Assembly: GCA_011109175.1 (NCBI GenBank)
Contig: RDEW01000008.1
Span: forward strand, 511,698-575,697
Direction of reading: 5' to 3'
Source: Dicyema japonicum
Lineage: Eukaryota > Animalia > Dicyemida
DNA: 64,000 nt
The notes beneath the pieces were generated by a model. The model was not told the origin of the DNA. It was given only the letters and a program-made list of their open reading frames with translations, and ran no database searches. Positions 1 through 64,000 of the stretch are shown here, piece by piece. The position numbers were made by a program, and so were the translations under genes. Each line of letters begins with the position of its first letter. Within the stretch, counting starts at the first letter, position 1.

Positions 1-244
1 AGAAGGGCTATACAGCGGGCTGCGTGGCTATTCCTTCTCATGATTGAGAGCGAGATTCACTCAATATTTAGATAATTTAATTCTTATCCAAAAAAGAAAA
101 TTAATCAAACTTATTCACACATGCTTATTTAGGTCTATTATTTGGGATTATGAAAATTAATTCGATTTTTTTACTATTAACAAATTTATTAAGCAAAGAA
201 ATAGTTAGGGAAGTTAATTTTGCTCCTTTTTACCTCCTTGTGGC

Positions 245-505
245 AGCGTTTTCGGGACGCCTCTTTCCCTTTGCCATGTCCTGTCATTAACGGAGGATCT
301 TTTTAATTACATCCTCTGGATCCTCGAAATCCGTATTTCCTCTTTCCCGCAATGGTGCTCTATAAGACATTCTCAAAGCCGGACCTTCCTCAGATTAACG
401 AGGCATTTTCGTGTGTGATACCAGGAGTGCGCACCATAGGTGAGCATAGGCAATACCATGGCGTTGAACATTTTGACCCAGGCATCACGGCTCAGTTGAA
501 AATCC
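245..505 (-). mobile_element. Degenerate RTE-like LINE 3' fragment (post-RT region)
   Basis: Minus-strand translation MVLPMLTYGAHSW resembles the (L)RPxLTYGxETW motif after LINE RT domains, followed by a GKRGVPK segment resembling the RTE GRPxxxW region; contains stops. Confidence 0.5.
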
Positions 506-619
506 TTCATAATAATAATAATAAAGCCTTTTCACGAGAGCCATAGTATTTATAGCTCCGCATAGGCAGGACACACGCTTTATTTAAGTAAAGAACAGTT
601 AATTTTAACTAATCGTAGA

Positions 620-836
620 ACCAAGGAATGATCTTCACTTCTTTTTTTTTTTTCTTGTGTGAGTGTCCTTTCCAGACAATCCAGTTCCGCAGTGAGAATT
701 CACTGATGACGGCGTCACTCGTCAAACCCTTTCTGCATCGTAGATGCGTAGAACCTTCCACCAGGTGAACAGCAGCGAGATTCGAACCCGTAGCCTAAGC
801 CACTTAAGCCCGACACCTAACCACTAAGCCACCTGA
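620..836 (-). mobile_element. tRNA-derived SINE-like element, copy 1
   Basis: Minus strand starts GGTGGCTTAGTGGTTAGG (Pol III A-box) and has GGGTTCGAATC (B-box); anticodon and acceptor stems do not close, so not a tRNA. Body (CCAGTTCCGCAGTGA...TGATGACGGCGTCA...GTCAA) and A-rich tail are shared with 63620-63830. Confidence 0.65.
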
Positions 837-1199
837 AAATCCTTCATCACATTCTATATTCACACAGCCCACATATTAACGAGGGCAGTGTGCTTCTGGA
901 AAAAACTACACTTGGAGTTGAAAGTCACTCCAAGGTGCCTCATCCGCCCGGTAACCTTTAAAGGAACCCCATAGATGGTCACACTAAACAGCCACTCAAT
1001 TATTTCAGCTGGTTTATTTTGATTGCTACGTAATAAATTATTTGTCCTTTAAAAAATGCCATAATGTTTCATTTTACAAGGAATAGCGTGGATTATGATG
1101 CAGTTCTTTTGCGAGAAGACCGAAGAGCATCCATCTCAAATCAGTGATCTCGAGACTCAAAGGACAAGTGGAAAAATAATTATATAAAGTTTTCTTATT

Positions 1200-1900
1200 T
1201 TTTCCTTGGCCAATTCAATCCGAGCATTTCCTCAGCTGCCTTCAATGAACGGAGTCAATCTTCTGTTCTTCAGCCTTGGACATCGCCCACGTTGATGTAT
1301 TATATAATAGGACTAGTTTAACAAGGGCATTGTATAGCCTTAGCCGGAATGATGTACTTGATCTTCTTCCGTCAATCCAGTTCTTTTTAACTTTGATCAG
1401 AGGAGCTGTAACGAGGGTCTTTCATCTAACGACGTCCTCACTGTCTTTAAGTAAGGAGACAAGCTCATTGGTCTTCCCCCATTATTCATCCGATCCTCGA
1501 TAAGTCTATTCCAAGGATTGTAGTTGTGTTTTGGTATCTTTGGGTTACAATGTGGCTCCATACTATATTCTTCGTCGATCTCCCACTCCTGAATCCACTA
1601 TGACCATGATTAGTCGGGTACTCTCTTTATCCAATGTGTTTTCTAGTAATCTCAGTTCTTTTTGTTCTTTTATAAGTTTTTTTTACATCGGGGAAAGTTT
1701 TGTCTTTGTGTAGTGCTGGACTCTGTGACATCTCATCAGCCACAGAGAAGATTCCATCTTTAATGGCAGTCCAAATCCCTTCAAGAAGGATCAATTTTGT
1801 CGATAATCTTCTTAATGGATATATCCCTTCATCTGTGCGGATGTGCATAGTTGTTCAGTCTTATATTTTCTGTCTTTTCACGGACTTTCCCTGTGGCGGT
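1200..1900 (-). mobile_element. RTE-like LINE RT C-terminal fragment
   Basis: Minus translation LRLYNALVKLVLLYNTSTWAMSKAEEQKIDSVH matches the RTE copy at 6796-7335 (LLYDSVIKPVLLYNAGTW...EKLDSFH); stops and frameshifts. Confidence 0.65.
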
Positions 1901-2199
1901 GTCTTCATAAGAAAGCGAGCGGAAACTATCTTATGGTTACTGTTAGTCCCCCTCCATTGACCTCAAAGACAACAAGAGCCTTTTTTCTTCTGAGCAGCAT
2001 TAGATGTAGTCTATTGGACTAAAAATGTTGACTATTTTCCCCGTGGAACAAATTCTTCTTCCATCCACGTAGTTTTATGACGAGTGGGATGTTGAAAGCA
2101 AGTGTTGTATAAAAGGAGACCAAATGCTTGGCAGAAGTTGGCCAGTGTTGACTCAGGGAAGTTTCTTATTCCTCTTCAGTGTCGACCGATAAAAGCATC

Positions 2200-2903
2200 A
2201 TCTTATTTTCGGACTCCTACCTTCGCATTCAATCTCCGTTCAATCACACCTAAACCGGGTATGTGATTGGAAATATGTTATGTGTGTCAGCATCTAAATC
2301 CCAGTTCACCACTTTCACTACTGATAGAAGATTTAAGAATGGACTCGAACTGTTTTTTGGAGATACTTCTATCCCTTCTACGCAGATCCAAAAGATCCTT
2401 GGGGTAGTTTTCGACTCTCTGATGACGTTCTCGAGTCACGTGGAAGAGGTGCTTGCCAAGGGTCTTTGGAAATGAAACATTTTAAAAACGATCATAAAGA
2501 AGAGCCCTTTCTCATCTGCTGTTTGTGTCAGCAAGGTCTACCAACAAGTCATTGTGCCTATATGCCTGCTCCGCCTGAAAATTCGCTATTCCCTCTTCAA
2601 GAATTGATTGTTTGAACTCTCAGGCGGAAAATTATGCACCATACTGACATCTCTATTGGCGGCCTCGTTTCTGATGAGGCGACGTTGAAGAATGGCCAGG
2701 ATTTCCTACGTTTTTGCAAGGAACTGGGAAACCCATTCAAGAAAAAGGTGGCCAATAGAGAGGAATTTCGGCCGATTATAAAAAAGTGCACGTCGATTGA
2801 ATTCCTATGCAGAAGGAAGAGAAGCTTTCGGAATGCGGTTGGGTCATCAAAAAACCAGACTAAGAGAGTTCGGATGTTGTTGGAGGCTGGGATCACCTAA
2901 TTA
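2200..2903 (+). mobile_element. Jockey/I-like LINE 3' fragment (GIT-ending family)
   Basis: ORF 2263-2475 has KILGVVFDSLMTFSSHV (RT thumb motif); ORF 2634-2900 ends LLEAGIT-stop, like the copy at 13008. Confidence 0.7.
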
Positions 2904-2989
2904 GGTAGTTTTGACTTATTTTTCTTGGTGGTCTTGGAGTTAAATCAATTAATAAATGAAAATCATCCTATGTGAAGATTAAAGTTACG

Positions 2990-3445
2990 TCATTGTCCTC
3001 CCCAATTCCTCATAGAACTAATCAAGTTCTTCTGGATTCCTCATAACACAGCACTGTGTGAAGCATATATATTTATGATTGTAGTAAGTCTCCTTGAATC
3101 TTTACTAGGATCCATTCTTAATTGCAATACACAGATTCTGTCGTTAACTTTCCAGTATCTGTACAAACATGGTACAAGGTTCTTAAGTATTGCAAATCCT
3201 TGACCATGGTGTTTTGAATCCGAAGGAAGCAACATTAACACACGTACAATCCCTCTACCATTTTAGTTTCCTGCAGGCAGCATACAGGTGCGCGATATTT
3301 TTGAATGTCCGAACACAAAGTGCGCCTCTTCGTCAAATCTTTAAGTCTTCTGATTTTGAAATTAAGAAGGATTAGTTCATTTTGAAGTCTCAAACGCTTT
3401 TTAGACATTTTTGCAATTGGGGTACGTCACCACCTCAGCCAAAAA
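2990..3445 (-). mobile_element. RTE-like LINE 5' fragment (AP endonuclease)
   Basis: HGQGFAI...YWKVNDRICVLQL...TIINIYASH matches the EN segments at 62055-62355; shares the ACGTCACCACCTC motif with 62575-62590. Confidence 0.7.
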
Positions 3446-4618
3446 TGATCAATTGAGGTATATTAAAATTCACCAAACTATCAAAACGGAAAATAAGTTA
3501 AGTTTTGAGTGAATATGCCACGTGTTCCTATAACAATTTTACTAAATTACCATTAGCATCAGATTTGGCATAAATCACAAGACTTTACCGACAAACCAAT
3601 GCATTGTGGAATACGTCTTAGCCTCGTCAAGATGCGAAAAAATCGACACATTATATTAAAAGAACCTATGCATACTGTGCTCCCAAACAGGAATACCCGT
3701 CGAACCCTAACTTACGGACCTTCGACTCGCAACTAGTTTTCTCCTTGTCCGCTTCGTCATAGTGTATCTGTGAGGAAGAAAATCGATCAGCTCAGAAATT
3801 CTTAGAAATTCAGGGTGATGCTAAGGGGACATTATGTGAAACACAGTAATTAAACACTTAACTAACTTGTCAATATTTAGCTAACTGGCAGAGCTACTTT
3901 CGATCTTCCAGTAAGTTTCCCCATTTCACTTTTATGGAAGGAGTTCAACCTTTATGCATTATCTTTTGTGTTCACCCAAACCTCAGTGCTATATACAATA
4001 TGGCTTCACAATGGGTTCAACAGTGATGCTTTTGGATTTTAATTCATTGTTGCATAATTAACATTTTCTTCAAATAGTCTTCCTTGTCTCATAAGGAAGA
4101 TTTGAGTTTTTTATCGCGTCTCTACTTTTCTTTGAGTGTGTTGCCCATTTTTACTTTCTGTTAACCTCATTTAGTCTATTAATTCTAAATAATTTTCTAA
4201 TATAAGTTTTACTTCAGGGTCGGCATAAACCCGGGAGCGATCGGAGCATAGACATTGATGATAGAGATGACATAATTAGTTTCGTTCGGAACTTGAGTTG
4301 TATGACTGCAATACGATGTGGGAAAGCAAATACAAGCGTCATAAGGTCATAAAAATATTTGACAGCAAAAACTGACCCCATGGATTGATGAATCACGTCC
4401 AAGTATATGATTTTGGTAATGAACTTCAAACCTCGAGTGTTGAAAGTACCGAGGGAGAAGACATATTTTTATTTATTTAATAGAAGACATATTTTCAAAG
4501 TTATCATCACCGTAAGATAAATGTATTATTAAAAATAATTAATTTTAATAAAATAAATAAATTTAATAATTTTTTGAATTCATTTAAACGTAAAGGCGCC
4601 TACTAGGTTATTCTTTAA

Positions 4619-5588
4619 ATGTGTGACGGTCCTCAAGATTTACAAAAGTATTATAAAATTCAATTGTAGGGAAATTGCTTTCAACTCATTTTCAATTGGA
4701 AGACCTCTTGGTACTGGTCGATTTGGCCACGTGTATCTAGCAAAGGAAAAGAAGTATAATTTCATCTGCGCACTCAAAGTTAGCTTTAATTCACGATTCC
4801 AGATCATCTTCAAATCACAAATCATTACCAATGACCTCGTCCTCCAATTCCGCAGAGAAATCGAAAATCAGCTTCACCTTAAGTGAGTTCCTTTCTAACC
4901 CAAGACACCCCAACATTCTCCGTCTCTACCAGTTTTTTGACGACAGCGACAAAATTTTCATGGTTCTTGAATATGCCATCCACGGTGAACTGTACACCAT
5001 CCTGCTAAAAAAGAAGAGACTCAGTCACCACGAAAGCACTAGGATAATATGCCAGGTTATTTCTGCTCTGCGGTACTGTCATGCAAGGGGGGTAATTCAT
5101 CGAGACTTAAAACCGGAAAATATTTTGATGGGAAACAACTACAGCGTGAAGATAGCCGACTTTGGCTGGTCTGTGCACTCCCCCCAGACCGTGTATGAAG
5201 GATTCATTACTTTATAGGAGGAGTACTCGCTGTGGTACCCCTGATTACATGGCTCCGGAGATTGTGATTGGCCAACCGTATGACAAAATGGTCGATGTCT
5301 GGAGTGTGGGAGTTCTCACATATGAGGTGCTGTCAGGATCGGCTCCCTTCTCTGGTAAGGACAACCGGGAGACCTTTCATAATATTTCTTGTGTCAAATT
5401 TGGTTATTCTGACTATTATTTTACCTCTAATTCTAAGGACTTTATATCAAAGGTAGGGATTGTGGGGAATTTAGATATTGATGAACCCTCCAAGGTCTAG
5501 GATGAACTTCGATGCGATGTTTGAACATCCTTGGCTGGTTAATAATGGTGGGGATTACATTCAGGCGGCTATTGCTAACTCATCGTGA
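4619..5588 (+). CDS. AURK: Aurora-family Ser/Thr kinase, 6 exons, 284 aa
   Basis: GT-AG introns 4648-4669, 4779-4802, 4883-4904, 5193-5217, 5453-5474 (22,24,22,25,22 nt). Spliced CDS is 855 nt with no stop and contains IGRPLGTGRFGHVYLAKE, RREIENQLHLKHPNILRLY, IHRDLKPENIL, IADFGWSVH, CGTPDYMAPE and EHPW, which are Aurora signature motifs. Confidence 0.93.
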
Positions 5589-6369
5589 TTAATTTAAATT
5601 ATGTTTGTTACTTATTTTTGTGTTAGGGATATGGTTTTTAATTTTGAATTATTCTTGGTTGAGTTCATGCGGTCGGGGTACTCCTTTACTAATAATATCT
5701 ACTGAGTATTCCAGGTTAGTAGTAGTTCGCTTATTGGTGAGAAGGATGAGTTGATGATTTTGTTAGTCTACATCTGTGTCTGATGTAACCTTCTTACTTC
5801 TTCACATAGACGATATGGTAGAGTTGAGCACTCTTCCTTCTATTGATCATCAGTGTTTAGGTTTGAGTTTTTGATTATTTTAATGATATTGGTATTTTAA
5901 TATTTCATTGGTAAGCTAACGCTTATTCGCTAATTAGTTGAAGATTAAGTTAGTGAGGGAGTTCTCTTCAACCCCTATGGGGATCCCACCAATTCTGTTT
6001 TGCACTTCTTCAGAGTGTCCTTTAAATCAATGTAGTCTCTTACAATATAGCTTGATATAGTAAAACATTGAGAATTTGCTATTTTTGAGACAGTAAAAAA
6101 AGGAGTAGAATATATTTTTAAATCTGTTAATAACCCTTTAATTTCAGCTATTTATTATTTCAAAATTTTGTAAAAACGATCTTTATGATATCAAATAATT
6201 TTAAGGTCCACGAGGGATCAGTCCCTGCCTTGAAGAGGTCGAAAATAAATGATTTAAAATGAAGCGTAAATAACATTTTGGGGATATTAGCTCATGACTG
6301 GTCAACGAATTAGAGGAGTACGAAAATCCACTTTTAAAAAATGAATTTGTTAAAATAAGGAAACAATCT

Positions 6370-6560
6370 GAGCGTCATAAAGTAGCCGACATGACTGCCT
6401 GCCTATTCCTCTCAAGATGGCGAGCGAGATTCGCTCAAATATCTAGCGGCGCTCACGGACATCTTCTATACGTATAGAAATCCGGTTCCCTAGACGGAAT
6501 TCCAGCGTCGAAGGCGCAATGGAACCAGAATTTCCTACTGCTAGAACAAGCATGTCATCA
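6370..6560 (-). mobile_element. CRE-like retrotransposon C-terminal remnant
   Basis: Minus translation GNRISIRIEDVRERR*IFERISLAILRG matches the C-terminus of the copy at 17205-17498 (DPRETGWFRERISMAIVRGN). Confidence 0.55.
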
Positions 6561-6689
6561 AATGCGTTTAATAAGTCATCCAAATTTATAATTCTTTAAT
6601 CTTACTTTGATGTTAATTGGATTACTAATAACCTGTATCATTTATTTAAGCACTTCACGAATATACTAGCCCCGCATGTGCAGCAAAAG

Positions 6690-9490
6690 AAACAAGGTTA
6701 GATGTCAGCCTTTTCCATGCTCCCCTGTTCCTAACATAGTATTCTAACATAGTATGTTTCCATAGATATGTTCGGTGGGGATGTTAATTCCATCCTCAGC
6801 ACGTGTCCGAAGAACTCCATTGGGATTCCAGTACTTCTAAGCTGATATGTCTAGTGCTGCATCTTATATATAAAGCATTTCTCGATATTCTCGTTGGCCA
6901 AGTAGTTCCTGTTATTTTTCTCAGCTGACCTCTGTGGAACGAGTCTAGTTTTTCCATATCCGCTGATGAGGTTGCCCAAGTTCCAGCGTTATATAAAAGT
7001 ACGGGTTTTATGACTGAGTCGTATAATAGGATTCTCATTTTCGTGTCGATACCTCTTTGATTGAGCCATAGATTCTTCAGTTTATATAGCGCAGCATTGG
7101 CTAGAGTTTTCCTAAGTAAAATATCTTCGCTATCTCCCATAAGTGAACCGAGTTTTTTTACTTGTCGCCACTTCTCTTCTAGGACGTTACTCATCATTCT
7201 TATCTCTGTGAGTTCTGTTTTCTCTCTGTTCACAGTAAGAAACCATTTCCCTAGTACATCTGGTGCTTTTTCTAATAGGTTTTCCAGGACCTCTTTGTCT
7301 TCAGAAATTAGGTCTACATCGTCCGCGTAGATCACTTCTTCCGTCTTTCATTGATATACGGTCTAAGTTCCCTCATAGGGGCTTCCAAATAAATTGTGAA
7401 TAGTAAAGGAGAAAGGGAGTCTCCTTGTGGAGAAGCCGTGTTTGTTTCAAATTTTCTTGAATAGGTCTTTCCGACTCTCACAAAGAGCTCAGTGTTAAAA
7501 AGTAGAATTTAGTTTCGACTCATCAAGAAATCCGCTAGTACCCCATTAATTCGTTTTTGTTAACCGCATCAAAAACTCTTGATAGGTCAATTCCCAGAAT
7601 ATTGGTGGCGTTACGGTATCTTTGATATGCTGCACACCTCCATCTGTGACTCCAGACCGAATCAGATGTGGATCTCCCTTCTCGAAAACCACTTTTACTA
7701 TCAGGTAGGTATTTGTAAGCAGATCCTTTTATTTGTTCAAGCACAATGTTTGCCAAGACTTTGCGTATTGAATTTAGTAGTATGATGGGTCGCAAATTTT
7801 CGAGCGGTCCTATGGTTTTGTTGATTTTTTGTACAAGGATTAGTAGTTCCGTACCCAGAGGTAAAGTTGAGTTAGTTGAAAACATTTCATTTAGTAGTGT
7901 AGCGATTTTTCCAAAAAGAGCGTCAGGGCCGTATTTCAGTAATTCTGGGTTTATCGCATCTGGTCCGGGGCTTCTGTTATTCTTGAGTTTTCGGCAGGCC
8001 GTTTTGATTTTCTCGGCCGTGATTGGTATCTCCAGGAGTCTTGGCCTTCCATCAAATAAGTAGATTTCTATGGATTTGATGTTGAGAAGCTTCTCAAAGT
8101 GAGCCGCGATGGCTTCAGTTTGTTCTTCGGTGTTCAGTATCAGCTTACCGTTATCGTCTTTTATGGTTAGTCGACTTCGGTTTGTTTGCCGCAGCAAACG
8201 GGCAGCGACGTACACCTGTGCGTTGCCTCTCACTTTGTTTACCTCTAGCTATTTTTTCTAGGAAAAGCATCTTGTTCAGAGCTTTTATTTTTCTTCTGAC
8301 ACGTTGCCTTTTGCCCTGAAGGGCTTTTATCGTATTAGCGTCAGTGACATTTGATTTTCTCATGTTTATTTCTTTTAAACTTTTCGCAAGCTCAAGAACA
8401 TCTGGATGAATAGCCTTCAGGTGCATTTTACTATTCTCCCTTTTGCCAAGACATGCCTCAGCAGCTTCGTTGATGGTGTCCTTTGTGCGTTTCCTGGCGT
8501 CTTCTAACGAGGCATCCACCAATACGTCCTACATACGAGTTTGAATGTATTGTTGATATCTCTCAGTAGTCTCCGGTTGGGAGATCAGCCTTTCAGTCGC
8601 GTAGTCGCCTCTGACTTTCTCAAATTGTGATTTTTGGCATTCTTGTATTTGATGGCATGTTTTTTCAGGATGAAGGTCGTAATATCCATCTTGTGGTCAC
8701 TGCCAGTCGTCGAGCCTTCATATGAACGTTCGTTTATTAGAAGGTGTTTGTCTTTAGCCAGACATATGACATATTGGGACCAGCTTTCCTCTAAGTTCCT
8801 TCGCTTCCCCATCCACGTAGTTTTGTGGCAGGCAGGATGCGTAAATGCAGTATTAAATAGGAAAAGGTTGTTTGCCACACAAAAGTGACCAAGTATTGTC
8901 CCGGGTAGGTTTCTTATTCCACGTCCATGTTCTCCAAGAAAACATCATCCCGGTTATTCTTCATCCCGATTTTCGCATTCAAATCCCAGCAATGATTATT
9001 AGTGATGACGACTCATATTCGTTGAACGTCCGTAACAGTGTTGAATAGAAGTCGTCTAGTTCTGTCGGATCTTTCGCTACTCTCCCGCAGTGTGGCGCAT
9101 AAACATTTATAATTGTCAGAAAGCTCTTCGAAGGAGGTAAGTCGTTTAGACGGATTTGTATAACACAGATCATTCACACTCCATATACGGTAAACTGCAC
9201 TTGGCGAATCCAAGTCCATAATATTTTGAGTCGCTCGGTAGACATATATTCGATATTCGCCATAGTTCTCATCAAGGCTACAAGTAACTTTCGTCTCTTG
9301 TAGGCACCCAATAGATACGTCGTATCTCTCCAGGTCGTCACAGAGAATCTTCCTAGACCAGGTCGTAGATAAGCCTCTAGCATTGAACGTAAGGAGCTTT
9401 AGACAAGAAGTATTCCTTTGTAACCCTTGTTTTTTAGACATTTTTCTCAACTGCGATCCAATTAATAACCTGTTACTTTCTATTTTCATT
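6690..9490 (-). mobile_element. Near full-length RTE-like LINE (AP endonuclease + RT), frameshifted
   Basis: Ordered ORF pieces: LLTFNARGL...GCLQETK, IINVYAPH, SDHKM (endonuclease); KNNRSPGPDAI, LRPIILLN, GFREGRST, DLSRVFD, IYADDVDL (RT). Confidence 0.9.
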
Positions 9491-10784
9491 ATAATTTTTA
9501 TGTATCGGAAAGAAGAAGGAATTTAAATGCTACAAAAATATAAAGTTCCCCCCTCACAAGGGCAGTTCTCGCAAAATTGTTCGAAGGAAAAAGTCAGGAT
9601 GCTCTTGAGTCAATCTTTTCTTCGAACGGACCACACATACCATCTATAAACTTTATCATATTTTGTTGGATAAGCATCCACCTCCCCTTCACAATTTGTG
9701 ATCTGTTTCATTACCCACCACGTTGAGTCCATCGCCTATGTTGGACATTTGATGATTCTGGATTTTTTCCCAAGAAGCAGTGGCGGTTTGAATGACCCAG
9801 CCATTTTAATGACCTTAGTGTTTTGTTTTTGGTGATCTGACAGTCTAAAATTATTTACTATCTCTCACTAATCTGAATTTATCGGAAAAACCTATTGAGG
9901 CAATCTTTCACGTCTTGTTTTCTGGCAACTCGTTCGCCTCTAATAAAAAGTAAGTGGATTCCGTCAAATTACTTCAGACTTTGTCTTAAAAAAACTAGCC
10001 ACCAAAACCATCTGCAAGAGTTCTATTCTCCTAGTTGTTTATTCCCTAAACCTTTCTAAAGTCTGAGTTGGATAAGATGTCCAAACATGTTATCTTGTTC
10101 AGAAGATTCAACATTCGTTTTTCCAAATTTCTATTGGTCTACAAGTCAAAAACTTATGGGGGATTCGATTTGTATCTATTTTTTCTTCTCAACCCTGAAA
10201 TTAGTATAATGTTGTTTGCGAGGAATCTTTCGAAAAGCTGCTGGAGTCTTCGAACCAACACCTCAATGCTTGTCTATTTCTGACTCAATTTTCTCACTTT
10301 TATTTAAGATTCGTGTATCACGTCATTACCGATGGATTGAACGGAGTGTCCGTTTCGTTACGTCTACTCGCTTGCAGGAGGAATGCTGGCAGGGTCCTTA
10401 GGCATAAAACCTTAAACTAAGTCGTTAAATGCGCAACTGGGAGGCCCCTAGTATTTGATGCCACGTGTACAGACGGTTTCGCTTAACAACTTCCCATAGA
10501 GCGTTTATAATGCATGTTCAATTTATGAAAGGCCGTGCATTGAAGTGGCGGAAGTATACTGTTATGTTTGTTCTTGTTGCTGTGGAAACCTTTGGAGGAT
10601 TCTCAAATTTGTCATTGTATTAAATGACTCGGAAATTTTATCTCAGTCCGCGTAGGTGACCTCCGCGGGCGCTGCTGGTTATTCGACCGTAATTTTGGCA
10701 GTCCAGTGATGGAATAGTCAGGGACTGCGACTCCAAAATCTCTAGTTTTTATTTATTTATTTTATTAAGATAAAATTTATCGTC

Positions 10785-11000
10785 CAATTAAGTGATCCCG
10801 GTGTCCATACCAGTCCTTTTCCTGCTGTTAGTTTTGGAGTCCTGGATTAATCTCCACAGAAGAAAAGGTTTCTTTTAATATCTCGGGCAGGCGTCCATAT
10901 ATAGTTTGTTGTGCGGTTTGAGTGGATGGTCAGGGGACTTTGCCATCGTAGGGAAGTACCGGTGACGTTTCGTAAGGTATTCCATGATTGGTGGAACGTT
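10785..11000 (-). mobile_element. LINE 3' end (GIT family)
   Basis: Minus strand ends ATG GAC ACC GGG ATC ACT TAA (MDTGIT-stop) followed by an A-rich tract. Confidence 0.45.
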
Positions 11001-13004
11001 TAGTGTTCTCCGTAGTAACGAGTTTTTTTTTTTTTATGTTATTAAAAATAAGAAAATTTTTATTGAGGAGACTTGAAGATTTTAGACAAAAATCAGAGAC
11101 TTAGAGACAAAAATCACCAGGAAGATAAAAATGGCTATTAGGTGAATATGGCTTCTCTCAGCAACCACCATATCTTAATTCGGTGTTCCTTACTTTGTAC
11201 CCAGGAGGATCAGTAGTTAACGGTCTGCTCAATGTACTGGGTATATAGGGAACCTACGTCTAGAGACAGCTTTTTATTGTCGTGAGTGAAATAACTTTGT
11301 CCAAGTACATAGGGATAACTTCATCCAGTCATAACTAACGGATTAATCTTTGTAACCGTAATGAGAGGACGAGATGATTAAATTGAAGGATTTTAGACGT
11401 ACTATTCATAAATTCAACATTAATACGTTGAAAGAAGATTCATGGTTGCCTATAAGCATAAAAACCGATAACATTTCTTTGAGTTAGTTAACTTCAACCT
11501 CGCTACCTTGTAGGGGGCCGACTGTCTTCAGGTGTCCAACAACTATCTGCTTGACGATTCCACATGTCTTCGATGTCCATCTGAGGTCATTACCAAGAGA
11601 TATCTTTTTGTAAAATCAATGATAATTGGTCCTGTGATGGAAGATAAGAGTCCGACTAGTCTGAGTCATCTATAAATGGTGGAAAAGCATCCAGGAGATC
11701 GTTCCAAACCAGTCTTCGATGATTTTGGTAAAGATGTGGTCACTATTGCCTTTGATTTAATTTTATCGGGAGATGGCTGAAAAATTTTAGCAAATTCAAG
11801 GTCGGAATATCTTTCTGCAGTTATTCGTGAGTCCAGAAGTGGCAGGAATGGTCTGGTTCCGTGGTTTTATTTAAGAATTGAAGGTTCCTCGTGTAGAGGT
11901 AATTTTCCATTTGGATAATGGTGGATTCCCATGGTATGCGTCATCTTCAACACAAAAGATGCAAATAGCCATTTCCACGATTTTTGAGGCTTTTTATCCG
12001 CATGGAAATTAAAATATTGACATCCTTGACTTTTCTGAACTTTATATTAAAAGTCTGAATAATCATAAATTTTCTATTAGGATTTCTAACCGCCATAGAT
12101 CAACATAAACGCCCGACAGCCCAAATAACTGTTCAGCTTTTGAGGCTGCATTCTTATGTACTTTTCTCTCTGCCAATCGGGCTACTGCCATTCGTCTAAG
12201 ATTTAACTTAAAACCTCCAAATTTTTTTCTCCATGAGACAACTTCCAAAGTTTGATGAGTGTGCGAGAAGTGCAGTTTGAATCCCGTGTGGATAAACAAT
12301 AAAATTTCATATGAAAATCTAAACTCCCGAAAAATGATCTTGCAAGGTAAGATACGGACATGATCAGAATCTCCGCTCATACTCGTATATAACTTTGTCT
12401 ACAAAAGGCCCAATTTGTCAAGTATGCAACTACGCTTAAGAGACAAGAATATTTATGGAGGACATTTGGAAAATCTGTTACTAGTTGTTAACTTTCCTCG
12501 ATCAATCGTTTTCATCACGCATTCATAACTCAAGGCCGAATAATAATAACTCCATCCAAAATTGTCTTTAGCTATTCGATGTGTCGCCATTTTATAACTC
12601 CACAAAAATGAATCGAATTAGAGTTCTTTAACCATGGTACTAATATATTTACCTCGATTAACGCCAGCTCGTATCGCAACATTGGTATCGCGGGTCATCT
12701 TCCAGGAAAACCGTTATGCATCCTTTTTGAATATTTTTATGGGGTAATATCCCCATTACATCTTCATTATTTTAAGCAGATTAACCAAATGGAGGAGTGT
12801 CCCAAGTGCAGGGCAATCGCAATCCACGCAGCAGGCTTCCTCAACTGACATTTGTTTAATTGTTAGAAAAATTATTTTGTTTAAAAAAATAAATATAATC
12901 AACTAATTGCTAAAATTATAAAATTGGATAAAAATTCGAAGCATTTTATAAATGCTGCTAAAAAGAACTGAAGAACACCAATAGTTAATTTAATTGTATT
13001 AAAC

Positions 13005-15240
13005 TAATTAGGTGATCCCGGCCGCCTCCATAAGGTCTTTCATCTTTTCCGGTGGACCTTCCGAGATCCAACACAGCTTCTTCTGAGGACGGGAGGGTTT
13101 TTGAAAGAAATACAAAGGGAGTGATGCAACGTCTTCTAGTAAGACCCAATCCATTAGAGCATTGTAGGAAGTTGGATTTTCGGCACAGAGCGGCGAATCC
13201 CTTCCCATTTTGTCCGATAAGGTCTTCCAGAGAGGTGGGTGTGAGACTGACTGTTCTCACGAGCTTGCCGATAGTTGTAGCTGATAGGGACTGAATATCA
13301 CTGATTTTCTGTTTGTTCGTCCAGGATAGGTTGATTCCCCAAGACGCACAGGCGTAGCTGATAGATGGCTCAATGAATTGTTTATGTAGTAGTTTCAATG
13401 CTGGGAAAGGGGTTTCTGATGCCACCAAAAATAGATTTGATCAAACCAAGATTTCTTGAGCAGGTTCCGGAGATATATTCGACATGAGGGAAAATAAATC
13501 AACGGTCATTCTTCCAAGGCGTTTGTCTGAGGTAAATAGGGATGTGGATGACTTCTCAGGAGATATTATATCAAGTCTGTTGGAGATTAACCAATTTTGA
13601 ATCACGTGTAGTTGTTTTTGAACTCTTTCTGAGGCTTTTAGGAGATCCTGGTCACGGGATCCAATTAGAATGTCGTCAGCATAGGAAAGGAGAAGATCGT
13701 CTTCATCAACTGATCGTGGCAAATCGGACATAAAAAGGTTGAATAAGGCGGGGGACAAAATAGAGCTTTGCGGAACACCATTGGGAAGTAGTCTCGAAAG
13801 TGATTTGTCCCATCCATTACAAACTCGGGCCTTTCTCCCGCTGAGGAAATTCAAAAGCCAGAGTTTTAGATTGGGGTTAATGAAGAGTCCAAATAATTTC
13901 CTGGTTAAAATTTTCCTGGAGACAGAGTCAAAGGCGTTACGCAGATCCACAGAGCAGACGATGGTTTTGAAGTGACGAGGATTTGAGTTGAAGCCATCAA
14001 GGATAAATTGATTGAGAGAAGTAAGGTGGGTGGACGTTGAATAGAACTTTCTGAAGCCATGTTGAAAGGAACTGAAGGAAGGGACGGGGAAATGAGATCA
14101 AGTACCAGTTTTTCCAATAATTTTGAAATGAACATAATAGAGAAATTGGTTGGTATGAAGCGGGATTGTTTTTGTCCTTGCCAGGTTTTGGTATTGGGCG
14201 TATGTGGGAAAGTTTCCAAATCGTAGGGATTGAATTCATGTTCAAAGAAATAGTTGAAAATAAGGGAGATTACCCCAATAGTAACCGGTCCAAGGTGTTT
14301 AAGAAGTATTGAAGAGATGCCATCTGGACCACAAGCGGGAGGGATTAATCATCTTCAAGCCTTCGAATACGTTTGAATGAGAAATAAAAGTGATCGGCGG
14401 TCTCATCGAGAACAAAGAGGGTCCATCCATTTTCTTGAAGGTTTTGTGACTTATACCGGTATAATACTTCGTTAGTTGATTTAAGCTGTGTTGGTCTGTC
14501 TTTTGTGTCGAGGTGGAGTTTTCTTTAGGGCCAAGTCTTTTTATTGCCTTCCAGACCATCTTGGCAGATTTCTGAAATGGGAGAGAGCAGATTCGCTTTT
14601 CCCACTTGTTCGCTTCAGCCCTTCTGATCCTTCTTGAAATTTCATTCATAAGGAAATTTATCTTCCCTTGGTGGGTGCTCACATTACTGATCTGCCAAAT
14701 CGAACTCTTATCTTCTTATTGAGTAAAAGGACTTTTATCATTTTCATTTACTCAGAATCCAGAAATTCCTTTACTGAGTAGATCTCGACTGATTATATCG
14801 AAAGCCTTCAAGATGTCTTATGCCAAGATTATAGTTGCTTTTTAGTATCTTTGGTTTATAAAGAGGCTCCATTTGTGACTCCAAACTAAAATCCGTCTTT
14901 TTATAAGTAGTTCTTTTCATTCCCTAAGAATCTGGGACATCTAAATACTCTCAGAAACCGCATACGTAACCCAGTGGTTAACCTATTAGCGATTAAATTG
15001 AGCGAAAACTTTAAGGCCTTCCAGCCAAGTCGTTAATGAGGTACCTTTTATCGCACAGAATCTCAATCAGCCATTCCTCTTCTCTGCAGCCCCTTTTTGC
15101 TATCAGCGATCAACTGACAGGAAGGAAAATGATTTGGTTCATAAAATCCCTTGCTGATCTAATCTCACAGTCCTTGTCTTAGATTATTTGATGAAGACAG
15201 AATTCATGTCCTAGCAATCTCAAAAACTAAACGAGCAAGT
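13005..15240 (-). mobile_element. Jockey/I-like LINE, 5'-truncated and frameshifted (EN C-terminus, RT, C-terminal AAGIT)
   Basis: WKLSHIRPIPKPGKDKNNPASYQPISLL, DLRNAFDSVSRKIL, GVPQSSILSPALFNLFMSDLP, YADDILI, LHKQFIEPSISYACASW; ends MEAAGIT-stop. Confidence 0.85.
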
Positions 15241-15589
15241 TCTCATAGTCCAAGTTCTCTCTTTGAGACGCCATTCAATTCAATCGCAATTTAAGTGCTA
15301 AAATTTTATTTTTATTTTTTATACTTATTTTAATATAAAATTGAATTTGGAATAATTATTACTGTTCAGCTTTTGAAGCTATATTTCAGTAATCTAATAA
15401 AAAAATTTATCGCTGTTGTCGTGTTAATATATACAGTTCTCTCTCCTATTATCTATTCATGTCTGTTTTTTATGATGTTCACACGAAGACACCTCATGCA
15501 AAGGGTTCAGAGTATCAGATTCTCGCAAGTGCGGGATTCGATTTTCTGTATGTGTTGGTTACTACCACATAGGTTGTGAAAAACTATCC

Positions 15590-17500
15590 AAGAAAATTGG
15601 TGGTATTCGCACCATTGCAATTGGAAACGTATTTCGACGTTTAGCCGCAAAAATGGCTTGTCGTTTTGTTATCTCCCGAATTTCAGCCGAATTTTGTCCT
15701 TCGCAGCTTGGTGTCGGAATCAATGGCGGCTGTGAAGCTGGGATCCACGCAGTGAGAGAATTTGCGTCACAATCAACTGAATTGAATGCTGAGGACAGAG
15801 TTTTATTCAAATTGGACCTCCGGAATGCCTTCAATTCAGTCAGAAGGGACACCGTTCTTGATACCTGTAGGAGGAGGATTCCTCAGATTTATCCCTTTGT
15901 ATATCTCGCGTATTCGGATCCATCCTCTCTTGTTTTTGGCAGTGGAATTATTTCGTCCGGATCCGGAGTTCAACAGGGGGACCCACTCGGTCCTCTTCTA
16001 TTTTCCTTATCTATCGACCATATTGCCCAGGGCCGTTGCACTCCACTAAATCTGGACGATTGTATTCTCGGTGGAAGTCCAGATGATATTCTCTCCAAAG
16101 TTGCATCGATCAGACGTTTGTGTAAAAATCGGTCTGGAATTTAACAATGAAAAGTGCGAAACAATTAATCTGAATTCGAGTTCCGATTCATTCTACCTTT
16201 TTCATAGAAAACTCTGCGATATCATCCCAAGGGTTAGGAGACTCATATTGATTCTCTCGACTTCCTTGGGAGTGGGATTTTGGTAAACCGGGTGAGGGAG
16301 TTATTGGAAGGCAAAAGGACTAATTTACGTCAGTATGCCTACAGGATGAGTTTTTTGAACCGTCATGTCGCCTTTTTTATGCTGAAGAATTGTCTCCTTC
16401 TCCCAAGACTCCTTTTTATTCTACGGGGATCCCCATGCTACGCCGAAAAAGATCTTCTATCGTTAATTGATATGGATATCCGGTCAACGATGGGGTCCAT
16501 TCTTAATGTTTGTTTTGATGATTTCGGATGGTTACAGGCCTCACTCCCTGTAGCCTACGGTGGTTTGGGTCTTTCTCTTCCTTCGGACGTTGCTTTGGGC
16601 GCCTATTTATCTTCGTTCGGCTCGTCAAGGCGTTTAGTGGATACGGTCCTTCACTCTACTTCCGGACTAAACGTACCGCTGACGCCGTCGGGATCCTGGG
16701 ATGAATGGATGAATTTGTACCTGAATGCTCCGGCCAATTGTGATAAGCAAAAGTCCTATTTGTTTTGTGTCTTCGAAAAGAAGAAAGAGTTTGAAAAGAC
16801 GAAAGATGTAAGAAGGCTTGCCTGCCTCAAAACAGCCAGTTGTCACTCGACGGGGGCCTGAATGAACGCTTATCCATCTGCGGAAATTGGAAACCTGTTG
16901 GATGATGAGGCTGTGAGAATAGCTACCTCGCTTCGTCTTGGTCTTAAATTATGTGCCGAAAGAAAATGCCGCTGTGGACGTTGGATCGATCCTTTTGGTT
17001 ATCATCCCTTGTCATGCAAGATGAGTGCGGGTCGTTTCCCCAGGCACTCCTGTCTTAACATGACATTAAAGAATTCCCTTGCCTCTGCTGGACACTATTG
17101 CCTGTTAGAACCTGCTGGTCTTTCCATCTACGATGGAAAACGCTTTGATGGGATGACGACTTTTCCATTCGCCAACGGACAAAACCTGATCTGGGACGCG
17201 ACGTGTGTTGATGCTTATTCCCCGTCTAATTTGGTTGCTTCTGCTTCAGACCCAGGACACGCTTCAAAGCAGGCCGAGGAACGAAAGAGGAGGAAGTACC
17301 AGAGAATTTCGGAGGAGTATCTTTTGTTCCATTCGCAGTGGAAACAGGAATCCTTGGCCCCAAGCAGATGAGTTGGTTCGTAAGATCGGCTCCATGATTC
17401 AAGCTGTGACCAAGGATCCGCGAGAGACTGGTTGGTTCCGAGAACGTATCTCGATGGCTATTGTTAGGGGAAATCGCATGGCCATTCAGATGCATTAATA
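15590..17500 (+). mobile_element. CRE-clade non-LTR retrotransposon (RT + Cys/His finger + restriction-like endonuclease), 5'-truncated
   Basis: IRTIAIGNVFRRLAAK, QLGVGINGGCEA, DLRNAFNSVRR, GVQQGDPLGPLLF, LDD; then CRCG..HPLSC..GRFPRH, RFDGMT, LIWDATCVD. Frameshifts and a stop at 16859-16861. Confidence 0.85.
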
Positions 17501-18304
17501 TATTAAACAAAATTGAGTTGTTTACGTACATTCTTTAATTCTAATTAATTTTTTAATTTTGCTAAAAAAAACATACATTATAAATGCGATAAGTGCTATT
17601 TTTAATTTTAAATGCTAATTTAAATTGCATTTAAAACTTATTTTAATGTCACCCATAAAATGATAATAAAATAATTTAGCACACTATATAGTATTATTAG
17701 TGTTGCTAAAACCAAGTGTTCGTTGCTTTAGAAAGCTAAGCGTATAGTCTCGAAATTTAAAGATGAGTTCTGTATTGCTGACAATGGCCTTCTATTTTGT
17801 TCTTTTTTTTATTCAAAGCCAACTGTTAAAAAAAATTTCAGTTGATTCTCATCCTTCTTTAAAACATCAGAACAATATGCCTATAAATTTGTTAATACAA
17901 TTGTAGGTCATTCGTGTAATTTAGTTCAACAACATTAACTGAATCAATCAAAGTAGATTAGGTTAATGAAACGATCACGGTTAAGTTTCTAGCAGAAAAA
18001 AAGATATATGAGTCATAAGATGATTCGGATTTTTAATCAATCATTCTATAATTTGAGCGATTAGTTGATCTTGAGTATTTTACCCACATAAGCAAATTAC
18101 AAGAATATTGGCTTAAGGTAAACACAAAAGAGAAAAACGAACCAGTAAGTCAAAATGTATAAAACTTAAACCATTCACACTAGTGATCGTAAAAAGTGTT
18201 CAAATATGAAAGAAAGCTAGAAAATAAATGAAAGGATTCCTACGTAAAGAAAACAAATTAGAATAAATTTTGAAACAAAAAGAATGACGAATTTATCCCT
18301 CATA

Positions 18305-20255
18305 TCACTTATCATATTTGACGATCCATTTAAACCTGTCCTCATCCATGCATTGTTGATACACTACCTTTTTTCTGTCTGCAGATATTCCTAGACAATA
18401 TGCACCTTCTTTATTTCTAATTGTGCCATCCTGGAAATTATAACCAAACTAACGTCATTAAACACAAACTCTTGATTTCCCAAAGAGGAATGGCACACAT
18501 CAACCCTAACAGGATTGTACCCTACATCAAAACACTTTTCATCCCTTCGAATCTCCTTTGTATTAGAATAGAACCACAACTACGGATAACCAAACACCTC
18601 ACCTGATTACCTCTATGCCCATGACACACGTAAAAACCTAGTTCATTTGAACCACCATCCGCATTCCAATCAAGACAAGTGCCAGAGTCTCTATTCCTGA
18701 TCTTACAATCACAAAAAATACTACCTCTAAGATAGAGACGGAGGTAGAAGGATTGAACAAGGAGGGGTACACATTATTGAGGTACCAATCAAAAGAATGA
18801 CAATTCAGCCTCCTGCGAATCTTCAAACGACTAGATATATCTCCATAGTCAGTGTGCTACAATCACTAAGACATATTAACCTGGTTAGTTCCGAGAGAAT
18901 CAAGATAATATTTTTTATAGTCGTCCAACCACACATTGGCCAACCTCAGGTTGTTGATCAAGAAGACGTCTTTATTGGTTCTCCAAACATAAGGACTCCG
19001 TGAACGGAAAATGTGCCCAACTATGGAACAAGGGTGGATGTAAACGCTCCCATGGCACATCCATGTCTAAAATTAAGTGGATTTTCACCCGAAATGAGAT
19101 TTCAAGATTTTCAGCCCCCCAAATGTCCATTCCAGGGTCATAGCTACCAAGATCGTAAAAATACTTCCTTGATACTGCAAACAATCCACCAGAAATAGTT
19201 GGGGACCTTAAGATAAGTAATTTTACCACCGAATTGGGTCAGCCTCAGAAGTTCGTCCACGGAGGTCTGTTTCTGTAGGTAGACGCCAAGTGAAGACCAA
19301 ATTCCAATTGAATCCACCAATCTGGATTCCATAAGAATTGGGGATAAACGAAAGTGTCTTGTCGTCAATGTAATTCACATTGGGGGCCACTACGGTAGCC
19401 TCGTCATTATGTATTACGTAGAGTAAGGGTAAGATCCATCCTACGAATTAGGTGGAAGGGTACCCTCAGTAGCCTCACAATGGGAGTCCAGAAAAATCAA
19501 CACTTTTCCAACAGCAGCATCTGCCCCAGCTAACCTCGCTTTGATGAGCCCGATTCTCTCATTAGTCCTCAAAATCTTCACAAGTCCCTCAAAGGCAGAA
19601 TCGACGTAACTTTGCAGTGAATGTTTGAGAAAATCTGAATCTTGAAATAAGGACAACCAAAAGGTGCTCCCATCGTCCACAAAGAATGATCTCTTTGAGA
19701 AGCGAAGGAGGAGTTCTGTCAACAACTGAGTAAACCGTCCGCAATAGAGTAGACAAGGCCTCATTGTGGAAGCAGATTATAACGCTCGCATCTGGAAGGT
19801 CTGATTCGTGGAAATCCTTAGTTTTGCACCTATTGATTGAATATCATAATATTACTCATGTAATCGATTGTCTGGAAGAACTCTACGAAGGGATATCCGA
19901 TCGCTGGCATATTGGTTAAAGGCGTTTCTTCGGAATCCAGCATCGTACTCACTCTGGTCATCAGAACTCAGGGAGTCTCTCTCATTCGGAAAGGCAGCAC
20001 CATTTCTCCCCTTAGTTGACACAACTGTCTACCTGGTTTTGAGCCGCGGACAACAATGTTTATCAGATTAATCGGATATTCAACTCCACCAATTGGAGGG
20101 GGAATTTCATTTACCTTGTGGCTCCGATCTTCTTGCTTTTTGGGGAAAACTTTTGATTGATGAGTGGCTTTTATGTATATGAAGATTGTAAAAATTGCAA
20201 ATATCAGCAAAAAATGCCTCTTAAGTTTGAATCCGATCTTTCTCAGAATAAGCAT
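18305..20255 (-). CDS. GALNT: Polypeptide N-acetylgalactosaminyltransferase (GT27 catalytic domain + ricin-B lectin), 10 exons, ~579 aa after correcting two +1 indels
   Basis: N-terminal basic/hydrophobic signal anchor; [43 protein letters not shown] (DxH), [29 protein letters not shown]-terminal CLD/CHG..GNQ lectin repeats. Nine GT-AG introns of 22-26 nt: 20011-20032, 19830-19855, 19441-19463, 19207-19229, 19067-19088, 18857-18880, 18702-18724, 18580-18602, 18431-18453. One extra base near 20003-20005 and one near 19681-19683. Confidence 0.92.
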
Positions 20256-20584
20256 ACTAAATAATTAACAGCGCATAAATATTTCCGTCTATTTAAAAAT
20301 ATTTTTTTTAATTAATTTTTCGTGCGATTGTTAAATATAATTTTTTGGTTCGTATTTCTTTTCTGCGTTTATTTTGATAATTTTAATAGAAATTGATTAA
20401 ATCTCAAACATGAGTTTATTTAATAAACAAAACTAAATAAATCAATTTTAATCTTATTTTCCAGGTATTATTTTCAGTACTCTCGACGTTCAAAGAACTA
20501 ATTAACAAATGCTATATAAATCATTCTTGTCTATTTTCTTTGACTATTTCAATCCAAGCATTTTCATAGATTGTATTCGATGAA

Positions 20585-21110
20585 ACGGGTCTATCCTGAA
20601 TTCTTCAGCCTGGGCATCACCCACGTTGACGAATTGTACTAGGACTAGTTTAACAATTGTGTTATATAGCCTTAGACAGATGATATACTTTATCGTCAAA
20701 TCACTTCTTTTTAACTTCGTTTACGCAGCTGTATTATTCGAACGAGGTCCTTACTGTTTCCAAAAAATCGTTGGGTACAATTTCTAACTTCATTAGAACA
20801 ACTTCCAATAGACTAAGCAGAGCTGATCTATCCCTTGATATAAGTCGACGATGTCAGCATAAATGGATTCAGCTATCTCATCTAAATAAAACTTTCACGT
20901 AGCGCCATCTCCGAATATATTACCAAACAAGGAGAGATTGAGTTCCCTTGGTAGGTAGTCACATTATTGCTCTGCCAAATCGAACTCTTAGATGTGTGCT
21001 GGATAAAATAACTCTAATCATTCTCATTGAATCAGAATCCAGAAATTCCTTTACTGAGTAACTCTCGATGGATTATATCGAAAACCTTCAAGAGGTCTTA
21101 TGCCAAGGAT
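20585..21110 (-). mobile_element. Composite of an RTE RT fragment and a jockey-like LINE fragment
   Basis: 20585-20930 resembles 1260-1420 and 57770-58020; 20960-21110 matches 14690-14830; the same junction recurs inverted near 60060. Confidence 0.55.
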
Positions 21111-21147
21111 GAAAATATTTTTTAAGAAATAGAATTATAAATCATAT

Positions 21148-22170
21148 TTAAAACTGCCATCTATCCAAAGTGGACCCCGCCGACATTATCGACGTTGCGT
21201 TGCCTCTCACGATTGCAACAGAAATCAACTGGAGTAGCCACCGGGTCTCACGTGCGTCATGGCTTTTTAGTGTAGCTAAGCGTCCAAGTTTCTTTAGGAA
21301 GCGAAGCGATTTTCCACTTATTCCTCCAGTTGTCTCGACCACTATCGGATAAAACGCGAATCGGTCGCGTAGCGCTTCGTATTTCTTCTCCTTTGCCCTC
21401 ATCGTTTTTCCGCGGAATACAGTGTGTCTACCGCGCTTCCGACAATGTTGGACGGGCAAAGCGTGTCGATCAAAGGTTTCCTCTTCGAATGGGAAAATTG
21501 TGATCCCGTCGGGACGTTTTCCGTCTCCTCTGTCCAGACCAACAGGTATAGTATGGCTGGGTATCCAGCAGACTCCAGGGCTCGCTTGACAATTCCGTTG
21601 ATCGCCTTGTGTCTTGGAAATCGTCCTGCACTTCTTCGACAAGAGAGGGCATGGAGTCCATAACATCGATGCGACATTTGTGGGTCCGGCAAATCTCCAG
21701 TCCAACTCTGGTGAGATGCCGATGCGGACAGTATCGTCGTCAACTGGGTCCGACACTGCCATTGAGAGTGCATTGATCCATGTGCCACTCGATTCGCATC
21801 TTCCAGGACTAGACAAGCACGTCTGTGTTGGTTTGATTGGTTCAGAAGCCTCTCATATTTATCCTCGCAGATGGTCCTGTAACGATCTTTCTGCTCAGGC
21901 ATCATCCCCTTCAAATGCTCCATCTCTGTGATTTCAGATGATTCTGTTTGGAGTTGGAGAATTATCCTGACCAGCAGTCGAATGAAGCCCAAAGAGGATA
22001 AATAAGCAGGGCAAGCCAGATCTTTCGTTGAAGGGATTCTCAGTCCGCCCAGGCTAACGGGTAGGGTCGCTTGGTCCCACCCTTGTTCGTCAAATTTCAC
22101 ATTTGTGATACGTTAAATAGTCTTCCGGAAGAGGGAATCGATAGCATCGAGCTGTTGCATTTTCAAGTAG
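21148..22170 (-). mobile_element. CRE-like retrotransposon 3' part
   Basis: WDQATLPVSLGGLRI, HALSCRRSAGRFPRH, GLDRGDGKRPDGITIFPF, FYPIVVETTG, ISVAIVRGNA; very similar to 57150-57760. Confidence 0.82.
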
Positions 22171-22496
22171 CAAGCCATACTTTTATATAATTTGAGGCTC
22201 ACAATATGAGACCTTATTCGATGATATATAGACACGTCTTAGGTTAGCAACAGGCTCTTTTTTAATTGCTGATTGAGTTTTAAAATTATTATAATCGGAG
22301 TTAATAATGAAATTTGATGACGCATGCTAACGACGCACATATTTAAAAGAACGAAATAGAAAGCCCTACGTGTACATTTGCTAGGAATAGGTTTTATTGG
22401 CCTCTTGTTTTTAATCAGAGTTAAATTTCTTAAATAAAAAATAAATATAATTGCTAAAATTAATAATTAGAGAATCGTGATGAAACCAATCAATTA

Positions 22497-24068
22497 ATGA
22501 CTCAGGTGGACTTAAATGACCTTATAATAGTCGTTTTCGGAGCATCGGTTGCCCATTTTGTGACTCTTAGGGAGACTTGGCTGCGAAAAAAATATATCCC
22601 GCTATATGGTATAAAATTTTTGTGATTCCAAGGACTCTCTATAAAAAGTCACAGATTCCAAAAAATGTTAAAATTGTTGGTTATGCTCGATCTCCTCTCA
22701 CTGCGAGCATATTGACGGAGAGACTGAGAGCGTCAGTTCTTCCTCAGGTCGATGAGGACTGTACTTTTGACGAATTCTGCAATAATAACTTCTACATTAA
22801 AGGACTCTATGACGAAGAGGACAGTTTTAAAATACTCAGGGAAAAGTTGGACGACATTGGTAAGAATTCCAACAGAATATACTACATGGCACTCCCTCCA
22901 GATCTCTATGAAAGCAGTTCTTTGTTGATTAACCAATTCCTCATGCTAACTACGTGACTATATTAAAACCATTTTTGTAGTGGATGGGTCCGAATAATAT
23001 ATGAGAAACCCTTCGGTCGAGACTTGACTTCCAGTAATGATCTCTCTGCTTATTTGACGTCTCTTTTTGACGAGTCCCACCTTTACAGAATGGACCACTA
23101 CCTGGGGAAGGAAATTCTTAGAAATTTGATAGCTCTGAGGTATTTTCTGATAAAACTGGTAGATTCGCTAACCGAATTTTCTCAGCGGTTTGGAATAGAG
23201 ACCACATAAAAAGTGTGATCGTGACGTTCAAAGAAGACTTTGGAGTCAAAGGTAGGTCCGGCTATTTTGACAATTATGGGATTATTCGGTAACTTTGGTC
23301 TTCTATTTGAAAGGGACGTCATACAGAACCATTTACTGCAGATCGTGACTCTGATTGCCATCGAAATGCCAAAGACCGCTGATTCTGAGGCCATTCGGGA
23401 GGAGAAGGCTGATTTCTGTTAATTATTGCAGGTGAAGGTTCTAAAACACATCAAAAAAGCCGAGATTTCTCAAACTGTGATAGCACAGTACTTGGGATAT
23501 CGAAGTGAGGCCGGAGTTGCCTCAAATTCGAGGACTCCAACCTTTGCTTCCACTGTTCTATACATCGACAACGACCGGTGGAGGGATGTCCCATTTGTTA
23601 TTAAGGCTGGGAAAGGTAGGGAATCGGGGTGACTGTAGAGTTTAACGAAAGGAAATGTGAGATTAAAATTCGTTTTCGTGATACAGAGAGTGACTTATTG
23701 GGGTCCACTACAAACAACGAGCTCATATGTGTGTGGGACCAACTGAGTCCATCTGCTTGAGAGTTCTGACAAAGAACCCCGGGAGGACGAGAGATACGTA
23801 GACGTGGATTTGAAAATGGACTATAAAAGCGCATTTGAAGTGATCTTTTTAAATAGGCATGTAGAACTATTCGGTGGTTGATCCCTATGAGACTTTAATT
23901 CTCCAGGCGATCGAAGGAAATCAGGCCAATTTTGTGAGGACGGATGAGCTCGAAGAGGCATGGAGGATATTCACACCTCTGCTTGATGCCTTGGAGAAGG
24001 AGAAAACAGAGCCTGTTGTATACGAGCGAGGAGGTTCTGGTCCTTCTTGCACTGACAAACCGGTTTGA
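22497..24068 (+). CDS. G6PD: Glucose-6-phosphate 1-dehydrogenase, 9 exons, ~459 aa after correcting two -1 indels
   Basis: Spliced motifs [83 protein letters not shown]. Introns 22548-22570, 22609-22632, 22954-22980, 23140-23162, 23289-23313, 23408-23431 (GC-AG), 23616-23638, 23840-23864. Single missing bases near 23725-23736 and 23781-23783. Confidence 0.95.
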
Positions 24069-24699
24069 TGTGCTACAAAATAAACTAAATTAATACTATT
24101 CCCGTTTAATAGAGTCTGTTTCTATTCTGATGTTTATTGATATTTTAAAAGTGCACCATTGTGACCACATTTGTTTATAAAGAATATATACCTTTGTTAA
24201 CACGCTGGGGTGATCCTAGTTATTTCAATCTTCCTCTGTTCTACGTCGAACTCCTCAGAGTGCCAAGGTCTTCGCCGTCCTTAGTAATTTCTTCGCCAGA
24301 TCGTCGTTAAGTATTTTGGGAAAATTATGGGGTTTACTCTTTCTTCTTCAATTATTATTAACCCCAGGCTTGCAATTGTTGGTAAGCACAAACAGTCACA
24401 TCTAATTAATCCAAGGAAGGAACACAAGGGAAAACATCTGCTTGTGTCTATCAAATGCATCTCCGTTACAGGCTTTCAATTCAGAAGAAAGTTGGATAAG
24501 TATATCCTCTCTTCCATTTTCGTCGCACATTCTACCGTCGCGGAAATCACTCCTTTCTTCGGCGAATAGTTTTCATAATGTAATCTTCAAGAGGATTTGG
24601 TCTGAGAGAAGGTAATAGGAGTGATTCATTGTATTTCTGTTGTTTTTTAACTTAAATGTATTATTTGAGGTTAGTTTTGGGATATTATATTTATAATGA

Positions 24700-24992
24700 T
24701 AAAGCTAAGCTCAACTGGCAACTATGCCACGTGGCTCAACGTTAGTGCGGTTATTCTAATGTGGCTAATTGAATTGAAGATTTTTATGTTTGTTTCTGTT
24801 GTTTTCTCTTCCTTATGGCTCCAGGGAGCTTAAATTGTTCGCGTACATTATGTGGTTCACCGTCTCTGGTGGCGCCAGATATAATCCTAAAAGACCATTA
24901 GTCAAGAACCATCCAGAGGTGTTCCCACTATGGCACTTCCTTTACGATCAAGCATTAGAAAACTGCTGAGGGAGGCCGGGGTCACCTGAATT
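24700..24992 (+). mobile_element. LINE 3' end (GIT-family variant)
   Basis: Ends CTG AGG GAG GCC GGG GTC ACC TGA (LREAGVT-stop), homologous to the LEAGIT/AAGIT termini. Confidence 0.4.
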
Positions 24993-25109
24993 TTTTCATT
25001 CTGTGTATGACGGTGTTTTTTGGTTAATAAATTTAATTTAGAAACAACCCCTTTCACCGATTAGTTAGCATGACTGGTCTTTACTCCAAAAATAAAGTGA
25101 TGTCCTGCA

Positions 25110-25460
25110 TATAATTATTATGGCTCTCCTGTAAGTGAGAGTAATCCTATTTTTTTCTTATCATATACAAAAATGTGGGGTTTGTTATTCGTTACAGTCG
25201 TATCCGTACTGATCGTCGTGTCCACACAAATCTCCACAACTTCATTCGCGACAACAGATTGTACTGAATGGGTCTTCAGTTTCTTAGTTTTTCTTATTCC
25301 ACATTGACGGCAGAGATGTAGGTGAAAACATCTGACCACTTCATTATGCCGCCTTAGATATGAGCTATTTTGCATTCTCCCACACCTAGTGGCAAAGTGA
25401 TCGACAGTTTTATTCGCTGAGTTACAATGTCCGCATTTAGTTTCTCCGTTATCAAAAAAC
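25110..25460 (-). mobile_element. R2/R4-like RLE retrotransposon 3' fragment
   Basis: CPHC...VDHFATRC then RRHNEVVRCFHLHLC...NNKPHIFVYDK, the CCHC finger and PD-(D/E)xK lead-in, as in 35740-36822. Confidence 0.68.
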
Positions 25461-26499
25461 AGGTAACGATCCTAAAGTATACACAGCCTTCCATTGAGTA
25501 TAGGGCAGTGAGTGAACTTAACTATTTTTATGTTTTCTCGCGAGTGCTTTTTAATAATAATTTGATTTCTTAAGAAAATAACAAAATTCATCGATTTTAA
25601 TCTAATAGAAACGGTTAATGCTCAAACATAATTACCATTTTTATATCTTCCCCCAACGAATCTATGGTCTGGCTTCCGCTCACCACAAGGGACTTACGGG
25701 AGCGCAAGCTGCGCACTTGAAGGCCCCGATCTCCTACTGGTCGGTGAGTCTTGGTGTTTGAACATGCACATTCTAGTATATTGTTTAAAGAAATATCAAA
25801 ACTACAACAAACCCTCTACTTCGATATCCTACCACAAGTTTAGCGGCTGAAATTGAAAAATGGAATTAAAGCAAGATCATGATTAGTCAATAACCAAAAT
25901 TATTATCATTTGTGATTAATCAAAGTGTATGTAGTGGTAAAGAAACTCGAAGTTTATAAGATAATTCATTATACTATTGTAGGCAGATTCAGTTAATAGA
26001 AGAAACTCAAATATTCACATTCGACAGTATTTGTCTTGCAAAAATGACTTCTAAGAACTGAATCACAATCAACTCAACACATAGTCAGTTACCCTCTTTT
26101 CAGCAGACCTGATATATTGCTAGTCTAAATTTGTAGGTAACCAGTTGTACTCCATTTTGCTGGAATATATTTAATTATCGCGTCGAATTGACAAGCCATC
26201 AACTTCNATTCATTATACCATTGTAGGCAGATTCAGTTAATAGAAGAAACTCAAATATTCACATTCGACAGTATTTGTCTTGCAAAAATGACTTCTAAGA
26301 ACTGAATCACAATCAACTCAACACATAGTCAGTTACCCTCTTTTCAGCAGACCTGATATATTGCTAGTCTAAATTTGTAGGTAGCCAGTTGTACTCCATT
26401 TTGATGGCATATATTTAATTATCGCGTCGAATTGACAAGCCATCAACTTCAACCGCAGGTTTTAAATATGGAGACCATCTTTGTCATATGTGTCAGACT

Positions 26500-26830
26500 A
26501 GGTTAATAATTGAATGTCATATTATGTTGTGAGTCCCGTCTGGCCCGTTTGGTCCCAACATGGCAAAGTTTATCAGGTCGATAAGGTTGTTTACAGGATT
26601 GCAGAAGTGAGGGCCTAGAATGACACGTTGGCTCTTTCAGAACATTGTGCTTGCGATCACAACTGGTAACTCCCATTTGTCGTAAGATATGTTCAATAAA
26701 AAATATTATTCGTTAAGTGGTAGATGATGGCGATAAATGTCAATATATGTGACACAATATGTCGATTTGATTCATTGTTGATAACGAAAAAAATGAGATA
26801 TTTAAAAAAAGGTAAAAAATTATATAATTT
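26500..26830 (-). repeat. Dispersed repeat, probably a decayed hAT-type C-terminal dimerisation region
   Basis: Homologous to 48430-48700; translation LRQMGVTSCD...VNNLIDLINFAMLGP loosely resembles the hAT PxTSxxxERxFS...GP region. Confidence 0.35.
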
Positions 26831-26849
26831 CCTGGTTGGAAAATGAGAT

Positions 26850-27130
26850 TGATCATCTTTCTTCGTTATTGTCGACACAAGTTGCGTCCCAGACCAAAGA
26901 TCTTCTTGATTTATAAGGGAAAAGGGTCATCCCGTCAAGTCTCTTACTATCTCCTCGATCGAGACCTACGGGTTCAAGTTGTGATGGGAAGCCTGTAGCC
27001 TTCAGAGATCTGACGGTCACATCGTTCAGAGCAACGTAACATAGCTTCTTCTGAGGACAGAGGGTGCCATCCCTTCGCATCGACTATTTTCCAGCAGCAT
27101 CGGTGCTCCTGGCAAACTTCTAGTCCTATC
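26850..27130 (-). mobile_element. CRE-like RLE fragment
   Basis: LEPVGLDRGDSKRLDGMTLFPYKSRRSLVWDATCVD (ORF 26853-27080). Confidence 0.7.
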
Positions 27131-27136
27131 CTTACC

Positions 27137-27470
27137 GAGCCACACACGTGCAACGAGCGGTCGATTCGGTGGCGTTAAAACTCTATCGAGTTGGTAAAAA
27201 TGTGAATGGAAAAAGGAGAAGGGTCACTTGCGTTACCAGATGATAAGAATATAATTCTTGCCATATCCGAGAGCATTGTGGCAGTTGACCCAAAAGAAAA
27301 GGCGAGGCAGGAAGTCCTGCAAGTACGTATGTAATAAAAGAGTTGATGATTAGATCTTATTTCTTCTACCAGATAGTAAGAATATAATTCTTGCCATATC
27401 CGAGAGCATTGTGGCAGTTGACCCAAAAGAAAAGGCGAGGCAGCATGTCCTGCAAGTACGTATGTAATAA
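27137..27470 (+). repeat. 5' fragment of the unexplained 1.05 kb module
   Basis: GCAACG...CGATTCGGTGGCGTTAAAA...GGGTCACTTGCGTTAC matches 33505 onward; contains an internal tandem duplication. Confidence 0.65.
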
Positions 27471-27539
27471 AAAGTTGATGATTAGATCCCATTACTTTAC
27501 ATAATTTTTTTAATAGACGCGATTTTAAGAAACAAGACT

Positions 27540-28230
27540 ATAACAATGTAAAATACAATGCGAACTTGAACACTGCGAGATATTGCTTTATACGGTATAC
27601 TGCTTCAGCAAACTTCCCGAATCCTTCAACATTAGTTGATTCGTCAAACTGAATAGAAAAATAATCAGATTTTGTGAGACAAAGTTTTATTAAAGATCGC
27701 TATAGTGTGAACTTCTCCACTTTTTTGCAATAAGGTAACTATCTAAGATAAATTAAAAATTATAATCAACTTCATGAAGTTTCTGTGTCTTTTAAATTTT
27801 TATCTTTGTGAAGTTTTTCATCGAATCTTTCGATTTACTAAAAGCAGCAAGCATTTTTTCAAAAAAGATGTATCTTTGTTTTTCAATTCTTTGTGCTGAA
27901 CTACGAGATGTCGATGGAGCTTAGATGGTACTAACATCTTTTTTGACATAATTTTGTGTCACATCATACACTCTGCTCTCTTCGTGTCGTCCTCAAACTT
28001 GCAAAATCCATAAGAAAAATATTCTTTTAAATATTTTCTATCCTAAAAGTGGAATAATAAAGTTAACTACGAGATGTCGATGGAGCTTAGATGGTACTAA
28101 CATCTTTTTTGACATAATTTTGTGTCACATCATACACTCTGCTCTCTTCGAGTCGTCCTCAAACTTGCAAAATCCATAAGAAAGATATTCTTTTAAATAT
28201 TTTCTATCCTAAAAGTGGAATAATAAAGTT
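27540..28230 (-). mobile_element. hAT (Buster/ZBED5-like) transposase fragment
   Basis: Homologous to 50700-51360; includes an ~170 bp tandem duplication. Confidence 0.6.
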
Positions 28231-28249
28231 ATAAACGAAGAATTTTAAT

Positions 28250-28860
28250 AATTCAAACCTACTCCTATACTCTCAAAGAATTCCCTGGCACAGACCCCAT
28301 AGAGTAGAGCTCCTCAGCTGATCGAGCAAACATCTCCAGAGCTCCTCTGCTGATCGAGTCATCGATAAAAAAAGTAATTTGTACTGAAACAAACCCCCTA
28401 CAATGAACTGATATTTGATCAAACCGGTCATTAAGGAGGCGAATCATTAGATCCAAACAGAGAACAAAGAGCAGAGGAGACATGCTATCCCCCTGAAGGA
28501 TTCCCCTCTATAGTCTTACCTCGCCTATCCGGTGCCTATTATAGTTCAGATGAATACTCCAACTATCACAAAGCTGATGAACTACACAGTCATACACAAA
28601 CTGTGTAGGCACTCGACAAGGTAGAATGATCAATTGAATCGTAAGCATTTTTCACATCCACCCACTTAGACAAAAATAAGTTTCAGTGTGACAAAGAAAG
28701 GAACTTGTTGATCATAACCTGCTCTTTTTTTTCTGACAATTTAGCAAAGTGCCCAACTGATTCTTGTAGAGAATCCAATTTGCTTCTACGAAGCTCCTGA
28801 TCTCATTAGCCACCAATTTGGTCATTAGCTTATACTGGGTTAGCACTCAGGTTATCGGTC
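28250..28860 (-). mobile_element. R2/R4-like RT fragment
   Basis: GILQGDSMSPLLFVLCLD and FFIDD; upstream DVKNAYDSI-like motif. Confidence 0.7.
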
Positions 28861-29249
28861 GATAATATGCAGAAAACTGAGGGTTGTCCAGCTTTGGGAT
28901 CAAATAAGTTGTCCCGGTGCAGGTTCAATCAAGAATCGTTTCCGGGTTAGTGAAGCTTTTCTGTATTACACGACACATAGACATATGCAATGAAGTCCAT
29001 CTTTTGATAAAAAAATTATACACTTTATCGACCCCGGCCGTTTTCCAATCAGGAAGATGTCTCACTACCGCCTCAAATTTTTTGAGGAAGGTGAGACAGT
29101 TGCAGTTGCTGTTACAGGAACTTCTATTTTCGACCGGGACTGCATCCGAATTCGTAATCCAATAGTCGTTTTTGATGTATTGTGTGAATTTGTAAACATG
29201 AACGTTCGTTGCGACGGAATGTAGATTAGTATCGAGGTCTATTCTCCAA

Positions 29250-29640
29250 CAATCTTAAGATTTGTTCTACAGATTTAACTGAGTTCTAAAACAAGAATCC
29301 CTATACTATTTTAATTGGCGATCTTAATTCTAAGAACACTTGTTATGGTTGTAGCAAGACAAATCATAATGGACGACGTTTAGAATTATTGTCTAATTCA
29401 TGTGGCTTTGTGATCTCTACGTCAAATGACTTAAATCATTTTTCTTATCATGGTGGCGACAAACTTGGCGTATTCCTAGTATCGCCAGCTCTATCTGTGT
29501 TTGTGGGAAAGCCAAAAACTCTGTGGGATATCAAGAGCGACAATATTCCACAAGAATTAGTTATTAGTATGAGGCCAGATGTTATGAAATGTCTTCTTGA
29601 GCTTCAACATATTTCATTGTCATTGGGCCGACTTTAGTGT
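29250..29640 (+). mobile_element. LINE AP-endonuclease fragment
   Basis: ILIGDLNSKNT..GCSKTNHNGRRLELL...SDNIP; inverted homologue at 30480-30990. Confidence 0.65.
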
Positions 29641-30479
29641 CTTCATCTCCAATAATTTATATGTTCTACCGATACGTTCAATCACTTTTGCGAAAGAATA
29701 TATTAAGCTAATTGGTCTGTAGCTTGCCGGATCTTTTTTTTACTTCCCTGGTTTTGGAATCATCCTCACAACAGCATTCCTCCATATTAAAGGGAGGTGG
29801 CCAAGTCGTAAACACTCATCATAACGACATAGCAGATAGTCAAATAAAATATCCAGACCCTTTTTGACAAGTTTCACTGATATGTGCTTTCACTGATATG
29901 TGGTTATGTCAATGACGCTGACAGTAGTATCAACAATAGGCAGTTCCTCGTCGGAGTGTTTAAATATATCTCTTTGCTATCAGTGATCAAACTCTATCGA
30001 TCCACATCTTGAATTTTTTGGAGATGATCTCTGAATATCGAAGGTGTTACCTCCGTTATGATACTCTTTCGTCTAGTTTATTTTATTCAATATAATTTTT
30101 TCTGCTACCCGACTTTGGACAGATTATCTTCTGATAGCAGTTCCAAAAAGAGGGATTCTTCATATCTATTTTCGCAGCCCCAACCTTCCATAAAAGGTCA
30201 GTCACCTCCTTCTATATATGCTGATTGCTTTCTTCATCATCCTGATTCTGGCTGATATGAATTCCCCGTCTATTTTGTCGACACAACGCCTTTGTTTTGC
30301 CCTCATAATAATTAGCGACACGAAATAATGATTATTTTTTTGAGAAAACCCTTCGTGTATATAGGTGAAGATATGACTGCATGAAATACGTTAGTTCTCG
30401 ACTTGCAGTATTGATATCTTCTATGGTTGAAAACTCTCTCGGTAGAACATATAAATTATTGGATATGAAGACACTATAG

Positions 30480-30990
30480 TCGGCCCAATCCAAATAAAAT
30501 ATGTTGAAGCTCAAGAAGACATTTCATAACATCTGGCCTCATACTAATAACTAATTCTTGTGGAATATGGTCGCTCCCGATATCCCATAGAGTTTTTGGC
30601 TTTCCCACATACACAGATAGAGCTGGCGATACTAGGAATACGCCGACTTTGTCGCCACCATGATAAGAAAAATGATTTAAGTCATCCGACGTAAAGATCA
30701 CAAAGCCACATGAATTAGACAATAATTCTAAACGTCGTCCATTCTGATTTGTCTTGCTACAACCATAACTAGTGTTCTTAGAATTAAGATCGCCAATTAA
30801 GATAGTATAGGGATTTTTGTTGTAGAACTCAGNCAATAATTCTAAACGTCGTCCATTATGATTTGTCTTGCTACAACCATAACTAGTGTTCTTCAAATTA
30901 AGATCGCCAATTAAGATAGTATAGGTATTCTTGTTATAGAACTCAGTTTAATCTGTATAACAAGTCTCAAGGTTCTTTTCGAATAGACCT
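30480..30990 (-). mobile_element. LINE AP-endonuclease fragment (inverted twin of 29250-29640)
   Basis: ORF 30474-30896: ILIGDLNSKNTSYG...IGSDHIP; duplication around the N at 30833. Confidence 0.65.
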
Positions 30991-31049
30991 TCAACACTAA
31001 TCTATGTTATTAAAAATCCGGCCTTGTGGACTGGATTCTTTAGTAGTTT

Positions 31050-33600
31050 TACGCCTATTACCTTCGCATTATTTTCTGAATGAACTTGTTATCCACCTTG
31101 CTGCTGAGAAGAAAAACTCAATTTGTTCCTCTACCACGCTCTATATTAACTTAATCAGTATTTCCTCCTCCTCATGTAGTGGTTCCTCGCCAATTTTATG
31201 AAGGGCCAGCTTGATTACCATCCTCCACGTCTTATCCAAAAGATTGATTATTATTTATCTTTTATGCGAAAAATACCATCCTTCATATCCGTAGACGAGA
31301 GTGGCCAGAATTATTCTTTCAAAAATAAAGATAAACGTTGCCTTCTTCAAATTGAGTTTTCGTAGACATAAACTGCTTGGTAAGTTATTTTATTTTTCAT
31401 TTTGACACTTTCAACATAATTTCCTCTACATCCAAAACAGACAGCCAAATAACGCAAATGATCAACATTGTTGATAGCACTTAATGTTTACTCATGTTCA
31501 AAAAACTTTGATGTGAAATTCTCACGGCTTTTGACTTTTCCATTGAGATATTTAAGCCAAGGGATTTACACCAGAGAATTTCCTGCAAAAATCCACGTAA
31601 TCTTCCCTCCAACACTTCCGTACTTTCGAGATGTCTGATTTCATACGTCGTCCGCGTAAATAATCACGTTAGTACTAGAATTTCGAGTGCCTAAAAATTT
31701 ATCATAATTATACGAAATAGCAGAGGACTCAAGAATGAGCCTTTTGGCACTCTCCTCTTTATAACAATTTCTTCATAAGAATATACTCCACATCTCACAC
31801 ATGATCTTCCCCCTGTCAGAAGAGTTCTTAACCAATCAAGTAAAAGTTTAGGGATTCCAGCTCCGACTAGTTGATAAAACAGTGCGTCATACACTATCGA
31901 AGGCCGTAATTTTTGCATTTTGAGTATGGTTGTATAACTCTAAACTCTTCTCTCCTCTATCATTCACTTTAGTTTTATGTATACTGCATACTGACCTTAT
32001 ATAATTATTAAGCTATTTATCAAATCCTTTCATTCGAGTTTTCCATCCTCCATACACCTCACACGAATTAAATAAACAATATTTAAATTATATTTAATTA
32101 ATTTTTTAAAACTAACATGCAACGTGCTTTCGATTCTGTGGCGTTAAAAATCTCTCGAGTTGGCAAAAATGTTGAAAGGAAAAAAGAAGAAGCTCTACAT
32201 GGATTAGTATGCTCTACATGGATTAGCTACATATTAGTATGCTCTACATAAATTAGCGCGGAAATGCTCTACATGGATTAGTATGTGGGAGGCTAAATCA
32301 CTTAGAGGAAATGCGTGGAATCTCCCGTACAGAGCCGATCCTTTCTTGGCGGAATCTAGCAATTTTTTTTGGGTCGATCAACAAATACATGTCCTCACTG
32401 TAAATCAATAAGCATGTCGGTTGATCATTNTTTACCCCTATTACCTTCGCATTATTTTCTGAATGAACTTGTTATCAACCTTGCTGCTGAGAAGAAAAAC
32501 TCAATTTGTTCCTCTACCACGCTCTATATTAACTTAATCAGTATTTCCTCCTCCTCATGTAGTGATTCCTCACCAATTTTATAAAGGGCCAGCTTGATTA
32601 CCATCCTCCACGTCTTATCCAAAAGATTGATTATTATTTATCTTTTATACGAAAAATACCATCCTTCATATCCGTAGACGAGAGTGGCCAGAATTATTCT
32701 TTCAAAAATAAAGATAAACGTTGCCTTCTTCAAATTGAGTTTTCGTAACATAAACTGCTTGGTAAGTTATTTTATTTTTCATTTTAACACCTTCAACATA
32801 ATTTCCTCTACATCCAAAACAGACAGCAAAATAACGCAAATGATCAACATTTTTAATAGCACTTAATGTTTACTCATGTTGAAAAAACTTTCTATGATGT
32901 GAAATTCTCACGGCTTTTGACTTTTCCATTGAGATATTTAAGCCAAGGGATTTACACCAGAGAATTTCCTGCAAAAATCCACGTAATCTTCCCTCCAACA
33001 CTTCCGTACTTTCGAGATGTCTGATTTCATTCGTCGTCCGCCTAAATATTCACGTTAGTACTAGAATTCCGTGTGCCTAAAAATTTATCATAATTATACG
33101 AAATAGCAGAGGACTCAAGAATGAGCCTTGTGGCACTCCTCTCTTTATAACAATTTCTTCATAAGAATATACTCCACATCTCACACATGATCTTCCCCCT
33201 GTCAGAAGAGTTCTTAACCAATCAAGTAAAAGTTTAGGGATTCCAGCTCCGACTAGTTGATAAAACAGTGCGTCATACACTATCGAAGGCCGTAATTTTT
33301 GCATTTTGAGTATGGTTGTATAACTCTAAACTCTTCGTATTTCTCCTCTATCATTCACTTTAGTTTTATGTATACTGCATACTGACCTTATATAATTATT
33401 AAGCTATTTATCAAATCCTTTCATTCGAGTTTTCCATCCTCCATACACCTCACACGAATTAAATAAACAATATTTAAATTATATTTAATTAATTTTTTAA
33501 AACTAACATGCAACGTGCTTTCGATTCTGTGGCGTTAAAATTCTCTCGAGTTGTCAAAAATGTTGAAAGGAAAAAAGAAGAAGGGTCACTTGCGTTACGT
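31050..33600. repeat. Tandem ~1.38 kb duplication, each unit containing a LINE RT fragment on the minus strand
   Basis: Sequence from 31060 recurs from 32441; identical-length ORFs 31691-31918 and 33077-33304 (GVP(Q/K)GSFLSPLLF); N at 32430 between units; scattered substitutions and indels. Confidence 0.85.
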
Positions 33601-34552
33601 GATGGTATGAATGTAATTCTTGACATATCCGAGAGAGTTGTGGCAGATGACCTAAAAGAATGGGCGAGGCAGGTAGTCCTGCAGGTACGTAGCAGGATAT
33701 CTCGATTACCCTGAAATAGCTGGGCATATATTGCGGAGCTCTGAAGTAGCCGATTCAGTACTAGTCTATCTGTTAGTGAACTCAAGAAAATGGATCAAGG
33801 CAATGAGGGTACTAGTCTAAAGGGGTGGGGAACAGATGACCACAACTATCAAAAAGAGAACGAGCACCAGAGCTGTGATACGTTCCAGCTCAAGCAAGTT
33901 AATGAGGTCCTTGCGCGGAATCTGCTGCTGCAGAAGATGTCCCACTTGATGACCTTAGATTTACCCGCAAGATCTCTCATTGTAAGGTAAACAGAATAGT
34001 GTCAACCAGTATCAATAAGACTGTGCTAATGCGGTGGAGGATAAGTCAGTAGGATAACTGTAGACATCTCCCTAGTGCTGTATGCAACACAGATCACCTA
34101 TGTGGAATGGACGGAAAGCCCAGGAGCAGATCTTTGCCATAATTGCTTGGAGACTGACTGAGCTGAAAGCTGTGGAGGGGCACATAATTAGTGTGGCAAT
34201 TTGGGGTTAGAGAAAAAGTACCTTCTATAGTAAAAGTGCTAATTAGTAAACTCCTTTCCCAAATTGAACATCAAAATGTTGAGGTGAGAAAAAGTTGAGT
34301 TAGAGGTGCAATCATGGTGTATAAGAGTAAACTCTAACACATGAAAGTCGGTGTAAGAGAAGTAGAGAAAATAATCTGTTTGAGTTTAATCGCAGATTGT
34401 ATGACCGTCGCCTAAACGAAAATGACCATAGTGCATGTTCCCAACAGGACGCGGAAATGCTCTCAACATGGATTTGTATGTGGGAGGCTAAATCACTTAG
34501 AGGAAATGCGTGGAATCTCCCGTACAGAGCCGATCCTTTCTTGGCGGAATCT
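33505..34552 (+). repeat. Unexplained 1.05 kb multicopy module, most complete copy
   Basis: Starts CATGCAACGTG and ends TTTCTTGGCGGAATCT; homologous to 46276-47540 (-) and partly to 27137, 32115 and 48880. Confidence 0.8.
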
Positions 34553-35220
34553 AGCAATTTTTTTTGGGTCGATCAACAAATACATGTCCTCACTGTAATT
34601 CAATAAGCATGTTGGTTGATCATTTAGCCACTCGATGTAGTTTCATGCTCTGCCACGACTATGTGTGGAGGCATAACGAGGTAGTAAGGAGTCCTCATCT
34701 TCTACTATCCAATTAGTATGGGATACGCCACACCAGAAAGTTGCAGACTCATAAGGTGCTATCTGTAGTAGAGAACACCAGGGTACAAATTACGGTGACA
34801 GTGTTATCCGTACCTCAGTGCTAGTCAAGCACAATAAACCGGACATTGTGGAACATGATAAGGTGTCTTGCCAAGTCCTTATCATAGAAATTGGAATCAC
34901 GTCTCAAGACCATTTGCAGACTGTGAAGGTAAAAAAAAGGAAGTAAGACTTGCTTGTCAACAAGATGGGACAGATGCTTGGTTGCAAGGTTATCGTTATT
35001 CCAATAGTAATGACGTGGCAATATTTGCAACAAAGTACTACAAGGGATATCTGAAGCAATTGGTTGTAGATAAGAAGCTCCAGGCCTGTAATAAGGCGGA
35101 CCCTAGAGAGACTGACACTGAACTATAGGAGGCAGAGCACGGAGATGCCATATGGGGACGTTATTATTATTACCTCCTGGATCACTGGGTTAAAAAAAGA
35201 AATTAAAGGTTTTCAACTAA
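34553..35220 (+). mobile_element. R2/R4-like RLE 3' end (CCHC finger, RLE, TTA tail)
   Basis: GRSTNTCPHC...VDHLATRC...RHNEVV; 3' end (GATGCCATATGGGGACGTTATTATTATTACC...CAACTAA) is almost identical to 52930-53020. Confidence 0.8.
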
Positions 35221-35494
35221 TTATGTGATCTTAGATAATCCATATGTAGTTTACGTAAATAATGTCTTCGAAAATAAGCAGAAGTTTATTTTTGAAAAAC
35301 AGTATTGAAAATTTTCGAAAAGTGAACTCGACAATGTAAATCATTTTATGTGACTTTGGCATATTGGCCGTCCTGGTTTCAAAATCGGCCATATGTTCCT
35401 TAACTTCAATAATAACGAAATAGAGTTCTTGTCGATTATTATTATTATTATTATTAAAAACCAAAAATCACCGACAAATTAAATAACATCATAC

Positions 35495-35660
35495 CCGTCA
35501 GGTGATTCCAGCCGCCATGAGTAGCCATCCATTCTTGCTCTCTGTTCTTTTCGGGCTCCAACACATTTGCGGATTAGGTAGGGGTTTCTAACTTTTTTGG
35601 AGTGTAGTATGGCCCCGGTTTTACTACTAATTCCTCAAAAGGTGTAGGGTTTAGAGGTGA
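35495..35660 (-). mobile_element. LINE 3' end (GIT family)
   Basis: Ends ATG GCG GCT GGA ATC ACC TGA (MAAGIT-stop). Confidence 0.5.
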
Positions 35661-35739
35661 CTAAGAAAAATTGAAAAGTTGAAATTTATTTATTTATTAA
35701 CCCCGGATACACCGAGAAAGAAGTTAAAGTAACCAACTA

Positions 35740-37445
35740 ATTATGTATATCCAGTATCCAATTGAACCTTCTGCCCATGTGGCATATCAAGGCTCTGCCT
35801 CCTAAACTCCAGTGTCAGGTTTTTTATGGTCCGCTTTAACACAGTGGACTGTAGAAAGGCCTGGAGCATCCAATCTACCCCTAACTTTTTCAGATAAACC
35901 TTGTTGTACTTTATTGCGATTCTTTCCCACGTCATTACTATCGAAATAACGAGGGCCATGCAACCAAGCATCTGCCCCATCTCGTTAGCAAGCAAGTCTT
36001 ACTTTTTTTTTCTCTACCTCCTCAGTCTGCAAACAGTCATGATATGTAATGCCAACCTCTATGATAAGGACTTGACCAGACTCCTTATCGTGTACCACAA
36101 TGTCCGGTTAATGTGCTTGACTAGCACCGAAATACGGATAACACTGTCTACTTTAATTTGGACCCTGGTGTTCTCTACTACAGATTGCACCTTATGAGTC
36201 CGCAACGTTCTGGTGTGGCGAATACCATACTTATTGCATAGTAGAAGATGAATACTCATACTACCTCGTTATGCCTCCACACATAGTCGTGGCAGAGCAT
36301 GTATCCGCACCGAGTGGCTAAATGATCAACCGATATGATCCTTGACTTACAATGGGGACATGTATTTGTTGATCGACCACAAAAAATATTGCGATCTTGT
36401 ATATACGTGTTCAGCGCCTCCGATCGAGGATAGTTGTAACCGTATTTTAGCCATATTGTCGACGACTTAAGGTCGACATGTGGGTTGTCCAATGCTCTGA
36501 AGAGTACCTTATGAAGGCTTTTTAAGTTGATCTTTTCCATCAAATTATTATATTTTAATTCGATCATCGCCTTCACATTTACTAGCCCACCATCACCAAC
36601 ACCATACTTAGCAGACAAAAAAGGTCTTATAGTGGCTAGGTGGGTTGCCCGTGTTTTCTCGGTCGTTATTATGGCGTGCTTCCTAGCAGACACAGTTGAC
36701 CCAGCTATCGGGGTGTCGTGCATTCGCATTAGGATACGCTCACTTAATTGGACTACTCCACACAGTCCATTGCCGAATTTATCACGGAATAAATATAGTC
36801 TCTCCTTATTGGCTTCCAGCACATGGACATGGTTCTCTGAGTACTCTACGGATCATAACATCCATTTCATCACACTATTTGTCCTCAAACTCCACAACAC
36901 CTATGTAGTAGTTTAGCAGCGAAACAGCATACTCATCTAATGCTAGCAACAAATTCCTTGCATTTAGAGAAGTCTTACATAATAACGCTGCTCTTTTACT
37001 GATGCCATCAGTAATTTGTCGCTTTGTCTCAAGCATTATAAGGGACTTTGGAGATTCTTTAACACCCAGATCTTATATCCTTCGTGTTCCTCTAGGACTC
37101 TGACTAACTCGCTACATACTTGCGTGTCAGTCGCAGACTTTGAATAATTCAAATCTAGTCCTATACTATAAAAGAATTCCCTGGCACAGACCCCCATAGA
37201 GTAGAGCTATTTGGCTGTTCGAGGATACTTCTTCAAGTCATCGATAAAAAAATGATTTGTACTGAAACAATCCCCTTCAGAATGAACTGATATTTGCTAA
37301 AACAGGTCATTGAGGCAGCGACTCAATAGCTCAAAACAAAGAACAAAGAGTAGCGGATATATGCTATACTCCTGAAGGATCCCCCTCTTGAGTTTTACCT
37401 GGCATATCCGGTGCATATTATAGTTCAGATGAATACTCCACCTAT
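35740..37445 (-). mobile_element. R2/R4-like RLE retrotransposon (RT C-half, CCHC finger, RLE), decayed
   Basis: GILQEYS, FFIDDLKKY, IGLDLNYSKSAT, ORF 36256-36822 ending CPHC...HLATRC...RHNEVV, then RLE region 35741-36259. Confidence 0.82.
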
Positions 37446-37469
37446 TCATCATAGCGACAGTCTTTCCAG

Positions 37470-37690
37470 CAGTATTGGAGCGTGTGGGATTGGACCACGG
37501 ATATGGAAAAAGACCAGATGGGTAATCATCTCTCCGTTCACTGAGGGAAAATCGATCGTAAGGAACTGCACTGTTGTGGATTCTTTCTCGAACTCGATGA
37601 TACTCAGCTGGGTGCTGTCTGCTTGATCGGTAATCGATCTGGCCGATAGAATCAAGATTTGAAAATTTGGCACATTTGGAGACCTATATA
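37470..37690 (+). mobile_element. CRE-like fragment joined to a short foreign segment
   Basis: GGGATTGGACCACGG...AAATCGATCGTAAGGAACTGCACTGTTGTG...GTGCTGTCTGCTTGATCGGTAATCGAT also occurs at 49725-49925. Confidence 0.55.
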
Positions 37691-38205
37691 TATAATTTAT
37701 TATTTTAATAACATTATCTATAAACAATTTTAACGAGGATGGAATATTTATAAAAACAAGATCAAACCGGTGTAAAATACAATGCAAACTTGAAAACTGT
37801 GGAGATACTGGGTATATACGGTATACTGCTTAGCAAACTTTTCGATCATTGCTTGAGCACCATCATTGCAAACACCAATACATTTTTTCCAACATAATTC
37901 CCGAGAAATCATATAATCATTGAATGCGTTGAAATTTTCTTGACCAGTTGTGTTTTTTGAAAAAATTTACAAATTTAGTAATCTTCTTGCAATGTATAAT
38001 TTAACAAATAATAAACAAAAACTAATATTTTTGATAATCCTTCAACATCATTTGATTCGTAACTGAATAGATAAATAATCAGATTTTTTTTAAAACAAGG
38101 TTTTATTAAAGATTACTCTAAAGTGTGAGCTTCTTTATTTTTTGCAATAAGGCAAATTATCTCAGATAAATTAAAAATTATTATCAACTACATGGAAAAT
38201 TCAGT
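37690..38205 (-). mobile_element. hAT (Buster/ZBED5-like) transposase fragment
   Basis: HCILHRFDLVFINIPSSL..FIDNVIKIINYI, the CxxH motif of the hAT core; matches 50600-51120. Confidence 0.7.
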
Positions 38206-38454
38206 GTAATATGAAAAATTATATTTTATAAACTTTTTAGTTAAATGGATGAAGTATATAACCTCACAATTCTACATCCTAAACATACAAATAATATTGT
38301 AAAAACATTAATTTTCATAAATTATTTAATACACTAATAATCATAGAATAATGAATGTCTGTTGTGCTTTATATCAATTATTTCTTGTTTTGCCATAACT
38401 ATTTCTTTGTCAATATTATATATCAAATTATCAGTAAAATTTTAGATTTCTTTT

Positions 38455-38853
38455 TTAGAATAATGAATGCCTGATGTGCTTTATATCAATTATTTCTTGT
38501 TTTGCCATAACTATTTCTTTGTCAATATTATATATCAAATTATCAGTAAAATTGTAGATTTCTTTTTTATAATTTTCTAGCAGTTCCAAAGTCTTGAAAT
38601 ATAATAAAAATAAAACATTAATTCCATTAGGAACCCATATAGTCTTGACTCCACAGAGAAGATCATTGAAATATGACAACCAATTTACTCGTCGTATTAT
38701 TTCAGGTTTTGTTTAAAACATTATAATTACAGTAGTTTTATGTATGGAAGCGACTTTGTTTAGTGTGTCTTCTGGTTGAACCATATATTCACATAACGGT
38801 ACATCCATAACGGATGATTCTAAAAAGCTACCATAACTAACACTATTTGTCAT
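38455..38853 (-). CDS. Small LysM-domain protein (LysMD-like, 116 aa); needs a GT-AA intron, so possibly a pseudogene
   Basis: Removing 38707-38730 (24 nt, GT...AA, in-frame TAA) gives EYMVQPEDTLNKVASIHKTTPEIIRRVNWLSYFNDLLCGVKTIWVP, which aligns to the LysM pattern HxVxxGDTLxxIAxxYxxTxExIxRxNxL...IP. A second probable GT-AG intron lies at 38593-38616 (24 nt, in frame). Confidence 0.7.
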
Positions 38854-40739
38854 CAAATTAGATAATATTAAATAAATAATTTTAATTTATATTTAAATAT
38901 TTTAATAGGTTTCACAGCAACGATAGGTAATTTAATAATAACATTATGACGAGGGATCAACACCGAGCAAAAATGAGAGCTTGAACCAATTCGTCAGGAT
39001 CACTTAGTTTAATTTTTCGGTATAACAATGATCATTGGAATTTAATTTAACTTTATTTAGTGACGTAGTTAATACTCGTTTATAAGATTCTTTTGAAAAC
39101 TATCAGTTACTCCTTATAGTTAAATTAATTGTTTGAAAAGTTTCCCTCCGATAGCGTCATTGGATTTACCTTACTGAGAAGACGTCCAATNTGGTCATTG
39201 GAATTTAATTTAACTTTATTTAGTGACGTAGTTAATACTCGTTTATAAGATTCTTTTGAAAACTATCAGTTACTCCTTATAGTTAAATTAATTGTTTGAA
39301 AAGTTTCCCTCCGATAGCGTCATTGGATCCACCTTACTGAGAAGACTTCTAATGCCTGGCCGTCATCAAAAGGATACACTATTCTTTCACCGGGGACAAT
39401 GTCGTTTCTTGGAGATAAGTTCTGGAACGCTGCAACGAGCATGAATCAATGAGTTAATTTGGTTAACCTTGATCTTTGAAATTTTTAAATTTTTTACTCA
39501 CTTTTTTCATTTTATTAATACAATAATATGTTTTCTTTACTTAATTTTCTAAATACTTATTTTATCTCAAATTTCTAACTTTATTGGTGTTTACTTATGT
39601 CATAGTCTACACAAAGTAACTGACATGTAGTTAGTGTATTATTATTAACACGAGAAATGTTAACAATTAACACTAATTAAGTGTATCCAGTTCCCACTAT
39701 CACGAAAAAAGAGTTTCCAATGTCAGGCAAGTCCATCGAGAAACTGCATTAAAACTAGAAGACATCTATTCTTTGCAGTTGTGGGAATCTCTTAATGGAG
39801 TGAAAGAGAGCAAAGTATCCTTTGTGTTACCCTGGCACTGTGAAATCTTTAATCAAATAGTCACATGCCACCCCTTTCTGTTTTGACATTTAGCCTCAGC
39901 CTTTTCCTCAATAAGTATCATGTATTTCGTTTTTTGCCTTAATTTGCATGCTCTCTAAAGTTTTCAGCTGCACAAATGTCTGTATATACGTCTTCACTTA
40001 CTAATCCGGTTCAGGGACATTTATAAAAAAGTTAATATCTTCTAGATTATCAAAAAACAAGCAGATGCAGTCGTCTTTCAGTTCTGGTGAGTTATTTGCA
40101 TACATTAACCACCCGCTAGATTTAATAATATTTCTCAATTTTCTTGAGTAAATAATCATGTTGAATATTCATTATCTATCCATTTAGATTTTCAATGTTA
40201 TACTTTCGAGAAATGAATTCTATGATAAGTGTTAAATTAATGCAGAATTTCCAATATTTTGTCATTAATTGGCAAAAATAAAGTTTGTTAATAATTTATT
40301 AAATATTTAAAATTAAAGGTGGCCGCTCTCATTTACCTTCAATTTGTATGGAAATGCGAGACAACTCCTGCTCCGTTTACCACTTTACTTGCTCACAAAA
40401 AATAGTAGACATAAACAAAATTTGTGTATGTGAAAAATATCCTAGTAAATATTAATAAATTTACCAAAATTGTAAAACACTTTGCGATTATTCAAAATAA
40501 AACTAAATATAATGTGCATTTATTTTTATTAAAATTGATAATTTTTTAGTAGCATACACGAATAACGAAACCTCTTTGATTTTGTAAGTATAGTACCATC
40601 ATTTTATAAACTTCCTTATTGTCTTAAATTAAATTTAATTATAGGAAGACAAAACTATAGTAATTAACAAGTTAGAAAATTTTTCGCATTTCGATAGTTA
40701 TATACTTTAATTATCGTTAGTTTGACTAAATGGATATAG

Positions 40740-42053
40740 TAAGTGTGAATTTAAATTTTAGTTGACAGAATTAATAGAGTGACCAGACCGTTATATAAAT
40801 GTCATCTACAAAAAGGACTTGAAGGATGCTATAAACCATCTTACTGGTTGCGTGATGATGAACAACAACAATCACTGTTAAGAAATTTTCAAAAAATCAT
40901 GTAGAAGTAACTATTATTTTTAAAATTGGTGTCATTCTCTGTTCAAATAAATGTGATAAAGATAAAAAATATATGACGATTCGACCTGCAACTACAATTC
41001 TTAAATTTTCCCTTCAAACCAAAAAGAAATCCCCAGTCTGTATAAATCTGATTATTAATTTAGGTGGAATGCAAACACTTTATTACCAAAAATGTAACGG
41101 AAACGATAGTTACCCAGTCACACATTTTTGGCAATTGAAAGGTTGTTTTATTAAATTTGAATTAGATGGTGGAATTAATTTTAGAGCTAAGGGTACTCAT
41201 GATCTCCTAAGACCTTCTGATTATAAACCACCAGCATTTGCTGTAGAAAAATTACTTGAATTTCGTTCACGTAATCCAGATGTTACATCCGAAGAAATTT
41301 CAAAAAAAATTGTGATCATTTTACTAATTTAAGGGAGAACAAATTCACGTGGCATTTAAGGCTCCAGCAGTAGTCAGTCGAATACTTAAGGAAAATGAAA
41401 TTATTTTTTCAAATTATTGAGGTAAAATCGCACTCATGAAGAAATCATATTCGTTTCATAAAAAACATAGTCAAATTGCTATACAAGAATCCAGGGACAA
41501 TCACAACCATCATTTAAACCAAAATCGATACCACCAAGATAGACATTCGAATCCAAGTCAAGTAAGCTTAAGACAAGTAGTAAGTCAGCCAATTCAGCCG
41601 TTGGTTTTTCCGTCGGATCAAAATAATATATTATGTGGACCAATGCAGTATAGAGACACACGGCTATTCCAAGAAACAAATTTTATGCAATCTGGATATG
41701 TAAATAGTATGGTACATTATTCACAACAATTTTGTGTATATAATGAAAACAGTACAAGGTCACAATTCATTCAATCGTATCCTAGAAATGATAGTTACGA
41801 TATGATGCCTCATAATTCAAGAATGGAATATTTACTAAATTATTCAAATCAATATAATAATCATCAAAATTATAATTTCATGCCTATAAATATAAACCCA
41901 GTAAATGGAATTATGAACCAAGAAATGACGAGTAATAGAAACTATCCATATATCACTCAATATATGTATAATTTTCACAATGAAGACCCTGATCATCAAA
42001 CATCAAATACTAATCCATTTATAAGAAATAACTCCATAACACCAGAATATTAA
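40740..42053 (+). pseudogene. gcm-like: GCM-domain transcription factor gene with a paired-RED/HTH-like segment and an N/Q/Y-rich tail; disrupted
   Basis: E*PDRYINVIYKKDLKDAINHLTGCVMMNNNNHC*EIFKKSC/IGVILCSNKC..IRPA..KKSPVC..CNGNDSYPVTHFWQLKDGGINFRAKGTHDLLRP follows the GCM motif order. GT-AG introns 41040-41063, 41142-41165, 41312-41333; stops at 40780, 40879 and 41418; non-canonical intron ~40904-40925. Confidence 0.8.
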
Positions 42054-42620
42054 TTAAAAACTAAGCATTTTTATATTTTCATTTTTTTCTTTTAGAAATT
42101 CAAACTTTTTAGTCTTTTAATTTTGAATGTTAAAGTCTAAAACAGTAAGAAAATTACTATTTTCAAAAATATAGATTTTTACAAATATGCTAAAACTTTG
42201 GATGTTTGGTTACCATTTTTCTTTAGAATAATTTTAATTTTTTAATTTTAACTCATCAATTAAAAAATGATCCTTCCTTTAAAAATGGCATTTTGTGGTA
42301 AAAAATTACCCTACCGAAACCTTTTAAGCAACATTTCAATTATCAGTAAAGTTTAATATCACCTCACAAACTTTCAATTCACTTCCCTCACTTCTTAATG
42401 AATAATTGAGTGAGTTGAATTTTCATTAACAAGATATGAAGTTGGAAAGTACAAGAATATTTAAGAGATCGACTTCCAAATTTTTGGAAATTGTTCTTTA
42501 ATCTTTAATTCTACAAAAACTGAGAAATATATGTATTTTGAAATTAATTTCATAATATGCATTATTTTTAAGGTCTATTAAATCAGTGTAACGAGTACCG
42601 GGAAAAGGCCTGATAACTCT

Positions 42621-43499
42621 NNNNNNNNNNNNNNNNNNNNNNNNNNNNNNNNNNNNNNNNNNNNNNNNNNNNNNNNNNNNNNNNNNNNNNNNNNNNNNNN
42701 NNNNNNNNNNNNNNNNNNNNNNNNNNNNNNNNNNNNNNNNNNNNNNNNNNNNNNNNNNNNNNNNNNNNNNNNNNNNNNNNNNNNNNNNNNNNNNNNNNNN
42801 NNNNNNNNNNNNNNNNNNNNNNNNNNNNNNNNNNNNNNNNNNNNNNNNNNNNNNNNNNNNNNNNNNNNNNNNNNNNNNNNNNNNNNNNNNNNNNNNNNNN
42901 NNNNNNNNNNNNNNNNNNNNNNNNNNNNNNNNNNNNNNNNNNNNNNNNNNNNNNNNNNNNNNNNNNNNNNNNNNNNNNNNNNNNNNNNNNNNNNNNNNNN
43001 NNNNNNNNNNNNNNNNNNNNNNNNNNNNNNNNNNNNNNNNNNNNNNNNNNNNNNNNNNNNNNNNNNNNNNNNNNNNNNNNNNNNNNNNNNNNNNNNNNNN
43101 NNNNNNNNNNNNNNNNNNNNNNNNNNNNNNNNNNNNNNNNNNNNNNNNNNNNNNNNNNNNNNNNNNNNNNNNNNNNNNNNNNNNNNNNNNNNNNNNNNNN
43201 NNNNNNNNNNNNNNNNNNNNNNNNNNNNNNNNNNNNNNNNNNNNNNNNNNNNNNNNNNNNNNNNNNNNNNNNNNNNNNNNNNNNNNNNNNNNNNNNNNNN
43301 NNNNNNNNNNNNNNNNNNNNNNNNNNNNNNNNNNNNNNNNNNNNNNNNNNNNNNNNNNNNNNNNNNNNNNNNNNNNNNNNNNNNNNNNNNNNNNNNNNNN
43401 NNNNNNNNNNNNNNNNNNNNNNNNNNNNNNNNNNNNNNNNNNNNNNNNNNNNNNNNNNNNNNNNNNNNNNNNNNNNNNNNNNNNNNNNNNNNNNNNNNN
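42621..43499. other. Assembly gap (879 N)
   Basis: Run of N. Confidence 1.
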
Positions 43500-43633
43500 T
43501 TCAGTGGAATATGAAAAATTATATTTTATAAACTTTTTAGTTAAATGGATGAAATATATAACCTCACAATTCTACTTTCTAAACATACAAATAATATTGT
43601 AAAAACATTAATTTTCATAAATTATTTAATACA

Positions 43634-44038
43634 CTAATAATCATAGAATAATGAATGCCTGATGTGCTTTATATCAATTATTTCTTGTTTTGCCATAACT
43701 ATTTCTTTGTCAATATTATATATCAAATTATCAGTAAAATTGTAGATTTCTTTTTTATCATTTTCTAGCAGTTCCAAAGTCTTGAAATATAATAAAAATA
43801 AAACATTAATTCCATTAGGAACCCATATAGTCTTGACTCCACAGAGAACATCATTGAAATATGACAACCAATTTACTTGTCGATTTATTTCAGGTTTTGT
43901 TTAAACATTATAATTACAGTAGTTTAATGTTTGGCAGCGAAATTGTTTAGTGTGTCTTCTGATTGAACATTATTCACATAACGGTACATCCATAACGGAT
44001 GACTCTAAAAAGCTACCATAACTAACACTATTTGTCAT
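43634..44038 (-). pseudogene. Second LysM-gene copy, frameshifted
   Basis: Close copy of 38455-38853, but GAA TAA and a 2 nt loss disrupt exon 1 and CAT TAA adds a stop; same AA-ended intron (23 nt). Confidence 0.72.
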
Positions 44039-44199
44039 CATTTAGATAATATTAAATAAATATTTTTAATTTATAATAACTGTTCTTTACTTAAATAAAA
44101 TTTGTGTTCTGCACGAACGAAACCCTAGTCATCTTGCGTGCTTATTGCAATGTGGTTGTGCTTAATTATTATTATATATCACCACCTTTCAACGAATAA

Positions 44200-45300
44200 T
44201 GATTTGGTTCCTTAAATGTCAAAACCTCGAAGCCAAGAGAGTCTGATAAATGTCTCAATCTTTGTCTATTATGATAGGTCTTACCACATCCAAAAGCAAC
44301 ATATTTAGATTAAGATCCCCAACAAAAAAAATTTCACATAGTCAATAAAAAATGGCCAATACTGTCCACACAATTAATAAAAGTCTTTTAATACATTCCC
44401 CCAATGGTAATCCACACATCGTCACAACAAACGTCAACAGTGGTAAATTCACAGTCAGTGTTCCGTTTGACTACATCCATCTTAGGAAAATGATAATAGA
44501 TCCGTCAATAGAGTTGAGTTTTTATATGAGAAACATCGATCTTTAAGAGAAGACAGAATTCCTAGGTATCCCATACTTCATGATTGGGAGTATATTGGAA
44601 AACTTTCAGTTGTCGTGATTAATTGATATGTTGTATATCAATGTTAAGCTACCGATTCAGTAGCGATTACTCCTATTCTCCTATTCGCTAGATGTGAAAA
44701 TCAACAATAGATTTTATCATCCATCGGTAGTCTTTGTAAATAATGTCTTCGAAAATAAGCAGAAGTTTATTTTCGAATAACATTATTGAAAGTTTTTGAA
44801 AAGTCAACTTCGACATTGTAAATTATTTTTCTGTAACTTTGGCATATATCCATAAGCCATCGATGATTCCAAAAGATATCAGCGGTTATCTCTACTTTTC
44901 TAAATCCTCTTTGACGATAAGTATGGATTAACAGCACTTGATATCCGAATCACCGTTCGGAATCCCTAGTCAGAGTTCAAATTATGGAAAGGAATTTTTA
45001 TTAGTGATAGCGCTCTTATTCACGTATTATAATGATAATTCCTACATATTAAGATATTTATGTACCTTCAACTGCGACCTGGTTATACAAATCCTTAGAA
45101 GATATAGCTTTGAACTTTAGATTTCCCTGAATATATTCAATACTCTCTTTAGAAGTCATTGGATTATGCGACTCGTCATTCGGTGATAAATTTTGTTCAG
45201 TTTTAATTTCTTAAATTGGAAAATTGGCTAAATCTTCTTGGATTGAGGAGAATATGTCCTTTGAACACCATAGACATGAAAGATTCGGATAAAGCTGACC
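44200..45300 (-). mobile_element. Old, heavily decayed LINE RT
   Basis: VDFSKTFNNV (cf. LDFSKAFD) and YGIPRNSV (cf. GVPQGSV); 44735-44850 shared with 35240-35370. Confidence 0.45.
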
Positions 45301-45639
45301 GTTCTATTCATTCATGCATTAATTTTATTTCTAAATTGAATAATATTGGAGTTTGTGATGTGCAGACCAAAGTTATCTGTAAATAATAATGTTAGTACAA
45401 AAAAACAGGTGATGCTACCAAAGAAGGTAATGAAGTCCTAGATATTGAGGATTCAGTCGGGGAGAGAAACACAATAGTGACAAACCTAAGATGTTGACTC
45501 CGGATATCCCTTTTTATCCTCTGGTTTCAAATCATATTAAAACGTTTTCCATAAAGTCACACACAGAATAGTATTTAATCAAATTTTAAGCTTTTGTAGA
45601 CATCGCCAGAAATGATTTCTCCTACTTTCAATATCTTCA

Positions 45640-46275
45640 CTATACAAGCCCTCCATCATCTACATTATACTTGGCAGAGAAAAAAGATATAATAGTTCAT
45701 AGGTTGGTTTTCGGTGTTTTCTCGCTCGTTATTATGTCGTGATTCCTAGTAAACACACTTGACCCAGCTATCAGGGTGTCGTGCTTTCGCATTAGGATAC
45801 GCTCACTTAGTTGGATTACTCCACAGAGTCCATGGCAGAAATTATCACGGGGTATATACAGTCTCTCCTTATTGGCTGCCAGTACATGTACATTGTACTT
45901 TTTAAGTGGTACACGGATCATAACATCCATCTCATCATGCTCTCTCGGATCAAACTCCACAACACCTATGTAGTAATTTAGCTGCGAGACAGCATATTCA
46001 TTTAATGCTAGGAACAAATCTCTTGCAGTAAGAGATTTCTTATAAAAGAACGCTGCTCTTTAACGGGTGCCTTCAGTAATTTGTCGTTTGTCTCAGGCAT
46101 TATAAGGAATTTGATGTTACGGTAACACCCAGATACTTATATCAATTGTGTACCTCTAAAACTCTTGATAACTCTCTACATACTTGCGTGTAAGTCGCAG
46201 ATTTTGAATAATTCAAATCTAGTTCTATACTCTCAAAAAATGCCTGATTCAGACCCCCATGGAGTCGAGCGCCTC
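45640..46275 (-). mobile_element. R2/R4-like RT/thumb fragment
   Basis: IELDLNYSKSAT...FLALNEYAVSQLNYYIGVVEF (ORF 45697-46017); homologous to 36600-37200. Confidence 0.75.
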
Positions 46276-47540
46276 AGATTCCTCCAAGAAAAGAGCGGCG
46301 CTGTACTGGATATTCCACGCATTTCCTCTGCGTGGTTTAGCCTCCCACATACTAATCCATGTGGAGAGCATTTCCGCTTTCTGTTGGGAACATGCACTAT
46401 GGCCATTTTCGTTTAGACAACGGTCATACAATCTGCGATTAAACTCAAACAGATTATTTTCTCGACTTCTCTTACACCGACTTCATGTGTTAGAGTTTAT
46501 TCTTATACACCATGATTGCACATCTAATTCCACTTTTTTCCACCTCAACATTTTGATGTTCAATTTGGGAACACGGAGTTTACTAATTAGCACTTTTACT
46601 ATAGACGGTACTTTTTTTCTCCTCCAATTGCCACACTACTTATGTGCCCGTCCACAGCCTTCAGCTCAGTCAGTCTCCAAGCAATTATGGCAAAGATCTG
46701 CACCTTCCATTTATTGGGTGGTCTGGGCTTGTCCGTCCATTCCACATAGGTGATCTGTATTGCATACAGCACTAGGGAGATGTCTACAGTGACCCTACTG
46801 GATTTGGCTACAACGCATAGGTTACAGCATTATTGATGCATGTTGACACTATTCTGTTCACCTTACAATGAGGGATCTGCGGGTAAATATACGGTCATCA
46901 AGTGGACATCTGCCGCAGCAGCGAGATTCCGCGCAAATACCTCATCAACATGCTTGAGCTCCAANCATATAGCACTAGGGAGATGTCTACAGTGATCCTA
47001 CTGGATTTGGCTACAACGCATAGGCCACAGCCTTATTGATGCATGTTGACACTATTCTGTTCACCTTACAATGAAGGATCTGCGGGTAAATATTCGTTCA
47101 TCAAGTGGGCATCTGCCGCAGCAGCGAGATTCCGCGCAAATACCTCATCAACATGCTTGAGCTCCAACATATCACAGCTCTGGTGCTCGTGCTCTCTTTG
47201 ACAGTTGTGGTCATCTGTTCCCCGTCCCTTTAGACTAGTATCCTCATTGCCTTGAGCCATTTTCTTGAGTTCATTAACAGATAGACCAGTACTGAATCGG
47301 CTACTGCATAGCTCCGCAATATCTGGCCAACCATTCCAGGGCATTCAGGATAGCCTTATACGCACTTGCAGGACTACCTGTATCGCCCATTCTTTTGGGT
47401 CAGCTGCCACAACAATCTCGTATATGCCAAGAATTAAATTCATACCATTGGTAACGCAAGTGACCCTTTTCCTTTTTTTTCAACATTTTTGCCAACTCGA
47501 GAGAGTTCGAACGCAACCGAATTGAACCAACGTTGCATGT
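46276..47540 (-). repeat. Unexplained 1.05 kb module, inverted copy, inflated by a duplication at N 46965
   Basis: Collinear with 33505-34552 from CATGCAACG to GGAATCT. Confidence 0.8.
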
Positions 47541-48049
47541 TTCTGACTAATCATTAAAATAATTTTTTCTATTTTTATAAATTATTATTTTCCGATATAA
47601 AGATTAATTCTACGATAATTTTAATAATTATTATGACCGGTTGACAACGATTTCAAGTTGAGAACTATACACCTATATCAATATGGCCGTTAATACGCCT
47701 AGGCGACGTAAAACCGCAAAACTATTTCAATAATTATTATTAAAATGCATTCCCGAGAAAACATTAAATTAATAAAGTTTCCATTGTGACGTATTCTTAA
47801 TAATTCTATCCGTCAGCCTTAACCATGATCCTCTGTTTGGCGCTAGTTCTCTTAGCTCGTTTAGGTCGTTTGCCATATCTATTTTAATGCTAGATGCTGC
47901 CCAAACTTTTGTAACACAGTGAATCAGGTCCCGATGGACTGCAAATCTGAGACCATAATTTCGGCAGGCCGATGAAAAGGTAAAAGGTAGAATTTTATAA
48001 ACAGTTTTGTAAATTGTACGTCGTTTTAATTCCTTATAGACAGTTTACA

Positions 48050-48700
48050 TTATAGATTGGTTAACGCTTATGAAATAAAAAGCAATCCAGAACACTTTAG
48101 TATAAGTTTGCTGTTATAAAGTTAGTTGTTTTGACGATCGAGACAAAGAATGGAATTATTGCTTTTCTCAAAATGGTGTTTTACCTGATGAAATAATACA
48201 GAAAATGTCGAATTTAAAAAAATCGCGTCATTAATTCGATTGTATGATCCGAATTCTGACTTTTTATACTTTAAAACATCCGGGATTTTATTGCATAAAT
48301 TGCTGTAAAAAAAGAAGAGCAAAAAAATTTTTTATTGAAAATATACACCTTAAAAATGGACATTCAGGTCGAGATAAACTACATTCCTTCATAAAGATCT
48401 TGTTTTAGATCGTGCAGAAATAAGGTCATTTCTTTTTTTAAATCCGTCTGGCCCCCTTGGCCCCAACATGGCAAAGTTTATCAAATCGATAAGATTGTTT
48501 ACAAGACTGAAGATGTTAGAGCATAGAATGACACCTTGGCTTTTTCAGAACATTGTGCTTTGATCACAACTGGTAACTCTCATTTGTCGAAGGTTCTGTA
48601 CAATAACAAGTATTATTGGTTAATTGGTTTAGATTGCTTTAAATGTCAATTTGTATGACACAATATGTCGATTTGATTCATTGTTGAATAAATCTTTAGA
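48050..48700 (-). repeat. Dispersed repeat, probable hAT-type C-terminus plus downstream flank
   Basis: 48430-48700 matches 26536-26790; 48050-48430 is the reverse complement of 56350-56750. Confidence 0.4.
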
Positions 48701-48879
48701 TTTTGGGATGGTATTGCATCAAAATATGCTCCACTACATAATAATTATTATTACATAAGATTAATTTCTCTTAGTAAAAATAATGATTTTATATGAAAAA
48801 ATGCAAAATAATTTATAAACTTAAGTATAGATTAATTTGTAATAAACATAATAAATGTTGCATCACTCTCATACTATGC

Positions 48880-49260
48880 CGAGCCACAGACATGCAACGT
48901 GGGTTCGATTCGGTGGCGTTAAAAATTTCTCGAGTTAATAAAAATGTTGAAAAGAAAAAGGAGAAAGGTCACTTGCGTTACCTGATGTTATGAATGTAAT
49001 TCTTGCCATATCCGAGTGCGTTGTGGCAGCTGACCCAAAAGAATGGGCGATTCAGGTAGTCATTCAAGTGCGCAGCAGGCTATCCCGAATGCCCTGGAAT
49101 GATTGGCATACTTGGCAGACCTCTGCAGAAACAGATTCAGTACCGCTAAATTTGTGAGTGAACTCAAGAAAATAGCTGTAAGCAAAAAGGGTACTATTTC
49201 TAAAGGAGCGAAAACCAGATTACCACAACTGTTAAAAAGAGTACGAGCACCAGTGCAGCA
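48880..49260 (+). repeat. 5' fragment of the 1.05 kb module
   Basis: CATGCAACGTGGGTTCGATTCGGTGGCGTTAAAA...GTGAACTCAAGAAAAT matches 33505-33800. Confidence 0.7.
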
Positions 49261-49269
49261 ATACGTTTC

Positions 49270-49530
49270 ATCTTTGTTAATAGGAATAGCCTCATTCTTC
49301 ATAAAGATTTTTGGTTCGACACAGAGCTGTCTTTTGTAAATGTAAGCAGATTGACAGAATACTTTGTACGTGATGTGTCGAGTCTCCGTTTCGAAAGCCA
49401 TATTTCAATCATGTCAAGCATTTGTTGAGCGGACTGAGTCGCTGATTGAATGCTTTGTCCTTGGAGGCAAGAATAATATCGTCGTCATAGAAAAGGATTG
49501 GGATCGCATAAATCTTGACTGTATTGGGAT
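49270..49530 (-). mobile_element. LINE RT fragment
   Basis: LFYDDDIILAS (YADD-type motif); homologous to 53570-53790. Confidence 0.6.
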
Positions 49531-49549
49531 TGGGATCGCACAACTCCTT

Positions 49550-50060
49550 GGCGTTTATGTTTGCTTCGAACACAATGGCGCTGTGAAGGGATCGTCGATG
49601 CCAAAGGGCTGCACCCGCTCTCGTGCAATAGGAGTGCGGGTAGAACACCCCGGCATGCTGCAATGAATAACAATGTCATGTTATCTCTTGAAGCGGCAGG
49701 CTTTCTAGCAGTATCGGAGGGTGTGGGATTGGACCACGGAGATGGGAAAATACCAGATGGGTATCATCTTTCCCTTCACTTAAAGAAAATCGATCGTAAG
49801 GAACTGCACTGTTGTGAATTCTTTCTCGTACTCTATGATACTCAGCTCGGTGCTGTCTGCTTGATCGGTAATCGATATGGCCGATAAAATCAAAAGTAAA
49901 AAAATTTGGCGTATTTGGAGTCCTTACCGTTTTGTACTGGTAGAAATCGAGACGATTGGCCAACCGTAAGAAAGACGTGAGGGAAGCGGTCTGGATGAGG
50001 CAACGAATTGTAATCGCATTAGTCCGTGGAACGCCTACTCACTGATGTCAGCAGCCGGTC
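49550..50060 (+). mobile_element. CRE-like 3' fragment with internal rearrangement
   Basis: CEGIVDAKGLHPLSCNRSAGRTPRHAAMN...GLDHGDGKIPDG; ends RIVIALVRGT-like. Confidence 0.7.
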
Positions 50061-50379
50061 TCCCCCATAGTAAAAATAATATTTTATTGTTAATAAATTT
50101 TTCTTTTGTTAAAAAAATAAAATTATTTTTAAATGATTGTCGATTTCTGTGTGAACTTTAGAATTTAACGAATGTTTGCTTATTACAATAAAATTATGTA
50201 AAACAAGAAAACATTAATGCTCATGTTCTGCTACACATGTTTGCCAAAAAACTAATTTTCTCAAAAAACAGTTACATTGTCATTGAAATCAAATAATGTG
50301 AAATTTTTTCCTTGTAAAAGTAAAGAAAATTCATTTAATTTACTGATAATATCGATAAATATGCTACTTGTTGCAGCCA

Positions 50380-51370
50380 ATTGACATCGTTAAAAAATTT
50401 ACAAAATTGACATTTGAGTGGATTAAAAAAACATTAAGTTCATCTATTAATTCAAAAAAACGAGTCAAAATTTTGCCTTTCTGGTTACATTAGGAATAAG
50501 CCTTAAACTTACTTGGCTATGTAATAAAAGAGATGATGATTAGATACATTTCTTCACATAGTACTTTTAATAGGATCGATTGTAACAGCCGTGATTTTAT
50601 ATAATTTATTATTTTAACAACATTATCTATAAACAATATTAACGAGGATGGAATATTTATAAAAACAAGATCAAACCGGTGTAAAATACAATGCAAACAT
50701 GAAACTGTAGAGATACTGGGTTTATACGGTATACTGCATAGCAAACTTTTCGATCATTGCTTGAGCACCTTCACTGCAAACACCAATACATTTTTCCCAA
50801 TATAATTCCCTAGAAATCATATAATCATCGATTGCGTTGAAATTTTCTTGACCAGTTGTGTTTTTTGAAAAAATATACAAATTTAGTAATCTTCTTACAG
50901 TGTATAATTAAACTAATAATGAACAAAAACTAATATTTTTGATAATCCTTCAACATCAGTTGATTCGTCTAACTGAATAGATAAATAATCAGATTTTTTA
51001 AGACAAGGTTTTATTAAAGATTATGCTATAGTGTGAGCTTCTCCATTTTTTGCAATAAGGTAACTTCTCTCAGATAAATTAAATATTATTATCAACTTCA
51101 ATGAAATTTCAGTGGCTTTTAAATTTTTCATCTGTGTGAAGATCATTTGAGTTACTAAAAGCAGCAAGCATTTATTCAAAAAAGATGTATCTTTGTTTTT
51201 AAATTCTTTGTGCTCAACAATGAATGTGATGGAGCTAAGATGGAACTAATGTTCTTTTGACTTACTTTTGTGGCACATCAAACACTCTGCTCTCTTCGAA
51301 TCCTTTTCAAACTTGCAAAATCCATAAGTAAGATATTCTTTATTATATTTTCTATTCTTGAAGTGGAATA
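50380..51370 (-). mobile_element. hAT transposase, Buster/Charlie/ZBED5-like, internally deleted
   Basis: N-terminal KYNKEYLTYGF...AECLMC (ZBED5/SCAND3-like start), VCLQ..STQAMIEKF (CTDGAxAM region), HCILHRFDL...IINYIKSRLLQS.LLKVLCEEM. Confidence 0.78.
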
Positions 51371-51489
51371 TTAAAGTTATAAATTTTAATAACCTTACAA
51401 TCAACCAACAAAAAAAAATAAAACGCGAAATTAAAATAGGAAAATTTAACATATTATAACAAAATATTTAATTTTAATTAAGCATCACT

Positions 51490-53020
51490 AACACGAAAAC
51501 GATTCCTGATTGGGCCTGAACCGGTACAACTTATTTGACATCAAAGCTGGACAACATTCAGTCTGCTGCAGACTATCGACCGATAACCAGCATTCCGACC
51601 ATGTATAAGCTGATGCCCAGATAGGTGCTAATGAGGTCAGGAGCTTTGTAGAAGCAAATGTGATTCACTCCGCAAATCAGTTGGGTACTGTGCGAAATTG
51701 TCAGGGGGGAAAAAGAGGCATTGATCAATAAATGCCTTTATGTGTCTTACGTATAAACATCTTTGTCTAAGTAAGTGGATGTGAAGAAGGCATATGATAT
51801 AGTTAATCATATTGTTTTGTCAAGTGCCTTCACAGTCTGTATATGCATGTGTAGTTCATCAGCTTGTAGTGGCTGTGATGAATAGGTAAATTATTCATCA
51901 GAATTATAATAGGCTCCGGACGGACAAGGTAAGACTCAAGAGACGGATCCTTCAGAGGGATAGCTTGTCTACGCTGCTTTTTGTTCTCTGTTTTGAGTCA
52001 TTGAATCGCTTCCTCAATGACCGACTATAGGGTTAGATTTGAATTATTCAAAGTCTGCGACTTACACGCAAGTAAGTGGCGAGCTAGTAAAAGTCTTAGA
52101 GGAACACGAAAACATAAGTATCTGGGTGTTACCGAAACTCCAAATTCCCTTATAATGCCTGAGACAAAGCGACAAATTACTAAAGGCATTAGTAAAAAAG
52201 CATCGTTACTATCTAAGAAGTCTCTAAATGAAAGGAATTTATTCCTAGCATTAAATTTGTATGCTGTCTCGCTACTAAATAATTATATAGGTTTTGTTGA
52301 GTTTGAACCCAAAAAGCATGATAAGATGGATGTTAAAATCCCATGAGTACTCAAGGAGAATCACATAGATGCAAGACCGCAATATTTAATGTGTTCTATC
52401 ATCAAATAAATGTCCCCATTGTAAGTCAAGTAGCATGTCGGTTGATCTTTTAGGCACTCGGTGTGGATCCATGCTCTGCCACGACAATGTGTGAACGCAT
52501 AACGATGTAGTAAGGAGTCTTCATCTTCTACACTGCAATAAGTTTGGCATTTGTTACACCAGAAAGTTGCGGACTTATAAGGTGCAGTCCAAATTAAGAT
52601 AGACAGTGTTATCCGTACCTCAGTGCTAGTTAAGCACAATAAACCGGACATTGTGGAACACGATAAGGTGTCTGGCCAAGTCCTTATCATAGAAATTGGA
52701 ATCACGTCTCAAGACTATTAGCAGACTGTGAAGGGAAAAAAATGGAAGTAAGACTTGCTTGTCAACAAGATGGGACAGATGCTTGGTTGCAAGGTTATCG
52801 TTATTCCAATAGTAATGACGTGGCAAAATTTGCAACAAAGTACCACAAGGGATATCTGAAGCAATAGGTTGTAGATAAGAAGCTCCAAAAAAAATAAGGC
52901 GGACCCTAGAGAGCCTGACACTGGACTATAGGAGGCAGAACACGGAGATGCCATATGGGGACGTTATTATTATTACCTCCTGGATCACTTGGTTAAAAAA
53001 AGAAATAAAAGGTTTTCAAC
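51490..53020 (+). mobile_element. R2/R4-like RLE retrotransposon, internally deleted
   Basis: YRPITSIPTMYKL, NQLGTVRNCQG, DVKKAYDIVNH, ILQRDSLSTLLFVLC, YLGVTE, CPHC, HNDVVR, then the shared TTA-tail 3' end. Confidence 0.82.
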
Positions 53021-56000
53021 TAACTGTAATTCCAGACCGACAAGGAAGAAAATGAGTTTGGTGGGGTCGAGAATCCTGAACAGCTCTTCTCATTGGACAT
53101 AGCATCGGCTCAAAATTTCTGTATGATTGTAGATATTCCGATTGTGCATGGAATAGAGAGCAACTCGGTAAACGAGCCTCCTTTAAGAGTTTCCGCTGTA
53201 ATTCGATTAAGAAATAATCAATGGGCTGGATTTTGTGCTCTGGTCCAATTATCCTTTTTGCGGTCACCTCGATTGCGAATAGTTTTAATGAGGAGGGTCG
53301 TGAAATCTGTATTGCTTACGAAGGACTTGGATGCGTCATAAATTGTATATAAAACGTGCCAAGTTCTTCTGTTTTGTCTCTAAATGTTTTTGATAGCACT
53401 TTTAAAATTCTCATTTTCTTCAGCGCAGAAGTTATTTGTTCTCAAAATGTCGGATATAGGTGACTCATAGAATCTTCAGTGTTTTGTTAATAGGATCATT
53501 TTCTTCAGCGCAGAAGTTATTTGTTCTCAAAATGTCGGATATACGTGACTCATAGAATCTTCAGTGTTTTGTTAATAGGAATAGCCTCATTTTTCATAAA
53601 CATTTTTGATTGACAGAGCTGTCTTTTGTATCTGGTAAGCAGCGTGACAGAGGACTTTGTTGCTGATGTGTCAACTCTCCGCATTGAGAACCATAGTTAA
53701 CCATGTCAAGCATTTGTTGAGCTGACTGAGTCGCTGATTTAATGCTTTGTACTTGGGGGTAAGAATGATATCTTCGGTATAAAAGAGGATTGGGCAGTAT
53801 TCATTACAGGTTTGTGGCATGTCGTTTTTGTAGATATTAAAAAGGGCTAACGATAGTGGGGATTCTTAAGGTACTCCATTTGCTATGAGACGGGATTTTG
53901 ACTTTATGTTATTGCAAATCTCTTGTCCACATATTCCACTTAAAAAGTTGGCAATCCATAGTTTTATGTTTGGGTGGATGCATATATCGTTTATGTCCTC
54001 AGTAAAGAGTTTTCTTAATACTGTGTTGAAAGCCTTTGTTATATCAACAGAGACAAGGATTGTTCTTTGGTGTGGGATGCGGGTTGTAGTCTTCGATCTT
54101 TCAAGTTAATCTTTCGAGTTATCGGGAAAGTGAAAATAGGATCGAAATTTGTCTGTAGGAACAGGGGTTTTTTCGGATTTCCTGGCTTCCAGATCGGTTT
54201 GATGTATGATATTTTCCAGACATCCGGAATAGTGATCATATTTATTGATTTTGTGAATATTTAAGCAATTAAATCTTAAGAAAAAATCCTAGATGCTTTA
54301 GTTCAGTTGTAGAAATATTGTCAGGACGTAGGGCTTTGGAGTTTCGGAACTTTGATATTGCCCACTGGACGTCCTTCGCCGTAAATATGGTTCACACGTA
54401 TGATCCTTTCAGTTTTATACTTTTAAGAGTACTTGATGTTCTTTTGACTGGTTTTTATGAGCTAGGGAAGCATAGTATTCCATTAAAATGTTTAGTTGCA
54501 ATGATGTCCAATTTTGTGGTTCATCAAAAAACCTTTAATTGATTTTGTTCCAGACGTTCTGTAGTGACAATTTTCTGTTAGGGCATTTGATATTTCTGTC
54601 CCGCGTTTCTCGTTTGTTTTACTGACAAATTGGCTAATATCCTTGTTTAGTGTACGAATTCTTATTATATCCTACTCCGACGGTATGTTCANGTCCTTCG
54701 CCGTAAATATGGTTCACACGTATGATCCTTTCAGTTTTATACTTTTAAGAGTACTTGATGTTCTTTTGACTGGTTTTTATGAGCTAGGGAAGCATAGTAT
54801 TCCATTAAAATGTTTAGTTGCAATGATGTCCCATTTTGTGGTTCATCAAAAAACCTTTAATTGATTTTGTTCCAGACGTTCTGTAGTGACAATTTTCTGT
54901 TAGGGCATTTGATATTTCTGTCCCGCGTTTCTCGTTTGTTTTTGTGGTTCATCAAAAAACCTTTAATTGATTTTGTTCCAGACCTTCTGTAGTGACGGTT
55001 TTCTGTTAGGGCATTTGATATTTCTGTCCCGCGTTTCTCGTTTGTTTTACTGACAAATTGGCTAATCTCCTTGTTTAGTGTGCGAATTCTTATTATATCC
55101 TACTCCGACGGTATGTTCATTTTTAAATAGTTTATATCTTTGACTACATGTTTGGCTGTTGAATTGAATCGCCTTTTTGTCGGTTGTCTTCCCATTGAAA
55201 TAATTAATTTTCTATCTTCTTGAATGAACAAATGATGTTGTTTAGTTATGAAACAGCATATAGTTTTGATAACTTGATCCGCATGTCAATATAGCTCACA
55301 AATTTTGGCAAGTCAGCAATGGTATAATTAATTTAATAGGGAGTGACCTTCTATAATTTGATTTTGTTTTTATATGTAAAATGATTGGATTATGATCACT
55401 TATAATTTCGTACTTTACTCTCCATGAAATTGAAGAAGTTAGAAGGGGAGACGCGATTGCAACGTCAGGGAATGATGATTTATCATTTTGTCTTGAGGGG
55501 GTTTTTGTGTTAAAGTTAAGGTCGATTAGGATGCAAAAGGTTTCCAAGTCTTCGATTAGCATGTCTCACCACCTGTTTACGTCTGTCCTTTCAGCCAGAG
55601 CGGGTGTTTTGTATTTAGGTCTCCGCAAAGAACGTTCTTTAGTGAGCTGATGACGAAAATTTTAGGCAAGTGGCTGATGATGAAGTAGGTAGATAAGAAT
55701 TGATCAGAGTAAGACGTATCGTGGAAGTTAAATTTTTGTAGTCAGAATTTAGTTAATTTCATGGTTTCGGAGGCGATTGTTGACGTATTGGGTTATATCT
55801 TCATAAAGGATCCAGAATCGTATGATAGTTAGTTAGCCTCCCCAAAGTTTTCCACATCTATTTTTGCAGATAACTCAGTATCCAAGAAATCTTGGAGTTG
55901 TAATCGCACTTCTGAGTTTGGATTCTTGTAATAGAAGGACGTCAATTCGATATTTTTCCATTAGGTTTCTGAGTTCGATAGTCTTACATTTGATCCCGTT

Positions 56001-56100
56001 TACTTTTATTTGCATTATCTTTAGGGGTCCGGGTTCGATTCGACGTATCCACTCAAAGACATTCCGTCTTGTCATTCTATCTTTGTAAGATAGGGGCAAT
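53016..56100 (-). mobile_element. Jockey/I-like LINE, near full-length but decayed (EN + RT, ends SGIT)
   Basis: KIMQIKVNGI...IDVLLLQESKL, SFPDVAIAS...ISDHNPI (EN); WKISYIKPIWKPG (RT); C-terminus RSGITVS; internal duplications around N 54692. Confidence 0.75.
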
Positions 56101-56329
56101 TTAACTCTTTTCTTTAAATTGTCTCAAGTTTGGGAATAATTCTCATTGTCATGGACAAATAATCAAATCCTACTAGTAGCCGGGAATAATTCTCATTGTC
56201 ATGGACAAAATAGCTCAAATCAATTAAATCAAAAATATATTTAATATCAAACTAAATAGTGATACCATTCTCTCACTATATATGCTCTGACAAATGTTAT
56301 TGCATGTCGGATAAGCATAAATTGTCTTG

Positions 56330-56750
56330 CTCGACATTTTCAGACAAGATTTTAAAAGAAAATGACCTTATTCCTGAACGATCTATAAACTAAATCTTTA
56401 AAGAAGGAAAGTAGTCTATCTCGACCTGGATGTCTATTTTTAAGGTGTATATTTTCAATAAAAATTTTCTTTTGCTCTACTTTTTCTGCAGCAATTTTTG
56501 CAAAAAAAAAATTCCGGATGTTTTAAAGTATAAAATGTCAGAATTCGGATCAAACAATTGAAATAATGACGCCGTCCTTCTAAAATTCGATATATAATGT
56601 ATCATTTTATAAGATAAAACACCATCTTTGAGAAAAGCAATTATTTCATTCTTTCTCTCGATCGTCAAATCAACTAACTTTATAACAGAAAACTTATACT
56701 AGAGTGCTCTGGATTGTTCTTTTATTCCATAAGAGTTAAACCAATCTAAA
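56330..56750 (+). repeat. Copy of the 48050-48430 repeat
   Basis: AAATGACCTTATT...TCTCGACCTG...CCGGATGTTTTAAAGTATAAAA...GAGAAAAGCAA is the reverse complement of 48060-48430. Confidence 0.65.
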
Positions 56751-57149
56751 AAATAAACTTTTCTTTATAATTTAAATTTTTGATAAAAAAAATTTTTTAA
56801 TTTATAAAAAAAATCTAAAATAATGAATAGTGAGATTATTAAACAATAATTGAGAATTTTTAATATTTCACTTAGCTAATTTAAATTTATTGGTTGAGGT
56901 GGTGATGAAGCCTCTATTGCACTATATCTTATTCGTGATCCTTATAGACTTTTCCGTTCACACTGGGATCTTTTAATTGCAGAGGACTTAAATAACTTCA
57001 CAAGAAACACCAACTGGTATGCGATATAACAAAGTACGACGTCTCTATCTGCTACCGACATTATGGTCTCAGATTTGCAGTCCATCGGGACCTGATTCAC
57101 TGTGTTACATTAGTTTGGGCAGCATCTAGCATTATAATAAACATAACTA

Positions 57150-57760
57150 ACGCCACATCGGCATTTGTGGGTTCGACAAATCTCCAGTCCAAGTCTGGTG
57201 GAGATGCCGATGCGGACAGTATCGTCGTCAAGCTGGGTCCCGACACTGCCAACTGGGAGTGCATTGATCCATGAGCCACTCGATTCGCATCTTCCAGGAC
57301 TAGACATGCACGTATGTGTTGGTTTGATTTGTTCAGAAGCCTTTCATATTTATCCTCGCAGATGGTCCTGTAACGACCTTTCTGCTCAGGCATCATCCCC
57401 TTAAATGCTCCATCTCTGTGATTTCAGATGATTCTGGAGAATCATCCTGACCAGCAGTCGACTGAACCCAAAGAGGATAAATAAGCAGGGCAAGCCAGAT
57501 CTTTCGTTGAAGGGATTCCCAGTCCGCCCAGGCTAACGGGTAGGGTCGCTTGGTCCCACCCTTGGTCGTCAAATTTCACATTTGTGATACGTTATATAGT
57601 CTTCCGGAAGAGGGAATCGATAGCATCGAGCTGTTGCATTTTCAAGTAGCAGGGTGCCCCCCGAAGAACGTAGTTCAGTTTCTGTGCTGATTAGGCGTTT
57701 CTCAGGAGGAATAGTGAGGTGTGTGCGTCCAGCATCTCCAGATGTCTGAAGAGTAGAGAA
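57150..57760 (-). mobile_element. CRE-like retrotransposon fragment
   Basis: Nearly collinear with 21660-22170; ESSGSWINALPVGSVGTQLDDDTVRIGISTRLGLEICRTHKCRCG. Confidence 0.8.
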
Positions 57761-57769
57761 GAGTTTGTC

Positions 57770-58030
57770 GTATTATCTAGTTAAACAATTGTGTTATATA
57801 GCCTTAGACAGGTGATATACTTTATCGTCAAATCACTTCTTTTTAAATTTGTTTAGCACAGCTGTATTATTCGAACGAGCTCTTTTCTGTTTCCAAATAA
57901 TTCTTAAGTACAATTTCTAAGTTCATTAGGAACAACTTCCATAGACGAAGGATAGCTGATCTATCCCTTGATATGAAGTCGACGATGTCAGCATAAATGG
58001 ATTCAGCTATCTCCAAATATATTACAAACA
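57770..58030 (-). mobile_element. RTE RT C-terminal fragment
   Basis: Matches 20640-20920. Confidence 0.55.
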
Positions 58031-58039
58031 AAAAAGGAG

Positions 58040-59480
58040 AGATTTTTTTGGTGGGGTGGTGACGTGTTTCGTTACTACTCTGCACAACGGTTAAAAAAAA
58101 TTTCTGAAAAACACTCATGTTAGAAACGAGAACTTAGGTTAATGATGTTCAACGTACGTGCAATATCGATGGAACAACTACCGACTGATTCTCTTCCCAA
58201 CTGAACGCATGCACTACGGCATGGGATTTGCCCTACACGTAGAATACCTCAAAAAAATTTCATCACTATTGATGAGTCAACGACCGAATTTAGCCCTACA
58301 AGTCAAACTAAATGAACTATGCCCGTCCAACAGTCTATTAACCATCATAAATGTCTATGCACCACACTGTAAACGAGTAATCAAGAACCACGGTGAGCTC
58401 GAGGAATTCTACTCAGAACTATCAAGCACATACTTTAACAATGCTTCCTCGTCCTTGTCTTAGTTGAGGGAGATATGAATGCAATGGCCGGAATGCGAAT
58501 GGGGCCCGAAGAATCCTCTATTGGAAGACACGGGCGCGGAAGGAGAAATGCATCTGGAACCTCTCTGGTGAACATCTGTGAGGCAAATAGCCTTTTCCTG
58601 TGCAACACGGCCTTTACGCACTCAGCTTGCCACAAGACGACGTGGCACGGACAAAGAAAAAACTCTGTCGGTAGGACCGTGAATATATATAATCAAATCG
58701 ACTACATTAACTGCCGAAAGTCTTATAAACACCTGATAAATGATGCACGTTCCTACCAGGGAACAACAACCGACAGCTACGTCAGATTCGTCATTGCAAA
58801 ACGTTCTGTTAAATACACCTGACTGGGAAAAGATACATTGAAAACGTGAAGAAGCCAAGACAACGGCCTAATATATACTTTCAGACAGAAAAATCGTGGT
58901 TAGAGCCAACTTGTAGAGCTAAATATCACGAACAAATCGAGACTCTTATGGTGAAAACCGCACCGAAATCATTAGTACGAACTCTGTGGGATCAAACAAA
59001 GCAGATAATCTCCATGTCGGCAAATATTTGACTTGGAGTCCAAAATCATCACGCCCTAAACTTGGATCATCACCCGAGCGTGGTAGATATGGCAAAGCAT
59101 TGCAGAGAGTTACGTCTAAAAGCGACAAACACGTTAGACGAGAGTAAAAAAAAAGAGCTTAATATCCAACAATGGGAACTAAAGTGGAAAATCAAATATG
59201 AACAGAAAACACTCACGGAAAATTATTACATCCCTATTAACAGATGTGGAATGCCTAAAAAAAATTCAAGGATGTATGCTGCTCGCGGCTGCTGCGGACA
59301 AGGAAACGACAAAACATCCTTTACATCAAATACAAAGATGCAAAATTCGTGTGTAACCCGAAAGAAAAAGCAGAATTGATTGTATGCACTTCGAAACACT
59401 GTTGAATAAATAAAATTAGGACTTTCCTCTTTTTCAAGGATAAACAAAGGCGCTAAAAATCCCAATCACAGTGGAATAGG
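58040..59480 (+). mobile_element. RTE-like LINE 5' half (EN and linker)
   Basis: HYGMGFALH, IINVYAPH, GDMNA, GRGRRNASG..L...CEANSLFLCNTAF, NQIDYI. Confidence 0.85.
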
Positions 59481-59559
59481 TGGAATTAAGGATAAATAAA
59501 GGGATAAACAAACTGATGAACAAGATTCGAATAGTCTTTTTGAAATCTCCAATTTAATT

Positions 59560-60055
59560 GCATCAAAATCTCAAAAATTCGAAGAACCAAATCATTTTTT
59601 TTCTACGTGTCAGTTGATAGCAAAAAGGGATTGCCTAGAAGAGGAATTGGTGATTGAGATTCTGTACAATAGAGGTATATCATTAACCACTTGGCTGGAA
59701 GGCCTTAAAGTTTTCGCTCAATTTAATCGCTAATAGGTTAACCACTGGGTTTCGTATTCGGCTTCTGAGTGTGGTTAGATGTCTTAGGTTATAAGGGAAT
59801 GACAAAGAACTCCTACTTATTAACGACAGATATAGTTTGGAGTTACAAATAAAGTTTCTTTATAAACCAAAGATACCAAAATGTAACTATAATCCTTGTC
59901 ATAAGACCTCTTGAAGGTTTTCGAAATAATCCATCGAGATTTACTCAGTAAAGGAATTTTTGGAATCTGACTTAATAAAAATGATTAGAGTTATTTTACA
60001 TAGCACGAAGCGAATAGTTCGATTTGGCAGAACAATAATGTGACTACCCACCAAG
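59560..60055 (+). mobile_element. Fragment of the jockey-like LINE family seen at 13005-15240
   Basis: Reverse complement of ~14690-15190. Confidence 0.7.
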
Positions 60056-60059
60056 AAAA

Positions 60060-60810
60060 CTCAATCTCTTTTTTGTTGTTCGTAATATATTTGGAGATAG
60101 TTGCGTATCCTAGTAGAGAGGTAGCTTATTACTACGTCTCCATCTTTCATGAGTAATATCGTCTTCTCTTTTGATTTCCGTAATTTCAGTTTTGTTAACA
60201 TTTACGCTGAGAAACCATTTCACAAGCTCCGCAGGTGCATTTTCTAGCAGGTGTTGGAGTGCGGTAACATCCCGTGATACAAAATCCACATCATCCGCAT
60301 AAGATGTCTCTTCTATATCTCCTTTATAGCATTTACGGAGGTCGCGGAGTGCAGATTCAAGGTATATGGTGAATAGTAAAGGAAAAGGGAATCACCCTGG
60401 GGTGTCCCAATCGTTGTTTTGAAAATTCGGGAAGTTGCTACTTCTGTCCTCACAGATAGTTTTGTGTTCCCAAGTAGTAGTCTGATTATCCTAACCGACG
60501 ATTCATCCAATATTTGCTCAACCACATTCATCAGTTTCTGTCTGCGTATTGAGTCGAAAGCTCTGGAGAGATCTATTCCCAACACGGTTGTTACGCTCTT
60601 GAATCTTTGGTGCGTTGCTCAGCGCCATCTGTGGCTCCATACAATGTCTGCCGTAGACCTCCCTTCTCGGAACCCACTTTGACTTGCTGGTACGTATAGA
60701 TCCGCCACACCCTTTATCCGGCTAAGTGCAATGTTTGCCAGCACCTTGCGTATCGAATTCAGAAGTATTATCGGGCGGATATTTTCTACTGGTCCTTTAG
60801 ACGTGGGTTC
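60060..60810 (-). mobile_element. RTE-like RT fragment
   Basis: IRPIILLNSIRKVLA, SQSGFREGRSTAD, DLSRAFDSIRR, GTPQGDSL, YADDVDF. Confidence 0.85.
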
Positions 60811-61124
60811 TTAAAAGAAGAGGTCGAAATTTTGATTTTTTATATTATCATTAAAATGTAATTATGGAGATTAATTTGACGATATGAGTCGCGTGGCAAT
60901 ATCCCCAAGATAGAAAAAATTTGAAGACCTCAATTCTCCAAATAGTGTTAAATTTTAATCAACAATGTGCACCACACGTGTGTGTATTGGTTAAAGCGAT
61001 CGAAAAATTATTGATTATCTTACTGATTAATAACAAAGGTCAAACTTTAAGTGAATATTTATGATAATAAAATTTTTAGAAAACAAGTTTATGACGATTA
61101 TTAACAAAAACATTGTGTTGATTT

Positions 61125-61277
61125 CTAAAATGCTAAATTATAGGCAATGCTTTGTAAATAGTCAAGAATATCGCGATTATCGAAGTCATTTACAATGCGT
61201 TGAATTCTTAAAGCATTATCTCTGTATTTTTTCTTTTGTGTAGGACCTTCCCCACCAGCAATATACTGTTCAATTTT
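61125..61277 (-). mobile_element. MULE (Mutator-like) transposase C-terminus
   Basis: KIEQYIAGGEGPTQKKKYRDNALRIQRIVNDFDNRDILDYLQSIAYNLAF-stop resembles the typical invertebrate MULE terminus (KKYR..xxRIxxIVxxY/FxxRxxLDYLxxIAxNL); cut by the gap. Confidence 0.7.
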
Positions 61278-61347
61278 NNNNNNNNNNNNNNNNNNNNNNN
61301 NNNNNNNNNNNNNNNNNNNNNNNNNNNNNNNNNNNNNNNNNNNNNNN
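61278..61347. other. Assembly gap (70 N)
   Basis: Run of N. Confidence 1.
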
Positions 61348-62595
61348 GGTGCGGTTTTCACCATAAGAGTCTCGATTTGTTCGTGATATTTAGCTCTACA
61401 AGTTGGCTCTAACCACAATTTTTCTGTCTGAAAGTATATGTTGGGTCTTTGTCTCGCCTTCTTCGCGTTTTCAATGTATTTTTTCCCAGTCAGGTGCTTT
61501 TTTACACAGTTTTGCAATGACGATCCTGTGGTCGCTGTTGGTTGTTGTTCCCTGGTAGGAACGTGCATCATTTATCAGGTGTTTATCAGACTTTCGGCAG
61601 ATAATGTAGTCGATTTGATTATATATATTCACGGTCTCTCCGACAGAGTTTTTTCTTTGTCCGTGCCACGTCGTCTTGTGGCAAGCTGAGTGCGTAAAGG
61701 CCGTGTTGCACAGGAAGGTGTTTATCAGACTTTCGGCAGATAATGTAGTCGATTTGATTATATATATTCACGGTCTCTCCGACAGAGTTTTTTCTTTGTC
61801 CGTGCCACGTCGTCTTGTGGCAAGCTGAGTGCGTAAAGGCCGTGTTGCACAGGAAAAGGCTATTTGCCTCGCAGAAGTTTACCAGAGAGGCTCCAGATGC
61901 ATTTCTCCTTCCGCGCCCGTGTCTTCCAATAGAGGATTCTACGGGCCCCATTCGCATTTCGGCCTTTGCATTCATATCTCCCGCAACAAAGACAAGAGAC
62001 GAGGAAGCATTGTTAGAGTATGTGCTTGATAGTTCTGAGTAGAATTCCTCGAGTCTACTCGATTACTCGTCCACAGTGTGGTGCATAGACATTTATGACG
62101 GTTAGTAGACTCTTGGACGGGCATAGTTCATTTAGTTTGACCTGTAGGACACATATTCGGTCGTTGACTCTCCAATAGCGATGTAATTTTTTGAGGTAAT
62201 CCACGTGTAGGGCAAATCCCATGCCGTAGTGTTTTGACCTGTAGGACACATATTCGGTCGTTGACTCTCCAATAGCGATGTAATTTTTTGAGGTAATCCA
62301 CGTGTAGGGCAAATCCCATGCCGTAGTGTTTGGATTCAGTTGGGAAGAGAATCAATCGGTAGTTTTTCCATGTCTCATCGCGTCCATTTTCGATTTTCGT
62401 CTCTTGTAGGCAGCCAATAGATATTTTGTATTTCTCGAGATCGTCACAAAGTACTTTCCTTGTCCAATCTTTCGATATTCCACGTACGTTGACGTCATTA
62501 GCCTGAGTTCTCGATTGTATGATGAGTGTTTTTCAGACATTTTTCTTAACCGTTGTACAGAGAAGAAACGAGGCACGTCACCACCTCACCAAAAA
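61348..62595 (-). mobile_element. RTE-like LINE 5' part (EN), inverted relative of 58040-59480
   Basis: Same EN motifs (ORFs 61619-61975, 62055-62355); internal ~100-130 bp duplications. Confidence 0.85.
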
Positions 62596-63619
62596 AAATT
62601 GGTATCAGATAGAAATGTGGATAGTGTTGATTTGGTTGTGTTAGTGAAAGAGAATACTGTCACGAATTAATGTGGTGACCCCTACCTATTCGTTCTATTT
62701 GGAAAGTCTATGCAAATAGATGAGTATCCTTTTAATAAAGGAGTAAGACGTGGTGGTAACAATCCGTTTTTCTGTATTAATGCAAAACGCACGTCTCGAG
62801 GAGATAAAAATTCCATCAGTTCGTTTCTTTTTCGAGAGATCGCGTTAATGTTCAGTTGTAGAATGGTTAGATATTCCGATGGGCCCAGGTTAGGTTCGAC
62901 GTCGCAGAATCGTGGAAGTGACTGAACGCTCCTTTGAGGACTTTCAAAAGTATCTCATTGATGGGAAAATCCCATGGGGAAGAAATTGTGGATCTTTTAG
63001 TTTTTATGTAGCACATAACATCCAATTTTCGCCACGAGGAGGTGATCTATTAGATAATAATAAAAAAATTTCAAAGACCAAAAAACAACCAGACTAACTA
63101 ACTCCTTGATCTTGACGCATTCCAGCGATTCTCAAACTTTTTAATCATGACATCTACACTTCATTTAAGACTTTGTATGCTTGGTATTTTTGCTAGGCGA
63201 TAAATGCAATGACAGAATCAGTGTTTGCTCACAAAACCTCGCTAAAGACGCACGAAAAACGATATAAATGACCTTCACTCATACCTCAATCCGATTCTGA
63301 TCCAGTACAAACCTCTTTGGAAATTCTGTAAAACTGTAAATCATAAAGCTTGCTAAAACTGGTAAATTTTCTCCTTTAAAAAACTTGTCACATACTTTGT
63401 AGTTCGTATAATAAATTTGAACTTTTCCTATTAATTGACAAAAGCATAAAAACCACCGATAAACATCCGCACAATTTCGCAACGGTTATCGAGTCCACTT
63501 GATTAATAAATAATAATATTCGCACTTTCTGAGGAGCCATATCAGTTATAGCTCCCCTCAGGCATAACACACACTTTATTTTAAGCAAAAACAGTTATGA
63601 TAGCTAATCGAGGAAGGAT

Positions 63620-63830
63620 CAAGGAATGCTCTTCACTTCTTTGTTTTCTTTTTTCTTGGGTGAATGTCCTTTATCGACGATCCAGTTCCGCAGTGAAGTT
63701 CAGTGATGACGGCGTCATTTGTCAAGCCAAAGCATATTGATGTGTGGAACCTTCAACCGAAATGTGCAGTATCGGGATTCGAACTAGCGACCTTCAGGCT
63801 TCTCGCCCGGTAACCGTCACAATGTCCCAA
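63620..63830 (-). mobile_element. tRNA-derived SINE-like element, copy 2
   Basis: B-box GTTCGAATCC on the minus strand (63776-63785); body and A-rich tail collinear with 620-790 but divergent. Confidence 0.6.
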
Positions 63831-64000
63831 TTGATTAAAAGCCCTAAAATTAAATTACAAAACAACAAATCCTACTCCAAATTTTCAGAATATTTGTTAT
63901 TTTGCAAAAAGTATGCAAATCGATAAATTCATTCAAAAGTAATCGCAAAACCAACTTCGAATGCTCTTGAACATTGTCCGACGGTTTGTAAACAGTCTTT

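Follow-up and report, generated by a model that had tools for sequence, protein, structure and literature searches.

A GCM-domain gene with three in-frame stop codons in the dicyemid Dicyema japonicum: a possible young pseudogene

Introduction

GCM (glial cells missing) proteins are a family of animal transcription factors that regulate development. A published survey of domain content (Table S5, PMC6736024) lists one GCM gene in the orthonectid, two apiece in three flatworms and between one and three in most other animals, and it records none (0) with a GCM domain in the RNA-guided gene set of Dicyema japonicum. The locus described here raises the question of whether this dicyemid carries a GCM gene of its own all the same and, if so, whether that gene still works. 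It lies in a stretch of 64,000 nucleotides from contig RDEW01000008.1 of assembly GCA_011109175.1 (positions 511,698 to 575,697, forward strand), which we refer to as the window; coordinates are counted from its first letter. The original prediction, made from the sequence alone, was of an intact and chimeric factor: a GCM domain hidden behind introns of 22-24 nt, fused directly to a helix-turn-helix (HTH) of the paired-RED/Tc1 kind and continued by an in-frame tail of 205 codons. Each of these parts is considered below, together with the stop codons that interrupt them.

Gene structure and domain identity

Three-frame translation and scripted splicing produced a model of six exons on the forward strand, spanning 40730-42053 and comprising 402 codons, with the following features.

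Exon 1, 40730-40738, forward strand: ATG start codon, encoding MDI, with a GTAAGT donor directly after it
Intron 1, 40739-40761, forward strand: 23 nt, GT-AG
Exon 2, 40762-40906, forward strand: N-terminal third of the GCM domain, with TGA at 40780-40782 and TAA at 40879-40881 in frame
Intron 2, 40907-40928, forward strand: 22 nt, GTAAC...AATTG, with a TG end and no usable AG
Exon 3, 40929-41039, forward strand: middle of the GCM domain (VILCSNKC...KKKSPVC), from the Pfam and 1odh_A alignments
Intron 3, 41040-41063, forward strand: 24 nt, GT-AG, in frame and free of stops
Exon 4, 41064-41141, forward strand: GCM domain, GMQTLYYQKCNGNDSYPVTHFWQLK, from the Pfam and 1odh_A alignments
Intron 4, 41142-41165, forward strand: 24 nt, GT-AG, in frame; a gap in the 1odh_A alignment
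Exon 5, 41166-41311, forward strand: GCM domain to its end, DGGINFRAKGTHDLLRP, followed by DYKPPAFAVEKLLEFRSRNPDVTSEEISKKI, the first of the two halves of the claimed HTH
Intron 5, 41312-41333, forward strand: 22 nt, GT-AG, shifts the frame
Exon 6, 41334-42053, forward strand, its start: GEQIHVAFKAPAVVSRILKENEIIFSNY, the second half of the claimed HTH, with TGA at 41418-41420 in frame
Exon 6, remainder to 42053, forward strand: orphan tail of 210 codons rich in N, S, Q and Y, with TAA at 42051-42053 ending the gene

The five introns (23, 22, 24, 24 and 22 nt) are AT-rich, with 18% GC; all five begin with GT and four of the five end in AG. Extreme intron shortening in D. japonicum is described in the literature, and introns of 22-24 nt are typical of the species. 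Because intron 3 is in frame and contains no stop, the raw open reading frame runs straight through it. Intron 2 is the one that lacks the AG, and its removal gives KKSC-RSVIL-C, that is, the C-x5-C spacing of the mouse sequence KKSCLGVVVC; alternative removals at the same site lose either this spacing or the KKSC strand.

Once the segments of 22-24 nt are removed, a GCM domain is coded at 40762-41220, and the earlier claim of such a domain concealed by mini-introns was borne out by profile and structure searches alike. The Pfam GCM profile (PF03615, gathering score 25) matched 40922-41329 with 52.4 bits over profile positions 48-131, although the query still carried the translations of two in-frame introns. 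A second piece, 40783-40878, scored 19.3 bits over profile positions 9-38, which alone is below the cut-off but is collinear with the first. For both pieces the top PDB match was 1odh_A, mouse GCM1, at residues 37-67 and 77-156 respectively, and the gaps that HMMER introduced against the mouse protein fall exactly on the two 24-nt introns (introns 3 and 4). On the strength of these alignments, the N-terminal 135 codons are a predicted DNA-binding domain of the GCM/WRKY-GCM1 fold, split by four mini-introns. The 136-residue GCM piece returned no match in a word search, as is expected because full-length GCM proteins fall outside the length range that the search covers.

No convincing inverted repeats, of the sort that would mark transposon termini, were found around the locus, no paralogue was found within the 64-kb window, and the exact products of the two long open reading frames had no entry when looked up in public assemblies. 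With its tiny introns, its single copy in the window and its lack of transposon termini, the locus is the dicyemid's own GCM-family gene, and the published D. japonicum annotation overlooks it. Elsewhere in the window, fragments of non-LTR retrotransposon reverse transcriptase/endonuclease reading frames occur on both strands (6796-8233, 13441-13950, 15653-16144 and 30474-30896).

The domain is nonetheless degenerate at the residues on which GCM proteins depend for zinc. In the published ligand scheme, a core site is formed by a Cys dyad and an HxH motif, and a four-Cys zinc ribbon is inserted between the two cysteines (Babu et al. 2006, PMC1702500). The core site is not preserved as a whole: KKSC and QKC are kept, but the mouse 'EHDHPR' aligns with 'THDLLR', so that HxH has become HxL, the second histidine being leucine in the 1odh_A alignment. 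The four-Cys ribbon is likewise incomplete. The mouse protein has five cysteines in this stretch (C82, C86, C101, C113 and C116), and at least one ribbon ligand has been lost here, since two of these five are replaced, C101 by Thr and C113 by Ser. The DNA-contacting strand has also diverged, WAMRNTNNH of GCM proteins being CVMMNNNNH in this gene.

In-frame stop codons and coding signature

Three internal stops interrupt the 402-codon model: TGA at 40780-82 (codon 10), TAA at 40879-81 (codon 43) and TGA at 41418-20 (codon 192). Each is a single-base change from a sense codon. Translation under the standard code ends after nine codons, and the notion of an intact factor therefore fails for the locus as assembled; the GCM domain itself has no uninterrupted frame, as the stops at codons 10 and 43 both fall within it. 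The codon of the first TGA immediately precedes 'PD', which aligns to mouse GCM1 P37-D38 (the 1odh_A alignment starts at the next residue), and its position is what we take to be the conserved tryptophan of the GCM motif 'EWPD'; TGG to TGA would be one transition. The TAA lies between 'NNNNHC' and 'EIFKKSC'. Because this downstream 'EIFKKSC' still resembles what is presumably the family's own sequence, 'RILKKSC', the TAA appears to sit in DNA that was coding until recently. The second TGA separates the second piece of the claimed HTH from the open reading frame of 205 codons.

The frame that contains these stops is in other respects that of a protein-coding gene. Its three internal stops and the terminal one contrast with the other five frames of these exons, each of which contains 20-42 stops; stop codons locally have a frequency of 7.6%. 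For the whole model, GC at the first, second and third codon positions is 0.395/0.31/0.238, where local non-coding GC is 0.24-0.28, and for the segment after the GCM domain the values are 0.53/0.33/0.11; third positions match the composition of the flanking non-coding DNA. Together, stop counts and codon-position GC are the mark of a gene long constrained to code for protein in AT-rich surroundings, and they mean that its death, if it is dead, was recent. Any decay must indeed be very young, because 210 tail codons have remained without a stop and the contrast between GC1 and GC3 in the segment after the domain stands at 0.53 to 0.11.

The AT-rich setting is an island at approximately 38-46 kb (38000-46000) with about 28% GC (range 21-33%), the rest of the window having about 38-40%. 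Within the island, upstream of the gene, there are two tandem duplications, 38344-38567 (112 nt) and 39029-39353 (162/163 nt), each consisting of two copies with 97% identity, and a single N stands between the two copies of the latter. Downstream, an assembly gap of 879 N (42621-43499) begins about 570 nt beyond the gene's stop codon. The hexamer CACGTG occurs at 41346, inside exon 6, and nowhere else across 27-61 kb. Two host genes with mini-introns and the standard code lie on the forward strand of the window, a protein kinase (4600-5600) and glucose-6-phosphate dehydrogenase (G6PD; Pfam G6PD_N, 22300-24100), the visible exons of the latter containing no in-frame stop; their GC3, measured for G6PD and a kinase, is 0.41-0.56, in contrast to the island-like third positions of the gene described here.

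A gene that looks so thoroughly coding could still be functional if its stops were not read as such. UGA might be decoded as tryptophan, through a suppressor tRNA, a near-cognate tRNA or A-to-I editing to UGG, and the TAA might be avoided by splicing a 31-nt GT-AG intron at 40877-40907; judging from the sequence, we regard this as unlikely. The TGA at 40780-82 does stand exactly at the presumed conserved tryptophan, but tryptophan codons are the likeliest mutational source of TGA, so the coincidence carries little weight. The strong coding signature and the lack of frameshifts are also as such a gene would have them, and with the 31-nt intron used the frame is open, only the two TGAs being left. 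The TAA, however, cannot be accounted for by tryptophan recoding, and the 31-nt segment, which is the sole GT-AG segment that removes it, would take with it the conserved 'EIFKKSC' strand and the first zinc cysteine. That a stop can be bypassed by some GT..AG is not in itself evidence, because a bypass of this kind that preserves the frame exists for about 39% of last-exon codons, and the one at the TAA is therefore not significant. TGG encodes tryptophan elsewhere in this gene and in the neighbouring G6PD, which reads open with ordinary TGG codons; no tRNA gene was found within the 64-kb window, we found no paper on nuclear UGA as tryptophan in Dicyema, and the RNA-guided published annotation contains no GCM gene. 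A contaminant from a ciliate or another organism with a variant code, an idea prompted by the TGA at tryptophan and the tiny introns, was rejected, since the flanking host genes use the standard code, this gene itself ends in TAA and GCM is an animal family.

Alternatively, the stops may be absent from a living gene, either as consensus or assembly errors or as a null allele fixed in an assembly of a pooled population. Pooled animals were indeed the source of the assembly, which drew on MiSeq and PacBio reads (Table S1, PMC6736024), and all the lesions are one base from sense codons. Three independent errors, each creating a stop within 640 bp, would be surprising after Illumina polishing, however, and the stops are not alone, as the ligands are degenerate and one intron is GT-TG, which points in the same direction. 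No GCM gene appears among the published models either, and we consider this explanation very unlikely.

The region downstream of the GCM domain

What follows the GCM domain is 57 codons, the claimed HTH, and then about 210 more, all of them lineage-specific and without detectable relatives. The physical arrangement was described correctly in the original prediction: DYKPPAFAVEKLLEFRSRNPDVTSEEISKKI follows the end of the GCM domain directly, in the same exon as 'KGTHDLLRP', and GEQIHVAFKAPAVVSRILKE follows after the 22-nt intron. The likeness to the RED subdomain of Pax6 survived in part. A gapless match of AVEKLLEFRSRNPDVTSEEISKKI to the Pax6 string is real but weak, with 5 of 24 residues identical and a BLOSUM62 score of 30 that was reached by 4 of 5000 shuffles, the comparator having been chosen after the fact; the second segment is not significant, its score being reached by 493 of 5000 shuffles.

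Profile searches gave the claim no further help. Taken one by one at E values up to 10, the two HTH exons matched nothing in Pfam, including PAX (PF00292), PF01498 and PF13358, and exon by exon they had no match in NCBIfam and no relevant match in the PDB. For a more specific comparison, 120 metagenome loci were collected with a degenerate DNA pattern for PDLNPIExxW and their full-length open reading frames extracted; four of these were confirmed by Pfam as Tc1-type (HTH_Tnp_Tc3_2 + DDE_3), and one of the four (L016), used as a query, recovered 2163 relatives, of which 120 were taken and 57 sequences aligned (alignment A1). Viral contigs scanned for the Tc1 motif yielded 0 matches. Against the 57-sequence alignment, hhalign assigned the two HTH exons probabilities of 0.3% and 0.6%, and with hmmsearch --max the scores of the real exons on the Tc1 profile were equalled or exceeded by 362 and 177 of 1000 shuffles. 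Weak as they are, the best local matches of both exons do map to the HTH2 portion of the Tc1 profile, at columns 80-85 and 106. All these tests are low in power, because the intron cuts the 57-residue candidate into short pieces that were searched exon by exon. No PAX or HTH match was found in 41220-41400, the interval by which the fusion was to be judged, and so it fails by that measure, weak as an exon-by-exon search of an intron-split candidate is; a GCM domain fused to a paired-RED/Tc1 HTH is left without support from Pfam, NCBIfam, the PDB or the Tc1 profile, each blank exon by exon in what is, for such short pieces, a weak test.

The tail proved no more informative. Its open reading frame of 205 codons (41436-42053) is real, as had been proposed, but it is in frame with the rest only through a stop, since the TGA at 41418-20 precedes it. 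An exhaustive phmmer search against 1.84 billion protein representatives found no relative of the tail, and nothing was found in a word search, the Atlas, the PDB, Pfam or NCBIfam; AF2, run without an alignment, gave a mean pLDDT of 33.8 and no confident fold. By eye, motifs like KKP, FSDE, DNxxH and DLNPIE occur in that order, which we take to be the order in Tc1 transposases. In 200,000 shuffles the arrangement of F-P-SDQ, ND-x5-H and NPV about 28 residues past the histidine never recurred (0/200,000), for a pattern that was written post hoc. With hhalign, the Tc1 alignment and the tail gave a probability of 0.2%, over a region that differed from the one picked by eye, and with hmmsearch --max the score of the real tail was equalled or exceeded by 514 of 1000 shuffles. 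An RNase-H-like DD34E domain with its D,D,E triad (PF13358) was thus not detected by any of Pfam, phmmer (both blank), hhalign (0.2%) or structure prediction (pLDDT 33.8). Because hhalign and hmmsearch, the latter judged against 1000 shuffles for each piece, gave no signal, a decayed Tc1 transposase in the tail is considered unlikely.

We therefore regard as quite unlikely a chimera in which a GCM domain has been joined to the HTH of a Tc1-type transposase, resembling a paired RED, with the tail perhaps representing its decayed DD34E domain. The Pax6 score, the chain of motifs in the tail (a post hoc pattern) and the weak local matches in HTH2 are what it has in its favour, and every objective test (Pfam, NCBIfam, PDB, phmmer, hhalign, hmmsearch and AF2) was negative. 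The first claimed 'helix', moreover, may be just the GCM domain continuing towards the C-terminus, as the PF03615 match stops 9 profile positions before the end of the profile. Most simply, the region after the domain would be the C-terminal part that GCM proteins usually have, which is not conserved, and not a second DNA-binding module. Highly improbable, in our judgement, is a working gene that would combine a zinc-poor GCM domain with a transposase-derived HTH and would need UGA to be read as tryptophan for its expression; if true, this would make it the first case in an animal of nuclear stop-codon recoding of such a kind.

Discussion

How, then, should a dicyemid GCM gene with a convincing domain, a strong coding signature and three internal stops be understood? 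We think it somewhat probable that the locus is a recently disabled, single-copy GCM gene of dicyemid type, that is, a young unitary pseudogene or relic. The PF03615 match, the three stops, the replaced ligands, the intron without AG and the absence of a published GCM gene all support this reading. Against it stand the stop-free tail and the strongly coding GC1/GC3 contrast, by which any decay would be very young. It is also awkward that no frameshifting indel is needed if the GT-TG intron is spliced, which is odd for a gene that has accumulated three neutral nonsense mutations.

Were the gene such a relic, its history might have been as follows. For a long time it would have been constrained as a protein-coding gene within the AT-rich island, its third codon positions settling at the background composition of that island. 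Selection would then have been relaxed, as might befit an animal of about 30 cells that has no nervous system, and function may have been lost in a lineage lacking the tissues that GCM usually specifies.

The absence of GCM from the D. japonicum gene set is in keeping with an extremely reduced body plan. What the locus adds is that GCM has not been deleted but persists as sequence that until recently was coding, so that either the loss is young or the annotation has missed a gene. In both cases it provides a concrete locus at which to ask how regulators decay in reduced parasites.

Closest to the gene among known systems are GCM factors such as Drosophila gcm/gcm2 and mammalian GCM1/GCM2 (PF03615; 1ODH). 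As in those proteins, the domain is N-terminal and its match is collinear (profile 9-131), the elements PD.Y...IY, NNNH, KKSC, YPVTHFW and KGTHD are kept, and a long non-conserved C-terminal region follows the domain. Unlike them, it has three in-frame stops and four mini-introns in the domain, one of which ends in TG, and it shows HxL for HxH, two replaced conserved cysteines and CVMMNN for WAMRNT.

The resemblance to the second HTH of Tc1/mariner transposases (PF01498, HTH_Tnp_Tc3_2) and to the paired RED (PF00292) is looser, consisting of 'NP..T..EI ... V.R.L' and of a segment about as long as a three-helix unit. No profile similarity was detected exon by exon (Pfam, our own Tc1 profile and the PDB), and, in contrast to Tc1/mariner elements and the paired domain, there is neither a first (PAI-like) HTH nor a recognisable catalytic domain.

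A further parallel is offered by the unitary pseudogenes of developmental regulators in parasites with reduced body plans; dicyemids, for instance, have lost homeobox and neural genes (PMC6736024, PMC6543705). There, as here, a regulator is absent from the gene set, and this locus shares with such pseudogenes its nonsense mutations in sequence that still looks coding, in an animal without nerves or glia. It differs from the published dicyemid cases in what can be seen: published work reports only that GCM is absent from the gene models, whereas here the relic itself is visible.
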